In this document: positions 1 to 64,000 of the stretch, one piece after another
How positions within the stretch are numbered: the stretch's first letter is position 1
Layout: each line of letters begins with the position of its first letter
From: Candidatus Polarisedimenticolaceae bacterium
Lineage (GTDB): Bacteria; Acidobacteriota; Polarisedimenticolia; Polarisedimenticolales; DASRJG01
Reading direction: 5' to 3'
Assembly: GCA_036376135.1 (NCBI GenBank)
Contig: DASVAW010000075.1
Location: forward strand, 3,131-67,130
Length of the DNA stretch: 64,000 bases
Translations under genes and position numbers: made by a program
The notes under the pieces: generated by a model
Told to the model about the DNA's origin: nothing
Seen by the model: the letters and a program-made list of their open reading frames with translations, nothing else
Database searches by the model: none

Positions 1-701
1 TGAACCGGCCGGTCGGAGACCTCCTCCCGAACGCCGTGGATCGCCCCCTCGGCGACGACGTAGCCGTGGTGGATCAGCACGACGCGGTCGCTGACGAGGT
101 CGACCTCGTGGAGGACGTGGCTCGAGAGGAGCACGATCCGTCCCTCCTTCGAGAACGACTCGAACAGGGCGATCGCTTCGCTGCGGGCCATCGGGTCGAG
201 GCCGTTGAGGGGCTCGTCGAGGACGAGAACCCTCGGATCGTGCGCGATCGCGGACGCGAGGCGGATCCGCTGGCGCATCCCCTTGCTGTACGCCGCGCAC
301 TTGCGCGTGGCGGCGTCCTGGAGCCCCACGCGCTCGATCGCGCGCCAGGCGAGGCGCTCGGCCTCGGCGCGGGAGTCCCCGTGGAGCAGCAACCCGCCGC
401 GCACGAACTCCAGGCCGGTGACGCCGGGGGGAAAGGCGTCGTACTGCGTGCAATAACCGACGAGGCGTCCGAGGCGCTCGGGATCGTTCGGGGGGACCCC
501 GCACACGCTCACGTGGCCGCGCGTGGGACGCAGAAGTCCGGTCATGAGGTTCATCAGGGTGGTCTTCCCCGAGCCGTTGGGTCCGACCAGGCTCGTGATC
601 CCCGCCCCGACGACGAGGCTCACGCGGTTGACCCCGAGGACCTCGCCGTAGAACTTGGAGATCCCCTCGAAGACGACGGCGTCGCCGCGTTCCTGGCTCA
701 A
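1..701 (-). CDS. ABC transporter ATP-binding protein (C-terminal end lies outside the window)
   Basis: The reverse frame is open to position 1, so it is absent from the ORF track. TTG at 701 is preceded by GGAGG and overlaps the upstream stop (TTGA). The translation shows Walker [10 protein letters not shown], signature YSKGMRQR and Walker B VLVLDEP. Confidence 0.8.
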
Positions 702-1561
702 CGCACGACCTCCTTCGCCTTCAGCCGGCGCGAGAGGACGAGCAGGCACAGGCCGCACAGCGCCGGGATCGCGATCCACGGGGCGGCGTGAGGGAGCGGG
801 GCCTCGAGCGGGACGCCGTACAGCCCCTCCAGCAGGGCGCGCATCAGCTCGGGGACGTTCAGCAGGTGCCCCCAGGCGGTGTCGAAGACGGCGTTCACGA
901 GGTTCCCGGCCCACGCGCCGCCGAGCACCGCCCCGACGAGCATCGCCTGGGCGGTCACCTTGCGTCCCGCGAGCGCGGACGCCGCGAGAGCCAGCAGCGA
1001 GAGGACGGCGATCCACAATCCGCACCCGGCGACGATCGCGAACGGAATGCGCGCGTGAGCGGCGAACCAGCCGTCCTCGCCGAGCGAGGCCTGCAGGGCG
1101 AACAGCAGCAGCCCCGGGATCCACGTGATCACCGAGAGCAGCCCGAACAGGACCGCGAGCTTGCCCACGACGTATTGGGTCTTCGTCACCGGGCGCGAGA
1201 GGATCAGGGGAAGCGCCCCGTTCGCGAGGTCGCGCGAGATCAGCTGCGGCCCGCAGAGCAGCGTGAGAAGCCCTCCGAACAGGAACGACTGCCACGACAT
1301 CAGTCCGAGGAAGAAGGTCGTGTCGATCGCGCTGAGCTGGCCCCCGGACGCGCCGATCTGTGCCAGGAGCTTCGCGTTGGTGCGGACGTAGATGAAGGCC
1401 GCCCCCCCGAGGGGCATGGCGAACGCCGCGGTGAAGACGATCGTGGTCAGGCGTCCCTCGAACAGCTCGGAGAGGGCGTAGCGCGCGAGGACCCTGAAGC
1501 GCGAGGCGGGTGCCGTCCACGCGCCCGCGTAGGGAGCGTAGCTCCGGTCATACACCGCCAC
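698..1561 (-). CDS. ABC-2 type transporter permease
   Basis: This is the C-terminal 287 codons of track ORF 698..1864. It is a polytopic hydrophobic protein with about 6 predicted TM segments. GTG at 1561 has GGAGGGGG upstream and overlaps the upstream ATPase stop. It is flanked by two ABC ATPase genes. Confidence 0.75.
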
Positions 1562-2483
1562 GATCCACCCCCTCCGCCTTCGTCTCCATCGCCCGCAGGA
1601 AGATGTCCTGCAGGGAATCGCGTTTGTAGTCGAGGCGGCGGATCTGCACGCCGTGCCGTGCCGCCACGGCGTACAGGTCGCGGATCTCGATCGACTCGGG
1701 GAGGACCATCTTGAGTCGGCCGCCTCCCAGGAGCGCGGCGGTGACCCCGAGACGCTCCGCGTCCCCGGCGAAGGCCCGCGTGTCCCCGCGCGTCTCGAGG
1801 TGGAGGAACTTCCTGTTGGTGCGGCGCTCGGCGTCGAGGTCGCAGTGCGCGGCGACGCGCCCATCCTTCAGGACGAGCACCTCCTCGCAGACCTCCTCGA
1901 CGTCGCGCAGGAGGTGGGACGACACGACGACCTGCGTCCTGCCGGAGTCGCGGATCTCCTTGACGAGCCGGAGCATCCGCGCGCGCGCGGGGGGGTCGAG
2001 GCCGTTGGTCGGCTCGTCGAGGAACAGCACCGCGGGGGCGTGGACGATGGCCTGCGCGAGCTTGGCCATCTGCTTCATCCCGAGCGAGAAGGTCTCGAGC
2101 CTGCGGTAGCGGGCCTCGCCCAGCCCCACGTACTGGAGCGCCTCGTGCGCCCGCTCGAGGGCCGCTTCGGCGGGAAGACCCGAGAGCTCCCCCATCAGCC
2201 GCACGAAACGCACCGCCGTCATTCCCGCGATGAACGCGTCGGTCTCGGGCATGTAGCCGACGGGCTGCCGCGCCTGGGCCGATCGGTCGCCCACGTCGCG
2301 TCCGAGCAGGCGCGCGTTCCCTTCGCTGGGCGGGTGGAACCCCAGCAGCGTGTGGATCAGCGTGGTCTTCCCCGCGCCGTTCGGGCCGAGCAGGCCCACG
2401 GCGCGGCCCCGCAGCACCGCCCGCAGATCCCGCAGGATCGGGCGGTTCCCGAAGCGCACGCCGAGGCCGTCGAGCTCGATCAT
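1548..2483 (-). CDS. ABC transporter ATP-binding protein
   Basis: This is the last 311 codons of track ORF 1548..4748, starting [11 protein letters not shown]. Motifs: Walker [10 protein letters not shown], signature FSLGMKQM, Walker [13 protein letters not shown]-loop SSHLL. An ATGA overlap joins it to the anti-sigma stop. Confidence 0.9.
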
Positions 2484-5002
2484 GGAGCGGGAGGCCCCGC
2501 GATCGCCGGCACCGCCCCCTCGGGGGACGCGGCGCCCAGCACGGTCAGCAACGTGCCGAGGTCGGCGCCGAGGCCCCCTTCGGCCTCGACGGTGGCGCGG
2601 ATCCGGGACGACTCGGCGACGATCGTGATCAGGTGCGGCCGCTCGCCCAGAAGCGCCCTCGCCTCGGGGGACGATCCGGCCCCGACGTTCCGGACCGCCT
2701 CGCCGAGCACCTCGCCGAGCCGTTCGTAGACGATTCCCGAGTACTCCGTCCGCGCGTCGGCGGGGAGGAGCGACCGGAACGCCGCCGACGCCCCGATGTG
2801 GACCCCGCTCGCGCGACGGTCGATCGCCTGCTCGACGAGCACGCGGCTCGGCGCGGCGACGAGGTACCCGCCGTCGAAGGCGTACCACACGGCGTAGACC
2901 TCGGTCGTCGCCTCGACCGCGTGGAAGGAGCGGTCGCCGACCGCCTCGTGCCGGAGTCGGACGATCTCCTCGCGTCCCTGCTCGCGGGCCTTCGCGTTCG
3001 CCCGCTCCACGAGGGTCTCGAGGCTGCGCTGCACGCGGGCCGGGTCGTAGACCTCGAGGACCATTTTCCAGGCGGGGGAGGGGAGCACCGGGCCGTCGAG
3101 GGCGACGGCGATCTCGCCGCCGAGCGGCCTCGCGACGTCCTCGACGAGATCGAGTCCCGTCTCCCGGCGGAAGCGGGCGAGCCCTTCGGCGGCCTCTTGG
3201 CTGAACCCCGCGACGAGGTCGGCCACGGCCGTTCCGGGCGAGGTGACCGCGAACGCGGCGACCGCCGAGGCGTCGGGGGAGACGTAGCGGAGGCTCCCCA
3301 GCGGCGAAGGCGCCGCGAGCCACGACGCGATGCCGGACCGCTCCCCGGCGAAGGTCAGCTCCGCGGTCGTCGTCGTGCGGCCGTCGTGCTCGGTGCGCTC
3401 GACGAGGAGATCGCGGGCGTTGGCGAACCCGAGCGTCGCGAGCGTGTCGGGATCGCCCTTCCCGGCGTTCGCGATCACCCGCTCGAGGTCGACGGCGAAC
3501 ACGAAGGCGGCGCCGTCGGCGTAGGCGTCGGCGATCCGCCGGTGGAACGCCGAGGGCGCCGCGTCGCCCGCGGGAAGGTAGGCGGCGAGGGACCTCGCCG
3601 TCCCGGCGACGAGCCGGTCCTCCTCGAGGCGGACCTGGACATCCTTCACCTTCGCGACGTCGCGGGCGAGCATCGCCTTCAGCGACTCCGCGTCCCGGAC
3701 CTCGGCGAGGACCACGGGCTCGGCGGGTTTCCCGTCGTTCCCCAGCGGCACCGCGATCACGATCTCGTCGCCGATCGCGCGGCCGTACTCGCGCAGCATC
3801 GCGACCGCCTCGTCCATCTCGCGGCGGGCGTCGGCGTTCCCGGTCCGGGAGTCCCACCACTCCCGCAGCTCCGGCGACTGGTCCAGGTGGCGGTCGAGGA
3901 CGGCGGAGGCCTGCTCGAAGGCGCCGCTGAGGTTCGGGACCGCCACGAAGATCGCCGTGTCGGCGGGGATTCTGGAGAGCAGGCGCGACGCGGTGCGCGG
4001 TGCGGGAACCTCGATCTCGTCCCGGAGATCCTTGCGGATCGAGGCGAGCTCGCGGAGCAGCGCCTCGTACTTCGGCGAGTCGGCGCTCCACGCGAGGTCG
4101 TCGCGCAACGGAACCGGGCGGGCGTCCGGCCGCGACGACGCGCGGTCGCCGGGGCGCAGCATCCGCTCCTCGCCGCCGGTGTTCACGGCGACGGCCCCTT
4201 CGAGGACCGCCACGCGCGAGCCGCTGACGCCGTGGTTGACGGCGAAAATCGTCCCCTTGACGCTCACCAGCGCGTCGTCGGTGCGGACGTCGAGGTGCCC
4301 CGAGCCTTGTTTGGCGGCCTCGACGATGATCCCGCCCCCGGAAAGGGCGATCGTCGCGCCGTCGCGGCGCCGCTTCACGGTCAATTCGGTGCGGTCGCGC
4401 AACTCCACGCGCGAGCCGTCGGCCAGGCGCACGATGGCGCGCGAGCCGGGGGCGGTGCGGAGGACCTCGTTCTCGGGAAGGACCGACCCGGCGGCCAGGA
4501 GCGCGGTGGCGCCCCGGTCGACGCGCCAGAGGTCGCCCTGCACCGACTCGACGGCGATCGGTTGCGCGTCGGGGGGCGGGATGAGCCGCTCGCGCATCGC
4601 GAACCCCGCGAGCAGGGCCATCGCCGCGAACGTCGCGGCGGCCGCCCACTTCAGGCGCCAGGCGCCCGAGCCGGATTCGCGCCGCGTCTCCACCGCCGCG
4701 TCGCGTCCGGCGCGTGCGGCAACGAGGGCACGACGGCAAGGCACGCACGCGCGCGTGTGGTCGTCGACCAGCAACGCCTCGGCCGAGGAGAGCCGGCCGG
4801 CGAGAAACCCCGGGATGCGGGATTGGAACCCCTCGCAGCTGTCGATCGGGCCGGCGGCGGGGGAGGCGCCGGATTCGAGCCCCAGCCGGTGACGGACGCG
4901 CTCGGCGGCCGACGCGGCGTGGCTGGGGGAGGGGCCGTCCTCGCGGATCGCGGCGAGGACGTCGTCGAGCTCGGGGCGACGGGGAGGCTGTTGCCGGTTC
5001 AT
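2480..5002 (-). CDS. Anti-sigma factor: ZAS zinc-finger, single TM, FecR-like domain and a ~580-aa extracytoplasmic domain of unknown function
   Basis: Track ORF 2480..5074 from the internal ATG (MNRQQPP), with an ATGA overlap to the ECF sigma stop. It has the HxxxCxxC motif HTRACVPC and the TM segment [19 protein letters not shown] FecR-like stretch reads [22 protein letters not shown] ... [13 protein letters not shown] could not recognise the long C-terminal domain. Confidence 0.8.
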
Positions 5003-5541
5003 GCGAGATCTCCCAGGAGGCCGGCGCGCAGGCGCGCCTTGGCCCGATGCAGGGTCACCGCCACGGTGCTCCACGAGGTGCCGAGCATCGCCGCGATCTC
5101 GCGGTTGCCGTACCCCTCGAAGTATCGGAGCACCACCATCTCGGCGGCGCGCGGGTTGAGCCCCGTCAGCGCCGCGCGGACCCGGGCCTTCCGCTCGTCC
5201 ATCTCGGTGGCGGCTTCGGGTCCGGGGTCGGGGTCGCGCAGGGTCGCTTCGCGCGGCTCGAGGGCCTCGGAGCGGGCGGCCTTGCGGCGACGGAGGAGGT
5301 CGACCGCGGCGTTCACCGCGGCCCGGTGGAGGTAACTTCCCGCCTGGGAGTCTTCGATCGCGCCGTCCTCCTGCCGCAACACGCGCAGGAACACGGACTG
5401 GAGCACGTCTTCCGCATCCGCGTCGTTTCCGGTCACGCGCCAGGCGGCCCGGTACACGCGGTCGGCGTGTTGCCGGTACAGGGCCGCGACGCGCCCGTGG
5501 GCGTCGGGAGCGGGTAGGGGTCGGGGCGAGAGAGCCGTCAC
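4999..5541 (-). CDS. ECF (group 4) RNA polymerase sigma-70 factor
   Basis: This is the last 180 codons of track ORF 4999..6576. GTG at 5541 has GGAGGA 8 nt upstream. The region 2 match is [13 protein letters not shown], and the region 4 HTH is [26 protein letters not shown]. Confidence 0.9.
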
Positions 5542-5604
5542 GGGTCGTTCCTCCGATCGCTTCTCGCCACTCAAGACGCGCCTCCCGACGGCATTATTAA
5601 CGGC

Positions 5605-6279
5605 ATGAAGCCCGAGTTGGTTCCGGAAGTGGTCCCCCTGGTCCGGCTGGCGGTCGTCCGGGCCGGGCCGGTGGTCGTCGGTCCCGCCGCGAGGCCCCTC
5701 GAGGAGGAGATCGCCGGGATGTGCCGGACCCTCGCGGCGCGCCACCGGGGGAAGGCCCCCGCGCAGATCGAGGGGCTCGATCCCGCCCGGCGCCTCTACA
5801 AGGCGTTCGGGATCGACCCGACCCAGACGCGCCCCTCCTCGGAGGCGCTGCTCCGACGCATCCTGCAGGAGAAACCGTTCCCCCGGGTCCTGAACGCCGT
5901 CGACGTCGGGAACCTGTGTTCGGTCGCCTTTCTGCTTCCGCTCGGGCTCTACGACCTCGGGAAGGTCCGGGGCGAGGTCGTGCTCCGGCGCGGCGCCCCC
6001 GGGGAGACGTACGCGGGGATCCGGAAGGACGCGGTCCACGTCGGCGGGCGGCCGACGCTCGCCGACGCGGAGGGGCCCTTCGGGAACCCCACCTCCGACT
6101 CGCTGCGGACGTGCGTCACGTCGGGGACCACGGCGATCGCGATGGTGATCTTCGCCCCCGCTTCGTACCCGGCCGCGGAGCTGCGCGACCATGCGGTATT
6201 CGGGGCGGAGAGGATGCGACGGCACCTCGGAGGAGCCGGAGTCGAACCGACCGTCGCGTGGGAGCTGATCCCGGCCTAG
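5605..6279 (+). CDS. B3/B4 tRNA-binding domain protein (PheT-beta related)
   Basis: Track ORF, 224 aa. It resembles the B3_4 domain family (LYKAFGIDPTQTRPSSEALLRR, NAVDVGNLCS). Confidence 0.7.
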   Translation: MKPELVPEVVPLVRLAVVRAGPVVVGPAARPLEEEIAGMCRTLAARHRGKAPAQIEGLDPARRLYKAFGIDPTQTRPSSEALLRRILQEKPFPRVLNAVDVGNLCSVAFLLPLGLYDLGKVRGEVVLRRGAPGETYAGIRKDAVHVGGRPTLADAEGPFGNPTSDSLRTCVTSGTTAIAMVIFAPASYPAAELRDHAVFGAERMRRHLGGAGVEPTVAWELIPA

Positions 6280-6289
6280 ACTTCCGGGC

Positions 6290-6904
6290 ATGGCGAAAAA
6301 CGACGATCTCGACCTCTCCCGACGCAACTTCCTCAAGACCGGCGCGGCGAGTGCGTTGACCGCGGGGATCGTCCCCGCGTCTCTGATCTCGACCGACGCC
6401 GAAGGGGCGCCCGAGCTCGCCGGGCCCGGCGCGGTCCCGATCCGCCTGGACGTCAACGGGGCCGCGCGCTCGCTTTCGGTCGAGCCGCGGACGACCCTGC
6501 TCGACGCGTTGCGCGACGTGCTCGACCTCACGGGAGCCAAGAAGGTCTGCGACCGAGGGACCTGCGGGGCGTGCACGGTGCTCCTCGACGGGAATCCCGC
6601 CTACGCGTGCAGCGTGCTCGCGATCGACGCGCAGTCCCGGAAGATCGCGACCGTCGAAGGACTCGGCGGGGCCGACGGCGCCCTGCACCCGCTGCAGGCC
6701 GCGTTCGTCGAACACGACGCCCAGCAGTGCGGCTTCTGCACGCCGGGGTTCGTGATGGCGGCGAAGGCCCTCGTCGATCGCGAGTCGAATCCGACCGACG
6801 CCGCGATCGACCGGGCGCTCGGCGGCAACGTCTGCCGGTGCGGGACCTACGCCGGAATGCGCCGCGCCGTGAAGGACGGCGCCGCGCGGATGCGGAGGGG
6901 TTGA
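6290..6904 (+). CDS. Molybdenum hydroxylase (xanthine dehydrogenase/aldehyde oxidoreductase family) 2Fe-2S subunit with Tat signal
   Basis: Twin-arginine motif SRRNFLKTG. Two 2Fe-2S cysteine clusters: CDRGTCGACTV and QCGFCTPG...CRCGTY. Confidence 0.9.
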   Translation: MAKNDDLDLSRRNFLKTGAASALTAGIVPASLISTDAEGAPELAGPGAVPIRLDVNGAARSLSVEPRTTLLDALRDVLDLTGAKKVCDRGTCGACTVLLDGNPAYACSVLAIDAQSRKIATVEGLGGADGALHPLQAAFVEHDAQQCGFCTPGFVMAAKALVDRESNPTDAAIDRALGGNVCRCGTYAGMRRAVKDGAARMRRG

Positions 6905-6908
6905 AGCC

Positions 6909-9032
6909 ATGGCCACGAACCCGACCTGGCCCGAACCCGCGAAGTCCTCCCTCCTCGGAAAGCGGATCTCCCGCCTCGACGGCCCCGCCAAGACGCGCGG
7001 GGAGGCGAAGTACACCTACGACCGCAAGCGTCCCGGGATGTTGTGGGGCGCCGTCGCGCGGAGCCCCCACGCCCGCGCGAGGATCACCGCCCTCGACTTC
7101 GGTACCGCCGCGAAGATGCCCGGGGTCCGGGCCGTCCACGCCGTCAAGAAGGTCGGCGACGAGGTGAAGTGGGCCCTCGACGAGATCGTCTACGTCGCCG
7201 CCGCGACCGAGGCCCAGGCCCACGACGCGGCTCGCGCCGTCAAGGTCTCCTACGAGATCCTCCCCGCCTCGGTCGTCGACGACGACCCGAAAGCCGCGGG
7301 GGCGAAGGAACAGAACCCCGCGGTCCAGGGGGATCCCGACGCTCGCCTCGCGGCGTCGAAGGTGACGATCGACGGGACCTACGGCCTCGCGGTCGTCGCG
7401 CACCTCTGCCTCGAGGCGCACGGCCAGCTCGTGGAATGGGACGGCGACTCGCTGACCGCGTGGTGCTCGACGCAGTCGGTCTCGGGACTCCCGGGCGAGT
7501 TCGCGGAGGGGCTCGACGTTCCGGCGTCGAAGGTCCGCGTGATCTGCGAGCACATGGGCGGCGGCTTCGGCTCGAAGTTCTCCGTCGACGCGTGGGGAAT
7601 CGCCTGCGCCGAGCTCGCCCGCAAGGCCAAGGCTCCCGTGAAGCTGATGCTCGACCGCGCGGCGGAGGTCGCCGTCGCGGGGGACCGTCCTTCGACCTAC
7701 GCGACCGTGAAGGCCGGCGCCGACGCGGACGGGCGCGTCACCGCGTGGATCTCGCGGTCGTGGGGGTCGGGGGGGCTCGGCGGATCCGGGAGCCCGCCGA
7801 TTCCGTACGTCTTCAACTTCCCCGACCGCCGGCACCAGCACGTCTCGATCCCGACGAACACGGCCTCCTCCCGGGCGTGGCGCGCGCCGAACCACCCGCA
7901 GGCGTGCCTCGTGACGATGGCGGCCATGGAAGATCTCGCCGCGGCCGCGGGGATGGACCCGCTCGACTTCTTCCTGAAGAACCTCGATCGCACGGCGCGC
8001 GAGGCGACCTATCGCGAGCAGTTCCGGATCGGCGCCGAGCTCATGGAGTGGAAGAAGAAGTGGCGTCCGCGCGGCTCGGCGAAGAGCCCCGTGCGGCGGG
8101 GGCTCGGTCTCTCGCTGCACACCTGGGGCGGCCGGGGTCACAAGAGCAACTGCGACGTCGTCGTGAACCCCGACGGGTCGGTCGAGGCGCGGATCGCCTC
8201 GCAGGACCTCGGGACAGGCACGCGCACCGTGATCGGCGTCGTCCTCGCCGAGACCTTCGGCCTCCCGCTCTCGGCCGTGAAGGTCTCGATCGGCGACTCT
8301 TCGTTCCCCACCTCCGGGGCGTCGGGGGGATCGACGACCGTCGGCGGGGTCTCCGGCTCCACGCGCGCCGCCGCGGTGAAAGCACTCGATGCGATCTTCG
8401 AGAAGGTCGCCGCCGAGCTCGGCGCGTCGCCCGACGCGCTCGAGGCGGCGGACGGCACCATCCGCGTGAAGGGGAATCCGGCGAAGTCGATGCCGTGGAA
8501 GAAGGCGGCGGCCCGGATCGGAGCGGCGCCGCTCACCGTCCGCGCCGAGCGCCCCGACCACCTCACGGACAGCGGGGTCGGGGGGATCCAGATGGCCGAG
8601 GTCGAGGTGGACGTGGACACCGGGATCGTCCGGATGGTCAAGATGGTCGCGGTGCAGGACTGCGGCCGGATCGTCGATCTCAAGACCGCCGAGAGCCAGG
8701 TCTACGGCGGGATGATCATGGGGATCGGCTACGCCCTCACCGAGGAGAAGGTCTACGACCGCGCGACCGGCCGTCCGCTCAACGCGAACATGGAGTTCTA
8801 TCGGGTCCCCACGATCGGGGACGTCGGCGAGCTCGTCGCGCACCTGCAGACCGGCCCGCCCCACGACGCCCGCGGGGTGATAGGCCTCGGCGAGCCCCCG
8901 GTGATCTCGCCGGGGGCCGCGATCTCGAACGCCGTCGCCAACGCGATCGGCGTGCGCGTCCCGGAGCTGCCGCTCACCCCCGACCGGGTGATCGCCGCAC
9001 TCGAGGCCGCCGAAAGGAAGGTGCGCGCATGA
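6909..9032 (+). CDS. Molybdenum hydroxylase molybdopterin-binding large subunit
   Basis: 707-aa track ORF with family motifs HMGGGFGSK and GLGEPPVISPGAAISNAV. It starts 5 nt after the 2Fe-2S subunit. Confidence 0.9.
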   Translation: MATNPTWPEPAKSSLLGKRISRLDGPAKTRGEAKYTYDRKRPGMLWGAVARSPHARARITALDFGTAAKMPGVRAVHAVKKVGDEVKWALDEIVYVAAATEAQAHDAARAVKVSYEILPASVVDDDPKAAGAKEQNPAVQGDPDARLAASKVTIDGTYGLAVVAHLCLEAHGQLVEWDGDSLTAWCSTQSVSGLPGEFAEGLDVPASKVRVICEHMGGGFGSKFSVDAWGIACAELARKAKAPVKLMLDRAAEVAVAGDRPSTYATVKAGADADGRVTAWISRSWGSGGLGGSGSPPIPYVFNFPDRRHQHVSIPTNTASSRAWRAPNHPQACLVTMAAMEDLAAAAGMDPLDFFLKNLDRTAREATYREQFRIGAELMEWKKKWRPRGSAKSPVRRGLGLSLHTWGGRGHKSNCDVVVNPDGSVEARIASQDLGTGTRTVIGVVLAETFGLPLSAVKVSIGDSSFPTSGASGGSTTVGGVSGSTRAAAVKALDAIFEKVAAELGASPDALEAADGTIRVKGNPAKSMPWKKAAARIGAAPLTVRAERPDHLTDSGVGGIQMAEVEVDVDTGIVRMVKMVAVQDCGRIVDLKTAESQVYGGMIMGIGYALTEEKVYDRATGRPLNANMEFYRVPTIGDVGELVAHLQTGPPHDARGVIGLGEPPVISPGAAISNAVANAIGVRVPELPLTPDRVIAALEAAERKVRA

Positions 9033-9964
9033 TGCCCCCCTTCGAATACGCGAGCCCCGCCACGCAGGCCGACGCCTTTCGGCTGCTCGCGGACGCCGGC
9101 GCGATGCCCTTGGCGGGAGGGACCGACCTGCTCTCCCTGATGAAGGACCGGATCGTCGAGCCGAGACGGCTCGTGAACGTGAAGGGGATTCCGGAGCTGC
9201 GCGCGATCCGGACCGGGTCCGACGGCGTCCGCATCGGCGCCGCCGTCACCCTCGACGAGATCGCGGCGCACCCCCAGGTGCGCCCGTATCGGGCGGTCGT
9301 CGACGCGATCCTCGGGATCGCGATTCCGCAGGTGACCTCGCAGGCGACGGTGGGCGGGAACCTCCTCCAGCGCCCGAGGTGCTGGTACTTCCGCAACGGG
9401 ATGATTCCCGGAGCCGACGCCGACCTCCGGTACCACGCGATCTTCGGGAACACGGGCCCCGCGAAGTACGTCCACGCCTCGGGGCTCGCCCCGGCGCTCA
9501 TCGCCTTCGGGGCCTCGGCCCTGATCGCCGGGCCCAAGGGGGAGCGCACGATCCGCGTCGACCAGCTGTGGCGCACTCCCGCCGCGACGGGCGAGGACGA
9601 GCGCACGCTCCAGCCGGGGGAGATCCTCCGCGAGATCCTGCTGCCCCCCCACGGCGAGCGCGGGAGCGCGACCGTCGAGATCCGCCCGCAGGGAAACGCC
9701 GCCTGGCCGCTCGCGGCGGCGGCGGTCGTCCTCGATCCGACGGGAGCGAGCGTGATCCTCGGCCACGTCGCCCCCGTCCCTTGGCGCAGCGCCGCCGCGG
9801 AAAGGGCGATCGCCGGGAAGACGATCGACGTCGCGGTGGCCGCCGCCGCCGGGGCCGCCGCGGTCGCCGACGCGAAACCGCTTTCCGGAAACGCCTACAA
9901 GGTGCGCCTCGCGGCGGCCGCCGTGCGTCGCGCCGTCCTCGCCGCGGCCGGAAAGGAGCTCTGA
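9029..9964 (+). CDS. Molybdenum hydroxylase FAD-binding subunit
   Basis: Internal ATG of track ORF 7043..9964 (MMPPFEYASP), with an ATGA overlap to the large subunit. It carries the PCMH-type FAD motif PLAGGTDLLSLMK. Confidence 0.9.
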   Translation: MMPPFEYASPATQADAFRLLADAGAMPLAGGTDLLSLMKDRIVEPRRLVNVKGIPELRAIRTGSDGVRIGAAVTLDEIAAHPQVRPYRAVVDAILGIAIPQVTSQATVGGNLLQRPRCWYFRNGMIPGADADLRYHAIFGNTGPAKYVHASGLAPALIAFGASALIAGPKGERTIRVDQLWRTPAATGEDERTLQPGEILREILLPPHGERGSATVEIRPQGNAAWPLAAAAVVLDPTGASVILGHVAPVPWRSAAAERAIAGKTIDVAVAAAAGAAAVADAKPLSGNAYKVRLAAAAVRRAVLAAAGKEL

Positions 9965-9965
9965 G

Positions 9966-10157
9966 ATGGACGCCGAACTTTGCCGGCGCCTGAGGTGGAA
10001 GGGGCTCTACATCGACGTCGAGCCCGACCCCTCGATCCCGAACACCTCGGACGGGTTCTGCTGGTGCACGCACTCGATGACGGCGCTCGGCCCCGACGGC
10101 GAGGTCGCCGACCGCGAGGGGTGCCGGCCGGGCCGCCCCTGTTTCGAGCCGCGATGA
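9966..10157 (+). CDS. Small Cys-rich hypothetical protein (63 aa, 5 Cys)
   Basis: By hand count, about 94% of third codon positions are G/C. The start is 2 nt after the FAD subunit stop, and the stop overlaps the next start (ATGA). No signal peptide. Confidence 0.6.
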   Translation: MDAELCRRLRWKGLYIDVEPDPSIPNTSDGFCWCTHSMTALGPDGEVADREGCRPGRPCFEPR

Positions 10158-10609
10158 CCGCGCTCCTGCTGGCGATCGGGATGCACTGGGACGTCCGTCC
10201 GGACGTCCCCGTGAATCCGAAGGCGGGCGAGTCCCTCGAGGTGGCGTTTCCCCAGCTCTCCGCGGGGACGTTGATCGGCACTGTCGAGCTGGGCGAGGCG
10301 TGGATCGACGCGCGCGGATCGAGGGTCCCCGCGGCGAAGTACGCCGTCCGTTACGCGCTGCGCCCGAACGACGGGAATCACATGGGTGTCTCCGAGTATC
10401 GCGACTTCCTCGTTCTCGTTCCGCTCGCCGACGACCCGGGACCCGACGCGAAGCCGTCGTTCGATGCGATGATGGCGCTCGGGAAGAAGTCGACGGGGGG
10501 CGGGCACCCGGCGGTGATGGCTCTGGTGCCGGCCTCCGGTGCGGACGCCACGATCACGGTCGGGAACCTCCCCGTCGGCGTCGTTTTGACGTTCGAGGGG
10601 GATCCTTGA
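10154..10609 (+). CDS. Hypothetical protein (151 aa)
   Basis: Internal ATG of track ORF 9980..10609 (MTALLLAIGM). It is coupled at both ends by 4-nt/1-nt overlaps. No family recognised. Confidence 0.55.
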   Translation: MTALLLAIGMHWDVRPDVPVNPKAGESLEVAFPQLSAGTLIGTVELGEAWIDARGSRVPAAKYAVRYALRPNDGNHMGVSEYRDFLVLVPLADDPGPDAKPSFDAMMALGKKSTGGGHPAVMALVPASGADATITVGNLPVGVVLTFEGDP

Positions 10610-11871
10610 TGTTCGAGTCCGTGTTGCTGGCCGCCACCGCCTTCGTCGGTGCGCGGGTTCTGCCCGTCGAAGGGGCGCCGATCGAACGGGGGGTCCTCGT
10701 GATCGACGGCGCGAAGATCGTCGCCGTCGGCCCCGAGGGTTCGACTTCGATCCCCGCAGGGGCCAGGCGCGTCGACCTCTCCGGGAAGACGCTGATCCCC
10801 GGGCTCGTGGACACCCACAGCCACGTCGGCGGGGTCGCGGGCGCCGACGGGAGCGCCCCGATCCAGCCCGACGTGAGCGTGGGCGACTCGGTGAACCCGT
10901 TCGACCCGGGGTTCCGGCGCGTCGTCGCGGGCGGGATCACGACCATGAACGTCATGCCCGGCTCCGGGCACCTGCTCAGCGGGAAGACGGTCTACCTCAA
11001 GCCGAAGCCGGCGAAGACCCTCGATGCGATGCAGATCCGCGACGGCGCGGGGAACGCGCTGGGCGGCCTGAAGATGGCGAACGGCACGAACTCGCAGCGC
11101 GAGAATCCGCCCTTCCCCGGCACGCGCGGGAAGTCGGCGGCGCTGGTCCGCGAGAAGTTCGTCGCCGCGCAGGAGTACCGGGACAAGCTCGCCCGCGCGA
11201 AGGGAGATCCCGAGAAGGCGCCCGCGCGGGACCTCGGACTCGAGACCCTCGTCGAGGTCCTCGACGGCAAACGGGTCGTCCACCACCACACCCACCGCGC
11301 CGACGACATCCTCACCGTGCTGCGCCTTCAGAAGGAGTTCGGCTTCAAGGTCGTCCTCCAGCACGTGAGCGAGGCCTGGAAGGTGACGGACGAGATCAAG
11401 GCTTCCGGGGCAGGGTGCTCGGCGATCCTCGTGGACAGCCCCGGGGGCAAGCTCGAGACGCGCGACCTGAACCTCGCGACGGGCCGGATCCTCGAGCAGG
11501 CCGGGATCCTCACCGCCTGGCACACCGACGACTGGATTACCGACTCGCGGCTGTTCCTTCGCATGGGGGCGATCGGCGTCCGCTACGGCATGACCCGCGA
11601 GGGCTCGCTCGCGGCGCTCACCCTCAACGGGGCGAAGCTGCTCGATCTGGACGCGCGCGTGGGCTCGCTGAAGGCGGGGAAGGACGCCGACTTCGTCGTG
11701 CTCAGCGGGGATCCGTTTTCCTCGAAGACGGAGGTGCTCGAGACCTGGATCGAGGGGGAGAAGGTCTTCGACCGTTCGGTTCCCGACGATCGCCTCCACG
11801 CGGAGGGAGGATACGGCGCGGGGAACCCGATGAAGCCCTATCTCTGCTGCGCGGACGAGGTGGCCCAGTGA
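10609..11871 (+). CDS. Amidohydrolase family protein (cog1228-like, probable signal peptide)
   Basis: Internal ATG of track ORF 10300..11871 (MFESVLLAATAF). HxH motif in PGLVDTHSHVGG, further His ligands in VVHHHTHRADD, LQHVSEA and AWHTDDW, and a C-terminal GKDADFVVLSGDP. Confidence 0.9.
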   Translation: MFESVLLAATAFVGARVLPVEGAPIERGVLVIDGAKIVAVGPEGSTSIPAGARRVDLSGKTLIPGLVDTHSHVGGVAGADGSAPIQPDVSVGDSVNPFDPGFRRVVAGGITTMNVMPGSGHLLSGKTVYLKPKPAKTLDAMQIRDGAGNALGGLKMANGTNSQRENPPFPGTRGKSAALVREKFVAAQEYRDKLARAKGDPEKAPARDLGLETLVEVLDGKRVVHHHTHRADDILTVLRLQKEFGFKVVLQHVSEAWKVTDEIKASGAGCSAILVDSPGGKLETRDLNLATGRILEQAGILTAWHTDDWITDSRLFLRMGAIGVRYGMTREGSLAALTLNGAKLLDLDARVGSLKAGKDADFVVLSGDPFSSKTEVLETWIEGEKVFDRSVPDDRLHAEGGYGAGNPMKPYLCCADEVAQ

Positions 11872-13058
11872 TCGGCACCACGCTGCTGTTCGTGCTCGCC
11901 GCGCAGGACGTCGCCGTCCGCGCGGCGACCCTCCACACCATGGCCGGCCCCGAGATCCGGGACGCGGTCGTGATCGTCCGCGACGGGAAGATCGCCGAAG
12001 TCGGCCCGGCGTCGAAGGTCCGGATTCCCGCGGGCGCGAAGGTCGTCGAAGCCGCGGTCGTGACCCCCGGGCTCATCGACGCGCGGTGCACGGTCGGCGT
12101 GTCGGGACTCCTCAACACGCCCCACGACCAGGACCAGATCGACCGGTCGGCGCCGGTGCAGGCGGATCTCCGCGCCATCGACGCCTTCAACCCGCTCGAC
12201 CCGCTGGTCGCGTGGGTGCGGGGTTTCGGCGTGACGACCGTCCACACCGGCCATGCCCCCGGGGAGCTCGTGCCGGGTCAGACCGCGGTGATCAAGACGA
12301 ACGGGCTCCCCGTCGACGCCGCCGTCGTGAAGCCGTTCGCGTCGGTCGCGGTCACGCTCGGCCCGGCGGGGCTGCGGTCCGGGGAAAAGTCCCCGGGGAC
12401 GCGCGCCAAGGCGGTCGCGATGCTCCGGCAGGAGCTCATCAAGGCGAGAGAGTACGCGGCGAAGCGGAACGCCTCGGCCGAGGACAAGAAGCCCGGGCGC
12501 GACCTCGAGCTCGAGACGATGGCGGCGGTCCTGGACAGGAAGGTCCCTCTCTCGATCACCGCGAACCGGGCGCAGGACATCTCGGCGGCGCTGCGCCTGC
12601 GGCAGGAGTTCGGGTTCGACCTGATCCTCGACTCCGGGTCGGAGGCGCCGATGCTCCTCGACGACCTCAAGGCCGCGAAGGTCCCCGTGATCGTCCACCC
12701 GCCGATGTACCGGGCGTGGGGGGAGTACGAAAACGCCAGCTTCACGACGGCCGCCGTGCTCGCGAAGGCGGGAATTCCGGTGGCGCTCCAGGGCGGGTAC
12801 GAGTCCTATGTCCCCAAGGCGCGCGTGGTGCTCTTCGAGGCGCAGGTCGCGGCGGCGCACGGCCTTGGCGACGAAGGGGCGTTGCGCGCGATCACGATCG
12901 ACGCGGCGAGGATCCTCGGCGTGGCGGATCGCATCGGCTCGATCGAGGTCGGCAAGGACGCCGACCTCGCGATGTTCGACGGCGACCCGTTCGAATACAC
13001 GACCCATTGCACGGGGACGCTGATCCAGGGGCGGGAGTTTGCGGGGGAGCGGCGCTAG
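11868..13058 (+). CDS. Amidohydrolase-family paralog with degenerate metal site
   Basis: GTG at 11868 overlaps the upstream stop (GTGA). It is collinear with the upstream paralog. HxH is replaced by DARCT, HTHRADD by TANRAQD, LQH by LDS and WHTDD by LQGGY. GKDADLAMFDGDP is retained. Confidence 0.85.
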   Translation: MIGTTLLFVLAAQDVAVRAATLHTMAGPEIRDAVVIVRDGKIAEVGPASKVRIPAGAKVVEAAVVTPGLIDARCTVGVSGLLNTPHDQDQIDRSAPVQADLRAIDAFNPLDPLVAWVRGFGVTTVHTGHAPGELVPGQTAVIKTNGLPVDAAVVKPFASVAVTLGPAGLRSGEKSPGTRAKAVAMLRQELIKAREYAAKRNASAEDKKPGRDLELETMAAVLDRKVPLSITANRAQDISAALRLRQEFGFDLILDSGSEAPMLLDDLKAAKVPVIVHPPMYRAWGEYENASFTTAAVLAKAGIPVALQGGYESYVPKARVVLFEAQVAAAHGLGDEGALRAITIDAARILGVADRIGSIEVGKDADLAMFDGDPFEYTTHCTGTLIQGREFAGERR

Positions 13059-13537
13059 CGGGCGATCCCCACCTCGACCGGCGTCGCTTCGAGCACGCGG
13101 ACCAGCGCTTCAGGGTCGAGCCCGACGAGAAAGCCGCGGTGTCCGCCGTTGAGGTACACCCGCGGCAGGTCGAGGATGGTCCGCTCGACGTACACCTGGA
13201 TCGCCTTCCGGGTTCCGAACGGAGACGTTCCGCCCACCTTGTACCCCGTGTGTTTCTCGGCCACCTCGGGACGGCAGGGGACGATCGACTTCCTGCCGAG
13301 CAGGCGCGCGAGGTTCTTCGTCGAGACCTCGAGATCGCCGTGCATCAGCACGATCAGCGGCGCCTTCGATTCGTCCTCGAGGACGAGGGTCTTGACGACC
13401 GCGTGTTCGTCCACGCCGAGCTCCCGGGCGGAGACGCGCGTCCCCCCGCGCTCCTCGTAGCGGTACAGGTGCTCGGTGTAGGCGACCCCCGCGGCCTTCA
13501 GCGCCCGGACGGCGGGGGTGACGGGAGCGGCGCTCAC
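13055..13537 (-). CDS. ybaK: Cys-tRNA(Pro)/Cys-tRNA(Cys) deacylase YbaK
   Basis: 160-aa track ORF with YbaK-family motifs LVLEDESKAPLIVLMHGD and YKVGGTSPFG. The GTG start overlaps the upstream stop. Confidence 0.85.
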   Translation of the reverse strand: MSAAPVTPAVRALKAAGVAYTEHLYRYEERGGTRVSARELGVDEHAVVKTLVLEDESKAPLIVLMHGDLEVSTKNLARLLGRKSIVPCRPEVAEKHTGYKVGGTSPFGTRKAIQVYVERTILDLPRVYLNGGHRGFLVGLDPEALVRVLEATPVEVGIAR

Positions 13538-14079
13538 TGCAGCGGGGCGATGCGCTCGAGGCGCTCGAAGTTCACCGCTCGCTCCCCGTTCGCCTCCAAT
13601 TCATGGCGATGCAGCTCGATCCACGCCTTGACCAGGCGGCGCTGGGGCTTGGCGAGGCTCCCGTTCAGGATCTTCCCGGTCGCCGCGTCGAAGACCGCGG
13701 ACTCGCCGCCGTATTCGGCGTGGAAGTGGGCCCCTTGATGGGGAGCACCCTTCTCGAAGGACATCTTGATCACGATGCCGTAGAAGCGGCAGATTTCGGG
13801 CAACGGTCCGGCCTTCGAGGAGGCGCGGGACGGTGCGATCGGCAATCTGGGTCCGACGGCCCGGAAATCGGCGTCGTTCGGCCAGACGAGCGTGCGGAAA
13901 GCCGGATCGATGCGCACCCGCCGGGACATCTCGGGATCGCGCAGCGCTCCGAACACCCGGCCGCGGAGCACCGGCTGGAAATCGATCGTCTGCTCCGTCC
14001 CGTCGTCGAAGGCGACCCGCAGGACGTACGTTCCGACCTGCTCGAACCCGGTCACGAAGCGCAGGGGAAGGTGGTCCAT
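13534..14079 (-). CDS. DUF2442-DUF4160 fusion protein
   Basis: The N-terminal half matches the DUF2442 pattern (LRVAFDDGTEQTIDF...RTLVWPNDADF). The C-terminal half matches DUF4160 (PEICRFYGIVIKM...AHFHAEYGGESAVF...LVKAWIELHRHELEANG...IAPL). It is a single frame with no intervening stop. An in-frame TTG at 13803 sits where DUF4160 proteins normally start. Confidence 0.75.
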   Translation of the reverse strand: MDHLPLRFVTGFEQVGTYVLRVAFDDGTEQTIDFQPVLRGRVFGALRDPEMSRRVRIDPAFRTLVWPNDADFRAVGPRLPIAPSRASSKAGPLPEICRFYGIVIKMSFEKGAPHQGAHFHAEYGGESAVFDAATGKILNGSLAKPQRRLVKAWIELHRHELEANGERAVNFERLERIAPLQ

Positions 14080-14157
14080 CGCCGAAAGTGTAGGGCGGGC
14101 GGGCGCCGCGGCTCAAGCTGAGGCTACGATACGCGGGTTTCGACAGGAGCAGGCCCC

Positions 14158-15528
14158 ATGAAGAAGATCTGCGACAACATCCTCGAGACGATCGGGAACA
14201 CCCCGATGGTCCGGATCAACAAGCTCACGAAAGGCGTCACCGAGGCGGAGGTTCTCGCCAAGATCGAGACCTTCAACCCCGGCAACTCGATCAAGGACCG
14301 GATGGCGGTCCGGATGATCGAGGAAGCCGAGCGGCAGGGTCTACTCAAGCCCGGAGGAACGATCATCGAGGGGACCTCCGGGAACACGGGGATGGGGCTC
14401 GCGATCGCGGCGGTGGTCAAGGGTTATCACTGCATCTTCACGACGACCGACAAGCAGTCCAAGGAGAAGGCGGACGCCCTCAAGGCCCTCGGCGCCGAGG
14501 TCATCGTCTGCCCGACGAACGTCGACCCCGAGGACCCGCGCTCCTATTACTCCGTCTCCTCGCGCCTGGTGAACGAGGTGCCGAACTCGTGGAAGGCGAA
14601 CCAGTACGACAACCTGTCGAACTCCGCCGCGCACTACGAGCAGACCGGCCCCGAGATCTGGGAGCAGACGGACGGCCGGATCACCCATCTCGTCTGCGGC
14701 GTCGGTACCGGCGGGACGATCAGCGGGACCGGCCGCTTCCTCAAGGAGCAGAACCCGAAGATCAAGGTCTGGGGGATCGACACGTACGGCTCGGTCTTCA
14801 AGAAGTACAAGGAGACCGGGATCTTCGACAAGAACGAGATCTACCCCTACGTGACCGAGGGGATCGGCGAGGACTTCCTGCCGAAGAACGTCGACTTCGA
14901 CGTGATCGACCACTTCGAGAAGGTCACCGACAAGGACGCGGCGCTGATGACCCGGCGGATCGCGAGGGAAGAGGGGATCTTCGCAGGGAACTCCGCGGGA
15001 TCCGCGATGGCGGGGCTCCTCCAGCTCAAGGACCACTTCAAGAAGGGCGACGTCGTGGTCGTGATCTACCACGACCACGGCACCCGCTACGTCGGCAAGA
15101 TGTTCAACGACGAGTGGATGCGCAAGATGGGGTATTTCGAGAAAACCGGCATGACCGCGCGCGACCTCGTGTCGGCGGGGATGTCCGGCGAGCTGCTCTC
15201 CATCGAGTCCGACCGCACGGTGCAGGAGGCGGTCGAGCTGATGCGCAAGCACGACTTCTCGCAGATCTCGATCCGGAAGGAGAAGCGCCTGGTCGGCTCG
15301 CTCAACGAGTCGCACCTGTTCGAGGAGCTGGTGCGCGACCCCGACGTGCGCAAGAAGCCCGTCGAGTCGATCATGCTCCCGGCCTTCCCGTTCGTCGACA
15401 TCTCGACGCCGGTCGAGTCGATGTCCACGATGATCACGATGCAGAACCCGGCGGTCCTCGTGCGCGACTTCAAGACCGACACGACCTACATCATCACGCG
15501 TTCGGACGTGATCCGGGCGATGTGCTGA
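14158..15528 (+). CDS. Cystathionine beta-synthase (PLP domain plus tandem CBS domains)
   Basis: PLP lysine motif NSIKDR, Asn loop TSGNTG and GTGGTISG. The C-terminal ~130 aa has the CBS-pair pattern. Confidence 0.9.
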   Translation: MKKICDNILETIGNTPMVRINKLTKGVTEAEVLAKIETFNPGNSIKDRMAVRMIEEAERQGLLKPGGTIIEGTSGNTGMGLAIAAVVKGYHCIFTTTDKQSKEKADALKALGAEVIVCPTNVDPEDPRSYYSVSSRLVNEVPNSWKANQYDNLSNSAAHYEQTGPEIWEQTDGRITHLVCGVGTGGTISGTGRFLKEQNPKIKVWGIDTYGSVFKKYKETGIFDKNEIYPYVTEGIGEDFLPKNVDFDVIDHFEKVTDKDAALMTRRIAREEGIFAGNSAGSAMAGLLQLKDHFKKGDVVVVIYHDHGTRYVGKMFNDEWMRKMGYFEKTGMTARDLVSAGMSGELLSIESDRTVQEAVELMRKHDFSQISIRKEKRLVGSLNESHLFEELVRDPDVRKKPVESIMLPAFPFVDISTPVESMSTMITMQNPAVLVRDFKTDTTYIITRSDVIRAMC

Positions 15529-15529
15529 A

Positions 15530-17956
15530 TCAGTAGGCCGCGAGCAGCCTGGCCGCCCTCTCGACTCCCGCCTCTCCGGGGAGGAACGCATCCTCGAGGG
15601 GAGGGGAGTAGGGGACCGGCGCGTCGAGCGCGCCGACGACGCGCACGGGCGCGTCGAGGTCCTCGAAACACCATTCCTGGATCGTCGAGGCGAGCGACTC
15701 GCCGATGCCGCCCGTCTTCGAGTCCTCGTGGGCGATCAGCACCTTTCCGCAGTGGCGCGCGACGTCGAGGAGCGTCTCCCGGTCGAGCGGGGCGAGCGAG
15801 CGCAGGTCGAGAACCGCGCACTCGATCCCGTCCGCCGCGAGCTTCTCCGCCACCCGCAGCGCCACGTGGACGTACGCCCCGTAGCTGACGATCGCGAGGT
15901 CGCTGCCGGCGCGCCGGAGCGCGGCCTTCCCGATCGGGATCGGCTCGGGCGCGGCGTCCGCCATCCGTTGCTTGATCCGCGGCTCCCGGTACAGCGCGAT
16001 GTGCTCGTAGTAGAGGACCGGGTCGGGGTCGGCGACCGCTGCCGCCATCAGCGCCCGCGCGTCGTGGGGGGTCGAGGGGCAGACGATCTTGAGGCCGGGG
16101 GTGCGGTAGAACCACGGCTCGGTGTTCTGCGAGTGGTACGGGCCCGCGCGCCGCAGGCCTCCCCACGGCATGCGCACCACCATCGGTACCGATCCCCCCC
16201 AGCGGTAGCGGATCTTCGCGGCGTTGTTGACGAGCTGGTTGAAACCGGTCGCGACGAAGTCGTTGAACTGGATCTCGGCGATCGGGCGGCGTCCCGCCAG
16301 CGCCGCGCCGACGGCGACGCCGAGGACCCCCGCCTCGGCGATCGGCGAGTTGAGGATGCGATCGGCGTACTCGTGGAGGAGCGGACGCAGAAGCAGGAAG
16401 GCGTTTCCGTATTTCCCGCCGACGTCCTCGCCGTAGACGAACGTGCGCGGGTCGGAGCGCAAGGCGTCGCCGACGCCGAGCATGACCGCTTCGAGGAACG
16501 TCCTCCCCTTCGGGTCGAACGGCGGGGCGGGCTCAACCTCGGGGAGGGGCGAACGCTTGCGATTCAGCCGTTCGCTCGCGTTCTCGAGAGGCTCGACGTG
16601 CACCCGCGGCGGCTCGTTCGCGAGGACGCCGACGCCGGCGTTCGCCGGTTCGGGCCAGGGCGCGTCGATGACCTTGCGCGCCTCCTCCTCGACGAGGGTC
16701 TCGATCTCGGCCTTCAGCGCGTCGAGGTCCCCCTTCGCGATCACCTTCTCGGCCTCGAGCTTCTTCGCGTAGGTCGCGATCGGGTCGCGTTTCGCCCAGA
16801 AGGCGTAGAGGTCCGGATCGGCGTACCCGGCCTCGGTCGGCTTCGGATAGTCCCACGAGGGCTGCGGGTCCTTCCCGAGGTAGAGCATGTCGTCGTGGTG
16901 CGCGTGACCGCACATGCGCATCGCGACGAGCTCGATCAGCGTGGGGCCCTTGCCTTGCCTCGCGCGTTCGGCGGCCCACGCGAAGGCTGCCGCGATCGCC
17001 TCGGGGTCGGTCCCGTCGAGGGTGATCCCGGGAATCCCGTACCCCGCGGCCTTGTCGGCGAAGGCGCGCACCGCCGACTGGTCCTTCAGCGGGGTCGAGA
17101 GGGCCGTCTGGTTGTTCTGGACGCAGAAGATCGCGGGGAGCTTCCGGGCCGCGGCGAGGTTGATCGCCTCGTGCCACTCGCCGAGCGACGTTCCCCCCTC
17201 GCCGATGAACGACACCGCGACGCGGTCGACCCCGTCGAGGGCGAAGGCCATCGCCATTCCCGCCGCGGTCATCGTGGAGATCGTCAGCGGCGCCGAGGCG
17301 GGCAGAACCCCCCACGCGAAGTCGCCGGTGTGGAGGTCCTTCCCGTCCATCGGGGGGCCGGCCTTCCCCATCTGCGCGCTCAGAACGCCCCGGACCGCGT
17401 CGCGGTCGCCGCGCATGCACAACGCCGCGCCGAGGTCGCGGATCAGGGGGGCGACGACGTCCCCCTTCCACGTGCCGTCGTCGTTGCGGTGCTCCGGACC
17501 GCGCCGGAGGCGCAGCGGCGCGGCGTAGATGGCCTCCTGGCCGAGGGATCGAAATCCTTTCCCCTGGAAGGAGGCGCTCCCGTAACGGACCTCGCCGCCG
17601 GCGAAGAACTGCTTGAGGCGGTTGTCGACGGCGCGGGTGAGGACCATCCCGCGAAGCATCTCGAGCTTCTCTTCCTTCGTGATCGAGCCCAGGAGCGCCT
17701 CGCGCCGGAGGAAGGCGTCGCAGGCGTCGAGGACCTCCTCGATCGCGGCGGCGTGCCGCTGCTTCCCCGCGACGCCGGGGGAGGTCTCGAACTTCTCCCT
17801 CGGGAGATCCCGCTCGAGCGCCTGCTTCAGGAGCTTCCGCAAAGGGGTGCGCGCGTTCGCCTTCGCGAACGCCTTGATCGCGGCCCCGGCTGCGAACGGG
17901 TAACGGTCGGTGACGAAGGCGGCGAAGCGCGAGGCCGGGAGCTTCGAGACGGCCAT
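15530..17956 (-). CDS. 2-oxoacid dehydrogenase E1 component, fused alpha/beta subunits (TPP-dependent)
   Basis: 808-aa track ORF. The alpha part has the TPP motif FIGEGGTSLGEWHEAINLAA...NNQ. The beta part has FVYGEDVG and IAEAGVLGVAVGAAL. No E2/E3 genes are nearby. Confidence 0.9.
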   Translation of the reverse strand: MAVSKLPASRFAAFVTDRYPFAAGAAIKAFAKANARTPLRKLLKQALERDLPREKFETSPGVAGKQRHAAAIEEVLDACDAFLRREALLGSITKEEKLEMLRGMVLTRAVDNRLKQFFAGGEVRYGSASFQGKGFRSLGQEAIYAAPLRLRRGPEHRNDDGTWKGDVVAPLIRDLGAALCMRGDRDAVRGVLSAQMGKAGPPMDGKDLHTGDFAWGVLPASAPLTISTMTAAGMAMAFALDGVDRVAVSFIGEGGTSLGEWHEAINLAAARKLPAIFCVQNNQTALSTPLKDQSAVRAFADKAAGYGIPGITLDGTDPEAIAAAFAWAAERARQGKGPTLIELVAMRMCGHAHHDDMLYLGKDPQPSWDYPKPTEAGYADPDLYAFWAKRDPIATYAKKLEAEKVIAKGDLDALKAEIETLVEEEARKVIDAPWPEPANAGVGVLANEPPRVHVEPLENASERLNRKRSPLPEVEPAPPFDPKGRTFLEAVMLGVGDALRSDPRTFVYGEDVGGKYGNAFLLLRPLLHEYADRILNSPIAEAGVLGVAVGAALAGRRPIAEIQFNDFVATGFNQLVNNAAKIRYRWGGSVPMVVRMPWGGLRRAGPYHSQNTEPWFYRTPGLKIVCPSTPHDARALMAAAVADPDPVLYYEHIALYREPRIKQRMADAAPEPIPIGKAALRRAGSDLAIVSYGAYVHVALRVAEKLAADGIECAVLDLRSLAPLDRETLLDVARHCGKVLIAHEDSKTGGIGESLASTIQEWCFEDLDAPVRVVGALDAPVPYSPPLEDAFLPGEAGVERAARLLAAY

Positions 17957-18081
17957 GAACGGTTCCCCCGAAGGCGAGCCCGCGATCCTACTCGCGTCCG
18001 AGGCCGTGGGGCAAGGTGGCGCGTACTTCCGGACTGGGTCAAACTCTCCGGCTATCTCGCGGCGAATCGCGACGAGGAGGT

Positions 18082-20652
18082 ATGCCCCGGCGCCAGCGTC
18101 GAATCCCGAGCCCTCCGGCGGCCGTCCCCGCGGACGCCCGCCTGCTCGCCCTCGACCTCGAGGGCTGGGCGGGAAGGCACGTCGCCCACGCGGGGCACGA
18201 CCTGGCCCTGCTGGGGAAGGTCGTGTCGTTGCGCCTGGCCGACGAAGGGGCGACCCTCCAGGCGAAGGTGAAGGACAGCGGGCCCCACCCTTACACGGTC
18301 GCGATCCACGCCATCGACGACGGGTATGCCGCCTCGTGCACCTGCCCCTGGGAGGAGGGCCCCGTCTGCAAGCACGCCGTCGCGGCCGTGGAGGCGCTGC
18401 GATTCCCTCGTCCCGACGTCGCGCACGCGGTCGGCGTCCGGGCCAAGCCGCGCCGTGCCGGTCGCCTGGCGCGCGGGCAGGGGAGGATCGTCACCCAGGC
18501 GCCCGTGCAGGCGGGAACGCTCCTCGCCGCCCCGGGGGAGTGGACCCTGACGCGGGACGAGCGCATCTCCCTCGCCCGCGACGAGGAGGTCAAGCAGCGC
18601 CGCCAGCGGGCGAAGAAGGAGCGCGCGAGGATCACGCGACTTCCCATGAAGGGCGGACCGCCGCGTTTCCGCGTCGCCTCCGCCGGGAAGTCCCCGTACA
18701 CGGTGACCCTGCGCGGGAAGGAGCCGGCGCTGGCGTCGTGCACCTGCCCCGACTGGGCGAAGAGCGAGCTCGACAGCTGCAAACACATCGAGCGCGTCCG
18801 GACCTGGTTCCAGCGCCAGCCCAAGCGCGTGACGTGGAGCTTCGCGAGCCTCTGGTGGAAGCCGCGGAGCTGGGAGGCGGTCGCCCCCGATCCGCTCGCG
18901 GAGCTGCGCTTCGACGCGCCCGCCGCCGTCGATCGCGTGCCGTTGCACCGTTACTTCGACGGCGACGGGTGGTTGCGGGCCGTTCCCCGGGAGGTGGACC
19001 CGGCGTCGTGGCTCGCCGAGGTCGAGGCCGCCGCCCGCGCCGCGGCGACGGCCGCATCGGTCCCGTTCGACGTGGACGGCGCCGTCGCGGAGCGGCTCGC
19101 GGAAGCGGCCCTCGCGAAGGAAGCGGCCGACCGGCTCCGCGCCGGGGCGAGGGACGGCGAGCTCTGGAACGCCCTCATCCCGTCGATCGGGTTCCAGTTG
19201 CACCCCTACCAGGTCGACGGCGTCGAGTTCCTCGCGACCCGCGGGCGGGCGTTCCTCGCCGACGACATGGGACTCGGCAAGACCCTTCAGGCGATCGTCG
19301 GCGCGATCCTGCTGCGGCGGTCCGTCTCCGCGGAGAAGGCGCTGGTCGTCTGCCCGGCGTCGCTGAAGCACCAGTGGCAGCAGGAGATCGAGCGGGCGTG
19401 CGGCGAGAAGGCGCTCGTCCTCGAGGGGGGGCGCCAGATCCGCGCGCGCGCGCTGCGCCGGTGGAAGTCGGGGTTCCTCGTCCTCAACTACGAGCTGGTC
19501 CTGCGCGACCTCGACTTCGTGAAGGGCTCGAAACCCGACCTCGTGATCCTCGACGAGGCGCAGCGCATCAAGAACTGGGACACGAAAACCGCAAAGGCGA
19601 TCAAGCAGCTGACGAGCCCGTGGGCGTTCATCCTGACCGGCACGCCCCTCGAGAACAGGCTGACCGAGCTGCACTCGATCGTCGAGTCGCTGCATCCGCG
19701 CGCTCTCGGCCCGCGCTGGCGGCTGCTCCCCGCCCACGCGGTTCCCGGGCCGAACGGGAGGATCGCCGCGTACGAGGACCTCGACACGCTGCGCGCGAAG
19801 CTGTCGGGTTTCTTCCTCCGCCGCGAGCGGCGCGAGGTCCTCGACCAGCTCCCGCCGCGCACCGACAACACCTTCTGGACCGAGATGACGGCGGCGCAGT
19901 GGCGGCCGTACCGGCGCCACGCGCGCACCGTGGCCGCGCTGCTCTCGCAGAACCGGCCGCTCACCGCCCCGGAGGTCCGCACGCTGCTGCAGGCGCTGAC
20001 CTCGATGCGGATCCTCTGCAACGCGTGGGCGCAGTACGCGTGGGAGTTCGCCGAGCCGCACCTCAAGCGCGGCCCCGTCGAAGGGGACCTGCGCTGGTTG
20101 CACTCCCCGAAGCTCGAGGAGTTCGTGCACGTCCTCGAGGATCTGCTCGAGAGCACGCCGGGGAAGGTCGTCGTCTTCAGCCAGTGGGAGCGCCTGCTGC
20201 GCCTGGCCGTCTACGCCGCGAGCCCGCTGTTCGAGCGACGCGGCGAGCGTGCCGAGGTCTTTCACGGCGGGCTCGACGCGCGCGGCCGTCAGCGGATCCT
20301 CGAGGCGTTCCGCGAGGATCCGACGCTGCGGGTGATGTTCTCGACCGACTCGGGGGGGCTCGGCCTGAACCTCCAGGACTCGGCGTCGGTGGTCGTCAAC
20401 CTCGAGGTCCCCTGGAACCCCGCCGTCCTCGAACAACGCATCGGGCGCGTGCACCGGCTCGGCCAGCGCGAGAGCGTGCAGGTCCTCCACTTCGTGACGC
20501 GCGGGGCGATCGAGGAGCGCGTGCGTCAGGTCGTCGAGAACAAGCGGGCGCTGTTCGACGGCCTGCTTGTGGACGATGCCGACCGCGTGGAGCTCGACGA
20601 CGCGACGCAGTCCACGTTCGTCGAGCGCATGCGCACCCTGATGGGTAATTAG
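18082..20652 (+). CDS. SNF2-family helicase with two N-terminal SWIM zinc fingers
   Basis: ATG at 18082 has GAGGAGG upstream. SWIM motifs are CTCPWEEGPVCKH and CTCPDWAKSELDSCKH. SNF2_N motifs are DDMGLGKT and DEAQRIKN. The Helicase_C region includes VFSQWERLL...GLNLQDSASVVVNLEVPWNPAVLEQRIGRVHRLGQ. Confidence 0.9.
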   Translation: MPRRQRRIPSPPAAVPADARLLALDLEGWAGRHVAHAGHDLALLGKVVSLRLADEGATLQAKVKDSGPHPYTVAIHAIDDGYAASCTCPWEEGPVCKHAVAAVEALRFPRPDVAHAVGVRAKPRRAGRLARGQGRIVTQAPVQAGTLLAAPGEWTLTRDERISLARDEEVKQRRQRAKKERARITRLPMKGGPPRFRVASAGKSPYTVTLRGKEPALASCTCPDWAKSELDSCKHIERVRTWFQRQPKRVTWSFASLWWKPRSWEAVAPDPLAELRFDAPAAVDRVPLHRYFDGDGWLRAVPREVDPASWLAEVEAAARAAATAASVPFDVDGAVAERLAEAALAKEAADRLRAGARDGELWNALIPSIGFQLHPYQVDGVEFLATRGRAFLADDMGLGKTLQAIVGAILLRRSVSAEKALVVCPASLKHQWQQEIERACGEKALVLEGGRQIRARALRRWKSGFLVLNYELVLRDLDFVKGSKPDLVILDEAQRIKNWDTKTAKAIKQLTSPWAFILTGTPLENRLTELHSIVESLHPRALGPRWRLLPAHAVPGPNGRIAAYEDLDTLRAKLSGFFLRRERREVLDQLPPRTDNTFWTEMTAAQWRPYRRHARTVAALLSQNRPLTAPEVRTLLQALTSMRILCNAWAQYAWEFAEPHLKRGPVEGDLRWLHSPKLEEFVHVLEDLLESTPGKVVVFSQWERLLRLAVYAASPLFERRGERAEVFHGGLDARGRQRILEAFREDPTLRVMFSTDSGGLGLNLQDSASVVVNLEVPWNPAVLEQRIGRVHRLGQRESVQVLHFVTRGAIEERVRQVVENKRALFDGLLVDDADRVELDDATQSTFVERMRTLMGN

Positions 20653-20753
20653 GGACAGCAACCTATTTCCGAAAGCGACTCACCCCGATCCGGTAGCCTG
20701 TAACCGGGTCCGCGGCGAGTCGCTTTCGGAAATAGGTTGCTGTCCCTAATTAC
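20645..20753. repeat. 109-bp palindromic element: 37-bp perfect inverted repeat with 35-nt spacer
   Basis: The arm at 20645-20681 (gtaattagggacagcaacctatttccgaaagcgactc) is the exact reverse complement of 20717-20753. The arms are ~46% GC in a >70% GC context. Both flanking convergent CDS end with AAT TAG inside the arms. Confidence 0.95.
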
Positions 20754-21435
20754 GAACGGTGCCGTCGACGCCGATCACGACCTCGCGCACTTCGAGGTCC
20801 GTCCTCCCCGTCGCCACGGCGGCGGAGCGCGTGATCGCCGTGAGCCCGCCGCAGCAGGGAACTTCCATCCTCACGACGATCGCGCGCGGGATCGAGGGAT
20901 CGGAGAGGATGGCCGCGAGCTTTGCGGCATACGGGCGGGTGTCGTCGAGCTTCGGGCATCCCACGACGACCGACCGGCCGTCGAGGATCGTCCCGTGCAG
21001 GTCGCGGGAGGCGACGGCGCCGCAGGTATTCAGGACGACGAGCTCCTTCCCGCGGAAGAAAGGCGCCTGCGGGGGGACGAGGTGGAGCTGGATCGGCCAC
21101 TGGGTCACCCCCGGAGCCGTGGACATGCGCGACCCCGGGCACCCCGCGTGCGCGTGAGCCGCCGCGTCGAAGCGGCGGACCGCCTCGGCTCCCCCGATCG
21201 TCGCGACGTGCGCGCGGGTGGCGACCGGGTCGTAGGCGGGCGCGTCCTCGTCGACGATCGTCATCGCCCCTTGCGGGCATTCCCCGACGCAGTCGCCGAA
21301 GCCGTCGCAGAAGATCTCCCCGACCAGGCGTGCCTTTCCGTCCACGATCGCGAGCGCCCCCTCCGCGCAGGCCGTCACGCACATGCCGCAGCCGTCGCAG
21401 CGCTCCTCGTCGATCCGGACGATCTTCCTGGGCAT
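20746..21435 (-). CDS. 4Fe-4S dicluster domain protein of unknown function
   Basis: Internal ATG of track ORF 20746..21498 ([13 protein letters not shown]) with AAGGAGG upstream. Cys clusters are [11 protein letters not shown] and [12 protein letters not shown], plus a C-terminal MEVPCCGG. Confidence 0.8.
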
Positions 21436-21483
21436 CGGGGCCTCCTTGGAACCGAAGTCTGCCTGCTGCGGCCCGCGGGACGC

Positions 21484-21499
21484 CGTGACCCAGGTCACG
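21484..21499. promoter_or_regulatory. Perfect 16-bp palindrome CGTGACC-CA-GGTCACG (candidate operator)
   Basis: Read directly in the 68-bp divergent intergenic region, 4 nt upstream of the ATG at 21504. A 7-bp stem with a 2-nt loop cannot form an RNA hairpin, so a dimeric DNA-binding site is more likely. Confidence 0.3.
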
Positions 21500-21503
21500 T
21501 ACG

Positions 21504-22610
21504 ATGCGGGACATGCACGATCTCGATCTCGTCGTCTGGGGGGCGACCGGGTACACCGGGCGCCTCGTGGCGGCGGAGATCGCGCGGCGGGCCCCGGCGG
21601 GGTTTCGCTGGGCCGTCGGGGGGCGCGACCGGTCGAAACTCGAGGCGCTCGGGCTCGGCGCGGAGATCGTGGTCGCCGACGCCGTCGACCGCGCCTCCCT
21701 CGACCGCTGGGTCGGACGGGCCCGGGTGGTCGTCTCCACCGTGGGCCCCTTCGCGGTGTACGGGACGCCGCTCGTCGAGGCCTGCGTCGAGCGGGGGATC
21801 GCCTACGCGGACATCACCGGCGAGCCGAGCTTCATCCGCGCGAACCTCGCGAGGCTCCACGAGCGCGCGGAGGCGACCGGCGCGCGGATCGTCCACACCT
21901 GCGGCTTCGATTCGATCCCCTCCGATCTGGGGGTCTTCATGCTCCGGGAGCACCTGCGGGAGCGGCACGGGCGGCAGCTCGCCTCGGCGATCTTCGTCCT
22001 CGAACGCGCCTCGGGTGGGTTCAGCGGGGGGACCGCGGCGAGCGTCCTCCACGAGATCGAGACGGGCGGCGGCGGTCGGGACGCCCGGAAGAGCCTCGTG
22101 CGCCCCCGCGGCGACGGCGAGGGGGGCGCCTTCGCTCCGTTCCTGATGGCGCCGATCAACACCTCGGTCGTCCGCCGCAGCCACGGCACGGACTTCGGGT
22201 ACGAGGAGGTCGTGCGTGCCCGCAGCCTCCTCGGGGCCTGGGCGATCACCGCAGGGATCGGCGCGTTCGTCGCCGCCGCGGCGACGTCCCCCGGCCGGGC
22301 CCTGCTCCGCACCTTCCTCCCGAGACCGGGAGCGGGACCGACCGCGGAGCAACGCGAGCGCGGCTTCTTCGACGCGAGCCTGCGCGGCCTTTCGGACGGC
22401 GCGCCGCCGATCGCGGTGCGCGGCCGCGTTGCGGCGGATGCGGACCCCGGGTACGGCGCGACGGCGCTCATGCTCGCCGAGTCGGGGCTGTGCCTGGCCC
22501 TCGACGAGCTCCCCGATCGGCACGGTATCCTGACCCCCGCTTCGGCGATGGGGCGCCCCCTTCTGGACCGGCTCCGCCGAGCCGGGATGACCTTCGAGGT
22601 GACGGGATGA
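21504..22610 (+). CDS. Saccharopine dehydrogenase-like NAD(P)-binding oxidoreductase
   Basis: Rossmann motif [10 protein letters not shown] and family-like ITGEPSFIR / CGFDSIPSD. An alternative start is the ATG at 21513. Confidence 0.85.
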
Positions 22611-24205
22611 ACACGCGCGGGATGTGGGACCGGTACAAGGCGTGGTTGTACGACGCTCCCGAGCTCGGATTCCGGCTCGACGTGAGCCGGATGGACCTCC
22701 CCGACGACCTCGATCGCACGATGGCGGGCGACTTCGGCAGGGCGTTCGACGCGATGGCCGCGCTCGAGAAGGGAGCGATCGCCAACCCCGACGAGAAGCG
22801 CCAGGTCGGCCACTACTGGCTGCGCGCCCCGGAGCTTGCCCCCGAGCCCGCGCTCGGCGCCGCGATTCGCGAGACGTTGAGCCGCATCGAGGCCTTCGCC
22901 CGCGACGTCCACGCCGGCTCGATCCGCCCCCAGCGCGCCCCCCGTTTCGACCGCGTGTTGTGCATCGGGATCGGCGGCTCCGCCCTCGGCCCGCAGTTCG
23001 TCGCCGACGCCCTGGGCGGCCGCGACGATCGGATGACCCCGTATTTTCTCGACAACACCGACCCCGACGGAATCGACCGGGTGCTCGGCGTCCTCGGACG
23101 CAACCTCGAGTCGACGCTGACGATCGTGATCTCGAAGTCGGGCGGCACCCCCGAGCCTCGCAACGGCATGCTCGAGGCCGAGGCCGCGTACACCGCGCAC
23201 GGCCTCCTCTTCGGCCCGCACGCCGTCGCGGTGACGGGGGAGGGGAGCCAGCTCGACCGGCACGCCGTCGAGCGCGGTTTCCTCGCGCGCTTCCCGATGT
23301 GGGACTGGGTCGGGGGCCGCACCTCGGAGACGGGGCCGGTGGGCCTCCTTCCCGCGGCGCTGCAGGGGATCGACGTGAGCGCGTTCCTCGCGGGGGCGGC
23401 CGCGATGGACGTCCTCACGCGCGTACCCGAGGTCCGAAGGAACCCCGCCGCCCTCCTCGCGATGGCGTGGCACCACGCCGGCGCGGGCAGGGGGACGAAG
23501 GACATGGTGATCCTCCCCTACAAGGACCGCTTGCAGCTGCTCAGCCGCTACCTGCAGCAGCTCGTGATGGAGTCGCTCGGGAAGGAGAAGGACCTCGACG
23601 GGAAGGTGGTCCACCAGGGGCTCGCGGTTTACGGGAACAAGGGCTCCACCGACCAGCACGCCTACGTCCAGCAGCTGCGCGACGGGATCGCGAACTTCTT
23701 CGCGACCTTCGTCGAGGTGAAGCGCGACCGCCGCGGGGTCTCGATCGACGTCGAGCCCGACGTGACCTCGGGGGACTACCTGCTGGGCTTCTACCTGGGG
23801 ACCCGCCGCGCGCTCCACGAGAACGGACGCGGCTCGATCACGATCTCGATCGACGACGTCACGCCGAAGACGGTGGGGATGCTGATCGCCCTCTACGAGC
23901 GCGCGGTCGGCCTCTACGCGACCCTCGTGAACGTGAACGCCTACCACCAGCCCGGCGTCGAGGCGGGGAAGAAGGCGGCGGCGAAGGTCCTCGATCTCCA
24001 GCGCCGGCTCGTCGCCGAGCTCACCGGGCGCGGCGAGCGGGGCGCGACCGCCGAGCAGATCGCGGCGGCCGTCGGCAGCCCGGAGGAGGTCGAGACGGTC
24101 TTCCACCTCCTCGAGCACCTCGCGGCGAACGGCGACCGCAACCTCGAGCGCGTGCCGGGAAAGACGCCGTTCGACGCGGTGTATCGCCTGCGGGCGGGAG
24201 ACTGA
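22607..24205 (+). CDS. pgi: Glucose-6-phosphate isomerase
   Basis: Internal ATG of track ORF 21383..24205 ([10 protein letters not shown]), with an ATGA overlap to the upstream gene. PGI motifs are [18 protein letters not shown] and [15 protein letters not shown]. Confidence 0.9.
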
Positions 24206-24217
24206 CCGCAACCGCCT

Positions 24218-25171
24218 TCAACGCTTTTCCCACGACGTCCCCACCGTGAAGACGCTGGCGACGGGCCGGCCGTCCTTGCGCGCCGGCTCGTAGCGCCAGC
24301 CCACGAGAGCCCGGAAGGAGCTCGCTGCGAATGCGCGACTCGTGACGGCGTGCAGCCGAAGCGGCACGACGTGGCCCGTCCGGAGGATCGCGCACTCGAG
24401 GGTCGCCTTCTCGCCCGGACTGCCGAGAAGCTCCCGAGGGGGAATCGCAGGCTCGACCCTGTGAACGAGCACGGGGAGCGAGACGCCGTGGCCCGGGACC
24501 TCGAGGGTCCACCCCTCCACCGGAGGGTTGGCGGCTCCGCGTTCGGCGGCACGAAGCATCGCCCGCGCCACGACCCGAAGCGCGAACTCGACGTCGGGTT
24601 CGGGCGGGCTGGTCTCGAGGTAGTGCTCCAACCGCGACAACGCCTGGTCCCGGGCACCGCGTGCCGCCGCCTCGAGCGCTCGGTCGAGCCGCTGCGCGGG
24701 CTCGTCGCCGGGTGCTTCGGCCAACTCTGCGAGCAACTCCGCCGCGACCTCGCACCCCGGCCCGTCGCAGTACTGCCGCGCGACCTCGCGGAAGACGGGT
24801 GCCCGGGTCTCGACGGGCGCGTCTTTCACGCGGACCGCGACCCTTCGGAGCGTGGCCCAGTCCTCCTTCGCTCCCAGCGCTCGCGCGAGCAGCACGAGCG
24901 GGCGCGGATCGCCCGGGGCCCTTCCGGCCCACGCTTCCGCGCGTTCTGCCGCCTGACCGGGACGTTTCTGGCCGAGCAGGGCTTCGGACTCGATCGCGCG
25001 CGCGTCGGGGTCGTCCGGGCTCGCCTCGAGCATCCGTTCGGCGGCGTCGAGGGCCTTGCGGTAACGCTCGGCCTCGAGGTTCCGTTTCGCCTCGTCGAGG
25101 TCGGAGGCCAGGACGGCGACGGCGCCCAGCGTCGATCCGAGCCAGACGAGCAATGTCCGCCTCCGTCGCAT
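24218..25171 (-). CDS. Secreted TonB C-terminal-domain protein with helical/TPR-like N-domain
   Basis: Internal ATG (MRRRRTLLVWLGSTLGAVAVLA, signal-peptide-like). The C-terminal ~80 aa fit the TonB_C pattern (ATLECAILRTGHV...ALVGWRYEPARKDGRPV). It is a paralog of the adjacent gene. Confidence 0.7.
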   Translation of the reverse strand: MRRRRTLLVWLGSTLGAVAVLASDLDEAKRNLEAERYRKALDAAERMLEASPDDPDARAIESEALLGQKRPGQAAERAEAWAGRAPGDPRPLVLLARALGAKEDWATLRRVAVRVKDAPVETRAPVFREVARQYCDGPGCEVAAELLAELAEAPGDEPAQRLDRALEAAARGARDQALSRLEHYLETSPPEPDVEFALRVVARAMLRAAERGAANPPVEGWTLEVPGHGVSLPVLVHRVEPAIPPRELLGSPGEKATLECAILRTGHVVPLRLHAVTSRAFAASSFRALVGWRYEPARKDGRPVASVFTVGTSWEKR

Positions 25172-25179
25172 CGATCCCC

Positions 25180-26115
25180 TCAACGCACCTTGAACCGGAC
25201 GACGACGGTGAAGTAGATCGACACCGGCTTGCCGTCCTGCGTCACCGGCTTGTAGCGCCAGCGGAGCACGGCCCTGCGGGCGGCGTCGTCGAATATCGGG
25301 TCGGACGACTCCTTGACGTTCGCTTCGACCACCCTGCCGGATCGAAGCAGCGTCGCTTGCAGCGTCACCACGCCCTCGAGCGCGGCCGACTTGGCCTCGG
25401 GCGGATAGACGGGAGCGACCTTGCGGACGACGATCGGTTCCGAGAGGCCACGGGCCGTCTTCTCGCCGTCGGGCGAGGGCTCGTCGGCGGGCGGAGGGGA
25501 GAGGTCGAGGAGCATCTGGATCCACCACGCGACGTCGATGTCCTCACGGTCGAACGGCGCCGGGGTCGCTTCCACCATCTCCCAAAGCGTCTTCCGATCC
25601 CCTCGGCGCGCCGCGTCGAGGGCCGGGAGGAGTGGGCCGGCGGCTTCGTCAGCCCGAATCGGAGTCAGCAGTCCGAGCGTATCCGCCGCCTCCTTCCATT
25701 GGGATGCGGCGAGCTGCCCGAGGACCAGGGCGCGGCGCACGTCGCGTCGCGCTGGTTCGTCCAGGCCGGCGGCCCGATCTCGGACGGAAGCGAGTCCGGC
25801 CGCGTCCTTCATGGAGGCGTAGGCGGCGGTCAGCAGCGTCAGCGGTCTCGCGTCCGTGGGCGCGGAGGTGGCCCAATTCTCGAGGAAGGGAACCGCCTCT
25901 CCACTTCGATCGAGTCTCTCCAGCGCCCGGGCGTGGAGGATCTGGGCCTGCACGTTCAGCGGGTCCTCATTCAGGATCGTTCGCACCGCCTCCACGGCCG
26001 CGACCGGCCGCTGATACTCGTCGAGGAGCCGCCGCGCCTCCTCGAGTTCGGCGGCGGAAGCCGCAGCACAAGCCGCGAGGGCGACGACGGCCGCCGCGGC
26101 GCGGATGGAAATCAT
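25180..26115 (-). CDS. Secreted TonB C-terminal-domain protein with helical/TPR-like N-domain
   Basis: Signal peptide MISIRAAAAVVALAACAAASA. TonB_C pattern: APVYPPEAKSAALEGVVTLQATLLRSGRVVEANV...AVLRWRYKPVTQDGKPV. Confidence 0.8.
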   Translation of the reverse strand: MISIRAAAAVVALAACAAASAAELEEARRLLDEYQRPVAAVEAVRTILNEDPLNVQAQILHARALERLDRSGEAVPFLENWATSAPTDARPLTLLTAAYASMKDAAGLASVRDRAAGLDEPARRDVRRALVLGQLAASQWKEAADTLGLLTPIRADEAAGPLLPALDAARRGDRKTLWEMVEATPAPFDREDIDVAWWIQMLLDLSPPPADEPSPDGEKTARGLSEPIVVRKVAPVYPPEAKSAALEGVVTLQATLLRSGRVVEANVKESSDPIFDDAARRAVLRWRYKPVTQDGKPVSIYFTVVVRFKVR

Positions 26116-26139
26116 GGCGTGAGTTTATCCCCGGTCGAA

Positions 26140-26169
26140 CCGCCCCCGCGAGCGTCGTCGCGGGGGCGG
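26140..26169 (-). terminator. GC-rich hairpin (12-bp perfect stem, 6-nt loop), possible terminator or processing site
   Basis: ccgcccccgcga / tcgcgggggcgg read directly, 26 nt downstream of the metalloprotease stop. Only 2 U follow on the minus strand, so the assignment is weak. Confidence 0.35.
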
Positions 26170-26194
26170 CGGGGGGGCAGGGGGAGCCGCCGGG

Positions 26195-27739
26195 TTACGG
26201 GGTCGTGAGGCTCAGGTCGTACGAGCCGTGGATCCCGTAGTCGGTCGCGTGTTTCGAGCGGATGTAGAAGCGGTCGGAGCGAGGCGCCGTCCACGTGACG
26301 AGCGACGTGTGGTCCGAGGCGGAACGGTCGTTGTTCGACGCGAGGACCGTCGAGCCGTTGGTGTCGAGGATCTCGAGGTTCGTGTTCGCGTCGGAGTAGG
26401 TGTTGAGCGTCTGCGCGGTGTAGACCGCGCCGCCGACCGCGTCGAAGGCGAAGAGGTCGGTGTCGGCCGCCCCCTTGCCGTCCCCGTCCGTGTCGGCGAA
26501 GTAGGTCAGGTGGACGAGGCCGCCGTTCGCGTAGAGCAGCGTGGCGGTCCCCGTCGTGTCGTTCGACTCGAACGCGTCCGGGAAGTACTCGATGCCGAGG
26601 GCCCCGAAGATGTCCTTCATCGCCTGGAGGTTGCCGTTGGCCACCGTCGAGTCGAACCACGAGTTCCAGAAGGTCTCGTGCGTCACGTTCGTCGCGCCCT
26701 TGAAGACCGAGGACGCGAAGGTCTGCCACGACTCGACGTCGGGAAGCGCGAGGGCGTCCAGGGTCTCGTCGGTTCCGGGGGTGTAGTCGTTCGTGGACGG
26801 GCCGTCGGTGATGTCCCAGAGGCTGCGGGCGACGGTCACCTCGCTCCCCGACCCGTCGCAGCTGTATTGCGTCTCGGATTCCAGGTCGAAGAAGTTGAGC
26901 GCGCCGCCGGGGCCGGAGGCGCCGCTCGTCCGCACGTAGACGTTCGCCGGACCGAGGTCGAACATCCGGACGACCGAGTTGCCGAGGTAGGTCGCGCGCC
27001 CCTCGTCGAAGGCCAGGCGCAGGTCCTGATGGCAGTCGGCGAGGGCGTGCGAGCCGGCGGGGTTCGACGACTTCGAGTAGTTCGTCATCGCGTAGTGGCC
27101 CCATTCGTGGAGGGCGACGGTGTCGTCGTATCCGCCGGTGTCGCGGATCGTGACGGTGTTCCCGGAGGTCTGCGAAACCGTCACGCCGCCGTTCGACTGC
27201 CACTTGATCGTCACGAGCTTCGTGGAGTTCGGGCGCGCGCCGGTCATCGCCTTGATGTAGTCGGCGCCGTAGACCCCCATGTCGAAGAGGTTGAACGCCT
27301 CGCCGCCCGCGAAGGCGAGCGCGGTGAGCGTGCCCCAGTCCACGTTGACGTTCGGGGCGTGGCTCGTCACGTCGGCGCTCTGGCCGACGTAGATGCTCCC
27401 CCCCTGGTTCGTGACGCGCACGAAGAGATCGGAGGTGTAGTTCGAGCGGGTGAGCACGCGCACGCGCACCTTCGTTCGCGTCGTCGAGTCCACCACCGGG
27501 ATCGCGTAGTAGCCGTCGGCGTCGGTTTTGCCCTTGGCGAGGATCTGCTTCGACCCCGACTTCGTCGGATCGATGACCTCGACGTCCGCGAAGCGGATCG
27601 GCTTCGTGAGGATGGTCCCGGAGAACCCCGACTCGTTCCACTCGCGGTCCTCGTAGACGAAGCGGCCGGAAGCGGTCCAGTTGGCGAGCGCCGCGCTCGA
27701 GAGGAGCGAGGCGACGGCGAAGGCGGCCGCGCGCCTCAT
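26195..27739 (-). CDS. Secreted zinc metalloprotease (HExxH) with C-terminal PPC-like domain
   Basis: Internal ATG (MRRAAAFAVASLLSSAALA, signal peptide). HEWGH is followed by AFDEGRATY, a possible third-ligand Glu. The C-terminal DAFESNDT...DTDLFAFDAVGGAVYTAQT...GSYDLSLT resembles the pre-peptidase C-terminal domain. Confidence 0.8.
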   Translation of the reverse strand: MRRAAAFAVASLLSSAALANWTASGRFVYEDREWNESGFSGTILTKPIRFADVEVIDPTKSGSKQILAKGKTDADGYYAIPVVDSTTRTKVRVRVLTRSNYTSDLFVRVTNQGGSIYVGQSADVTSHAPNVNVDWGTLTALAFAGGEAFNLFDMGVYGADYIKAMTGARPNSTKLVTIKWQSNGGVTVSQTSGNTVTIRDTGGYDDTVALHEWGHYAMTNYSKSSNPAGSHALADCHQDLRLAFDEGRATYLGNSVVRMFDLGPANVYVRTSGASGPGGALNFFDLESETQYSCDGSGSEVTVARSLWDITDGPSTNDYTPGTDETLDALALPDVESWQTFASSVFKGATNVTHETFWNSWFDSTVANGNLQAMKDIFGALGIEYFPDAFESNDTTGTATLLYANGGLVHLTYFADTDGDGKGAADTDLFAFDAVGGAVYTAQTLNTYSDANTNLEILDTNGSTVLASNNDRSASDHTSLVTWTAPRSDRFYIRSKHATDYGIHGSYDLSLTTP

Positions 27740-28167
27740 CGACGGGGCTCCATCGCGAAGACGGCGATCTCGCCGTCGTCCACGATCGGCTCGGGAACAC
27801 CGAAGGGGACGCGCACCACGGTTTCGGTCCGGACGGCCCGGCCGTCGAGCGTCGCGGTCGCTTCGATCAGGATCTCGTGGACTCCGGGTTTCCCGATGGG
27901 AACCCGCAGCGTCGTCGCGTCGAGGCGCTCGACCCCCGGCCACTCGACCCGGGCGGCGTCCAGGACGCGTACCGCGACCTCCGCCGCGCCGGCGGGGGCG
28001 ACGAGCCCGAAGGTGAGGTCGACGCTCCCCGAAGCGGGAGCGCCGCCGATCCGGGAGACCGTGCGAGGCGCCTTGGCCTCGGCGGCGAGTTGCATCTCGT
28101 CGGTCGGCTCGCATGCCGACGCCGCCATGAAGATCAGCGTGAAGATACCCCAGATGACGATTTTCAT
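27736..28167 (-). CDS. Hypothetical lipoprotein
   Basis: Signal peptide with a lipobox-like AASAC. GC3 is high. An ATGA overlap joins it to the metalloprotease start. Confidence 0.7.
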   Translation of the reverse strand: MKIVIWGIFTLIFMAASACEPTDEMQLAAEAKAPRTVSRIGGAPASGSVDLTFGLVAPAGAAEVAVRVLDAARVEWPGVERLDATTLRVPIGKPGVHEILIEATATLDGRAVRTETVVRVPFGVPEPIVDDGEIAVFAMEPRR

Positions 28168-28206
28168 GGATCCCCCCCACGAGAACTACGGACGAGCTCT
28201 TTGCGC

Positions 28207-28235
28207 TAAGTACCCGCGTGAGGGGCGCGCGTCAA
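28207..28235 (-). promoter_or_regulatory. Candidate sigma-70 promoter TTGACG-17-TACTTA
   Basis: Read on the minus strand upstream of the lipoprotein gene. The core is bracketed by the 8-bp inverted repeat TTTGCGCT (28200-28207) / AGCGCAAA (28235-28242). Confidence 0.3.
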
Positions 28236-28280
28236 GCGCAAATCCGCTCCCGGACGGAGATCGGGGATCCTCGAGCCCCC

Positions 28281-29684
28281 TCAGCGCGCCGACTTGCCCT
28301 TCCCGTTCCCCATGGCGCCGTCGGTGCCGAGCTCCTCGAGGAGGTAGGCGGCGGCCAGATTTCCCTTGTGGAACTGGTCGAGGTCGATCTTCTCGTTCGG
28401 CGCGTGGAGGTTGTCGTCATGCAGGCCGATTCCCATCATCACGGCCGGGACCTTGAGGATCCGGTCGAACGACGCGATGACCGGGATGGAGCCCCCCTCG
28501 CGGGTGAACACCGGCGTCTTGCCGAAGGCCTTCTTGACCGCGCGCGACGCCGCCGCGAGCGCCGGGTGCGTCGGCTCGGCGAGCCAACCGTCCCCCGAAT
28601 GCAGGTGGCGCACCTCCACCTCGACCGATTTCGGCGCGAGCTTCCTGAGGTAGGCGGAGACCAGCCGCGCGATCTCCTTGGGCTTCTGGTCGGGGACCAG
28701 GCGCATGGAGAGCTTCGCGTGCGCCTCGGCGGGGATCACCGTCTTCGCCCCCTCGCCGGTGAAGCCGCCCCAGATCCCGTTGACCTCCACCGTCGGGCGC
28801 GCCCACAGGCGCTCGAGGGTCGTGAAGCCCGCCTCGCCCCAGAGCTCCGGAGCGCCGATCGACTTCCGGAACTTCGCGTCGGAGTGGGGGAGGGTCGCGA
28901 TCGCCCGGCGCTCGGCCGTCGTGAGCTTGCGGACCTTGTCGTAGAACCCGGGGACCTTGATCTTCCCCTTCGCGTCCTTCAGCGCGGCGATCATCGTCGC
29001 GAGGGCGAAGGCGGGGTTCATCACCGCACCGCCGTATTGGCCGGAGTGGAGGTCCCGGGCGCTCCCGCGGACGTCGATCTGGAGATAGGTGAGCCCGCGC
29101 AGGCCGTGCACGATCGACGGGACCTTGCGGTCGAACATCGCGGTATCGCTCACGACGACGGCGTCGCACGCGAGCATGTCGCTCTCGGCGAGGATGAACG
29201 GCTCGAGGTTCCCCGAGCCGATCTCCTCCTCCCCCTCGATCACGAACTTCACGTTGACCGGGCACGTCCCGTTCGCGCGCAGGTGGGCCTCGAAGGCGTT
29301 GACGTGGATGAGCACCTGTCCCTTGTCGTCGGCGGCGCCGCGGCAATAGAGCTTGCCGTCGCGGATCGACGGCTCGAACGGCGGCGTCGTCCAGAGGTGC
29401 ACGGGGTCGACCGGCTGAACGTCGTAGTGGCCGTAGACGAGGATCGTCGGTTTTCCGGGGGCGCCGAGCCACTCGCCGTACACGATCGGATGCCGCTTGG
29501 TCTCGTAGATCTCCGCGCGGAAACATCCGGCGGTGCGCAGCCGGTCGCGCACCCACTCCGCGGCCCGGCGCACGTCGCCGGCGCGATCGGGGTCGGTCGA
29601 GATCGACGGGATGCGGAGCAGGTCCTGGAGCTCCGCCAGGTAGCGGTCGCCGTTCGCGCGGACGAAGGTCGCTGCTGCCGACAT
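28281..29684 (-). CDS. M20-family dipeptidase
   Basis: 467-aa track ORF with motifs GHYDVQP, GRGAADDKG, EGEEEIGS and HAPNE. Confidence 0.9.
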   Translation of the reverse strand: MSAAATFVRANGDRYLAELQDLLRIPSISTDPDRAGDVRRAAEWVRDRLRTAGCFRAEIYETKRHPIVYGEWLGAPGKPTILVYGHYDVQPVDPVHLWTTPPFEPSIRDGKLYCRGAADDKGQVLIHVNAFEAHLRANGTCPVNVKFVIEGEEEIGSGNLEPFILAESDMLACDAVVVSDTAMFDRKVPSIVHGLRGLTYLQIDVRGSARDLHSGQYGGAVMNPAFALATMIAALKDAKGKIKVPGFYDKVRKLTTAERRAIATLPHSDAKFRKSIGAPELWGEAGFTTLERLWARPTVEVNGIWGGFTGEGAKTVIPAEAHAKLSMRLVPDQKPKEIARLVSAYLRKLAPKSVEVEVRHLHSGDGWLAEPTHPALAAASRAVKKAFGKTPVFTREGGSIPVIASFDRILKVPAVMMGIGLHDDNLHAPNEKIDLDQFHKGNLAAAYLLEELGTDGAMGNGKGKSAR

Positions 29685-29760
29685 GGTGCCTCCTCGAAAA
29701 ACAGCCCGGCATTCTAGCTCCCGATCGCGACTCCGAGGAGGCGACGGCGGGGATTTCTCA

Positions 29761-29789
29761 TTGACGGACCCCGGGGGTCGCCGGACATT
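29761..29789 (+). promoter_or_regulatory. Candidate sigma-70 promoter TTGACG-17-GACATT
   Basis: Read directly, 45 nt upstream of the S8 protease ATG. The -10 element is weak. Confidence 0.3.
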
Positions 29790-29833
29790 CCCGGGCGGCC
29801 GAAACCGCCGCTTCGTGGGGGGAGTTGCGCCCG

Positions 29834-32800
29834 ATGTACGTTCGCCGCCTGTTCGTGTGCCTTGCCTTGGCCTGCACCGCCGTTGCGGCCGCCCCCGAGC
29901 GTCGCGTCGTGGAGGTTCCGGACGCCGGAATCCGCTACGCGGTTTGGAGCGAGTCCGGGGAGCGCTTCGTCGCGTTCTCCCGGGACGGCGGTGCGAGCTG
30001 GACCCGACCCCGCGCCATGGACCTCTCGATCCCGCTGCGCTTCGCGCGACTGCTCCCGGGGGAGGACGTCCCGGCGGCGCCGGCGGGGTTCTCCTCCCGG
30101 GCCGGGAACCGGCTGTACCTCGTCCAGTTCGAGACTCCGGGCCTCGAGGCCTATCGACGCATCCTCCGCGACCTCGGCGCCGAGGTGCTCCAGTTCGTGC
30201 CCCACCAGTCCCACGTGCTCCGCATGGACCCCGACGCCGTCGCGGCGGTCGCCGCGCAGCCGTTCGTCCGCTGGATCGGTCCTTACGAGCCCGCGTATCG
30301 CATCGAGCCCGAGGTCCTCCGGGAGATCCTCGGTTCCGACGCGTCGCGCGAGGCGCGCCGTTACCACGTGATGAGCTTCCTTCCCGGGCTCGCGGAGAAG
30401 TCGGCGCTGGCGGAGGAGATCCGCGCGATCGGCGGCCGGGTGGACCTCGTGCCCGCGAACGGCTACCGCCTCGAGGCGACGCTTTCGCTCGAGCAGGTGG
30501 CGCTCCTCGCGCATTCGAACCGGCTGCAGTGGATCGACCGCTGGACCCCGCGCGAGACGGACATGGACATCGTCCGGGAACAGGCGGGGGAGAACTACGT
30601 CGAGTCGGTCGGCGGGTACTCCGGCCAGGGGGTGCGCGGCGAGGTGATGGACGCCGGGGTCGAGCAGACCCACCCGGATTTCGACGGGATCCTGCTCCAC
30701 GGCGGGGGCGTGAGCGTCGACAGCCACGGCACGTCGACCTACGGGATCGTCTTCGGCAACGGGAACCGCGACGGCGACGGAAACGCGCAGGGGCTCGGCA
30801 GCCTTCCCTCGAAGGCGGCGGGGTACTTCGCCGACTACGACGCGCTGACCGATCGCTACCAGCACACCGCCGAGATCGTCGCGTCCCCGATCTTCGGTTT
30901 GTTCCAGTCGAATTCGTGGGGGGATGCGCGGACCCGCGCGTACACGTCGATCTCCCAGGAGATGGACGACATCATCTGGATCCACGACCTCGCGATCTTC
31001 CAGTCACAGTCCAACGCCGGAAACCAGGACAGCCGCCCGCAGGCCTGGGCCAAGAACATCATCTCGATCGGGGCCGTCGAGCACTACAACACGCGCACGC
31101 TCGCCGACGACTGCTGGTGTTTCTCCGGATCGATCGGCCCGGCGGCGGACGGCCGCATCAAGCCGGACCTCGCCTACTGGTACGACTCCATCTACACGAC
31201 GACGACCGGCGGCGGGTACACGACCGGCTTCGGCGGGACCTCCGCGGCGACGCCGATCAGCGCGGGGATCGGCGGGTTGATCTTCCAGATGTGGGGCGCG
31301 AACGTCCTCGGGAACAACCCGCAGGGGGCGACCCTGTTCGACAAGCGTCCCCACGCCGCCACCCTGAAGGCGATGATGATCAACACGGCCGAGCCCTACC
31401 CCTTCACGGGGAGCGGGGCCGATCTCGGGCGCTTCAAGCAGGGTTGGGGGCTTCCGTCGGCGAGTCGCTTTCTCGACCGCGCGCCGCGGATGAAGGTCGT
31501 CGACGAAGAGCGCTCCGTCGCCGAGCTCGAGGTCCACGCCTACACCGCGACGGTACCGGCGGGGATGGACGAGCTCAAGGTCACCCTCGCGTACACCGAC
31601 CGTGCGGGAACGACCTCGTCGACGCTCCACCGCATCAACGACGTCTCGCTGAAGGTGACGAGCCCGTCCGGAGCGGTGGTCTACCACGGCAACTTCGGCC
31701 TCGACGCGGGGAACTGGTCGGCTTCCGGCGGCGCCCCGGACGGCATCAACAACGTCGAGAACGTCTTCGTGCAGGCTCCCGCCGCCGGCCTGTGGACGAT
31801 CGAGATCTCGGGCGACGACATCAACCTGGACCAGAATCCCTCGACCCCCGTCGTCGACCAGGACTACGCCCTCGTCGTGTACGGGGTCACGACCCTCGAC
31901 TTCGGCTGCCTCGTGCAGCCGGCGCCCGCATCCGGCCTCTCCGGCGCCCCCTCGGGGGACAACGCGGTGGCGTTGTCCTGGACCGGGACGCCGACCGCCG
32001 CGGGGTACCGCGTGTACCGGGCCGCGGGAGGCTGCGGCGGGAGCTTCGCGCAGGTCGGAGGGACCCTCGCCGCGGCGACGACGTTCACCGACACGAGCGC
32101 GTCGGGGGGACGCGTCTACGGCTACACGGTGCGCGCCGTCGAGGGGTGCGAGGCGGAGCCCTCCAACTGCGTCGAGGTGACGGCGACCGGGCCGTGCATC
32201 CTCCCGCCGGCGTTCGCGGGGGCCGTGTCCGCGACCGACGTGAACGCCGCGCAGTGCGGGGTCACGGTCGCCTGGGGCGCCGCAACCCCCGCGTGCGGCG
32301 GGTCGGTGGCGTACAACGTCTATCGCGGCACCTCCGCCGCGTTCGTGCCGTCGACGTCCAACCGCGTCGCCTCCTGCGTCACGGGCACGAGCTTCGTCGA
32401 CGGACGCGCGCTGACCTCGAACCAGAGCTACTGGTACGTCGTGCGCGCGGTGGACCTCGGCGGCCGCGGGAGCGCCGAATGCGGCGGCGTCGGGGAGACG
32501 AACGCGGTCAAGGTCACGGCGCGTCCGCGCGGACCGATCGGCAACCTGATCTCGCAGGACTTCGAGGCGGGCCTGGGCGCGTGGACGGTGCAGGACGGCG
32601 CTCCCGCGGCGGGCGCGGGGGACTTCCTCGCGGACATCCCGGTCGGCTCGACGGACGGCGGGCTCCAGGCCAACCCCGCGAGCTGCCCGCAGGGCGCGCG
32701 GTGCCTGTTCACCGGCAAGAACAAGGGGGGGAACCCCAACAACGGCGACGTCGACGACGGCGAGACGCAGGCGCTCTCCCCGGTCTTCGACGCCTCGTCC

Positions 32801-33463
32801 TTCTCCACCGCGCAGCTCACCTTCCAGCGCTGGCACTACCACAGCGGGAACTTCAACGACTCGGCCGACCGATTCGGCTTCGAGGTCTCCCGCGACGGCG
32901 GAACGACGTGGCAGTCGCTCGACGCGTTGACCGGAAGCACGAGCGCGAACGCCTGGACGCCGCGTTCGTTCGACCTCGAGACCACCGGAGCGCTGACCTC
33001 GCAGATGCGCGTCCGCGCCCGCTCGGCGGACGGCCCCAACTTCGACAGCGTCGTCGAATCCGCGGTGGACGACGTCCGCGTGGTCGGCTTCCAGACGTGC
33101 ACGAGCCCCGCTCCGGGCGCCCCCGGGGCGACGACGGGAACGCTCCTGGTCGACCGGGACACCGACTCGTCGAGGCTGAAGCTGTCGTGGGGGCCCGAGT
33201 GCGGCGGCGGGACGGGGTACTCCGTCTACCGCGGCGATCTCGCGGCGGGTTGGGGCTCGGCGGCGCCGCTCCCCGGGTTCTGCGGCGTCGCCGGCATGCG
33301 CGCCTTCGTGAGCCCCGACGCAGGGTCGTACTTCTTCATCGTGGCGCCCAACGACGGCGCGACGGAGGGAAGCCTGGGCCTGCGCTCGGACGGGACGCGT
33401 CGGCCGCGGCCGACGACGGCCTGCCTGCCGGAGGCACCGGCGGTGAACGCCTGCGCCCCGTGA
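29834..33463 (+). CDS. Secreted subtilisin-family (S8) serine protease with C-terminal FN3-like/Cys-rich modules
   Basis: ATG at 29834 (MYVRRLFVCLALACTAVAAA, signal peptide). Catalytic triad contexts are VMDAGV, DSHGTSTYG and GFGGTSAATP. About 520 aa of repeated modules follow, with Y(R/N/S)VYRG motifs. Confidence 0.9.
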   Translation: MYVRRLFVCLALACTAVAAAPERRVVEVPDAGIRYAVWSESGERFVAFSRDGGASWTRPRAMDLSIPLRFARLLPGEDVPAAPAGFSSRAGNRLYLVQFETPGLEAYRRILRDLGAEVLQFVPHQSHVLRMDPDAVAAVAAQPFVRWIGPYEPAYRIEPEVLREILGSDASREARRYHVMSFLPGLAEKSALAEEIRAIGGRVDLVPANGYRLEATLSLEQVALLAHSNRLQWIDRWTPRETDMDIVREQAGENYVESVGGYSGQGVRGEVMDAGVEQTHPDFDGILLHGGGVSVDSHGTSTYGIVFGNGNRDGDGNAQGLGSLPSKAAGYFADYDALTDRYQHTAEIVASPIFGLFQSNSWGDARTRAYTSISQEMDDIIWIHDLAIFQSQSNAGNQDSRPQAWAKNIISIGAVEHYNTRTLADDCWCFSGSIGPAADGRIKPDLAYWYDSIYTTTTGGGYTTGFGGTSAATPISAGIGGLIFQMWGANVLGNNPQGATLFDKRPHAATLKAMMINTAEPYPFTGSGADLGRFKQGWGLPSASRFLDRAPRMKVVDEERSVAELEVHAYTATVPAGMDELKVTLAYTDRAGTTSSTLHRINDVSLKVTSPSGAVVYHGNFGLDAGNWSASGGAPDGINNVENVFVQAPAAGLWTIEISGDDINLDQNPSTPVVDQDYALVVYGVTTLDFGCLVQPAPASGLSGAPSGDNAVALSWTGTPTAAGYRVYRAAGGCGGSFAQVGGTLAAATTFTDTSASGGRVYGYTVRAVEGCEAEPSNCVEVTATGPCILPPAFAGAVSATDVNAAQCGVTVAWGAATPACGGSVAYNVYRGTSAAFVPSTSNRVASCVTGTSFVDGRALTSNQSYWYVVRAVDLGGRGSAECGGVGETNAVKVTARPRGPIGNLISQDFEAGLGAWTVQDGAPAAGAGDFLADIPVGSTDGGLQANPASCPQGARCLFTGKNKGGNPNNGDVDDGETQALSPVFDASSFSTAQLTFQRWHYHSGNFNDSADRFGFEVSRDGGTTWQSLDALTGSTSANAWTPRSFDLETTGALTSQMRVRARSADGPNFDSVVESAVDDVRVVGFQTCTSPAPGAPGATTGTLLVDRDTDSSRLKLSWGPECGGGTGYSVYRGDLAAGWGSAAPLPGFCGVAGMRAFVSPDAGSYFFIVAPNDGATEGSLGLRSDGTRRPRPTTACLPEAPAVNACAP

Positions 33464-33476
33464 GGCGGCTTCGGCG

Positions 33477-33506
33477 TTGACATCGACGCCCCCGCGATCC
33501 TAGGCT
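33477..33506 (+). promoter_or_regulatory. Candidate sigma-70 promoter TTGACA-18-TAGGCT
   Basis: Read directly in the 80-bp gap upstream of the OPT transporter. An AGGGGA Shine-Dalgarno lies at 33527-33532. Confidence 0.35.
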
Positions 33507-33543
33507 CACCGGCCCTACGAACCGGAAAAGGGGACCTCCGCGC

Positions 33544-35580
33544 ATGTCGAGCGAGAACTTCAAGCCCTATATCCCCGCCTCGCGGACCGACGTCGCCGAG
33601 TTCACGGTCAAGGCGATCGTGCTCGGAGCGATCTTCGGGATCCTCTTCGGCGCGGCGACCGTCTACCTCGCGCTGAAGGCCGGGCTCACCGTCTCGGCCT
33701 CGATCCCGATCGCCGTGATCGCGATCTCGCTCGGCCAGCGGATCTTCCGCACGACGATCCTCGAGAACAACATCATCCAGACGGCCGGGTCCGCGGGGGA
33801 GTCGATCGCCGCCGGGGTCGCCTTCACCCTTCCCGGATTTCTGTTCCTGACGCAGGTGAACGGCCAGAGCGTCGGACTTCCCTACTTCAACTACGTCACG
33901 CTTTTCGTCCTGGCCCTGGTCGGCGGCATCCTCGGGACGCTCATGATGATCCCCCTCCGGCGGTCGCTGATCGTCAAGGAGCACGGCGTCCTGCAGTACC
34001 CGGAAGGAACCGCGTGCGCGTCGGTCCTGATTGCGGGCGATCGCGGGGGCAGCTTCGCGAAGACCGCCTTCCTCGGCGTGGGCGTGGCCCTCGGGTACGC
34101 GATCCTCCAGAAGATCTTCCACGTCATCGCCGAGACGCCCGCGTGGGTCACGCGGACGACCAACAAGTACCTCCCCAACGCGACCGTCAACGGCGAGATC
34201 ACCCCGGAGTACCTCGGCGTCGGGTACATCATCGGCCCGCGGATCGCCGGGGTGCTCGTGGCCGGCGGCGTGCTCGCGTGGCTGGGGTTGATCCCGCTCC
34301 TGTCGGTGCTGGTCGAGCCGGCGAAGATCTTCGAGCAGCTCGTCAAGGTCGGCGGCGCCGGCAAGGGCGGCTGGGACCCCGCCACGCAGACCTTCGCCAA
34401 TCCCGCGGTCGCCGTCTACTTCGCCTACATCCGGCAGATCGGCGCGGGGGCGGTCGCGGCGGGCGGGTTCATCACGCTGCTCAAGACGCTGCCGACGATC
34501 GTCTCGTCGCTGCGGGACAGCATCGCCTCGCTCAAGGACAAGTCCGTGGCGGCCTCCATCTCCCGCACCGACCGCGACCTGTCCTTCTGGACGGTGATCC
34601 TCGGGAGCGCGGGCCTCGTCGCGATCCTCGCGCTGCTCCCGCAGATCCCCGGGGAGTCGATCCTCAACAAGCTGCTGATCGCGATCCTGATCATCCTGTT
34701 CGGGTTCATCTTCGTGACCGTGTCGAGCCGCATCGTCGGGATCATCGGCTCCTCGTCGAATCCGATCTCCGGGATGACGATCGCGACCCTGATGGCCACG
34801 GCGATGATCTTCGTCGGGCTGGGGTGGACCGGGAGCGCCTACGAGCCGATGGCGCTCGTGGTCGGCGGCATGGTCTGCATCGCGGCGGCCAACGGCGGCG
34901 CGACGAGCCAGGACCTCAAGACCGGCTACATCGTCGGCGCCACTCCGAAGTACCAGCAGATCGCGCTGTTCGTCGGGGCGATCGCCTCGGCGATCGTGAT
35001 CGGCCTCACGGTCCAGGTCCTCGACAAGCCGACCGCGGAGGCCGCGGCGCAGGGGGTCGTGCACGCGATCGGAAGCGAGAAGTTCCCGGCCCCCCAGGCG
35101 ACGCTCATGGCGACGCTGATCAAGGGGCTGCTCTCCCTCAACCTCGACTGGCACTTCGTCCTCGTCGGCGTCTTCCTCGCGGTGACGATGGAGCTCTGCG
35201 GGGTGAAGTCGCTCTCGTTCGCGGTCGGCGCCTACCTCCCGCTCTCCACGACGCTGCCGATCTTCGTCGGCGGCGCGATGAAGGGGCTCGTCGACCACGC
35301 GGCCAAGCGCCGCGGCGAGGAGCCCGAGGAAGGGGAGCTCGGCGGCGGAAGCCTGTTCGCCACGGGTCTCGTCGCGGGGGGCGCCCTGACGGGGGTGATC
35401 GTGGCGCTGCTGCAGGTCAACGACAGGATCGGCGCCGCGATCGGTACGCTCAGCGCGCGGCACGCCCTCGAGTCCGCCCTCGGACCCGGCGGTTACCAGC
35501 TGCTCGGCGTCGTCTTCTTCCTCTCGATGGCGACCCTGGTCTACCGCATCGCGGGCAGGCCCCACCCGAAGCAGCCCTAG
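33544..35580 (+). CDS. OPT-family oligopeptide transporter
   Basis: 678-aa polytopic membrane protein. The N-terminus SENFKPYIPASRTDVAEFTVKAIVLGAIFG and overall pattern are typical of the bacterial OPT family. Confidence 0.9.
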   Translation: MSSENFKPYIPASRTDVAEFTVKAIVLGAIFGILFGAATVYLALKAGLTVSASIPIAVIAISLGQRIFRTTILENNIIQTAGSAGESIAAGVAFTLPGFLFLTQVNGQSVGLPYFNYVTLFVLALVGGILGTLMMIPLRRSLIVKEHGVLQYPEGTACASVLIAGDRGGSFAKTAFLGVGVALGYAILQKIFHVIAETPAWVTRTTNKYLPNATVNGEITPEYLGVGYIIGPRIAGVLVAGGVLAWLGLIPLLSVLVEPAKIFEQLVKVGGAGKGGWDPATQTFANPAVAVYFAYIRQIGAGAVAAGGFITLLKTLPTIVSSLRDSIASLKDKSVAASISRTDRDLSFWTVILGSAGLVAILALLPQIPGESILNKLLIAILIILFGFIFVTVSSRIVGIIGSSSNPISGMTIATLMATAMIFVGLGWTGSAYEPMALVVGGMVCIAAANGGATSQDLKTGYIVGATPKYQQIALFVGAIASAIVIGLTVQVLDKPTAEAAAQGVVHAIGSEKFPAPQATLMATLIKGLLSLNLDWHFVLVGVFLAVTMELCGVKSLSFAVGAYLPLSTTLPIFVGGAMKGLVDHAAKRRGEEPEEGELGGGSLFATGLVAGGALTGVIVALLQVNDRIGAAIGTLSARHALESALGPGGYQLLGVVFFLSMATLVYRIAGRPHPKQP

Positions 35581-36020
35581 AGGCGGACCCCCGCCCGCTT
35601 GAGCCTGCGCCGGAACTCCGCCCCCGCCCTCGCGTCGCGAAGGGCGACGAAGATCGTGTCGTCCCCGGCGATCGTCCCGTGGACGCCGGGGATCCCGGCG
35701 CGGTCGATCGCGATGGCGACGGGGGAGGCCTCGCCCGCGGGGGTGATGACGACCAGCAGGTTCGGCCCGGCGTCGCGAAGCGCGAGGACGTTGGCGCGCA
35801 CCCTCTGGGCGAACGGGTCCTCGGCGGGCCTGGAGCCCGGAAGGCGGGCGTAGCGGCCGTCGACCTTCACGAGCCCGAGCGCGGCGGTGTCGCGCGAGAC
35901 GGAGGCCTGGCTGACGTCGAACCCGCGCCGGTGCAGGGCCAGGGCGAGCTCCTCCTGCGTCCCGACCGCCTCGGCGGCGACGATGTCGAGGATCGCCTCG
36001 CGGCGGCGGCGCGTCTCCAT
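35577..36020 (-). CDS. argR: Arginine repressor
   Basis: METRRRREAILDIV... with winged-helix SQASVSRD and C-terminal GTIAGDDTIFV. It overlaps the argH stop by 1 nt. Confidence 0.9.
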   Translation of the reverse strand: METRRRREAILDIVAAEAVGTQEELALALHRRGFDVSQASVSRDTAALGLVKVDGRYARLPGSRPAEDPFAQRVRANVLALRDAGPNLLVVITPAGEASPVAIAIDRAGIPGVHGTIAGDDTIFVALRDARAGAEFRRRLKRAGVRL

Positions 36021-37345
36021 CAGCGGCCTCCCGTCAGGCGGGCGATCGCGCGGTCGAAGCGGCGCCGGCGCGCGTCGAGACGGCGTCGGGCCGAGGCGAG
36101 ATCGGCGCGAAGCCCCTTCAGGTCCAGCGGCGCGGTGGAACCGCGGCGGGGGAGGTCCTCGCCGCGGGCGATCGCCTCGGCGACGGCGCGGTAGGCCATG
36201 CGGAACGGCTCGCCGTCGCGCACGCGGGCGTAGGCGGCGTGGGTCGCGTACGTCCCCGCGTCGAGGGCGGCGGCGCAGCGTTCCCGGTGCACGCCCAGGC
36301 GCGCAACGGCGAACGCGACGATCGCCGCCATCGCCTCCGCGTGATCGAGCCCCGTCATCAGGGGCGCCTTGAGCATCTGCAGGTCGCGGTGGTAACCGCT
36401 CGGGAGCTTCCCGGCGATCGCGATCGCCTGCGCGAGCGTCCCGGCGAGGAGGCCCTCGCGAGCCCGGGTGAGCTCGAAGAGATCGGGGTTCTTCTTCTGC
36501 GGCATGATGCTCGAGCCGGTGGCGAGGGTCGGGTCGAGGATCAGGTAGCCGAACTCCTCCGAGGTGAAGAGGATCACGTCCCAGGAGAGTTTCCCGAGGG
36601 TCGAGCCGAGCGCCCACAACGCCGCGAGGGCCAGGGCGTCGTGTTTGCCTCGCGAGGACTGCACCGAGGTGACGTGGCGCTGCACCCCCGCGAACCCGAG
36701 GGCGCGGGCGACCTTCTCGCGGGGGAGCTCGAGGGGGACGCCGTATCCCGCCGCGCTCCCGAGGGGGGATCGGTCGTAGAGGTCGAGGGCGGCGTCGAGG
36801 GCGCGCAGGTCGTCGAGGATCCCTTCGGCGTGCCCCGCCGCCCACAACCCCGTCGTCTGCGGCATGGCGCGCCGCTGGTGGGTATACCCGGGGAACACGA
36901 CGCGGGCATGCCGCCGGGCGAAGGCGGCGAGGGCGTCGGCCGCGTCGAGGGCGGCCGTTTCGACCGCCATCAGGGCGTCCTTCGCGTACAGGCGCAGATC
37001 GACGAGGACCTGGTCGTTGCGCGACCGGCCGGTGTGGATCTTCGCGCCGAGGGGACCGAGCCGCTCGGTGAGGCGCCGCTCGACGGCGGTGTGCACGTCC
37101 TCGTCGCGGGCGGTGACCTTCAGGCGCCCCGCCTCGGCGTCCCTCAGCGCGGCGCGCAGCGCCGCCCGCAGGCGCGCGTGCTCTCCGGGACCTAGGATCC
37201 CGATCGCGCGCAGCCCGTCGGCGTGGGCGAGGGAGCCGACGATGTCCCATCGGAGCAGGCGCGCGTCCCAGGCGCGGTCGTCGGAGGCGGTGTAGGCGGC
37301 GACCTTCGGGTCGAGCCCCTTCCCCTGGACCCAGAGCGTCTTCAT
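36020..37345 (-). CDS. argH: Argininosuccinate lyase
   Basis: Internal ATG (MKTLWVQGKG). The fumarate-lyase signature GSSIMPQKKNP and TGRSRNDQV are present. Confidence 0.9.
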   Translation of the reverse strand: MKTLWVQGKGLDPKVAAYTASDDRAWDARLLRWDIVGSLAHADGLRAIGILGPGEHARLRAALRAALRDAEAGRLKVTARDEDVHTAVERRLTERLGPLGAKIHTGRSRNDQVLVDLRLYAKDALMAVETAALDAADALAAFARRHARVVFPGYTHQRRAMPQTTGLWAAGHAEGILDDLRALDAALDLYDRSPLGSAAGYGVPLELPREKVARALGFAGVQRHVTSVQSSRGKHDALALAALWALGSTLGKLSWDVILFTSEEFGYLILDPTLATGSSIMPQKKNPDLFELTRAREGLLAGTLAQAIAIAGKLPSGYHRDLQMLKAPLMTGLDHAEAMAAIVAFAVARLGVHRERCAAALDAGTYATHAAYARVRDGEPFRMAYRAVAEAIARGEDLPRRGSTAPLDLKGLRADLASARRRLDARRRRFDRAIARLTGGR

Positions 37346-38412
37346 GCGAGGTACCTCGCGGCGATCGCGGCGTAGAGGTCGCGGGCGCGGACGACCTCGT
37401 CGAGGGAGATCTGCTCGTCCACGGTGTGCGAGAGGGTCGAGTCGCCGGGCCCGAGCTTCACCGCGTCGACGTCGCGAAGGAAGACCCAGTCGGAGGCGGT
37501 GGGGGAGACGAACGGCGCGGCGTCGGGAGCGGCGTCGAGGACGAGCGGAAGCAGGCGGGAGCCCTCGGGGGTCTCGCAGGGGAGAAACCGCCGGCTGACG
37601 ACCTCGACCTCGCCGGAGACCTCGGCTCGCACCCGCTCGACGATCTCGTCCGGAGAGTAGGCGGGCGTCGTGCGGACGTCGAGGGTCGCCTCGCACAGGT
37701 CGGGGACGACGTTGGAGGCGGTGCCCGCCGAAAGACGCGTCACGTTGAGCGAGGTGAAGCCGAGGACGTCGTGCTCGCGCCCGAATCGCAGCGCCGCGAC
37801 CCGCGCGATCTCGGCGGCGGCCTTGTGGATGGCGTTCTCGGCGGCGCCGGCGAGCATCGAGGACCAGCCGGCGTGCGCCGCGCGTCCGCGCCAGCGCAGC
37901 CGCAGGATCAGAAGCCCTCGTTGCGCGATGCACGGGCGCAGCGAGGTGGGCTCGCCCACGATCGCGGCATCGGGGCGGCCGAGACGCTCGACGGCGGCGG
38001 GCATCGTCGTTCGGGCCGTCTCCTCCCCGAAGGTGAAGACGGCGACGAGCCGGCCGCGCGCGGGCCTCCCGACGGTTGCAACCGCCGAGGCCATCGCGGC
38101 CACGCAGCCTTTCGCGTCGGAGGCCCCGCGGCCGCGCAGGACGCCGCCCTCGATCCGTCCCTCGAACGGGTCGATCCCCCATCCCTCGCCGGGCGGGACG
38201 GTGTCGAGGTGGGAGGCGAGCCACAACGTCGGGCCGGGGGCGCTCCCCTCGGCCTCGAGGCGCACCCCCGCGTCGTCGAGGGTCGTCCTCAGGCCGAGCC
38301 CGCGCCCCCACCCCGCGAGGCGCTCGGCGACCGCCCCCTCCTCCCCCGAGACGCTCGGCGTCCGGACGAGGTCGACCAGCAGCGGCGCGGGATCAGGAGA
38401 GCTCGTGCTCAC
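37342..38412 (-). CDS. M20-family deacylase (ArgE-like acetylornithine/acetylcitrulline deacetylase)
   Basis: 356-aa track ORF with motifs SHLDTVP, GRGASDAKG and FTFGEET. It is embedded in the arg operon with 4-nt and 20-nt overlaps. Confidence 0.8.
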   Translation of the reverse strand: MSTSSPDPAPLLVDLVRTPSVSGEEGAVAERLAGWGRGLGLRTTLDDAGVRLEAEGSAPGPTLWLASHLDTVPPGEGWGIDPFEGRIEGGVLRGRGASDAKGCVAAMASAVATVGRPARGRLVAVFTFGEETARTTMPAAVERLGRPDAAIVGEPTSLRPCIAQRGLLILRLRWRGRAAHAGWSSMLAGAAENAIHKAAAEIARVAALRFGREHDVLGFTSLNVTRLSAGTASNVVPDLCEATLDVRTTPAYSPDEIVERVRAEVSGEVEVVSRRFLPCETPEGSRLLPLVLDAAPDAAPFVSPTASDWVFLRDVDAVKLGPGDSTLSHTVDEQISLDEVVRARDLYAAIAARYLA

Positions 38413-39313
38413 GGTAGTCCGTCATCTCCCTGCGATCGACGATCATGGTCCCGGAACCCGCGCCGGTGAAGACCTCGACCAGCAGCGCGTCGGGGGCGCG
38501 TCCGTCGACGATGTGCGTCCGGCGGACGCCGTTCCGGACCGCGCGCAGGCAAGCCTCGACCTTCGGGCGCATCCCGCCGGTGATCGCCCCCGAGGCGAGC
38601 AGAGGCGCGAGGTCCTCGACGTCGGCGAACGGGATCAGGGAGTCGGGGTCGTTCACGTCGCGCAGGAGTCCCGGGGCGCCGGTCAGGAAGATCAGCTTCT
38701 TGGCCTTCAGGTGCGAGGCGAACGCCTCGGCGATCGTGTCGGCGTTGACGTTGAGCGGGGCGCCGTCGGGGCCCGCGGCGAGGGAGGCGACGACGGGAAC
38801 GTAGCGCTGGTCGAGCAGGGTCTCGATCAGGCGCGCGTCGACCTTCTCGATGTCGCCGACGTGGCCGTAGTCGACCGTGCGCGTCTCGCCGGAGTCGAGG
38901 CGGACCTCGACGGGCGGGCGGCGCCTGGCGGTGAGAAGCCCCCCATCGACTCCCGACAGCCCGACGCCGCGCACGCCGTGCCGCTGCAGCGCCGAGAGGA
39001 CGTCGAGGTTGAGCGATCCGCCGTAGACCATCTTGGCGATCTCGAGCTGCTCGGGGGTCGTCACGCGCCGGCCGGCGACCATCTCGGGCTCGTGTCCGAG
39101 ACGGCGCGAGAGGGCCGAGGCCTGCGGGCCGCCGCCGTGGACGAGCACGATCCGGATCGACAGCGATTCGAGCAGGGCCGCCTGCACGGCGACCTGGTCG
39201 AGGGCCCGCGCGTTCGCGAGGATCTCCCCTCCGAGCTTCACGACGAAGACCTGGTCGCGGTACATCCGCGTGTAAGTCAGGGCGTTTTTCAGTCCTCGCA
39301 CCGTCTCGGTCAT
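38393..39313 (-). CDS. argB: Acetylglutamate kinase
   Basis: Internal ATG (MTETVRGLKNA). Motifs are VVKLGGE, VLVHGGGPQ and NVNADT. Confidence 0.9.
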   Translation of the reverse strand: MTETVRGLKNALTYTRMYRDQVFVVKLGGEILANARALDQVAVQAALLESLSIRIVLVHGGGPQASALSRRLGHEPEMVAGRRVTTPEQLEIAKMVYGGSLNLDVLSALQRHGVRGVGLSGVDGGLLTARRRPPVEVRLDSGETRTVDYGHVGDIEKVDARLIETLLDQRYVPVVASLAAGPDGAPLNVNADTIAEAFASHLKAKKLIFLTGAPGLLRDVNDPDSLIPFADVEDLAPLLASGAITGGMRPKVEACLRAVRNGVRRTHIVDGRAPDALLVEVFTGAGSGTMIVDRREMTDYREHELS

Positions 39314-40329
39314 GCGTTCTCTCCCAGGATGCGGCGCAGCAGGGCGCGCTGCGCGTGAAGCCGGTTCTCCGCCTCGTCCACGACGGCGGACCAGGGACCG
39401 TCGAGCACGCCGTGCGAGGCCTCGACCCCGCGACGGACCGGAAGGCAGTGCAGGAAGATCCCGTTCCCGCCGCGCGTCGCCCCCATGCGCCTCTCGTCGG
39501 CGATCCAGGAGCGTTTCCCGGAGCGCAGGGTCGCCTCGGCCTCGCGGTCGCCGAAGGCCGACAACGCCCCCCAGCTCTTCGCGTAGACGACGTCGGCGCC
39601 TTCGACCGCGGCGTCGAGATCGTGGGTCACCTCGACGCGGCCGCCGTTGCGCGACGCGACCTCCCCGACGGCGGCGAGGTCCTCCGGGTCGAGGTTGTAC
39701 CCCGGAGGGTGTGCGATCGTGACGTTCATCCCGAGCACCGCCCCCGCGAGAGCCGCCGAGTTGGGAACCGCGACCGGAAGCGGTTTCGGGTGCCACGCCC
39801 ACATCAGGACGAATTTCTTCTCCCTCGCGTCGCGACCGAGGCGCTCACGGATGGTCATCGCGTCGGCGAGCCCCTGGCAGGGATGGCGGCGCGCCGACTC
39901 GAGGTTGATCACCGGGACCCCCGCGTGCTCGGCGAAGCCGTGGAGGACGGCGTCCTGCCGCGCCTCCGCCCAGGTCGCCTCCTTCGGGAACGAACGGACC
40001 GCGAGGGCGTCGGCGTACCGGCCGAGAACCCGCGCGGCGTCGATCAGGTGCTCGACGTTCTCGCCGTCCATGACGACGCCGCGGCGCGTCTCGATCGGCC
40101 ACGACCCCCTCCCGGGCTCGAGGACGACGCAGCGTCCTCCCTCGCGCGCCATCGCGACCTCCATCGAGGTCCGCGTCCGCAGCGACGGGTCGAAGAAGAC
40201 GGCGGCGAGGATCTTCCCGTCGCAGACCGCCCTCGTCCTCGGTGCCGCCTTGAGGGCGATCGCCTCGTCGAGGAGCGAGACGACCTCCCGGTCGCTCCAG
40301 TCATCGCCGGCGAGGAAATGCCTCAGCAC
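39310..40329 (-). CDS. argF: Acyl-ornithine carbamoyltransferase-type transcarbamylase (ArgF-prime-like)
   Basis: GTG at 40329 overlaps the argC stop. Carbamoyl-phosphate motifs SLRTRTS, HPCQ and HCLP are present. The canonical OTCase DxWxSMG ornithine loop is replaced by VVYAKSWG. Confidence 0.8.
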   Translation of the reverse strand: MLRHFLAGDDWSDREVVSLLDEAIALKAAPRTRAVCDGKILAAVFFDPSLRTRTSMEVAMAREGGRCVVLEPGRGSWPIETRRGVVMDGENVEHLIDAARVLGRYADALAVRSFPKEATWAEARQDAVLHGFAEHAGVPVINLESARRHPCQGLADAMTIRERLGRDAREKKFVLMWAWHPKPLPVAVPNSAALAGAVLGMNVTIAHPPGYNLDPEDLAAVGEVASRNGGRVEVTHDLDAAVEGADVVYAKSWGALSAFGDREAEATLRSGKRSWIADERRMGATRGGNGIFLHCLPVRRGVEASHGVLDGPWSAVVDEAENRLHAQRALLRRILGENA

Positions 40330-41288
40330 GGGTACGTCCCGGGGAAACCGAGCCCCTCGGTCTCCGGAAAGCCCAGCGCGAGGTTCATCGCCTGGATCGC
40401 CTGGCCGGCGGCCCCCTTCACGAGGTTGTCGATCACGCACGTCACGATCACCTCGCGCCCCCCGTCGCGCGCGACCGCGTGGACGTGGGCGAAGTTCGTC
40501 CCGACGACCGCGGACAGCTCCGGCGGCGCGTCGGTCACGCGCACGAACGGCCGTCCCGCGTAGGCCTCGCGGTAGCGGGCGAGGGGATCGGCGAGCGGCT
40601 CGGCGACGCGCGCCCGCACGGTCGCGTGGATCCCGCGCACGAACGGCCCCGAGTGGGGGAGGAGCACGCAGGAGGAGGGCCGGCCCGCCCAGCGGGACAT
40701 CTGCGCGGCGATCTCGGCCTCGTGACGGTGACCCTCGAGGCCGTAGGCGAAGAGGTTGTGCGCGCGCACGGGATGGTGCGTCGTGCGCCTGGGCGACGCC
40801 CCCGATCCCGAGGACCCCGTGATCGCGTAGCAGGCCGGGATCTCGGCGAGGTTCCCGACGAGGGGATAGACGGCGAGCTGGGTCGCGGTGGCGAAACACC
40901 CGGGCGCGGCGATCCGGCGCGCCCCGGGAAGCGCGAGCCCCGGCGGATCGCACAAGGCGTAGACCCACGCGGGATCGAGTCGGAAATCCTGCGCGAGATC
41001 GACGACGACGGGATCGGATCCCGCGAGCAGCTCGGGGACCTCCTTCGTCGACTCGCCGTGACCGAGCGCGAAGAAGACGACGTCGGCCGCGTCGACGCGC
41101 TCGACGAAGACCCCCTCGGGGACGTGCGCGAGGGCGGGGTGCACCTCGGCCAGCCGTTTCCCCGGCTGCGAGCGCGAGACGGCGGCGATCGTCGCGACGC
41201 GCGGATGCTGGTGGAGCAGGCGCAGGGTCTCGCCGCCGACGTACCCCGCCGCGCCGACCACGGCGACCCGCAGGTCACGCCCGGGCAT
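40323..41288 (-). CDS. argC: N-acetyl-gamma-glutamyl-phosphate reductase
   Basis: 321-aa track ORF with GAAGYVGGE and the catalytic-Cys context APGCFATA. Confidence 0.9.
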   Translation of the reverse strand: MPGRDLRVAVVGAAGYVGGETLRLLHQHPRVATIAAVSRSQPGKRLAEVHPALAHVPEGVFVERVDAADVVFFALGHGESTKEVPELLAGSDPVVVDLAQDFRLDPAWVYALCDPPGLALPGARRIAAPGCFATATQLAVYPLVGNLAEIPACYAITGSSGSGASPRRTTHHPVRAHNLFAYGLEGHRHEAEIAAQMSRWAGRPSSCVLLPHSGPFVRGIHATVRARVAEPLADPLARYREAYAGRPFVRVTDAPPELSAVVGTNFAHVHAVARDGGREVIVTCVIDNLVKGAAGQAIQAMNLALGFPETEGLGFPGTYPC

Positions 41289-42330
41289 GGAGCGCCTCCA
41301 GGACCTTCGCGACGAGCCCCTCGGCGTCGCGACGCGCGTTGTGCGCGGCGACCCCGAGCTGCTCGCGGACGAAGCGGCACCCGACCTCGTTGTCGGTCAC
41401 CGCCCCCGCAACGACCGTGGGGACGAGCCCGTAGCGGTCGGCGAGGAGGGTCCTCGCCCCCCACGCCGCGACCTGGTCGGGGGCGCAGACGACGAGCGCG
41501 CCCGTCGTCCCCATCAGCCGCGCGTCGGCGAGCAGGCGCTGGACCCCATATTCGCCGAGGATGCCGTCCCCCAGCTCCGCGACCACGACGTCGGCGGAGG
41601 TGCGATCGAGGTGGTTGAGAAGGCCGTAAGCCGCCTCGAGGACCTCCTCGTCCTTGGTGGAGACGATCCCGCAGTCGTTGAAGGAGACCCCCTCGACGGC
41701 TCCGGCGTCGGTCATCGAGAGCACGTCGCGGCGGAGCGACACGCCGGTGAGCTTCACGCCGGCGACGCGGAGCCCCGCGCGCGTGAGCCCGCGCACGATC
41801 GCGGTGCCGGCGACGGTCTTGCCGGCGTCCATGCACGTCCCGGCCACGAAGACCACCGGAGCGTCGAGCTTCAGATCCGCCGCCATGGGGATCGCCCGGG
41901 TGCGGATCGTCGCGGGGCGGCCGAGCCGGTCCCCGCCGGGAGGGAAGTCGAGAATCGCCCCGAGGACCTCGGCCTCGTACGGCGGGCCGATCTCGGGGTT
42001 GATCGAGGTGCACCGGCCGAGGACGCCGCCCAGGTTGAGCACGTGCACGGTGTCTCCGGGGCGCAGCGCCTCGGGGACGTCCCCCGCGTACCCGCGCAGC
42101 GCGCGCCGCGAGCCGAGCACGCCGGCGAGCACGTCTCCGTCGCGCAGCGGGACCATGCGCCCGTGCACGTCCTCGACCTGGTTGTAGACGGGCTTGTGGC
42201 CGCGGATCCGCACGGCGAGGACGTATCCCTCGCGGCAGACGATCTCCGGGCCCACGACCACCTCGCGCTCGAGGGCCGCGTTCCGGGTCGCCGAGGCGAT
42301 CCGGTCGAGTCGGACGCGCCGCGCCGTCAC
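41275..42330 (-). CDS. Uncharacterised protein: beta-rich N-domain plus DTBS/CobQ-like P-loop domain
   Basis: GTG at 42330 overlaps the argG stop (GTGA), and the 3' end overlaps argC by 14 nt. Mid-protein motif VVFVAGTCMDAGKTVAGTAIVRGLTRAGLRVAGVKLTGV (nt 41815-41841 encode GTCMDAGKT). It resembles the GTDTxVGKT...KP loop of dethiobiotin-synthetase-like NTPases. Confidence 0.75.
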   Translation of the reverse strand: MTARRVRLDRIASATRNAALEREVVVGPEIVCREGYVLAVRIRGHKPVYNQVEDVHGRMVPLRDGDVLAGVLGSRRALRGYAGDVPEALRPGDTVHVLNLGGVLGRCTSINPEIGPPYEAEVLGAILDFPPGGDRLGRPATIRTRAIPMAADLKLDAPVVFVAGTCMDAGKTVAGTAIVRGLTRAGLRVAGVKLTGVSLRRDVLSMTDAGAVEGVSFNDCGIVSTKDEEVLEAAYGLLNHLDRTSADVVVAELGDGILGEYGVQRLLADARLMGTTGALVVCAPDQVAAWGARTLLADRYGLVPTVVAGAVTDNEVGCRFVREQLGVAAHNARRDAEGLVAKVLEALHARA

Positions 42331-43532
42331 CACGGCCGCTTCTCCTCCTGCGCGGTCGCGAGCATCGAGGGGATCGCGGCGATCTTCGCGAACGCCTTCG
42401 CGTCCTCGCCGGTCCAGAGGGAGGGGAGCTCGCCGTAACGCCCCGCGGCGTCGCGCAGGAGCGCGTGGGGGCTGCGCACCCCGGTGACCTGGAAACGACC
42501 GGCCTCCAGGCGCACGCGCGTCTCGCCGGCGACGTGGCGCTGGGACGAGAGCATCATCGCCTCGATGTCGCGCATGACGGGATCGAGGTGCTGCCCCTCG
42601 TGGAGGCGCTCGCCGTAGAAACGGCCGAGGTGATCCTTCCAGAACAGCTGCCACCGGGTCAGGACCAGCTTCTCGAGCTCGCGGTGGGCGGCGATGAGCA
42701 CGAGGGGTGCTCCGGCCTCGAAGGCGACGCGCCCCTTGATGCCGAGCACCGTCTCCCCGAGGTGGATCCCGCGGCCGAGGGCGTAGGCGCGAGCGATCTC
42801 ACCGACCGCCTCGATCGCCTCGAACCCGGAGATCGGCGTCCCGTCGATGGAGACCGGGAGCCCCCCGACCCAGCCGATCACGAGATCGCGGGCCTCGGGG
42901 GCGGGGGAGGTCGGTCCCCACGCGTCCTCGGGTGGTGCGGCCCAGGGATCGTGCGTCCAGGAGCCTCCGTAGGTCGTCCCCCAGAGGCCGCGATTCACCG
43001 AGTAACGGGCGGATCCCTCGGGGACCGGGAGGCGGCGCTCGCGCATCCACGCCGTCGCCTGCTCGCGGGTGATCGTGTGGTCGCGGATCGGCGCCAGGAT
43101 CGTCGTTTCGGGGAGGAGGACGCGCAGGACCACGTCGAAGCGGATCTGGTCGTTCCCCGCCCCCGTCGAGCCGTGGGCGACCGCGTCGGCGCCGATCTCC
43201 CTCGCGACGCGGGCGACCTCGATCGCCTGGCGCGTGCGCTCGGCGCCGACGCACATCGGGTAGACCTCGCCGCGCAGGACGTTTCCGCGGATCAGCCACG
43301 CGACGTGGTGGTCGTAGACCGCCCGGCGTGCGTCGATCTCGACGTGGCGGGCGGCGCCGAGCGCCTTGGACTGGGCGGCGACCTGATCGAGGGCGGCGCG
43401 GTCGGCGCCGCCGGTGTTCACGAAGACGGTGACGACCTCCGCCCCGAGCGTCTCCTCGAGCCAGGGGACGCAGAACGAGGTGTCGAGCCCACCCGAGAAC
43501 GCGAGAACGACCCGCACCGTCGGACCTCCCAT
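42327..43532 (-). CDS. argG: Argininosuccinate synthase
   Basis: 401-aa track ORF with AFSGGLDTS and AHGSTGAGNDQIRF. Confidence 0.9.
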   Translation of the reverse strand: MGGPTVRVVLAFSGGLDTSFCVPWLEETLGAEVVTVFVNTGGADRAALDQVAAQSKALGAARHVEIDARRAVYDHHVAWLIRGNVLRGEVYPMCVGAERTRQAIEVARVAREIGADAVAHGSTGAGNDQIRFDVVLRVLLPETTILAPIRDHTITREQATAWMRERRLPVPEGSARYSVNRGLWGTTYGGSWTHDPWAAPPEDAWGPTSPAPEARDLVIGWVGGLPVSIDGTPISGFEAIEAVGEIARAYALGRGIHLGETVLGIKGRVAFEAGAPLVLIAAHRELEKLVLTRWQLFWKDHLGRFYGERLHEGQHLDPVMRDIEAMMLSSQRHVAGETRVRLEAGRFQVTGVRSPHALLRDAAGRYGELPSLWTGEDAKAFAKIAAIPSMLATAQEEKRPW

Positions 43533-43548
43533 GAATAGAAAAAGAAAG

Positions 43549-43581
43549 ATGCATGATTATGCATCTCGGGGAACACGTCAA
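43549..43581 (-). promoter_or_regulatory. arg operon promoter (TTGACG-17-AATCAT) overlapped by an ARG-box-like palindrome ATGCATGATTATGCAT
   Basis: The -35 is at 43576-43581 and the -10 at 43553-43558 (minus strand). The palindrome at 43549-43564 fits TGnAT-N4-ATnCA, the core of the ArgR operator consensus TGAAT-wwww-ATTCA. A TGAAT half site lies at 43532-43536. The region is an AT-rich island. Confidence 0.5.
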
Positions 43582-43582
43582 G

Positions 43583-43714
43583 CGCGGACGAGGAGAATTC
43601 CGACGGGTACGTGAGGATTCCATCGCTCCGGGCGGGCGACGGCGCCGGGGTCCGGTCTCCGTCGCGGAGCGCGGCTCGACAACCAGCGACCCGTCGAAAT
43701 TCTCCCCGTCCGCG
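43583..43714. repeat. 26-bp inverted repeat (24/26 match) enclosing an 80-nt GC-rich spacer with nested helices
   Basis: Left arm cgcggacgaggagaattccgacgggt (43583-43608); right arm acccgtcgaaattctccccgtccgcg (43689-43714). Inner complementary pairs are 43624-30/43665-71 and 43637-42/43659-64. Confidence 0.85.
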
Positions 43715-43720
43715 AGGCGG

Positions 43721-44296
43721 CTAGGAGCCCTCCACCGGCAGATCGAACCCCTCGCTCGGCGGCGCCTGCTCCCCGGGGGTGTCCAGGAACTCGACGGAGT
43801 CGAGCATCGACCGGACCTCCCCGAGGCGCTCGGGGCCGTGGTCGGGGCGCAGCGCCATCCGGAAGACGTAGAGGTAGTTCTGGTGGCGCACGAGCCAGAA
43901 GCGAAGGTCCCCCGGTCCGTGCTCGGGGCGCGTGCGGACGACGTAGCGCAGCTCGCGCGCGGGGAGCCCTCCCACGGTCGACAGGTGCTCGGTGCGCCGG
44001 TCGTCGACGAGGTAGTCGTGTTTCGCCCAGGCGTCGAGCTGAGGGTACAGGCTCTGCGGCAGACCGCGCACGAAGTCCTTCTGGGCATCGACGAGGCTGT
44101 GCACCCGGATCGTGATGAAGCTGTCGTCGAGGACGCAGCGGAGGTTCGCGTCGAGCGGGAGCCAGTTCGGGTCGGCGACGTATTTGAGCCGGCGGACCTC
44201 GTCCACGACGGTGCGCTGCTCGAGGGTGAGCCGGACGGGTTGCGGGCCGGAGCAGGCGACGATCGCGAGGGCGGCGGCGACGATCCAGCGCTTCAT
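43721..44296 (-). CDS. Hypothetical lipoprotein
   Basis: Internal ATG (MKRWIVAAALAIVACSG, lipobox IVAC). It lies 4 nt downstream of the nucleotidyltransferase gene. Confidence 0.65.
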   Translation of the reverse strand: MKRWIVAAALAIVACSGPQPVRLTLEQRTVVDEVRRLKYVADPNWLPLDANLRCVLDDSFITIRVHSLVDAQKDFVRGLPQSLYPQLDAWAKHDYLVDDRRTEHLSTVGGLPARELRYVVRTRPEHGPGDLRFWLVRHQNYLYVFRMALRPDHGPERLGEVRSMLDSVEFLDTPGEQAPPSEGFDLPVEGS

Positions 44297-44300
44297 GCGC

Positions 44301-44891
44301 TCAGGGTAGCGGCTTTCCCACGATCCGCGCATACGCCTCGGGGGTGTCCACGTCGGCCAGCACGCCCGGGTCGTGCACTTCGACGGCGCGCAGGCCGTCC
44401 TCGTGCGCGACGACGACCGCGCGGGCGCCGACGGAGTCCGGGGCGCGAAGCAGCTCGTCCTTGAGGCGCGCGGCGAACAGGACCGGATGACCGCGACGGC
44501 CGGCGTGTACGGGAACGACGATCGGCGCCCCTCCCTCGCGGAATGCGGCGACGAGCTTGCGGACCGTGTCCGGCATGACGGTGGGATGGTCCACCGGCCA
44601 GAGCAGGAACGCGTCGACCTCCTCGGGCAGCGCCCGGACGCCGTGGCGCACCGACGACAACATGCCCGCCTCGGGAGTCGGGTTGATCACCACGACGTCG
44701 GTGCGCAGCGCGGCGTGCTGGCGGATCTCGTCCGCGTGCTGCCCGAGCACCACGCGTACCGTGGAGACGCCCGCCGCGCGCAGGGTCGCGAGCACGTGAC
44801 CGAGGAACGTCGTCCCCTCGACCGGCAGGAGCGCCTTCGGCCGGCCCATCCGGCTCGACGCACCCGCCGCGAGCACGATCGCCCCGGTCAA
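44301..44891 (-). CDS. MobA/MocA-like nucleotidyltransferase (possible molybdenum cofactor cytidylyltransferase)
   Basis: TTG at 44891 has GGAGGG upstream and a TTGA overlap with the gshA stop. N-terminal motif AIVLAAGASSRMGRPKALLPV. Confidence 0.75.
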   Translation of the reverse strand: MTGAIVLAAGASSRMGRPKALLPVEGTTFLGHVLATLRAAGVSTVRVVLGQHADEIRQHAALRTDVVVINPTPEAGMLSSVRHGVRALPEEVDAFLLWPVDHPTVMPDTVRKLVAAFREGGAPIVVPVHAGRRGHPVLFAARLKDELLRAPDSVGARAVVVAHEDGLRAVEVHDPGVLADVDTPEAYARIVGKPLP

Positions 44892-46153
44892 GGGGTTCCC
44901 TCCGGGACCGCGAGGGCATGGTGCGCGGCGAGTCGGTCGAGCGCCGCGAGCCCCGTACCCGCCGGCCCCGCGGCGCCGCGCTGCAGACCCCGCGCGGCGA
45001 GCCCCAGCGCCGCCGCGGCGGCCTCTCGAAGCGAAGGGGCCTCGAGCGCCTCCCGCGCGGCGAGCTCCATCGCGCCCCGCCACGGGTCGTGCCCGTCCCA
45101 GGCGGCCCCGAGGGCGAGCGCCCGGTCGAGGGACTCGCCGTCGTACAGCAGCCCCGCCCAGAACGCGGGGACCGCGAGGGCGAGCGGGTCGGGCTGGAGG
45201 TCGGCGGTCCGGGCCTCGAGGTAGGAGTAGCTGCGCACCTCGGTGAAGATCGTCGAGAGGTGGAGCTCCCAATCGTCGATCGTCACCGCGTCGCACCCGC
45301 AGCGGCCCGCGAGGACCTCGAACGGCTCGCCGTGCGAGGCGACGAGCCCGCCGCCGCGGCGGAAGAAGATCGTGGGGACCTTGGCGGCCCACGCCGTCCA
45401 TCGCTCGAGGTCGAACCCCGGCTCGAAGACGACCGAGGGAAGGCCGCAGCGCGCGGCGTCGGTTTCGCGCCAGATCGCCTGACGGAACGAGCGGAAGCCG
45501 GTCTCCCGCCCGTCCGCGCGGGACGAGTTCGCGAAGAGGGCGGTCGCCAGCGGCGCCATGAGCGCCGCCGCGCGGAACTTGCGGATCCAGTCCTCCTCCG
45601 AGGAGAAATCGAAGGCGCACTGGATGCTCGCCGTCTGGGTCATCATCCTGTGGGCGAGGCGCCCGCGGGCCCCCAGATGGTCGCGCATGATCCCGTAGCG
45701 GGCCTTGGGCATCCAGGGCATCGCCGCGACGGGGGTCTCGGGGTTGACCCCGGAGTCGAGCCACGCGATTCCCAGCGCCTCTCCCGCCTCGCGCATCGCG
45801 GCGAGGTGCGCGTCCAGCTCGCGGGCGAGGGTATCGAGGTCGTCGGCGGGTCGCGAGGACCACTCGACCTGCCCCCCCGGCTCGAGGGAGATCGCTCCCC
45901 ACGGGGCCTCGATGCCGATGAGGTGGTCCCCCTCGAAGACCGGATCGCCCCCGCGACGCCGGATCAGGAACTCGAGGACCGAACGGACGCTCGCCCGCGT
46001 GCCTTCGTAGGGAATGGGACGACGCGTCGAAGCGTCGACCCCCATCTTCTCGAGCTCCATCCCCACGCGGCGTCGCTCGGAGGGCTTGAACGCCTCGCGG
46101 AAATACTCGACGAGGCGGCCGAACGGGAGGGGGCGGCGATCGACGTGGGGCAT
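44888..46153 (-). CDS. gshA: Glutamate--cysteine ligase, plant/proteobacterial type (GCS2 family)
   Basis: 421-aa track ORF. RVGMELEKMGVD resembles the GTEHEKFGF motif of the plant-type GCL family. Overall length and pattern fit. Confidence 0.75.
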   Translation of the reverse strand: MPHVDRRPLPFGRLVEYFREAFKPSERRRVGMELEKMGVDASTRRPIPYEGTRASVRSVLEFLIRRRGGDPVFEGDHLIGIEAPWGAISLEPGGQVEWSSRPADDLDTLARELDAHLAAMREAGEALGIAWLDSGVNPETPVAAMPWMPKARYGIMRDHLGARGRLAHRMMTQTASIQCAFDFSSEEDWIRKFRAAALMAPLATALFANSSRADGRETGFRSFRQAIWRETDAARCGLPSVVFEPGFDLERWTAWAAKVPTIFFRRGGGLVASHGEPFEVLAGRCGCDAVTIDDWELHLSTIFTEVRSYSYLEARTADLQPDPLALAVPAFWAGLLYDGESLDRALALGAAWDGHDPWRGAMELAAREALEAPSLREAAAAALGLAARGLQRGAAGPAGTGLAALDRLAAHHALAVPEGTP

Positions 46154-46209
46154 CGCACCTCCGGCAGGCGGGCATCTTAACGCGCCCCGCGTCCGTTAGA
46201 CTGCGCGAG

Positions 46210-47100
46210 GTGTCGCACCCTCCCGCCGGAATCGCCGCGCTGCGCGCATGCACCCGTCCCCTCGGGCCGGCGGCACGAACGCTCGCCGTGGGGCCCTGGC
46301 GGATCGGTTTCGAGGGGCTCGACGAGGGACTCGCCGCGGCGCTGGACCTGCGGTGGGGCGGCTTCTGCCTCGCTCACCCCGACGCCGCGCCGTCGCCGAC
46401 GGTTCGCTGCGTCGCGGCCGCAGGGCCCTGGCTTCCGTCGACTCCGGGCGAGGCGTACCGCATCGAAGCGGAGGTCGAGGAGGGGCTCCCGGTGGTCCGC
46501 TCCTATCGTTTTCTCGCCGGCCCCGAGGCGCCGGGGGTCTGGCGCGCGGCGTTCGCGCGCGACGGCGGGGAACCGGAGGACCGGGTCTTCGACAACCTCG
46601 CGCGCTGGTTCATCGCCCGATGCGCGATCGAGAGCGGGGGGCTGGCGCTGCACGGCGCGGGGGTCGCGAGGGACGGACGCGGCTGGATCTTCGCGGGTGC
46701 GTCGCGCGCGGGGAAATCGACGGCGGTCCGGCTGAGCGCCCCGGCGGGGAGCTTGGGGGACGATTTCGCGGTCGCCTGGCCCGAGGGGGGGGAGTGGTGG
46801 ACGTGCGCGGTCCCCTTCGACAACTCGGAGCGCGCTCCCGCCGCCGCCGGTCCGGCGCGGATCCCGGTCGCGAGGATGTGCCGATTGATCCAGGCTCCGG
46901 CGGCGTCGGTCGAACCGGTACGTCCGGCGGCACTGGCCGCCGCGACGCTGCTGTCCCTGGCCGCGTTCCCCTGGGCGCTCCCCGACCTGCTGGACGATCT
47001 TGCCGCCAACGCATCGGCGTTCGTCGGCGCCGGCCCCGGGCTCGTCGACCTCCGGTTCCGCCTCGACCCGGACTTCTGGCCGCTTCTCGTGAGAGACTGA
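46210..47100 (+). CDS. HPr-kinase-like P-loop protein (HprK C-terminal-domain-related)
   Basis: GTG start. ALHGAGVARDGRGWIFAGASRAGKSTAV matches the HprK C-domain HG...G.SG.GKS pattern. GC3 is high. Confidence 0.6.
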   Translation: MSHPPAGIAALRACTRPLGPAARTLAVGPWRIGFEGLDEGLAAALDLRWGGFCLAHPDAAPSPTVRCVAAAGPWLPSTPGEAYRIEAEVEEGLPVVRSYRFLAGPEAPGVWRAAFARDGGEPEDRVFDNLARWFIARCAIESGGLALHGAGVARDGRGWIFAGASRAGKSTAVRLSAPAGSLGDDFAVAWPEGGEWWTCAVPFDNSERAPAAAGPARIPVARMCRLIQAPAASVEPVRPAALAAATLLSLAAFPWALPDLLDDLAANASAFVGAGPGLVDLRFRLDPDFWPLLVRD

Positions 47101-47128
47101 GCGCAGCCTTTCGGTCGGGAGGGCGGTC

Positions 47129-48043
47129 ATGCGCTACCGCTTCTACACGACGGACGTGTTCACCGACCGCGTGTTCGGGGGCAACCCCCTCGTCGTCTTC
47201 CCCGACGCGGGAGGGCTTGCGACCGAGACCATGCAGCGGATCGCGGGGGAGTTCGGCGTCTCGGAGACGGTCTTCGTGTTCCCCCCGGAACAGGCCGGTC
47301 ACACGCGCCGGCTGCGCATCTTCACCCCCGGGACCGAGCTCCCCTTCGCCGGACACCCCACGATTGGAACCGCCTACGTCCTGGCGCGCACGGGGCACAT
47401 CGCCCTGCGCGGGGACGCGACGCGCGTGATCTTCGAGGAGGGCGTCGGCCCCGTGCCCGTGTCGATCCTCTGGAAGCAGGGGACGGTCGCCGGCGCGCGC
47501 ATGACCGCGCCGCAGCTGCCGATCCTCGGGCCGGCGCCCCCGCCGCTCTCGGCGATCGCGCACGTGTTGTCCCTCGATCCGCACGACCTGCGCGCCGACG
47601 ACTACCGCCCGGAGGCGGTCTCGTGCGGCGTGCCGTTCCTGTTCGTCCCCTTGCGCGGCCGCGACGCATTGCGCCGGGCGCGGATCGATCCCGCGCGCTG
47701 GGACCACGTCATGCGGTCCTGGTGGGCGCCGTCGATCTACGCCCTCTGCTTCCTCCCCGACGGGGCGGAGGCGAGCCTGTCCGCACGCATGTTCGCCCCC
47801 GGACTCGGCGTCGTCGAGGACCCCGCGACCGGTGCCGCCGTCTCCGCCCTCGCCGGTTATCTCGCGCCGCGGGACCGATCCGGGGACGGGAAGCTCCAGT
47901 GGAGGATCGAACAGGGGGTGGACATGGGGCGCCCGAGCCGGCTCGACCTCGAGGCCGAGCGGAGCGCCGACGCGCTCGTGGAAGTCCGCGTCGGCGGGGC
48001 CGCGGTGATGGTGAGCTCGGGGGAGATGGAGGTGCCGGGGTGA
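47129..48043 (+). CDS. PhzF-family isomerase
   Basis: 304-aa track ORF with the N-terminus [19 protein letters not shown] and EL(P)FAGHPTIGT. Confidence 0.9.
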
Positions 48044-48047
48044 CCGC

Positions 48048-48803
48048 TCAGGTCCGCGCGCACCAGACCTCGGTGGAGTAGGCGAACCGGACCCGTCCCT
48101 GCTCGGCGTGCGCCTCGTAAAGTCCGCGCAGCGCCTCGAGCATCGCCTCGTGCCGCGGATGTCCCGCCGCCGGGGCGTACGACGACGAGAGCAGCCGTCC
48201 CCTGAGGCCCTCGAAGTCGAAGACCTGCGCATGGGGGAGCCTCCGGACGCTCGCCGTCACGTCGCCGAAGAAGGCGGCGACGTCCTCGGGCTTCCCGTGG
48301 ACGCGTCGCGAGGCCTCGAGGTCGATCGAGAAGCGCTGGACCAGCTCCTCGTAGTCGCGCATGAAGGGGGAGGCGTCGACGTCTCTGATGTTCCAGACGA
48401 GGGCCAGGCCCCCGCCGGGCCGGAGGATCCGGCGGAACTCCGCCCGCGCCCCCGCGACGTCGAACCAGTGGAACGCCTGGGCGGCGGTGACGACGTCGAC
48501 CGATCGGTCGGGAAGCCCCGTCGCCTCCGCCCGTCCCTCGACCGCCTCCACTCCGCGGACGCGCCCGAACGCCTTCGCGAGGGCGGCGCGCATCGCGTCG
48601 TTGGGCTCGACCGCGAAGACGCGGCAGCCGCGCGCGACCAGCAGGCGCGTGAGTTGGCCGGTCCCGGCGCCCACGTCGGCGACGACGGCGCCGGGGACGA
48701 GGCCGCACTCCGCCGCGAGAACGTCGAGGACGGCGTCGGGGTAACCCGGCCGGAACCGGACGTAATCGTCCACCCGATCGGTGAAGCGTCGTGTGGGGTC
48801 CAT
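48048..48803 (-). CDS. Class I SAM-dependent methyltransferase
   Basis: Internal ATG ([14 protein letters not shown]). Motif I is [16 protein letters not shown] is typical of the Methyltransf_11 type. Confidence 0.85.
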
Positions 48804-48848
48804 GTGCACGTGCCACAATACGACGCTTCGACCCCGGAGGTTCCCGTC

Positions 48849-49940
48849 ATGGCCGAACGGAAGAGCAAGTGGCTGTCCGGCGCGCGCATCAACCCCGAGC
48901 CGATCCGCGGCGGGGTGAGCGTGGCCGACCTCGTCGACCGCGCGTTCCTCGCCTACAACGCCGGGCGATTGCAGAAGGCCTCGCGTCTGTACGTCGAGAA
49001 GATGCTCGCGGACGACGCGGTGGTCGGGATGAGCCTCACCGGGGCGCTGACCCCCGCCGGGCTCGGCCGGTCGGTCCTCATCCCGCTGATCCGCGCGGGG
49101 TTCGTCGACTGGATCGTCTCGACCGGCGCGAACCTGTACCACGACGCCCACTACGGTCTCGGTCTCGCCCTCCACCAGGGAACGCACGAGGTCGACGACC
49201 GGATCCTCCGCCAGGAGGGGGTGGTCCGGATCTACGACATCCTCTTCGACTACAAGGTGCTCCTCCAGACCGACGCGTACCTGCGCGAGGTCATGAACGC
49301 CCCGGAGTTCGACCGCGAGATGTCGACCGCCGAGCTGCACCACCTCCTCGGCAAGTACCTCGCCGCGCGTGAGGACGAGCTCGGCGTGAGCGACTCGTGC
49401 GTGCTCACGACGGCGTACCGCTGCGGCGTCCCGTGTTACGTCTCCTCCCCGGGGGACTCGTCGATCGGGATGAACGTCGCGGAGCTGTGGCTGAGGGGGA
49501 AGGGGCCGCGGATCGACGTCTCCCGGGACGTGAACGAAACCGCGGCGATCGTCTACGCGACCAAGAAGTCGGGCGGGGCCTCGGGGGTGCTCATCGTCGG
49601 CGGGGGGTCGCCGAAGAACTTCATGCTCCAGACCGAGCCGCAGATCCAGGAGGTCCTCGGCCTCGACGAGGCGGGACACGACTACTTCGTGCAGATCACG
49701 GATGCGAGGCCCGACACCGGCGGCCTTTCGGGCGCCACGCCGGGCGAGGCGGTGTCGTGGGGAAAGGTCGATCCCGACAAGCTCCCCGGGACCGTCGTCG
49801 TCTACGGCGACTCGACGATCGTCGCTCCGCTGCTCACCGCCTACGCCCTCACCCGCCGGGACCCGCGCCCGCTGCGCCGGCTGTACGACAGGCGGGAGGA
49901 GATGCTGGGGCTCCTGCGCCGCGCCTACGCGGAGCGGTGA
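48849..49940 (+). CDS. Deoxyhypusine synthase family protein
   Basis: Internal ATG ([11 protein letters not shown]). The DHS-like pattern includes [19 protein letters not shown] and GGGSPKNF. Confidence 0.85.
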
Positions 49941-49943
49941 GCC

Positions 49944-50405
49944 TCACATCGAAGCGTCCTGCATGACGAGCCACTTCCCCGCGACGACGTGGAGGACGAT
50001 CAGCGTCCACCCCGTCGCGGCGGGCTTGTCGGGGTAGGTGAGGGTCCACTTCGCGGCGACGGTCACGGTGTCGCCGCCGTCCCTCAGGTCCACCGGCTCC
50101 AGGGTCAGCGTTCCCATCGCCGCCGCGTCGGGGTACTTCGCCTTGTACCGGGTGCGGACCGCTTCGCGGCCGCGGGTGAGGCCGCCGGGCGTCACGAACA
50201 GGGCGTCCTCGGCGTACACGGCGCAGAAGGCGTCGATGTCCCCCCGACTCCAGGCGAGCGCCTGTTGTTTCAGGACGGCGACGGCGGGATGGCGCGCGAT
50301 CTCCGCGGGGTCCGTGATTCCGTGATCGTGGCTGACCGCCTCGACCATCGGGTCGGGGGCGGACGGGGACTGGGCGAGCGCGAGGGACAGGACGATCGCC
50401 AGCAT
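49944..50405 (-). CDS. SnoaL/DUF4440-like NTF2-fold protein with signal peptide
   Basis: 153-aa track ORF. WSRGDIDAFCAVYAEDALFVTPGG is typical of DUF4440. Confidence 0.7.
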   Translation of the reverse strand: MLAIVLSLALAQSPSAPDPMVEAVSHDHGITDPAEIARHPAVAVLKQQALAWSRGDIDAFCAVYAEDALFVTPGGLTRGREAVRTRYKAKYPDAAAMGTLTLEPVDLRDGGDTVTVAAKWTLTYPDKPAATGWTLIVLHVVAGKWLVMQDASM

Positions 50406-50439
50406 CGACGAAGACCTCCGCCCGCGATCGTACTCCCGA

Positions 50440-51306
50440 TCAGGCGGAGCGCGGCTCCAGGTGCCCCATCCGACCCGCCTGGTAGTCGGCGATCGCCTGG
50501 CGGATCTCCTGCTCGGTGTTCATGACGAAGGGCCCGTACCCGGCGATCGGCTCGTGGATCGGCTCGCCGCCCAGGAACAACACGGTCGCGCCGGCCTCCG
50601 AGGCGATCCCGACGCGCGCGGGCTCGTCGGACAGGAGGACGACGTGACCGTCGCGCACCTGGTCGCGTCCGACGCCGATCGTGCCCTTCAGCACGGCGAA
50701 CATGGCGTGATGTCCCGCGGGGACGTCGAACTCGAGGCGCGCACCCGGCGCGAGGCGGACGTCCCAGACGTTCACCGGGGTGACCGTGGACGCAGCGCCG
50801 GCGGTTCCGTCGAAGTCGCCGGCGATCACCCGGACCCGCGCGCCCTCGCGCTCGACCACGGGGATCGTCCCGGAGGTGAGCGTCTGGTAGCGCGGGGCCG
50901 ACATCTTGTGCGCGGCGGGGAGGTTGACCCATAGCTGCGCCATCTCGAGCTCGCCCCCTTCGCGCGTGAACCTCCGGGAGTGTTTCTCCTCGTGCACGAC
51001 CCCCGAGGCGGCGGTCATCCACTGCACGTCGCCCGGGCCGATCGTCCCCGCGTGCCCCCCCGAGTCGCGGTGCTCGATCTCACCCGCGTAGGCGATCGTC
51101 ACCGTCTCGAACCCGCGGTGGGGGTGCTCGTCGACTCCGCGCGGCGTCGTCGCGGGAGGGAAGGTCGCGGGCCCGCCATGGTCGAGGAGCAGGAACGGGC
51201 TGATCCGTGGGCCGCTGCGGTGGTACGAGAACAACGTGCGGACCGGAAATCCGTCGCCGACCCAGTGGCTCCCCTCGTTCGTCAGGATGCGCTCGACCGT
51301 CTTCAT
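50440..51306 (-). CDS. Pirin family protein
   Basis: Internal ATG (MKTVERILT). The HPHRGFETVT motif is present, with a bicupin layout. Confidence 0.9.
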   Translation of the reverse strand: MKTVERILTNEGSHWVGDGFPVRTLFSYHRSGPRISPFLLLDHGGPATFPPATTPRGVDEHPHRGFETVTIAYAGEIEHRDSGGHAGTIGPGDVQWMTAASGVVHEEKHSRRFTREGGELEMAQLWVNLPAAHKMSAPRYQTLTSGTIPVVEREGARVRVIAGDFDGTAGAASTVTPVNVWDVRLAPGARLEFDVPAGHHAMFAVLKGTIGVGRDQVRDGHVVLLSDEPARVGIASEAGATVLFLGGEPIHEPIAGYGPFVMNTEQEIRQAIADYQAGRMGHLEPRSA

Positions 51307-51347
51307 GGTGGCCTCCGCTCGATCCGATGCGGCGGCGTTTCCGCGGA

Positions 51348-52352
51348 TCACCCCTCGGCCGGCCGCCCGAGGAATCGCGAGAGCTCGTCCGCGATCGGCT
51401 CCGGCGCCCCCCACGGCAGGTTGTGACCGAGCCCCGGGGCGTCGAGGACCCGGAATCGGACGGGGACGCCGTTCTCGCGGTGCGCCTCCTCGAGCGCCGA
51501 GCGAAGGTCGGCCTGGTCCGGGACCTGGGGGAAAACCGGATCGTCCTTCCCGGAGATCACGAGGGCGGGGACCTTGAGGTCGGAGAGCCGCGAGCGGACG
51601 TCGAACGCGCGCAGGCCCCGCGTGGCGCCGATCCAGGTGCCGAGGCGGATCGCCAGGGTCTCCGGGAGGACCGACTGCACGAACGCGGCGTCGGCGTTCG
51701 CTTCGGTGACCCACTCCGTCGCCATCCACTCGGACGCCCGCGGATCGGCGTCGGTCGCAACCAGTTCCCACGCGTCGTCGGGGAATCGGAGTCCCTTCGA
51801 CTCGAGCCCCCGTTTCCAGGACCCTTCGATCCGCTCCGCCAGCAGGTAGTCGCGCACGACCGGGTTCTCGCGCATGTCCGCCGAGGTCGCGACGAGGGTC
51901 ACGCTCGCCACGCGGTCGGGGCGGGAGAGCGCGGTCTCCTGCGCGACGGCTCCCCCCATCGAGTGGCCGACGAGGTGGGCGCGATCGACCTGGAGGGCGT
52001 CGAGGGTCGCGATCACGTCGCGCGCGAAGTCCTCCACGGCGAAGCAGCGCTCCGGGGCCGCCTTGCACGCACGGTCCTGGGGCATCGACGAGGCCCCGTG
52101 CCCGCGCTGATCGACCGCGATCAGCCGCAGATCCGGGCGCAGCGTCGCCAGCTTCTCGATCACCGGCGCGAACGACCGGCTGGTGTCGGTGAGGCCGTGC
52201 AGGAAGACCACCGCCTCGCCCTTCGGATCGCCGGCCTCGACGACGTGGACCCGCACGCCGGTGGGGAGGGGAAGGCGATGCGGAGACGACTTCCAAAGGC
52301 ATGCGGGCGCCGTGAAGGCGACGAGCAGAACGGCGAGACGGAAGAGTTTCAT
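51348..52352 (-). CDS. Alpha/beta hydrolase with signal peptide
   Basis: Internal ATG (MKLFRLAVLLVAF). Motifs are HGLTD and the nucleophile elbow GHSMGG. Confidence 0.85.
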   Translation of the reverse strand: MKLFRLAVLLVAFTAPACLWKSSPHRLPLPTGVRVHVVEAGDPKGEAVVFLHGLTDTSRSFAPVIEKLATLRPDLRLIAVDQRGHGASSMPQDRACKAAPERCFAVEDFARDVIATLDALQVDRAHLVGHSMGGAVAQETALSRPDRVASVTLVATSADMRENPVVRDYLLAERIEGSWKRGLESKGLRFPDDAWELVATDADPRASEWMATEWVTEANADAAFVQSVLPETLAIRLGTWIGATRGLRAFDVRSRLSDLKVPALVISGKDDPVFPQVPDQADLRSALEEAHRENGVPVRFRVLDAPGLGHNLPWGAPEPIADELSRFLGRPAEG

Positions 52353-52411
52353 CGGGCGTTCCTCGCAGGGAGGTAACGCACGCGTAAGCCGGGTCCCGCC
52401 ACCCCGAGCGA

Positions 52412-52840
52412 TCAGGGCGCCGGAGCGGCGAGGACGTCGACCGGCTCCTCGAACGCGATGAACAGCGTGCAGGGTGCGCCCTTCGCGCAATGCGCTTCGT
52501 GCACCGCCTTCGGAGGGCCGTAGGCGTACGTTCCGGGTCGCAGCACGACCGGCTCCTGTCCGTCGTAGCGGACGTGCAGCTCACCGGAAACGGCCACGAT
52601 GCGCTCCGCCGAGGTGTGCGCGTGGCGCGGGATCTTCGCGTCCGCGGGAACCTGGAAAAAGATATCGGCGTTGGGCTTCGCCGGGTCGCCGTGAAGCACC
52701 GCGATCCGGCATCCCTCCGGCATCGGGGCGGGGCAGGGGCCCCATTGCAGCCCGGGATCGGTCGGGGAGACGGGGGCGGCGAGGGCACCTGTCGACGCCA
52801 GCAGGAGTCCGGCGAGCGAATGCAGCGTGGGCTTGAACAC
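52412..52840 (-). CDS. Cupin-domain protein with signal peptide
   Basis: 142-aa track ORF. It shows the cupin His pattern PRHAHTSAERIVAVSGEL. Confidence 0.7.
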   Translation of the reverse strand: MFKPTLHSLAGLLLASTGALAAPVSPTDPGLQWGPCPAPMPEGCRIAVLHGDPAKPNADIFFQVPADAKIPRHAHTSAERIVAVSGELHVRYDGQEPVVLRPGTYAYGPPKAVHEAHCAKGAPCTLFIAFEEPVDVLAAPAP

Positions 52841-52892
52841 GGGGCCTCCTCCGAGGATTGGGGAAGCCTCGAGCCTACCCCCGTCGTCAAGC

Positions 52893-53558
52893 CTAGGGAC
52901 CCGCCTCGCATCGGGGGTAGTCCGGGATCCCCGCCCCGAGCACGATGTCCCGCCGAACGATCCAGGTTCCGTCCGCGGCGCGCGTGGGACGCACGATCCC
53001 GCTGCCGCCCCGCCCGTGATCGTGGGCGCGCCGTTGCGCCTCGGTCAGCCGAGGGTCGTCCTCGAACAGGACGTCGTCGATCCAGTAGGTGCACCGCCCC
53101 GGCTCGATCACGTGCAGGTGGACGTGCTGGGGAATCCCGGTTCCCGGATACCCGGCGGGGCGGATCGACTCGAACCGGTACGTCCCGCTCGCGTCGGTCC
53201 GCGCGAAACCCCGCAGGCGGCCGTGGCGGCCGGCCGCGGATCTCCGCAACGCGTCGTCGGTCGGGTACACCCCCCGCGCGTCGGTGTGGTAGGCGTAGAC
53301 GACGATGCCGGCGGCGGGGGTGCCGCCGGGGGTGCGCACCACGCCGCTCAGGATCATCGGCTCGCCCGCCTCACCGGGGGGCGCGAGTCGCGCGGTCGTC
53401 GCGATCCGAGCGGGTCGGCCCTGGAATACCGCCTCGCACCCCTCGCAAGGTCCCCCGACGATCGGTTCGGAGGAGGCGAGCGCGAGCAGCAACCCGGCGA
53501 GCGGCATGCCCGGGGTTATCCCACCGAAGACGCGGAGCGCCACGGGGAGTGCAGTCAA
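52893..53558 (-). CDS. Intradiol ring-cleavage dioxygenase-like protein
   Basis: TTG start at 53558 (alternative ATG at 53507). The pattern VYAYHTDARGVY...GRLRGFARTDASGTYRFESIRPAGYP...PQHVHLHV is typical of the dioxygenase C-terminal domain. Confidence 0.75.
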   Translation of the reverse strand: MTALPVALRVFGGITPGMPLAGLLLALASSEPIVGGPCEGCEAVFQGRPARIATTARLAPPGEAGEPMILSGVVRTPGGTPAAGIVVYAYHTDARGVYPTDDALRRSAAGRHGRLRGFARTDASGTYRFESIRPAGYPGTGIPQHVHLHVIEPGRCTYWIDDVLFEDDPRLTEAQRRAHDHGRGGSGIVRPTRAADGTWIVRRDIVLGAGIPDYPRCEAGP

Positions 53559-53807
53559 CCGCGGCCCCGGTGCGGCTACTCCGCCGTCAGACTCCCGGCT
53601 CCCGGGATCTCCCTTTCGATCACGAATTTCGGCATGGGGCCTCCTTCGGGTGGCAGCCTACTCTCGCCCATGCTTTCTCCGAAGCGGAGAGCCGCCCCCG
53701 GGCCCAATCGGAACCTCGATGCGGGTATCGCTTACCCGTGATGTTCTATTGACAATGTCGCCCCGAATCGTCGTACCTTCCCGCGCGCAGGAGAGGGGGG
53801 AGAGACG

Positions 53808-54230
53808 GTGGGGAAGCAGGGGGACCTCGAGGCGCGGGCGTCCATCGACGCGATCGCCGAGTCGTTTTTCGATCTCTTCGACAATCGCGGCGGCCGCCCG
53901 CCCCGACTCGACATGCTCCACGAGCTGGTCGTCCCGGGGGCGACCATCGTGCGCGCGACCGAGCCGGAGCCCGAGTTGACCAACGTCGCGGATTTTCTCG
54001 CGCCGCGGCAGAAGATGCTCTCCGACGGCACGCTCGCGGAGTTCGCCGAGCGCGAGCTCGCCGCGACCACCGAGGTCTTCGGGAACGTCGCGCAGCGGTT
54101 CAGTCTCTACGAGAAGAGCGGGATCCGCGACGGCCGGCAGTTCACCACGCGCGGCATGAAGGCGTTCCAGTTCGTGCGCACCCCGGACGGCTGGCGCATC
54201 AGCGCGGTCGCTTGGGACGACGAGCGGTAG
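53808..54230 (+). CDS. NTF2-like (DUF4440-type) protein
   Basis: GTG start with a G-rich Shine-Dalgarno. The C-terminal FQFVRTPDGWRISAVAWDD is typical of the NTF2-like fold. Confidence 0.6.
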   Translation: MGKQGDLEARASIDAIAESFFDLFDNRGGRPPRLDMLHELVVPGATIVRATEPEPELTNVADFLAPRQKMLSDGTLAEFAERELAATTEVFGNVAQRFSLYEKSGIRDGRQFTTRGMKAFQFVRTPDGWRISAVAWDDER

Positions 54231-54238
54231 CTCCCCCC

Positions 54239-55219
54239 TCAGATCAGCGTCGCCCCTTGCGCGAGCCCGGGCTTCGCGAGCTCGTCGATCCGTTTCACGA
54301 GCGTCGCGTCGAGCAGGATGCCCGTCGCGGCGGCGTTCTCCTCGACCCGTTCGGGGCGGCGGGTCCCGGGGATCGGGATCACGTCGGGGCCGCGGTGGAG
54401 CAGCCACGCGAGCGCGAGCTGGGCGGGGGTGACCTCGAGCTCCTCGGCGACCGCAAGGAGCGGGGCGAAGCGGTCGCGGTTCTCCGCGAGCGCGTCCCCC
54501 GCGAAGCGCGGGTTGTTCCGACGGAAGTCGTTCGCGTCGACGCGGTCGAGCCTCCCGGTGAGGAACCCCGCGCCCAGCGGCGACCACGCGACGAGCGAGA
54601 TCCCGAGCTCGCGCAACGTGGGGAGGAGCGAGGTTTCCGCTTCCCGGCGCCACATCGAATACTCGAACTGCACCGCCGCGATCGGGTGGACGGCGTGGGC
54701 GCGCCGGACCTGCTCCGCCGTGACGTTGCTCAGGCCGAGGTGGCGCGCCTTTCCGGCGGCGACGCCTTCCGCCATCGCGGCAACCGTCTCCTCGATCGGG
54801 ACCGCGGGGTCGGGGTAGTGCGCGTACCAGAGGTCGATCGCCTCGACGCCGAGCCGCGCGAGCGAGCGGTCGAGCGCGCGGAGCGCGTAGGCGCGCGTGC
54901 CGTTGATCCTGAGGGTGAACCCCCAGCCGGTGGGAAGGGGAGTCCCGGCCTCCTCCGCGTCGAAGACGATGCCGAACTTCGTCGCGACGAACGCGTCCTT
55001 CCGGCCCCGCACCGCGCGACCGACGAGCGATTCGTTGTGGCCGTTCCCGTAGGCGTCGGCGGAGTCGATCATCGTCACGCCGACGTCGAGGGCCTTGTGG
55101 ATCGTCGCCACGGCCTGCTCGTCGTCCGAGGCGCCGTAGTACCCCTCGAGCACCATCGCGCCGTAACCGAGCGCTCCGACGGACGGGCCGTGTGGTCCCA
55201 GAGTTCGCGTGGGAATCAT
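54239..55219 (-). CDS. Aldo/keto reductase
   Basis: 326-aa track ORF with DSADAYG, ATKFG, GLSN and the AKR C-terminal IPGTRRPERVEEN. Confidence 0.9.
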   Translation of the reverse strand: MIPTRTLGPHGPSVGALGYGAMVLEGYYGASDDEQAVATIHKALDVGVTMIDSADAYGNGHNESLVGRAVRGRKDAFVATKFGIVFDAEEAGTPLPTGWGFTLRINGTRAYALRALDRSLARLGVEAIDLWYAHYPDPAVPIEETVAAMAEGVAAGKARHLGLSNVTAEQVRRAHAVHPIAAVQFEYSMWRREAETSLLPTLRELGISLVAWSPLGAGFLTGRLDRVDANDFRRNNPRFAGDALAENRDRFAPLLAVAEELEVTPAQLALAWLLHRGPDVIPIPGTRRPERVEENAAATGILLDATLVKRIDELAKPGLAQGATLI

Positions 55220-55240
55220 GCCCGTCAGTCTGGCCGGGAC

Positions 55241-55642
55241 TCAGCGACCGCGCAACACCCACGCCCGGGGGTTGTGCTCGAAGCCGAGCTTCGGGTAGTA
55301 GGCGTTCGCGTTCGGCGCGGCGAGGAGCACGATCATGCATTCGGGCCCGAGGCGCAGGCGGGTCTCCTCGATCAGTCGCTTCCCGATCCCGCTCCGCTGG
55401 CAGGCCTCGTCGACGGCGAGGTCGGCGAGGTAGGCGACGTAGGTGAAGTCGGTCAGCGTCCGCGAGATGCCCACGAGCCGGTCGCCTTCCCAGGCGGTGA
55501 TCGTGAGGTTCGCGTTCGCCAGCATCCCTTCGAAGATGTCCGGCCGGTCCACCGGGCGGCGCTCTCCGAGCGTGGACCGGCGGTACAGGTCGATGGCCTG
55601 CTCGACGGTGAGCTTGGCGTCGTCGCGGTAGCGGATGTTCAT
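55241..55642 (-). CDS. GNAT family N-acetyltransferase
   Basis: Internal ATG (MNIRYRDDAK). The acetyl-CoA motif is QRSGIGKRL. An ATGA overlap joins it to the upstream GNAT. Confidence 0.85.
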   Translation of the reverse strand: MNIRYRDDAKLTVEQAIDLYRRSTLGERRPVDRPDIFEGMLANANLTITAWEGDRLVGISRTLTDFTYVAYLADLAVDEACQRSGIGKRLIEETRLRLGPECMIVLLAAPNANAYYPKLGFEHNPRAWVLRGR

Positions 55643-56181
55643 GGTTGCTCCCGGTCGAGGACGTAGACCCGGGTGTCTCGTCGCGGGCCGCCGAGCTGGG
55701 GCCGGATCGTCGCCGCGGTTCGCACGCCCTCGAGTCTCAGCCCGAGGCGCGCGAGCAGGCGCGCCGAGCGTTCGTTCTCGAAGTCGGTGGTGGCCTGGAT
55801 GCGGCGGACCTCGGGCTGCCCGCGAAGCCACCCCAGGAGCAACCCGCACGCCTCGGAGGCGAAATGCCGTCCCCAGTGCGCCCGGCCGAGGAAGTATCCG
55901 AAGTCGGCCACCCCGTCCTCCAGCCGGACCGCGATGCACCCGACGATCGTTCCGGTCCCGGGTTCCTCGAGCGCCCAGTGATACTCGAGGCCGCTTTCCC
56001 AGCTCTCCACGCAGCCGTCCAGGTACGCCTTCGCGTCCGCCTCGCTCTCGTGCGCCGCCCAGTCGAGGTAACGCATCACCTCCGGATCCGCGGCGAGCCG
56101 GAAGATCGCGCGGGCGTCCGCGGGGGTGGACCGGCGCAGGCGGATGCGCGCGCCGTCGAAGGTCTCGGGAGGGGCGTCCAT
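55639..56181 (-). CDS. GNAT family N-acetyltransferase (RimJ/RimL-like)
   Basis: 180-aa track ORF with IRLRRSTPADA...WGRHFASEA. Confidence 0.85.
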   Translation of the reverse strand: MDAPPETFDGARIRLRRSTPADARAIFRLAADPEVMRYLDWAAHESEADAKAYLDGCVESWESGLEYHWALEEPGTGTIVGCIAVRLEDGVADFGYFLGRAHWGRHFASEACGLLLGWLRGQPEVRRIQATTDFENERSARLLARLGLRLEGVRTAATIRPQLGGPRRDTRVYVLDREQP

Positions 56182-56193
56182 CGGTCCCGGATC

Positions 56194-56592
56194 CTACAGC
56201 CTCGCGATCCACTCCTTCACGAACTCGGACAGCGCCCGGCGCTTCGCGTTGACGTCCGCCATGTCGCGGAACTTCGCCGTGCACCGATCCGAGCCGAGCC
56301 GCTCGGTCAGCCCCAAGGGGTCGGGGACCTCGCCGGTGACGTCGCCGTCCCCGACCTTCGCCCCGCGGTGGAAGATCAACTGCACGCAATCGCGCGGGCG
56401 CAGGTGGAAGGTCGCGAAGAACTCGTGGGTATGGAAGCTCGGCGCGTTCCACTTGATCCCCTCGCCGATGTCCGACGAGGCTTCGAGGATGATCTTCCGT
56501 ATCGCGAGGATCTCCGCCTTGCGCGGGTGGTCGAGGGTGTCGAGGAACGCTTCGACGGCCGCGGTGCCGGAGAGGGTCTGCTTGGACGCCAT
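56194..56592 (-). CDS. DUF1801 (YdhG-like) domain protein
   Basis: Internal ATG (MASKQTLSGT). The pattern is VEAFLDTLDHPRKAEILAIRKIIL...IKWNAPSF. Confidence 0.7.
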   Translation of the reverse strand: MASKQTLSGTAAVEAFLDTLDHPRKAEILAIRKIILEASSDIGEGIKWNAPSFHTHEFFATFHLRPRDCVQLIFHRGAKVGDGDVTGEVPDPLGLTERLGSDRCTAKFRDMADVNAKRRALSEFVKEWIARL

Positions 56593-56684
56593 CCTGGGGC
56601 CTCCTGATCGACGGCTTGGCGCAGTATGCGACTTCGCCTGTCCCGGGGTCCCCCGCATGCCTGACGTCGCGCTCCGGCGGCGCC

Positions 56685-57221
56685 TCATCGCCCCGCGTCC
56701 CGGTCGATCGCGAACTCGTATTCGACGCACCTCTCGCCCTTGAACTCCGCCGAACGGGACGAGATCCGGCGCATCCCGACCTTGCGGAGCGAGCGGATGG
56801 CGCCTTCGTTCCGGGCATCGGTGAGGGCGACCACCCGCCGCGCGGGAGTGTGCGCGAAGAGCAGCTCCACCAGCGCCCGGGTGGCTTCGGAGCCGAGACC
56901 GAGCCCCTGGTGGTCCGGGTGCATCGAGATCCCGATCTCCACGGTGGTTCCGTCGTCGGAGGGGTGGACTCCGAGGTCGCCGACCAGGACGTCGTCGGTC
57001 ACGCCGGCGATCCCGATCTGCCGCCACGCCCCCGGGACGAGCGGCGCGTCGGTCCCCTCCATGCGCAGGAAGGCGAGAGCGTCCTCGCGCGACATCGGGG
57101 TCCATCCCTGGTAGCGAGCCACGTCCGCCCGGCTTCGGAACGCCAGGAACGCGTCGAGGTCGTCCGTGCGAAGGGTGCGAAGCACGACGCGGGAGGCGCG
57201 GTGCGGAAGGCGGTCGATCAC
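56685..57221 (-). CDS. GNAT family N-acetyltransferase (RimJ/RimL-like)
   Basis: GTG at 57221 overlaps the CysK-like stop (GTGA). The motif is HQGLGLGSEA. Confidence 0.8.
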   Translation of the reverse strand: MIDRLPHRASRVVLRTLRTDDLDAFLAFRSRADVARYQGWTPMSREDALAFLRMEGTDAPLVPGAWRQIGIAGVTDDVLVGDLGVHPSDDGTTVEIGISMHPDHQGLGLGSEATRALVELLFAHTPARRVVALTDARNEGAIRSLRKVGMRRISSRSAEFKGERCVEYEFAIDRDAGR

Positions 57222-58165
57222 GACGGCGTTCCGCCGGACTCGGGCCGGCGTCCATGCACATCGGTGCTGAGGTACTTGAGTCCCGAGTCGCACATCAGCG
57301 TGACGACCGTCGCATCCGGCCCGAGGCGCTCGGCGACACGCAGCGCCGCGACGACGTTCGCCCCCGAGGAGGTCCCGGCGAACAACCCTTCCTCCCGCGC
57401 CAGGCGCCGCGCCATCGCCTTGGCTTCCTCGGTCGGAACCGCGAGGACCTCGTCGACGAGCGACGGTTCCCACAGCGGCGGCACGTAACCGATCCCCACC
57501 CCCTCGATCTTGTGGGGGCCGGGTTTCCCTCCGAGCAGCACCGACGATTCGGCCGGCTCGACGCAGACGAGGCGCACCCGCGGATCCCGCCGCTTCAGGA
57601 CCTCCGCCACCCCGCGCGACGACGCCGCCGTCCCGACGGTGTGGACGAAGGCGTCGACCTTCCCTCCGGTCTGGCTCCAGATCTCCTCGCCCAGTGGGTG
57701 ATACCCCGCGACGCTGTCGAGGTTGCGGAGCTGGTCGGTCCAGAAGGTGTTCGGCGCCGTGCTCAACCCGCGCGCCGTCTCGATCATGTCGAGGATGAGC
57801 TTCTTCGTCGTCAGCCCGCCCTCGCTCGGAACGAGGACGAGCTCCGCCCCGAGCGCCTCCATGTGGTCGCGCTTCTCCCTGCTGAACGCGTCGGAGGTGA
57901 CGATGCGGATCCGGTACCCCTTGGCGGCGCACACCAGCGCGAGCGAGGTCCCCGTGCTGCCGCCCGTGTACTCGACGACGGCTCCGCCCGGTCTCAGACG
58001 GCCGTCGGCCTCCGCGCGCGAGATTGCGGCGAGGGCCATCCGGTCCTTCATGCTCCCGGTGGGGTTCTCCCACTCGAGCTTCGCGAGGATCCGCGCGCCT
58101 CCGGGCGGAGCGAGCTTGCCGAGGCGGACGATCGAGGTGTTGCCGATGGCCGAGAGAAGGTTCAC
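57218..58165 (-). CDS. Cysteine synthase-family PLP enzyme with atypical substrate loop
   Basis: GTG at 58165 overlaps the ABM gene stop. The PLP lysine motif is GSMKDR. The canonical TSGNTG loop reads TGGSTG here, whereas the CBS gene in this window has the canonical TSGNTG. Confidence 0.85.
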   Translation of the reverse strand: MNLLSAIGNTSIVRLGKLAPPGGARILAKLEWENPTGSMKDRMALAAISRAEADGRLRPGGAVVEYTGGSTGTSLALVCAAKGYRIRIVTSDAFSREKRDHMEALGAELVLVPSEGGLTTKKLILDMIETARGLSTAPNTFWTDQLRNLDSVAGYHPLGEEIWSQTGGKVDAFVHTVGTAASSRGVAEVLKRRDPRVRLVCVEPAESSVLLGGKPGPHKIEGVGIGYVPPLWEPSLVDEVLAVPTEEAKAMARRLAREEGLFAGTSSGANVVAALRVAERLGPDATVVTLMCDSGLKYLSTDVHGRRPESGGTPS

Positions 58166-58473
58166 GCTTCGTCCTCGTCGAAGATGCCGAGCAGGGCCTC
58201 GCGCTCGGTCAGAGCCTCGCACGCGGCATCGAGCGCCTCGTACTCCGTCGCGTACCGTTGCCGGAAGGCCTCGAAATCCGCTTCGCTCCGCCAGCGGTCG
58301 ATCGTCACGTACCGGTTGGGGACCGATCGGTCCCGGAGCAGGATCGTCCCGCGGTACCCCGGAGCCCGGCGGAACAACACGGCCCAGCGGCCGGTCGCGC
58401 CGTAGACCCGCTCGAACTCCGCCTGGCGGTCGGGAGGGACGTCGAACTGCCAGAGGCGCGCGTGGCCGCTCAT
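58162..58473 (-). CDS. ABM (antibiotic biosynthesis monooxygenase-like) domain protein
   Basis: 103-aa track ORF. It has a ferredoxin-like pattern with YVTIDRWRSEADFEAF. Confidence 0.6.
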   Translation of the reverse strand: MSGHARLWQFDVPPDRQAEFERVYGATGRWAVLFRRAPGYRGTILLRDRSVPNRYVTIDRWRSEADFEAFRQRYATEYEALDAACEALTEREALLGIFDEDEA

Positions 58474-58502
58474 CCCGGCGGCCTTATACGCTCCACTCCG
58501 TC

Positions 58503-58534
58503 CAAAGGAAAGGGCGAGGCCTTCGCCTCGCCCT
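58503..58534 (-). terminator. Rho-independent terminator downstream of korB
   Basis: On the minus strand: AGGGCGAGGC-GAAG-GCCTCGCCCT (10-bp perfect stem) followed by TTCCTTTGG. It lies 27 nt after the korB stop. Confidence 0.65.
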
Positions 58535-58560
58535 CTTCCGGACCCGAAAGGGAACGGACG

Positions 58561-59574
58561 TTACTTCACGTCCCACGTCTCGCCGCTGTAGATCAGCTTC
58601 TCGAGGTCGCCTTCGCCGAGTTTCGCGATCACCGCCGCCATCTGGGCGGCCATTCCCTCGTCGAGGGACTGCGTGGGGTTGTGCCGGAAGACCCCGATCG
58701 GCAGCGGGAAGTTCGGCTGCTCCATCTGCGCGAGCATGAACGCGTAGGCGGCGGGACCCTTCTCGTCGTGCACGATGAGGTCTTTCTCCGTGATGCCTTC
58801 GCCGAGGTGCACGACCTCCGGGACGAAGGGGCTCTTCATGCGGATCCCCATGTCCTTGTTCTTGCCGAAGATCAGGGGCTCGCCGTGCCGGAGGGGAAGG
58901 AGGTTGTCGTCGCGGACGTCCTTCTCGCGGACCGAGTCCCAGGCGCCGTCGTTGAAGATGTTGCAGTTCTGGAGGATCTCGACGAACGCCGTCCCCTTGT
59001 GCTCTCCGGCCCGCTTCAGCACCTCCTTGAGGTGAGGCGTGTAGACGTCGACGCCGCGCGCGAGGAAGGTCGCGCGGGTGCCGATGGCCACGGCGAGGGG
59101 GTTGAACGGGCGATCGAGAGTGCCGTAGGGACTCGACTTCGTGCGCTTGCCGAGCTCGGAAGTGGGGGAGTACTGCCCCTTGGTGAGTCCGTAGATCTTG
59201 TTGTTGAACATCAGGATCTTGACGTCGACGTTGCGGCGCATCGTGTGGATCAGGTGGTTGCCGCCGATCGAGAGGGCATCCCCGTCGCCGGTGGCGATCC
59301 ACACCGACAGCTTCGGGTTCGCGATCTTGATCCCGGTGGCGACCGAGGGGGCACGGCCGTGGATCGAGTGGAAGCCGAAGGTGTTCACGTAATACGGGAA
59401 CCGGCTCGAGCAGCCGATCCCCGACACGATCACGAAGTTCTCCTTCGGGATGCCGAGCTCGGGGAAGACCGACTGGACTGCGGAGAGGATCGCGTAGTCC
59501 CCGCAGCCGGGGCACCAGCGCACCTCCTGGTCGGAGACGAAGTCCTTCTTGGTGAGGGCCGGGGCGGTGCTCAT
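58561..59574 (-). CDS. korB: 2-oxoglutarate/2-oxoacid:ferredoxin oxidoreductase beta subunit
   Basis: Internal ATG (MSTAPALTKKDF). Motifs are WCPGCGD and the TPP motif IATGDGDALSIGGNH. An ATGA overlap joins it to korA. Confidence 0.9.
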   Translation of the reverse strand: MSTAPALTKKDFVSDQEVRWCPGCGDYAILSAVQSVFPELGIPKENFVIVSGIGCSSRFPYYVNTFGFHSIHGRAPSVATGIKIANPKLSVWIATGDGDALSIGGNHLIHTMRRNVDVKILMFNNKIYGLTKGQYSPTSELGKRTKSSPYGTLDRPFNPLAVAIGTRATFLARGVDVYTPHLKEVLKRAGEHKGTAFVEILQNCNIFNDGAWDSVREKDVRDDNLLPLRHGEPLIFGKNKDMGIRMKSPFVPEVVHLGEGITEKDLIVHDEKGPAAYAFMLAQMEQPNFPLPIGVFRHNPTQSLDEGMAAQMAAVIAKLGEGDLEKLIYSGETWDVK

Positions 59575-61442
59575 CGGATCGCTCCTTCCGGAGTCATTTC
59601 CCGGATGCGGTCGAGGATCTCGCTCTCGCGGTAGGGCTGCCCCTGGACCTTCGTCATCGGGGTGACGTCCTTCAGGAACGTGCCGCGGAGGATGAAGGCG
59701 AGCTGGCCGAGGTTGATCTCGGGGACGAGGACCCTGTCGTAGTGCGAGAGGACCTCGCCGAGGTTCTCGGGGAACGGGTTGAGGTGGCGCAGGTGCAGGT
59801 GGCCGACCTTGCGCCCCTCGGCGCGGGCGCGGCGGACGGCGCCGGTGATCGCGCCCCACGTCGACCCCCAGCCGATCACGAGCAGGCCGTCCTGGTCCCC
59901 TTCCACCTCGGCTGGCGGGAAGTCCTTCGCGACGCGGTTCACCTTCTCGGCGCGCAGGTGGATCATCCTCTCGTGATTGGCGGGGTCGTAGGAGATGTTC
60001 CCGACGCCGTCGGCCTTCTCGAGGCCGCCGATCCGATGCTCGAGGCCCGGGGTCCCCGGAAGCGCCCACGGGCGGGCGAGCGTCTCGGGGTCGCGCAGGT
60101 ACGGGAAGAACCCGTCGGGATCGCGGCGGTAGTTGACGGTGATCGGCGGGAGGTCCGAGAGCTTCGGAAGGCGCCACGGCTCGGCGCCGTTCGCGATGAA
60201 CCCGTCCGACAGGAGGATCACCGGGGTCATGTGCTTGGTCGCGAGGCGGACCGCCTCGTAGGCGAGCTCGAAGCAGTCGGAGGGGGACTTCGCCGCGAGG
60301 ACGATCAGCGGAGCCTCTCCGGGGCGACCGAAGACCGCCTGGAAGAGGTCGGCCTGCTCGGTCTTGGTCGGAAGGCCCGTCGAGGGGCCTCCGCGCTGGA
60401 TGTTCACGATCACGAGCGGGAGCTCGGTCATGATCGCGAGACCGATGAACTCCATCTTGAGCGCCATCCCGGGTCCGGAGGTCGTCGTGAGGCCGATCTG
60501 CCCCGCGAACGACGCGCCGATGGCGGCGCCGATGGCTGCGATCTCGTCCTCCGCCTGGAAGGTCGTGACGCCGTAGTGCTTGAATCCCGACAACTCGTGG
60601 AGGATGTCCGATGCCGGGGTGATCGGGTACGAGCCGAGGAACAGCGGGACCCCCGCCTTCTTCGCGGCGGTCACGAACCCGAGGGCGAGCGCCTGGTTCC
60701 CGGCGATGTTGCGGTACGTGCCGGCCTTGAGCTTGGCGGCGGGGACCTCGTAGGTCGCCTGGAACAATTCGGTCGCCTCGCAGTAGGCGTAGCCGGCCTT
60801 GAGGGAGAGCTTGTTCGCCTCGGCCATGTCCGGCGTCTTCCCGAACTTGTCGTCGATCCACTTCAGGGACACTTCCATCGACCGGTTGTAGAGGTAGTAC
60901 ATCATCCCGAGCGCGAAGAAGTTCTTGCAGCGGTCCTGGATGCGCTGGGGAAGCCCCGTGTCCTTGAGGGCCGTGCGCGTCAGGCGCGTGATCTCCACGG
61001 GGTGGACGCGGAACGCGGCGAGCGAGCCGTCCTCGAGCGGGTTCTTGTGGTAGCCGGCCTTCGCGAGATCGGTGTCCTTGAAGCTGTCGGTGTTCACGAT
61101 GATGATCCCGTTGGGCTTCAGGTCCTTGACGTTGACCTTGAGCGCGGCGGGGTTCATCGCCACCAGCACGTCGGGGGCGTCGCCCGGGGTGAAGATGTCC
61201 TCGGAGGAGAAGTTCACCTGGAACCCCGAGACCCCGGGGATCGTCCCGGCCGGCGCGCGGATCTCGGCGGGGTAGTCCGGGAAGGTCGCGAGATCGTTTC
61301 CGACGGCGGCGGCCGTCGCGGTGAACTGGGTCCCCGTCAGCTGCATCCCGTCGCCGGAGTCTCCCGCGAAACGGATGACGACGCGGTCGACCTTCTCGAC
61401 GTGGTGTTTGGGATGCGCGGAATCGGTGGTGGAGGTGCTCAC
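59571..61442 (-). CDS. korA: 2-oxoglutarate/2-oxoacid:ferredoxin oxidoreductase alpha subunit
   Basis: 623-aa track ORF with a GTG start. Motifs are SYPITPASDI and TTSGPGMALK. Confidence 0.9.
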   Translation of the reverse strand: MSTSTTDSAHPKHHVEKVDRVVIRFAGDSGDGMQLTGTQFTATAAAVGNDLATFPDYPAEIRAPAGTIPGVSGFQVNFSSEDIFTPGDAPDVLVAMNPAALKVNVKDLKPNGIIIVNTDSFKDTDLAKAGYHKNPLEDGSLAAFRVHPVEITRLTRTALKDTGLPQRIQDRCKNFFALGMMYYLYNRSMEVSLKWIDDKFGKTPDMAEANKLSLKAGYAYCEATELFQATYEVPAAKLKAGTYRNIAGNQALALGFVTAAKKAGVPLFLGSYPITPASDILHELSGFKHYGVTTFQAEDEIAAIGAAIGASFAGQIGLTTTSGPGMALKMEFIGLAIMTELPLVIVNIQRGGPSTGLPTKTEQADLFQAVFGRPGEAPLIVLAAKSPSDCFELAYEAVRLATKHMTPVILLSDGFIANGAEPWRLPKLSDLPPITVNYRRDPDGFFPYLRDPETLARPWALPGTPGLEHRIGGLEKADGVGNISYDPANHERMIHLRAEKVNRVAKDFPPAEVEGDQDGLLVIGWGSTWGAITGAVRRARAEGRKVGHLHLRHLNPFPENLGEVLSHYDRVLVPEINLGQLAFILRGTFLKDVTPMTKVQGQPYRESEILDRIREMTPEGAIR

Positions 61443-61461
61443 GTTCGATCCGAGGGCGCAG

Positions 61462-61535
61462 CCGGAAAAGGCGGACCTTCCGCCGATCCGGCGCGCACAC
61501 CCGGCATTATGGGGGATCGTGCGAAGAGCTTACAA
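61462..61535 (-). promoter_or_regulatory. Candidate korAB promoter (TTGTAA-18-CATAAT) and structured leader hairpin
   Basis: The -35 is at 61530-61535 and the -10 at 61506-61511 (minus strand). The leader stem-loop at 61462-61491 reads CCGGA-tc-GGCGGA-agg-TCCGCC-ttt-TCCGG, about 20 nt upstream of the GTG start. Confidence 0.35.
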
Positions 61536-61553
61536 ATGCCCGAAGTCAGGCGG

Positions 61554-62477
61554 TCAACTGACGTCGGTCAATTTCCTCATGAGCCACGCGAGCCGCCCGC
61601 GCACGGAATCGGCGTCGGGGGCCTGGGGAACCCGGGCGAGGTAGTGCTCCAGGTCGGCGATGGCGGCGGTGGGGCGCCCCATGTGGGCCAGGAGCAACCC
61701 GCGGTCGCGGATCTCGCGGGCGTCGTCGGGCTGGACGACGAGCAGCCTCTCGACGCATCCGAGGGCCTTGTCGTAACTCCCCTGCGCGAGGTGGATCCGC
61801 TTCAGGTTCAGCAGGAGGCGCGAGAGCATCTGCGACCCCGAGGCCCCTTCGAGGATGTCCCGGCGGAACAGCGCGACCCGGCCGGTCGTCCGGAAGACCA
61901 GGTCGCGGCAGTCCTCCTCGGTGATGATCGCGCCGGCGTGGAACGGGTCGACGAACACCGTCCGGCCCTGCTCGTCGACGCGGACGACGAAGTGCCCGGG
62001 GAGGGCCACGCCACGCACGATGAGCCCCGCGCGGGCGGCGACCTCGAGGTAGAGCAGGGAGAGCGTGAGCGGGATCCCGAGCCGGCGGTCGAGGACCTCG
62101 TTGAGGTAGGAGTTCCTCGGGTCGTCGTACGACTCCGAGTTCCCCTGGAAGCGAAGCTCCTCGAAGAGGAACTCGCGGACCGCGTCGACGCGGGCGAAGG
62201 GGTTCGCGCGGGCGACCACCCGACGCGCCGCCTCGCCGCCGAGCGTGTCCACCCGCCGCATCTCCCGCTCGACGTCGAGGCCGGGGTACTCCTCGGCCGC
62301 GATCCACAACGCGGCCTCGAGGAGGTCCATGTCGGGGCCCCGCGCCACCTGCTCCATCAGCCGGGAGCGAGCGGCGACGGCGTGCGCCTCCAGCCTGGGA
62401 ACCGGCGACGGGTCCCCCCGGCCGACGTCCCCTCGGGACGCCGACGCGGTCGGGGGGCGCAGCGGCTCGCCGGTCAC
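61554..62477 (-). CDS. SirB1/UPF0162-like protein (transglutaminase-like N-domain plus TPR)
   Basis: The family pattern is LLEAALWIAAEEYPGLD...YDDPRNSYLNEVLDRRLGIPLTLSLLY...PGHFVVRV, with C-terminal TPR repeats. The GTG at 62477 is chosen because of the GTGA overlap and >90% GC3 upstream of the first ATG (62357). Confidence 0.7.
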   Translation of the reverse strand: MTGEPLRPPTASASRGDVGRGDPSPVPRLEAHAVAARSRLMEQVARGPDMDLLEAALWIAAEEYPGLDVEREMRRVDTLGGEAARRVVARANPFARVDAVREFLFEELRFQGNSESYDDPRNSYLNEVLDRRLGIPLTLSLLYLEVAARAGLIVRGVALPGHFVVRVDEQGRTVFVDPFHAGAIITEEDCRDLVFRTTGRVALFRRDILEGASGSQMLSRLLLNLKRIHLAQGSYDKALGCVERLLVVQPDDAREIRDRGLLLAHMGRPTAAIADLEHYLARVPQAPDADSVRGRLAWLMRKLTDVS

Positions 62478-63103
62478 GCGATCCCCTCCAGACGGCGTCC
62501 CGGTACGGCCTTGAGGATGAGGCGCCGTCGGGCGTAGTCCAGCTTGCGGCGCTCGCCGTCGCCGAGGTCCTCCTCGATGGACGCGAGCAGTTGCGCGGCC
62601 TCGGAGTAGCGGCGCGCCTGGAAGGCGGCGTCGGCGCGGCGGCGCACGAGCTTCACGCGCGCCTCGCGCACGAGACGCTCGGATTCGCGGCGCCACTGCT
62701 CGAGGACGTTCTGCTGGTGGGTCTCGAGGTCGGGCCAGCGGGAGAAGTCGCCGCGCAAGAGCTCCTCGCAGAAGCGGCGCAGCAGTCCCGACTGGCGCTC
62801 GACCTCGTCGCGCGCCTCCTCGGGGCCCCAGGGGTAGCGCGGCAGGAACAGGATCTCGGGGTCGGTCGCGCCGACGATGAACGACAGGCGCACCGAGCGG
62901 CCGGTCGTCGCGGGGCGGATCGAGACCACGACCGAGCCCCAGTCGAGCTCGACGATGACCTCGCTGTGCTCGTGGATCGCGGTGAAGGCGTATTCGTCGT
63001 CGCGAGTGAACCGGTAGCCGTAGTCCTTCTCCAGGAACGCGAACGCGCGCGGGACGCTCTCCTGGAAGGCGTCGAGGACGGTCTGGATCTTCACGTTCGT
63101 CAT
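62474..63103 (-). CDS. Hypothetical protein (209 aa)
   Basis: Start set at ATG 63103 (MTNVKIQTVLDAF) because GC3 drops from ~95% to ~66% upstream of it. No family recognised. Confidence 0.6.
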   Translation of the reverse strand: MTNVKIQTVLDAFQESVPRAFAFLEKDYGYRFTRDDEYAFTAIHEHSEVIVELDWGSVVVSIRPATTGRSVRLSFIVGATDPEILFLPRYPWGPEEARDEVERQSGLLRRFCEELLRGDFSRWPDLETHQQNVLEQWRRESERLVREARVKLVRRRADAAFQARRYSEAAQLLASIEEDLGDGERRKLDYARRRLILKAVPGRRLEGIA

Positions 63104-63257
63104 GCCACCCGCGAGCGCGCGAGATTCCTCGCGCGAAGGGGCGGAACGTACGACGGGGTGCGGGGTACGGCCATTGAAATAGACGTACTCGCGCCGCGAA
63201 AAACGCGCTCGATCCAAGGAGCTTCCGCGGTGTCGGCGATGTCGGGGGACCGCCCGT

Positions 63258-64000
63258 TCAGGGCACGAGGCTCACGCGCGACACGGCGACGCGATCGACG
63301 CCCGCGCGCGTGAACGGAAACGGGAAATCGCGCCCGCCGGCCCAGGCTTCGAGCTGGTCGTCGCGGTGGCGATCGAAGAGGTTCCCGGACTGGCCGAGGG
63401 GGAGAACCAGGCGCGACGCGTCGGGGTCGCCGAGGTCCACGATCAGGCGCGCGGAGGCGATGCCGCGCACCGCCATCGTGCGCGAGCCGAGTCCGAGTCC
63501 CGCGACGCCGACCGTGTGCGAGTCGCCCGGAAGCTCCACGGGGCCGACGTCGAGAAGGGGCGCGAGCGCGGGGGCGGCGTCCGAGCCGGGATGACGGTAG
63601 AGCAGGCGGTGCCGCGTGCCGTAGCTCCACCGGGACGGATCGCCCCCGTCCTCCGCGACGACGCGGGCGATCGCCCGCGCGAGCGCCCGCTCGACCGCTT
63701 CCTCCCGCGTCTCCCGCACCGGAGTCGTCGGGTCGTCCCAGAGCTCGGCGCCCTCGCCCGCGACGACCATCGCGTCGAGCGCCGTCCAGCCCGCGGGGAG
63801 CGTCCCGAGACGCTCCCTGGACGCGAAGGCCGCGCTGCGAAGCTCGCGCATGAAGACGTAGAACAGGAGGGACGGCCCCCTCCGATCGGCGACGCGATCC
63901 CACGACGCGAGGATCGCGCGGGCGCGGCGTGCGTCCGGGTCGCGCAGCGGCAGCCCCGCGAGCGCGCCGATCATCCGCTCCGCGTACCGCGAGCGATGGT
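63258..64000 (-). CDS. Penicillin acylase (S45/Ntn-hydrolase) family protein, C-terminal part (N-terminus outside window)
   Basis: The frame is open to position 64000. The C-terminal pattern GDSHTV...RLIVDLGDPDASRLVLPLGQSGN...HRDDQLEAW is typical of the family. Confidence 0.75.
   Translation of the reverse strand, partial: HRSRYAERMIGALAGLPLRDPDARRARAILASWDRVADRRGPSLLFYVFMRELRSAAFASRERLGTLPAGWTALDAMVVAGEGAELWDDPTTPVRETREEAVERALARAIARVVAEDGGDPSRWSYGTRHRLLYRHPGSDAAPALAPLLDVGPVELPGDSHTVGVAGLGLGSRTMAVRGIASARLIVDLGDPDASRLVLPLGQSGNLFDRHRDDQLEAWAGGRDFPFPFTRAGVDRVAVSRVSLVP

Follow-up and report, generated by a model that had tools for sequence, protein, structure and literature searches.

In the genome of an uncultured acidobacterium (Polarisedimenticolaceae), the junction of two convergent genes is occupied by a long hairpin that carries the stop codons of both, and the question arises of whether this structure was built in place as a dedicated device for ending transcripts or was delivered as a mobile element. 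The initial annotation of the window, which here means the whole 64-kb stretch of DNA that was analysed, had proposed both readings, the one as a dedicated terminator or RNase III-type site and the other as a MITE-like or REP-like insertion. The features concerned are the following.

18016..20652, + strand: SNF2-family helicase gene with a SWIM zinc finger (domains SNF2-rel_dom, Helicase_C and SWIM; start codon uncertain)
20650..20652, + strand: TAG stop of the SNF2/SWIM helicase gene, within the element head (ORF end ATG GGT AAT TAG)
20645..20753, no strand assigned: whole element, a 109-nt inverted TIR pair (TIR dimer, REPIN/MITE-like) with 37-bp perfect arms and a 35-nt centre
20645..20672, + strand: left family repeat (TIR), consisting of the head GTAATTAG, the core GGGACAG, the lineage-specific heptamer CAACCTA and then TTTCC
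20673..20725, no strand assigned: private inner part, comprising the inner 9 nt of both arms and the 35-nt centre with an 8-bp stem
20726..20753, - strand: right family repeat (TIR), a reverse-complement copy of the left TIR (arm HMM E = 1.2e-06)
20746..20748, - strand: TAG stop of the 4Fe-4S protein gene, within the element head (ORF end CGT AAT TAG)
20746..21435, - strand: gene for a 4Fe-4S / AF_0155-type protein (229 aa, 100% identical to HEX6851107.1, NCBI)

The geometry first described for the element was confirmed: the arm at 20645-20681, GTAATTAGGGACAGCAACCTATTTCCGAAAGCGACTC, is the exact reverse complement of 20717-20753 (37/37), a match for which the number expected by chance in dinucleotide shuffles of the window is 0, and the inverted repeat, the longest of the 64-kb window by a wide margin, grows to 43 nt if two mismatches are tolerated. 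The small stem noticed in the 35-nt spacer was computed as 8 bp (20687-20694 / 20703-20710). The fold free energy, a calculation that the initial annotation had asked for, is -89.8 kcal/mol for the + strand (z = -12.5) and -92.1 kcal/mol for the - strand (z = -14.5). The arms are AT-rich in GC-rich DNA, as had been stated, with 17 of 37 positions counted as G or C (46%) compared with about 70% around them, and the GC content in 100-nt windows is 0.57-0.61 at the element versus 0.65-0.80 in the flanks. In the 64-kb window, neither the arm nor the family motif described below was found a second time, giving a density of one copy in this part of the source genome, and no second copy of the repeat was found in about 20 kb round the junction in relatives. 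No Rfam covariance model matched in the window or at the elements of 20 family loci; the only Rfam matches on those 20 loci were a tmRNA and a tRNA, both in L043.

The ORF ends bear out the earlier statement that both convergent genes take their TAG stops from the outer ends of the arms. The helicase gene takes from the element its last codon (AAT), its stop and, in the Gly codon, the third base; the 4Fe-4S gene takes its last codon (AAT), its stop and two bases of the Arg codon. Because the element head (G-TAA-T-TAG) carries stops, both genes would have stayed intact on its arrival, gaining one new C-terminal residue each; the helicase ends in ...LMGN* in the window and in ...LMA*, ...LMGS* or ...LMT* in relatives. 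As read from the sequence, the element closes all three frames from both sides, with TAA and TAG located within the first 8 nt and the third frame reaching a TAA at the far end. Other convergent pairs in the window had been described as tight, and in agreement with this three were found with gaps of 1, 3 and 8 nt by a GC3-based gene call, which is crude and incomplete (genes were missed, the Fe-S gene among them) and from which only these three tight pairs were used.

The helicase/4Fe-4S junction was found in five states among close relatives (protein identity 78-93%): no element, with the stops overlapping in CTAG (L004, an empty site); a 19-nt single repeat; a 65-nt perfect dimer with another core; a decayed 63-nt copy; and the 109-nt dimer of the window. 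The junction hairpin is not conserved among these relatives, and the base-for-base conservation that the initial annotation had linked to an ordinary conserved terminator was not observed. The centre motif CCTGTAACCGGG of the window element resembles the loop CCTGTTACCCGGG of a relative's element.

TIRtrons consist of a gene for a TIRYT-type HUH/Y1 tyrosine transposase flanked by TIRs with the motif GGGGWSAS, and TIR dimers, TIR clusters and members in Acidobacteria have been described for them (PMC3733652). The outer 26-28 nt of each arm of the window element (GTAATTAGGGACAG-CAACCTA-TTTCC) match a repeat known from many phyla, with the consensus TAA(A/T)T-RGGGACAG-[about 7 variable nt]-TTTTCC, that mostly occurs in inverted pairs with a loop of 2-70 nt. 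Public scans returned the shared end motif at 54 metagenome loci and at least 120 genome loci, and 80 hairpins with perfect arms of at least 16 bp follow the order TAA(A/T)T-RGGGACAG-variable heptamer-TTTTCC, loop, complement. The search pattern was built from the window and its relative, so that family membership is partly circular, and the circularity is answered at the family level only, by partner arms, TIRYT genes and within-genome repeats; independent features, either an inverted partner whose variable core is complementary or a gene for a TIRYT, are present at 30 of the 54 metagenome loci and at 60 of the 120 listed genome loci. Calculated by arithmetic, about 0.6 Tb would yield roughly 9 matches to the first pattern and 35 to the second by chance, and part of the single-arm matches are probably due to chance. 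An HMM of 239 family arms matches the window at the two arms only (left arm, E = 1.1e-06), and the window arm is identical at 25 of 26 positions to arms in L020 and L185 and at 26 of 28 positions to that of Holophagales L160. GGGACAG is invariant in the 239 arms since arm selection demanded it, while the first motif position is A in 179 and G in 60 (GGGGACAG, a quarter).

The family repeat is present in Planctomycetota, Proteobacteria, Verrucomicrobiota and others, and the TIR is AT-rich regardless of host GC (37-72%). An upstream ORF of at least 150 codons stops at the TAA of the head in 52 of 260 distinct heads, compared with 24 in each other frame. A scan of viral contigs with the motif gave 0 matches, and a search of literature full text for the motif as 9-11-mers gave unrelated primers and sequences only. 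The inner part (20673..20725) had no counterpart among 185 retrieved loci; the inner 9-11 nt of each arm, like the centre, belong to the window copy alone, and thus part of the perfect 37-bp symmetry arose locally.

Several dispersed copies of the family repeat occur in single genomes: at least 15 in Sphingomonadales BP_708; 6 in Rhizomicrobium, with the exact termini of the window element (GTAATTAGGGACAG...CTGTCCCTAATTAC) and unrelated flanks; and multiple copies in Burkholderiales, Omnitrophota and Verrucomicrobiota genomes, including near-identical copies, loop too, at separate loci of one genome in Verrucomicrobiota (L073/L078/L162). The TA target duplication with which the initial annotation had considered the element ends compatible was not upheld, as no target duplication was found at the flanks of the window's relative or of the multi-copy families. 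The flanks of the relative's element (91% identity) read TAAATA / TATTTA, which is inverted and not direct, and the six Rhizomicrobium copies with the ends GTAATTAG...CTAATTAC have unrelated flanks.

Among the listed matches, the arms flank a gene for an HUH/Y1 transposase of about 225 aa in 22 of 174 retrieved loci; a Y1_Tnp protein (PF01797, with E from 1e-12 to 4e-16) is encoded between the arms or next to them at 11 of 54 metagenome loci and 11 of 120 listed genome loci. The arms are inverted 5′ and 3′ of the transposase gene, and their variable cores are complementary. NH[VI]H, W[QE] and Y[VI]E.NP occur as motifs in the associated proteins. Over more than 90% of their length these proteins share 40-50% identity (E = 1e-58 to 1e-74) with the TIRYTs pca3049, aba2776, gsu2396 and pfs148A, reference proteins taken from Additional file 5 of Di Nocera et al. 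(2013), whereas they align only partially (E = 1e-8 to 1e-12) with the canonical RAYT pfs3939. Their best NCBIfam match is REP_Tyr_transpos, at 66-74 bits, below the 80-bit cutoff. The C-terminal HTH-like domain reported by Quentin et al. (PMC6006769) was undetected by Pfam at a relaxed threshold, and a PDB sequence search with one TIRYT-like protein as the query gave no match. No TIRYT gene was found by tblastn in the 64-kb window or in the contigs of relatives, where about 20 kb round the junction was covered, and the earlier remark that no transposase lies nearby holds true for the 64 kb.

The assignment of the element to the TIRtron family is based on the match of its arms to the repeat, the dispersal of this repeat within genomes and across phyla, the TIRYT genes that family arms flank, the varied states of the junction and the lack of target duplications. 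The repeat belongs to the TIRtrons and their TIRYTs as described by Di Nocera et al. (2013). These correspond to subclass 2.1 of TnpA-Y1 (Quentin et al., 2018; PMC6006769) and to Group 1 of the RAYTs, a group that is more widely distributed than any other and whose flanking 16-mers are moderately repeated (Bertels et al., 2017; PMC5581495). The window element is real and well formed but is a member of an already known, little-studied transposon family; most probably, it is a non-autonomous mobile element in which two inverted TIRtron TIRs are placed head-to-head round a short spacer in the fashion of a REPIN or MITE. The proposal of a MITE- or REP-like insertion is accordingly favoured by the empty site (L004), the further copies in other genomes and the linkage of the family to a transposase.

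The family shares with published TIRtrons (PMC3733652) a GGGGWSAS-type motif, which reads AGGGACAG in the window (7/8 positions), an occurrence in other genomes as singles, dimers and clusters at moderate copy number, arms that flank a Y1 transposase of about 225-240 aa with NH[VI]H, W[QE] and Y..NP, and a wide phyletic spread that includes Acidobacteria. The window element differs in that no TIRYT gene was seen in the window, the first G of the motif is A, the perfect arms are unusually long (37 bp versus typically 20-31) and the structured centre is private. The extended consensus TAA(A/T)T-RGGGACAG-N7-TTTTCC, with its lineage-specific heptamer, is finer than the published 8-nt TIRtron motif.

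It is quite unlikely that the element is, in place of a TIRYT TIR, a canonical REP or REPIN dependent on a RAYT of Group 2/3 or one of the “double-foot” long REPs that go with TnpA-Y1 subclass 2.4. As in REPINs and REP-RAYT systems (Bertels and Rainey, 2011, PMC3116915; Nunvar et al., 2010, PMC2817692), two inverted short repeats and a spacer form one long hairpin, the elements are non-autonomous, relying on a single-copy Y1 transposase whose gene is bordered by the repeats themselves, and they are extragenic, often between convergent genes, persisting at orthologous sites and decaying to singlets; REP_Tyr_transpos is the top NCBIfam match, and many arms contain a small internal stem, AAATAGG/CCTATTT. 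The long REPs of subclass 2.4 (Quentin et al., 2018, Table S1) also look alike (GTAGGGACAGAC...; ATAGGGCAGGTTT-37 nt-AAACCTGTCCCTAC), with a tag at both ends (xTAG...CTAx) and stems that start with GGGACAG/GGGCAG. However, canonical REPs are recognized by a 5′ GT[AG]G tetranucleotide at the hairpin foot (PMC6006769), where the window has TTAG and the family consensus (A/T)TAG; the NCBIfam scores stay below the cutoff; the transposase belongs to another subclass, its proteins aligning full-length with TIRYTs and weakly with pfs3939; and the density of one copy per 64 kb argues against the more than 100 copies per genome typical of REPs, copies here being apparently far fewer. Subclass 2.4, compared by description only, has GTAG/CTAC feet and transposases of about 194 aa and occurs in Cyanobacteria and Bacteroidetes, whereas the family proteins found here match TIRYTs. 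Enterobacterial/neisserial MITEs of the Correia (CREE/NEMIS) and ERIC types are likewise hairpins at gene ends; some 100-150 nt long, they are transcribed along with the gene and influence what becomes of the mRNA. Correia elements, however, duplicate TA, are not known to have a Y1 transposase and bear no sequence relation to the window element.

The position exactly between convergent genes, a fold of about -90 kcal/mol on both strands and the lack of a spacer in three other convergent pairs (incomplete gene call) speak for a dedicated bidirectional terminator or RNase III-type hairpin, evolved at this very site, whose resemblance to other repeats would be incidental, and REP-type elements are known terminators and stabilisers of mRNA (PMC3733652). 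Such an origin is nevertheless very unlikely: a scan of 19500-22000 finds no terminator site, the stem is followed by GAACGG / CCATCA and by no T tract, and a 37-bp stem of 46% GC does not have the form of an intrinsic terminator (short GC-rich stem, 3-8 nt loop, T/U tract). Moreover, a relative at 78% identity has no hairpin at the junction and others have different ones, and the same 26-nt ends occur at unrelated loci of many phyla, flanking transposase genes. The terminator is thus largely refuted as the origin of the element, and a secondary effect at the RNA level is possible. A palindrome that arose and grew at the palindromic CTAG stop overlap itself through replication template switching (quasi-palindrome correction), without transposition, would suit the sizes of 0, 19, 63, 65 and 109 nt at one site, the perfection of arms whose cores differ by lineage and the inner arms and centres private to each copy, and the extra 9-11 bp of perfect stem may come from this process; as the whole explanation it is highly improbable, failing to account for outer 26 nt common to Planctomycetota, Proteobacteria, Verrucomicrobiota and others or for a repeat that flanks TIRYT genes. 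Perfect terminal inverted repeats with a TA dinucleotide at each end would also be expected of a MITE whose parent DDE transposon duplicates a short target, be it TA (IS630/Tc1-mariner type) or another, a reading that is scarcely credible given the inverted TAAATA/TATTTA, the unrelated flanks of the multi-copy families and Y1/HUH as the sole transposase recurrently associated with the repeat. Also rejected were an integron attC site (its ends misfit RYYYAAC/GTTRRRY, and such sites are not usually perfectly symmetrical), GTAA ends of the IS66 type (no 8-bp duplication), a dif, parS or telomere-resolution site (wrong architecture) and an operator site (the element lies between two 3′ ends).

For an inverted pair of TIRtron TIRs, likeness to the Y1/HUH systems IS200/IS605 and REP-RAYT suggests that a TIRYT acting in trans probably placed or replaced the element as single-stranded DNA, with the hairpin or the TIR as its putative recognition element, and that the element landed on, or replaced, the overlapping stops of both genes. 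Both convergent transcripts might then end in an RNA hairpin of about 37 bp, which should stop read-through and 3′ exonucleases; because the stops lie within the stem, the hairpin may also slow translation termination. REPs near stop codons in E. coli reportedly slowed termination. The bidirectional RNA hairpin at both 3′ ends is a local effect that we purely infer.

That the head, the core and the junction turnover of the family reflect functional design and not accident is a tentative and rather doubtful idea. The identical heads TAA(A/T)TAG on both arms close frames either way and could render insertion onto stops, or their replacement, harmless. The core of about 7 nt between GGGACAG and TTTTCC is lineage-specific and equals the core flanking the TIRYT of the same lineage, and it could be a recognition code that co-evolves with the transposase. 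The different cores at one junction in sister lineages suggest homing to an existing copy, that is, site-specific replacement, and not random insertion.

To our knowledge, the TIRtron/TIRYT family has never been tested biochemically, and transposition by TIRYTs has never been demonstrated experimentally. The family was only briefly described (2013), and TIRYT transposition assays have been called for (PMC3733652). Here, an odd hairpin of an uncultured acidobacterial (Polarisedimenticolaceae) genome is identified as a transposon-derived repeat copy, the extended 26-nt consensus finds the family in genomes of 37 to 72% GC across many phyla, and presence, absence and turnover are seen at one orthologous site. 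The window copy is a clean natural case of an element that donates the stops of two genes. In annotation, such elements should be masked and not called terminators or sRNAs, and they are a tractable substrate for learning what Group 1 RAYT/TIRYT enzymes do.

The left arm of the element (20645-20681) and the right arm (20717-20753) pair without mismatch along all 37 nt, and the 35-nt centre between them contains an 8-bp stem of its own, both as described in the initial annotation. An inverted match of this length was absent from all shuffles of the window, no inverted repeat elsewhere in the window comes close to the element, and no further copy of an arm was found in the 64 kb, either with 3 mismatches allowed or with the 20-nt core alone as query. 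The contrast between AT-rich arms and GC-rich surroundings also held, the GC content being ~0.57-0.61 at the element vs. 0.65-0.80 around it, and the fold energy that was to be computed is about -90 kcal/mol on either strand (-89.8 kcal/mol, z = -12.5, on the plus strand; -92.1 kcal/mol, z = -14.5, on the minus strand, for the whole element). The element is statistically extreme and real. Rfam holds no model matching the element or the hairpins at 20 family loci searched.

The SNF2 helicase, which carries a SWIM finger, ends ...ATG GGT AAT TAG at 20652, and the 4Fe-4S/AF_0155-type (Fe-S) protein on the minus strand, which is 100% identical to NCBI HEX6851107.1 (Candidatus Polarisedimenticolaceae bacterium, Acidobacteriota), ends ...CGT AAT TAG with its stop at 20746-20748; the outermost 8 nt of the arms thus contain the stops of both convergent genes, as had been claimed. 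The tight spacing reported for other convergent pairs agrees with the gaps of 1, 3, and 8 nt in three pairs of the window (crude gene call). Two reading frames meet a stop in the head, G-TAA-T-TAG, and the remaining one stays open until the TAA at the far end, so that the palindrome blocks every frame from either side. The neighbouring genes and overlapping ORFs are as follows.

Genes and shadow ORFs next to the element
15530-17956, minus strand: fused E1 alpha/beta 2-oxoacid dehydrogenase gene, divergent neighbour of the SNF2/SWIM helicase gene
18016-20652, plus strand: SNF2/SWIM helicase gene, divergent from the E1 gene
17910-20648, plus strand: shadow ORF in another frame, ending at the TAA of the element head
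18052-20661, minus strand: shadow ORF in another frame, ending at the TAA of the element head
20750-21739, minus strand: shadow ORF in another frame, ending at the TAA of the element head

Pfam matched none of the long shadow ORFs ending in the head, which are artefacts typical of high-GC DNA but could mislead gene callers. Of 260 distinct heads of the family, 52 have an upstream ORF of 150 codons or more that terminates at the TAA of the head, vs. 24 in the TAG frame and 24 in the third frame, a modest TAA-frame excess in counts that are all inflated by spurious ORFs in GC-rich DNA; this suggests that family members commonly land on gene ends.

Contigs of relatives with the gene order saccharopine dehydrogenase, Fe-S protein, SNF2 helicase, and E1 dehydrogenase, a block that is syntenic in all close relatives, were retrieved via both flanking proteins. 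The flanking coding DNA aligns well across them, but the junction is different in every lineage.

Junction states (percentages are identities of the flanking protein named)
L004 (Fe-S, 78%): no spacer, stops overlapping in CTAG (ATGACCTAGTCCCG); empty site
L003 (Fe-S, 84%): 19-nt palindrome, AATAGGGAC-T-GTCCCTATT
L001/L002 (Fe-S, 91%): 65-nt perfect hairpin, GCGTAAATAGGGACAGTCCCTCTTTTCC / 9-nt loop / complement
L005-L011, five samples (SNF2, 93%): 63-nt imperfect version keeping both outer ends of the window element, with the left arm truncated and rearranged
Window: 109-nt perfect hairpin

The sequence (G)TAA(A/T)TAGGGAC is common to every occupied site; the longer head GTAA(A/T)TAGGGACAG and a TTTC(C) tail are found in the window element, in the L001/L002 dimer, and in the decayed copy of L005. 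The heptamer between GGGACAG and TTTCC reads CAACCTA in the window vs. TCCCTCT in the 91% relative, differing at 6 of 7 positions, yet the arms are perfectly complementary in both. Stop usage varies among the alleles and therefore looks opportunistic. The annotation had offered a dedicated terminator as an alternative, for which base-for-base conservation of the orthologous junction would speak; the states instead differ by lineage, L004 has no spacer, the stem lacks a downstream T tract, and a terminator scan around the element returned zero sites. Judged from the aligned sequences, such behaviour is not that of an ordinary conserved terminator, and the dedicated-terminator alternative is not supported.

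The 63-nt allele (L005 5826-5888; GTGATTAGGGACAGCAGTGGTGACTGTCCCCATTTCGAAATAGGTTGCTGTCGCTAATTAC) recurs unchanged in five sequencing runs (L005-L011) and holds a short internal GGGACAG/CTGTCCC hairpin and the near-palindrome CCCATTTCGAAATAGG; it looks like a template-switch rearrangement product of a window-type dimer. In the 91% relative, a degenerate extra head of ~11 nt stands beside each perfect arm of 28-30 bp (L001 6683-6700 / L002 2272-2290 and the opposite flank; GCGTAATCGGG beside GCGTAAATAGGG, CGTCATTAGGG beside CGTAAATAGGG), and the ends of the genes, too, look as if derived from repeats.

A scan of public metagenome contigs with the pattern GTAAWTAGGGACAG-N7-TTTCC identified 54 loci, and the same pattern without its first G identified at least 120 in one-genome-per-species contigs. 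Since ~9 and ~35 chance matches, respectively, are expected in ~0.6 Tb (arithmetic estimate), some single-arm matches are noise, examples being Methanosarcinales, CPR, and Vibrio contigs; those without an inverted partner in L180 (Methanosarcinales MAG), L182 (Yonathbacteria), L155 (Vibrio sp. MA40-2), and L125 (Lachnospiraceae) are probably due to chance and not to be counted as members. Half of the loci (30 of the 54 metagenome loci and 60 of 120 among the genome matches listed) show at least one of two features that lie outside the search pattern: a partner arm in inverted orientation no more than 260 nt away whose variable core is complementary, or the gene of a specific transposase. In a total of 80 hairpins, the arms pair perfectly over 16 bp or more, with the organization TAA(A/T)T-RGGGACAG-[~7 variable nt]-TTTTCC / loop / complement and loops of 1-170 nt (mostly 2-70). 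The hosts range from 37 to 72% GC and include Planctomycetota, Verrucomicrobiota, Elusimicrobia, Omnitrophota, Nitrospirae, Gemmatimonadota, Sumerlaeota, Alpha-, Beta-, Gamma-, and Deltaproteobacteria, and, among Acidobacteriota, Sulfopaludibacter, Bryobacteraceae, Holophagales, and isolate KM4344-29. An HMM built from 239 distinct arms yielded this consensus and matched only the two arms in the window (E ~1e-6 each). The likeness of the window copy to other members ends after 25-28 nt of the arm; it shares with them neither the innermost 9-11 nt of its arms nor its centre.

Clustering of ORFs adjacent to the motif yielded one recurrent protein of ~225 aa, which matches Pfam Y1_Tnp (IS200-like HUH/Tyr) and, as its best NCBIfam match, the REP-associated tyrosine transposase (66-74 bits vs. 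a cutoff of 80). Its gene occurs in 11 of the 54 metagenome loci and in 11 genome loci among the at least 120 listed, far above the chance expectation, estimated at a fraction of a percent per 8-kb locus for a gene with one or two copies in each genome. One arm lies 5′ and an inverted arm with a matching variable core 3′ of the gene; the genes of L062 and L134 have a complete hairpin on either side. The protein contains the motifs NH[VI]H, W[QE], and Y[VI]E.NP and is 40-50% identical over >90% of its length to the TIRYTs pca3049, aba2776 (Koribacter), gsu2396, and pfs148A (E = 1e-58 to 1e-74; sequences from Di Nocera Additional file 5, PMC3733652), whereas a canonical RAYT is reached only at E = 1e-8 to 1e-12. 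TIRYT genes in L022 (1440-2240) and L027 (320-1110 and 4270-4310) are flanked by tandem direct TCCCTAT-type repeats; that of L027 is apparently split into two ORFs (413-739 and 788-1105) and so may be a pseudogene.

RAYT-like genes bounded by long TIRs that share GGGGWSAS, not by GTAG REPs, have been described as "TIRtrons" and their enzymes as "TIRYTs", with moderately abundant TIR families occurring as singles, dimers, and clusters, Acidobacteria included (Di Nocera, De Gregorio and Rocco, 2013, PMC3733652). Most TIRYTs fall in TnpA-Y1 subclass 2.1, which is widely distributed and has NHVH, W[EQ], a YIELNP-type Y motif, ~238 aa, and a C-terminal HTH-like tail (Quentin et al., 2018, PMC6006769); the same enzymes form RAYT Group 1, the most widely distributed group, whose flanking 16-mers number about a dozen per replicon (Bertels et al., 2017, PMC5581495). 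Because the proteins match TIRYTs and RGGGACAG agrees with GGGGWSAS at 7-8 of 8 positions, the outline of the repeat family is already known; it is refined here by a longer consensus of 26 nt, by the heptamer specific to each lineage, and by the breadth of hosts. The "double-foot" long REPs of subclass 2.4 are near neighbours (GTAGGGACAGAC..., ATAGGGCAGGTTT...AAACCTGTCCCTAC; Quentin Table S1); with the likeness to 2.4 judged by the repeats, the associated transposases very probably, though not certainly, belong to subclass 2.1.

Several genomes are multi-copy, and the variable heptamer is genome-specific.

Multi-copy genomes
Sphingomonadales BP_708: TCCCTAT/TCCCTCT type, at least 15 copies
Rhizomicrobium SMAG_U5480: GAAACCA/GATACCA type, 6 copies
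Burkholderiales SMAG_U16218: ACCTCAT type, multi-copy
Omnitrophota ZodW_Metabat.114: CGACCAT type, multi-copy
Verrucomicrobiota MAG: three copies, identical including the 36-nt loop

The further copies that the mobile-element reading called for exist in other genomes. The Rhizomicrobium copies start with GTAATTAGGGACAG and end with CTGTCCCTAATTAC, termini exactly as in the window element, and the 8 nt giving both stop codons are therefore the element's, not the genes'. The flanks of copies in multi-copy genomes are unrelated, with no direct repeats bracketing them, and the suggested TA target duplication is not supported.

Other structures accompany the family in places. BP_708 (L074, L113, L152, L167; e.g. 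L167 2064-2115) carries, beside the TAAATAGGGACAGTCCCT family, a second, different repeat based on GGGGACAG, which at several loci takes the form GGGGACAGTTACCGGGGACAGTTAC-TG-GTAACTGTCCCCGGTAACTGTCCCC with the unit doubled on each arm. Composite copies of ~200 nt in SMAG_U16218 (L112 ~1540-1740 and L140 ~3730-3920) consist of two family arms around a conserved internal hairpin (ctcggcttttctggctgg...ccagccagaaaagccgag), so that the mobile unit carries structured cargo in some lineages. A family hairpin in L043 lies ~40 nt from a tRNA gene and ~1.5 kb from a tmRNA gene (2359-2764, 4253-4317, and 4360-4440).

HUH/Y1 enzymes such as those of IS200/IS605 and TnpA-REP recognise folded single-stranded DNA and cut and join it without target duplication. 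By analogy with these systems, the TIR dimer would be a minimal substrate mobilised in trans by a Y1 enzyme. Since the cores differ between sister lineages at one site, the sequences argue that the repeat at an occupied site was replaced, that another was inserted there anew, or that a copy elsewhere in the genome converted it, rather than that it changed by point mutation. The extra 9-11 bp of perfect pairing probably arose through template switching during replication, which probably also keeps the arms identical.

The mobile-element (MITE/REP-like) reading of the initial annotation was right, as seen in the family match, the TIRYT link, the dispersed copies, and the empty site in L004: the element is a REPIN/MITE-like dimer of TIRs from the TIRYT/TIRtron family and an unexceptional example of a class that is known but little studied. 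At the 3′ end of either convergent mRNA there would be a long hairpin beginning 5 nt upstream of the stop codon, which should impede read-through and 3′ exonucleases. E. coli REPs within ~15 nt of a stop codon reportedly lower protein output through ribosome stalling, in 2015 work attributed to Liang, Rudd and Deutscher, and the hairpin may, by analogy, do the same for both genes.
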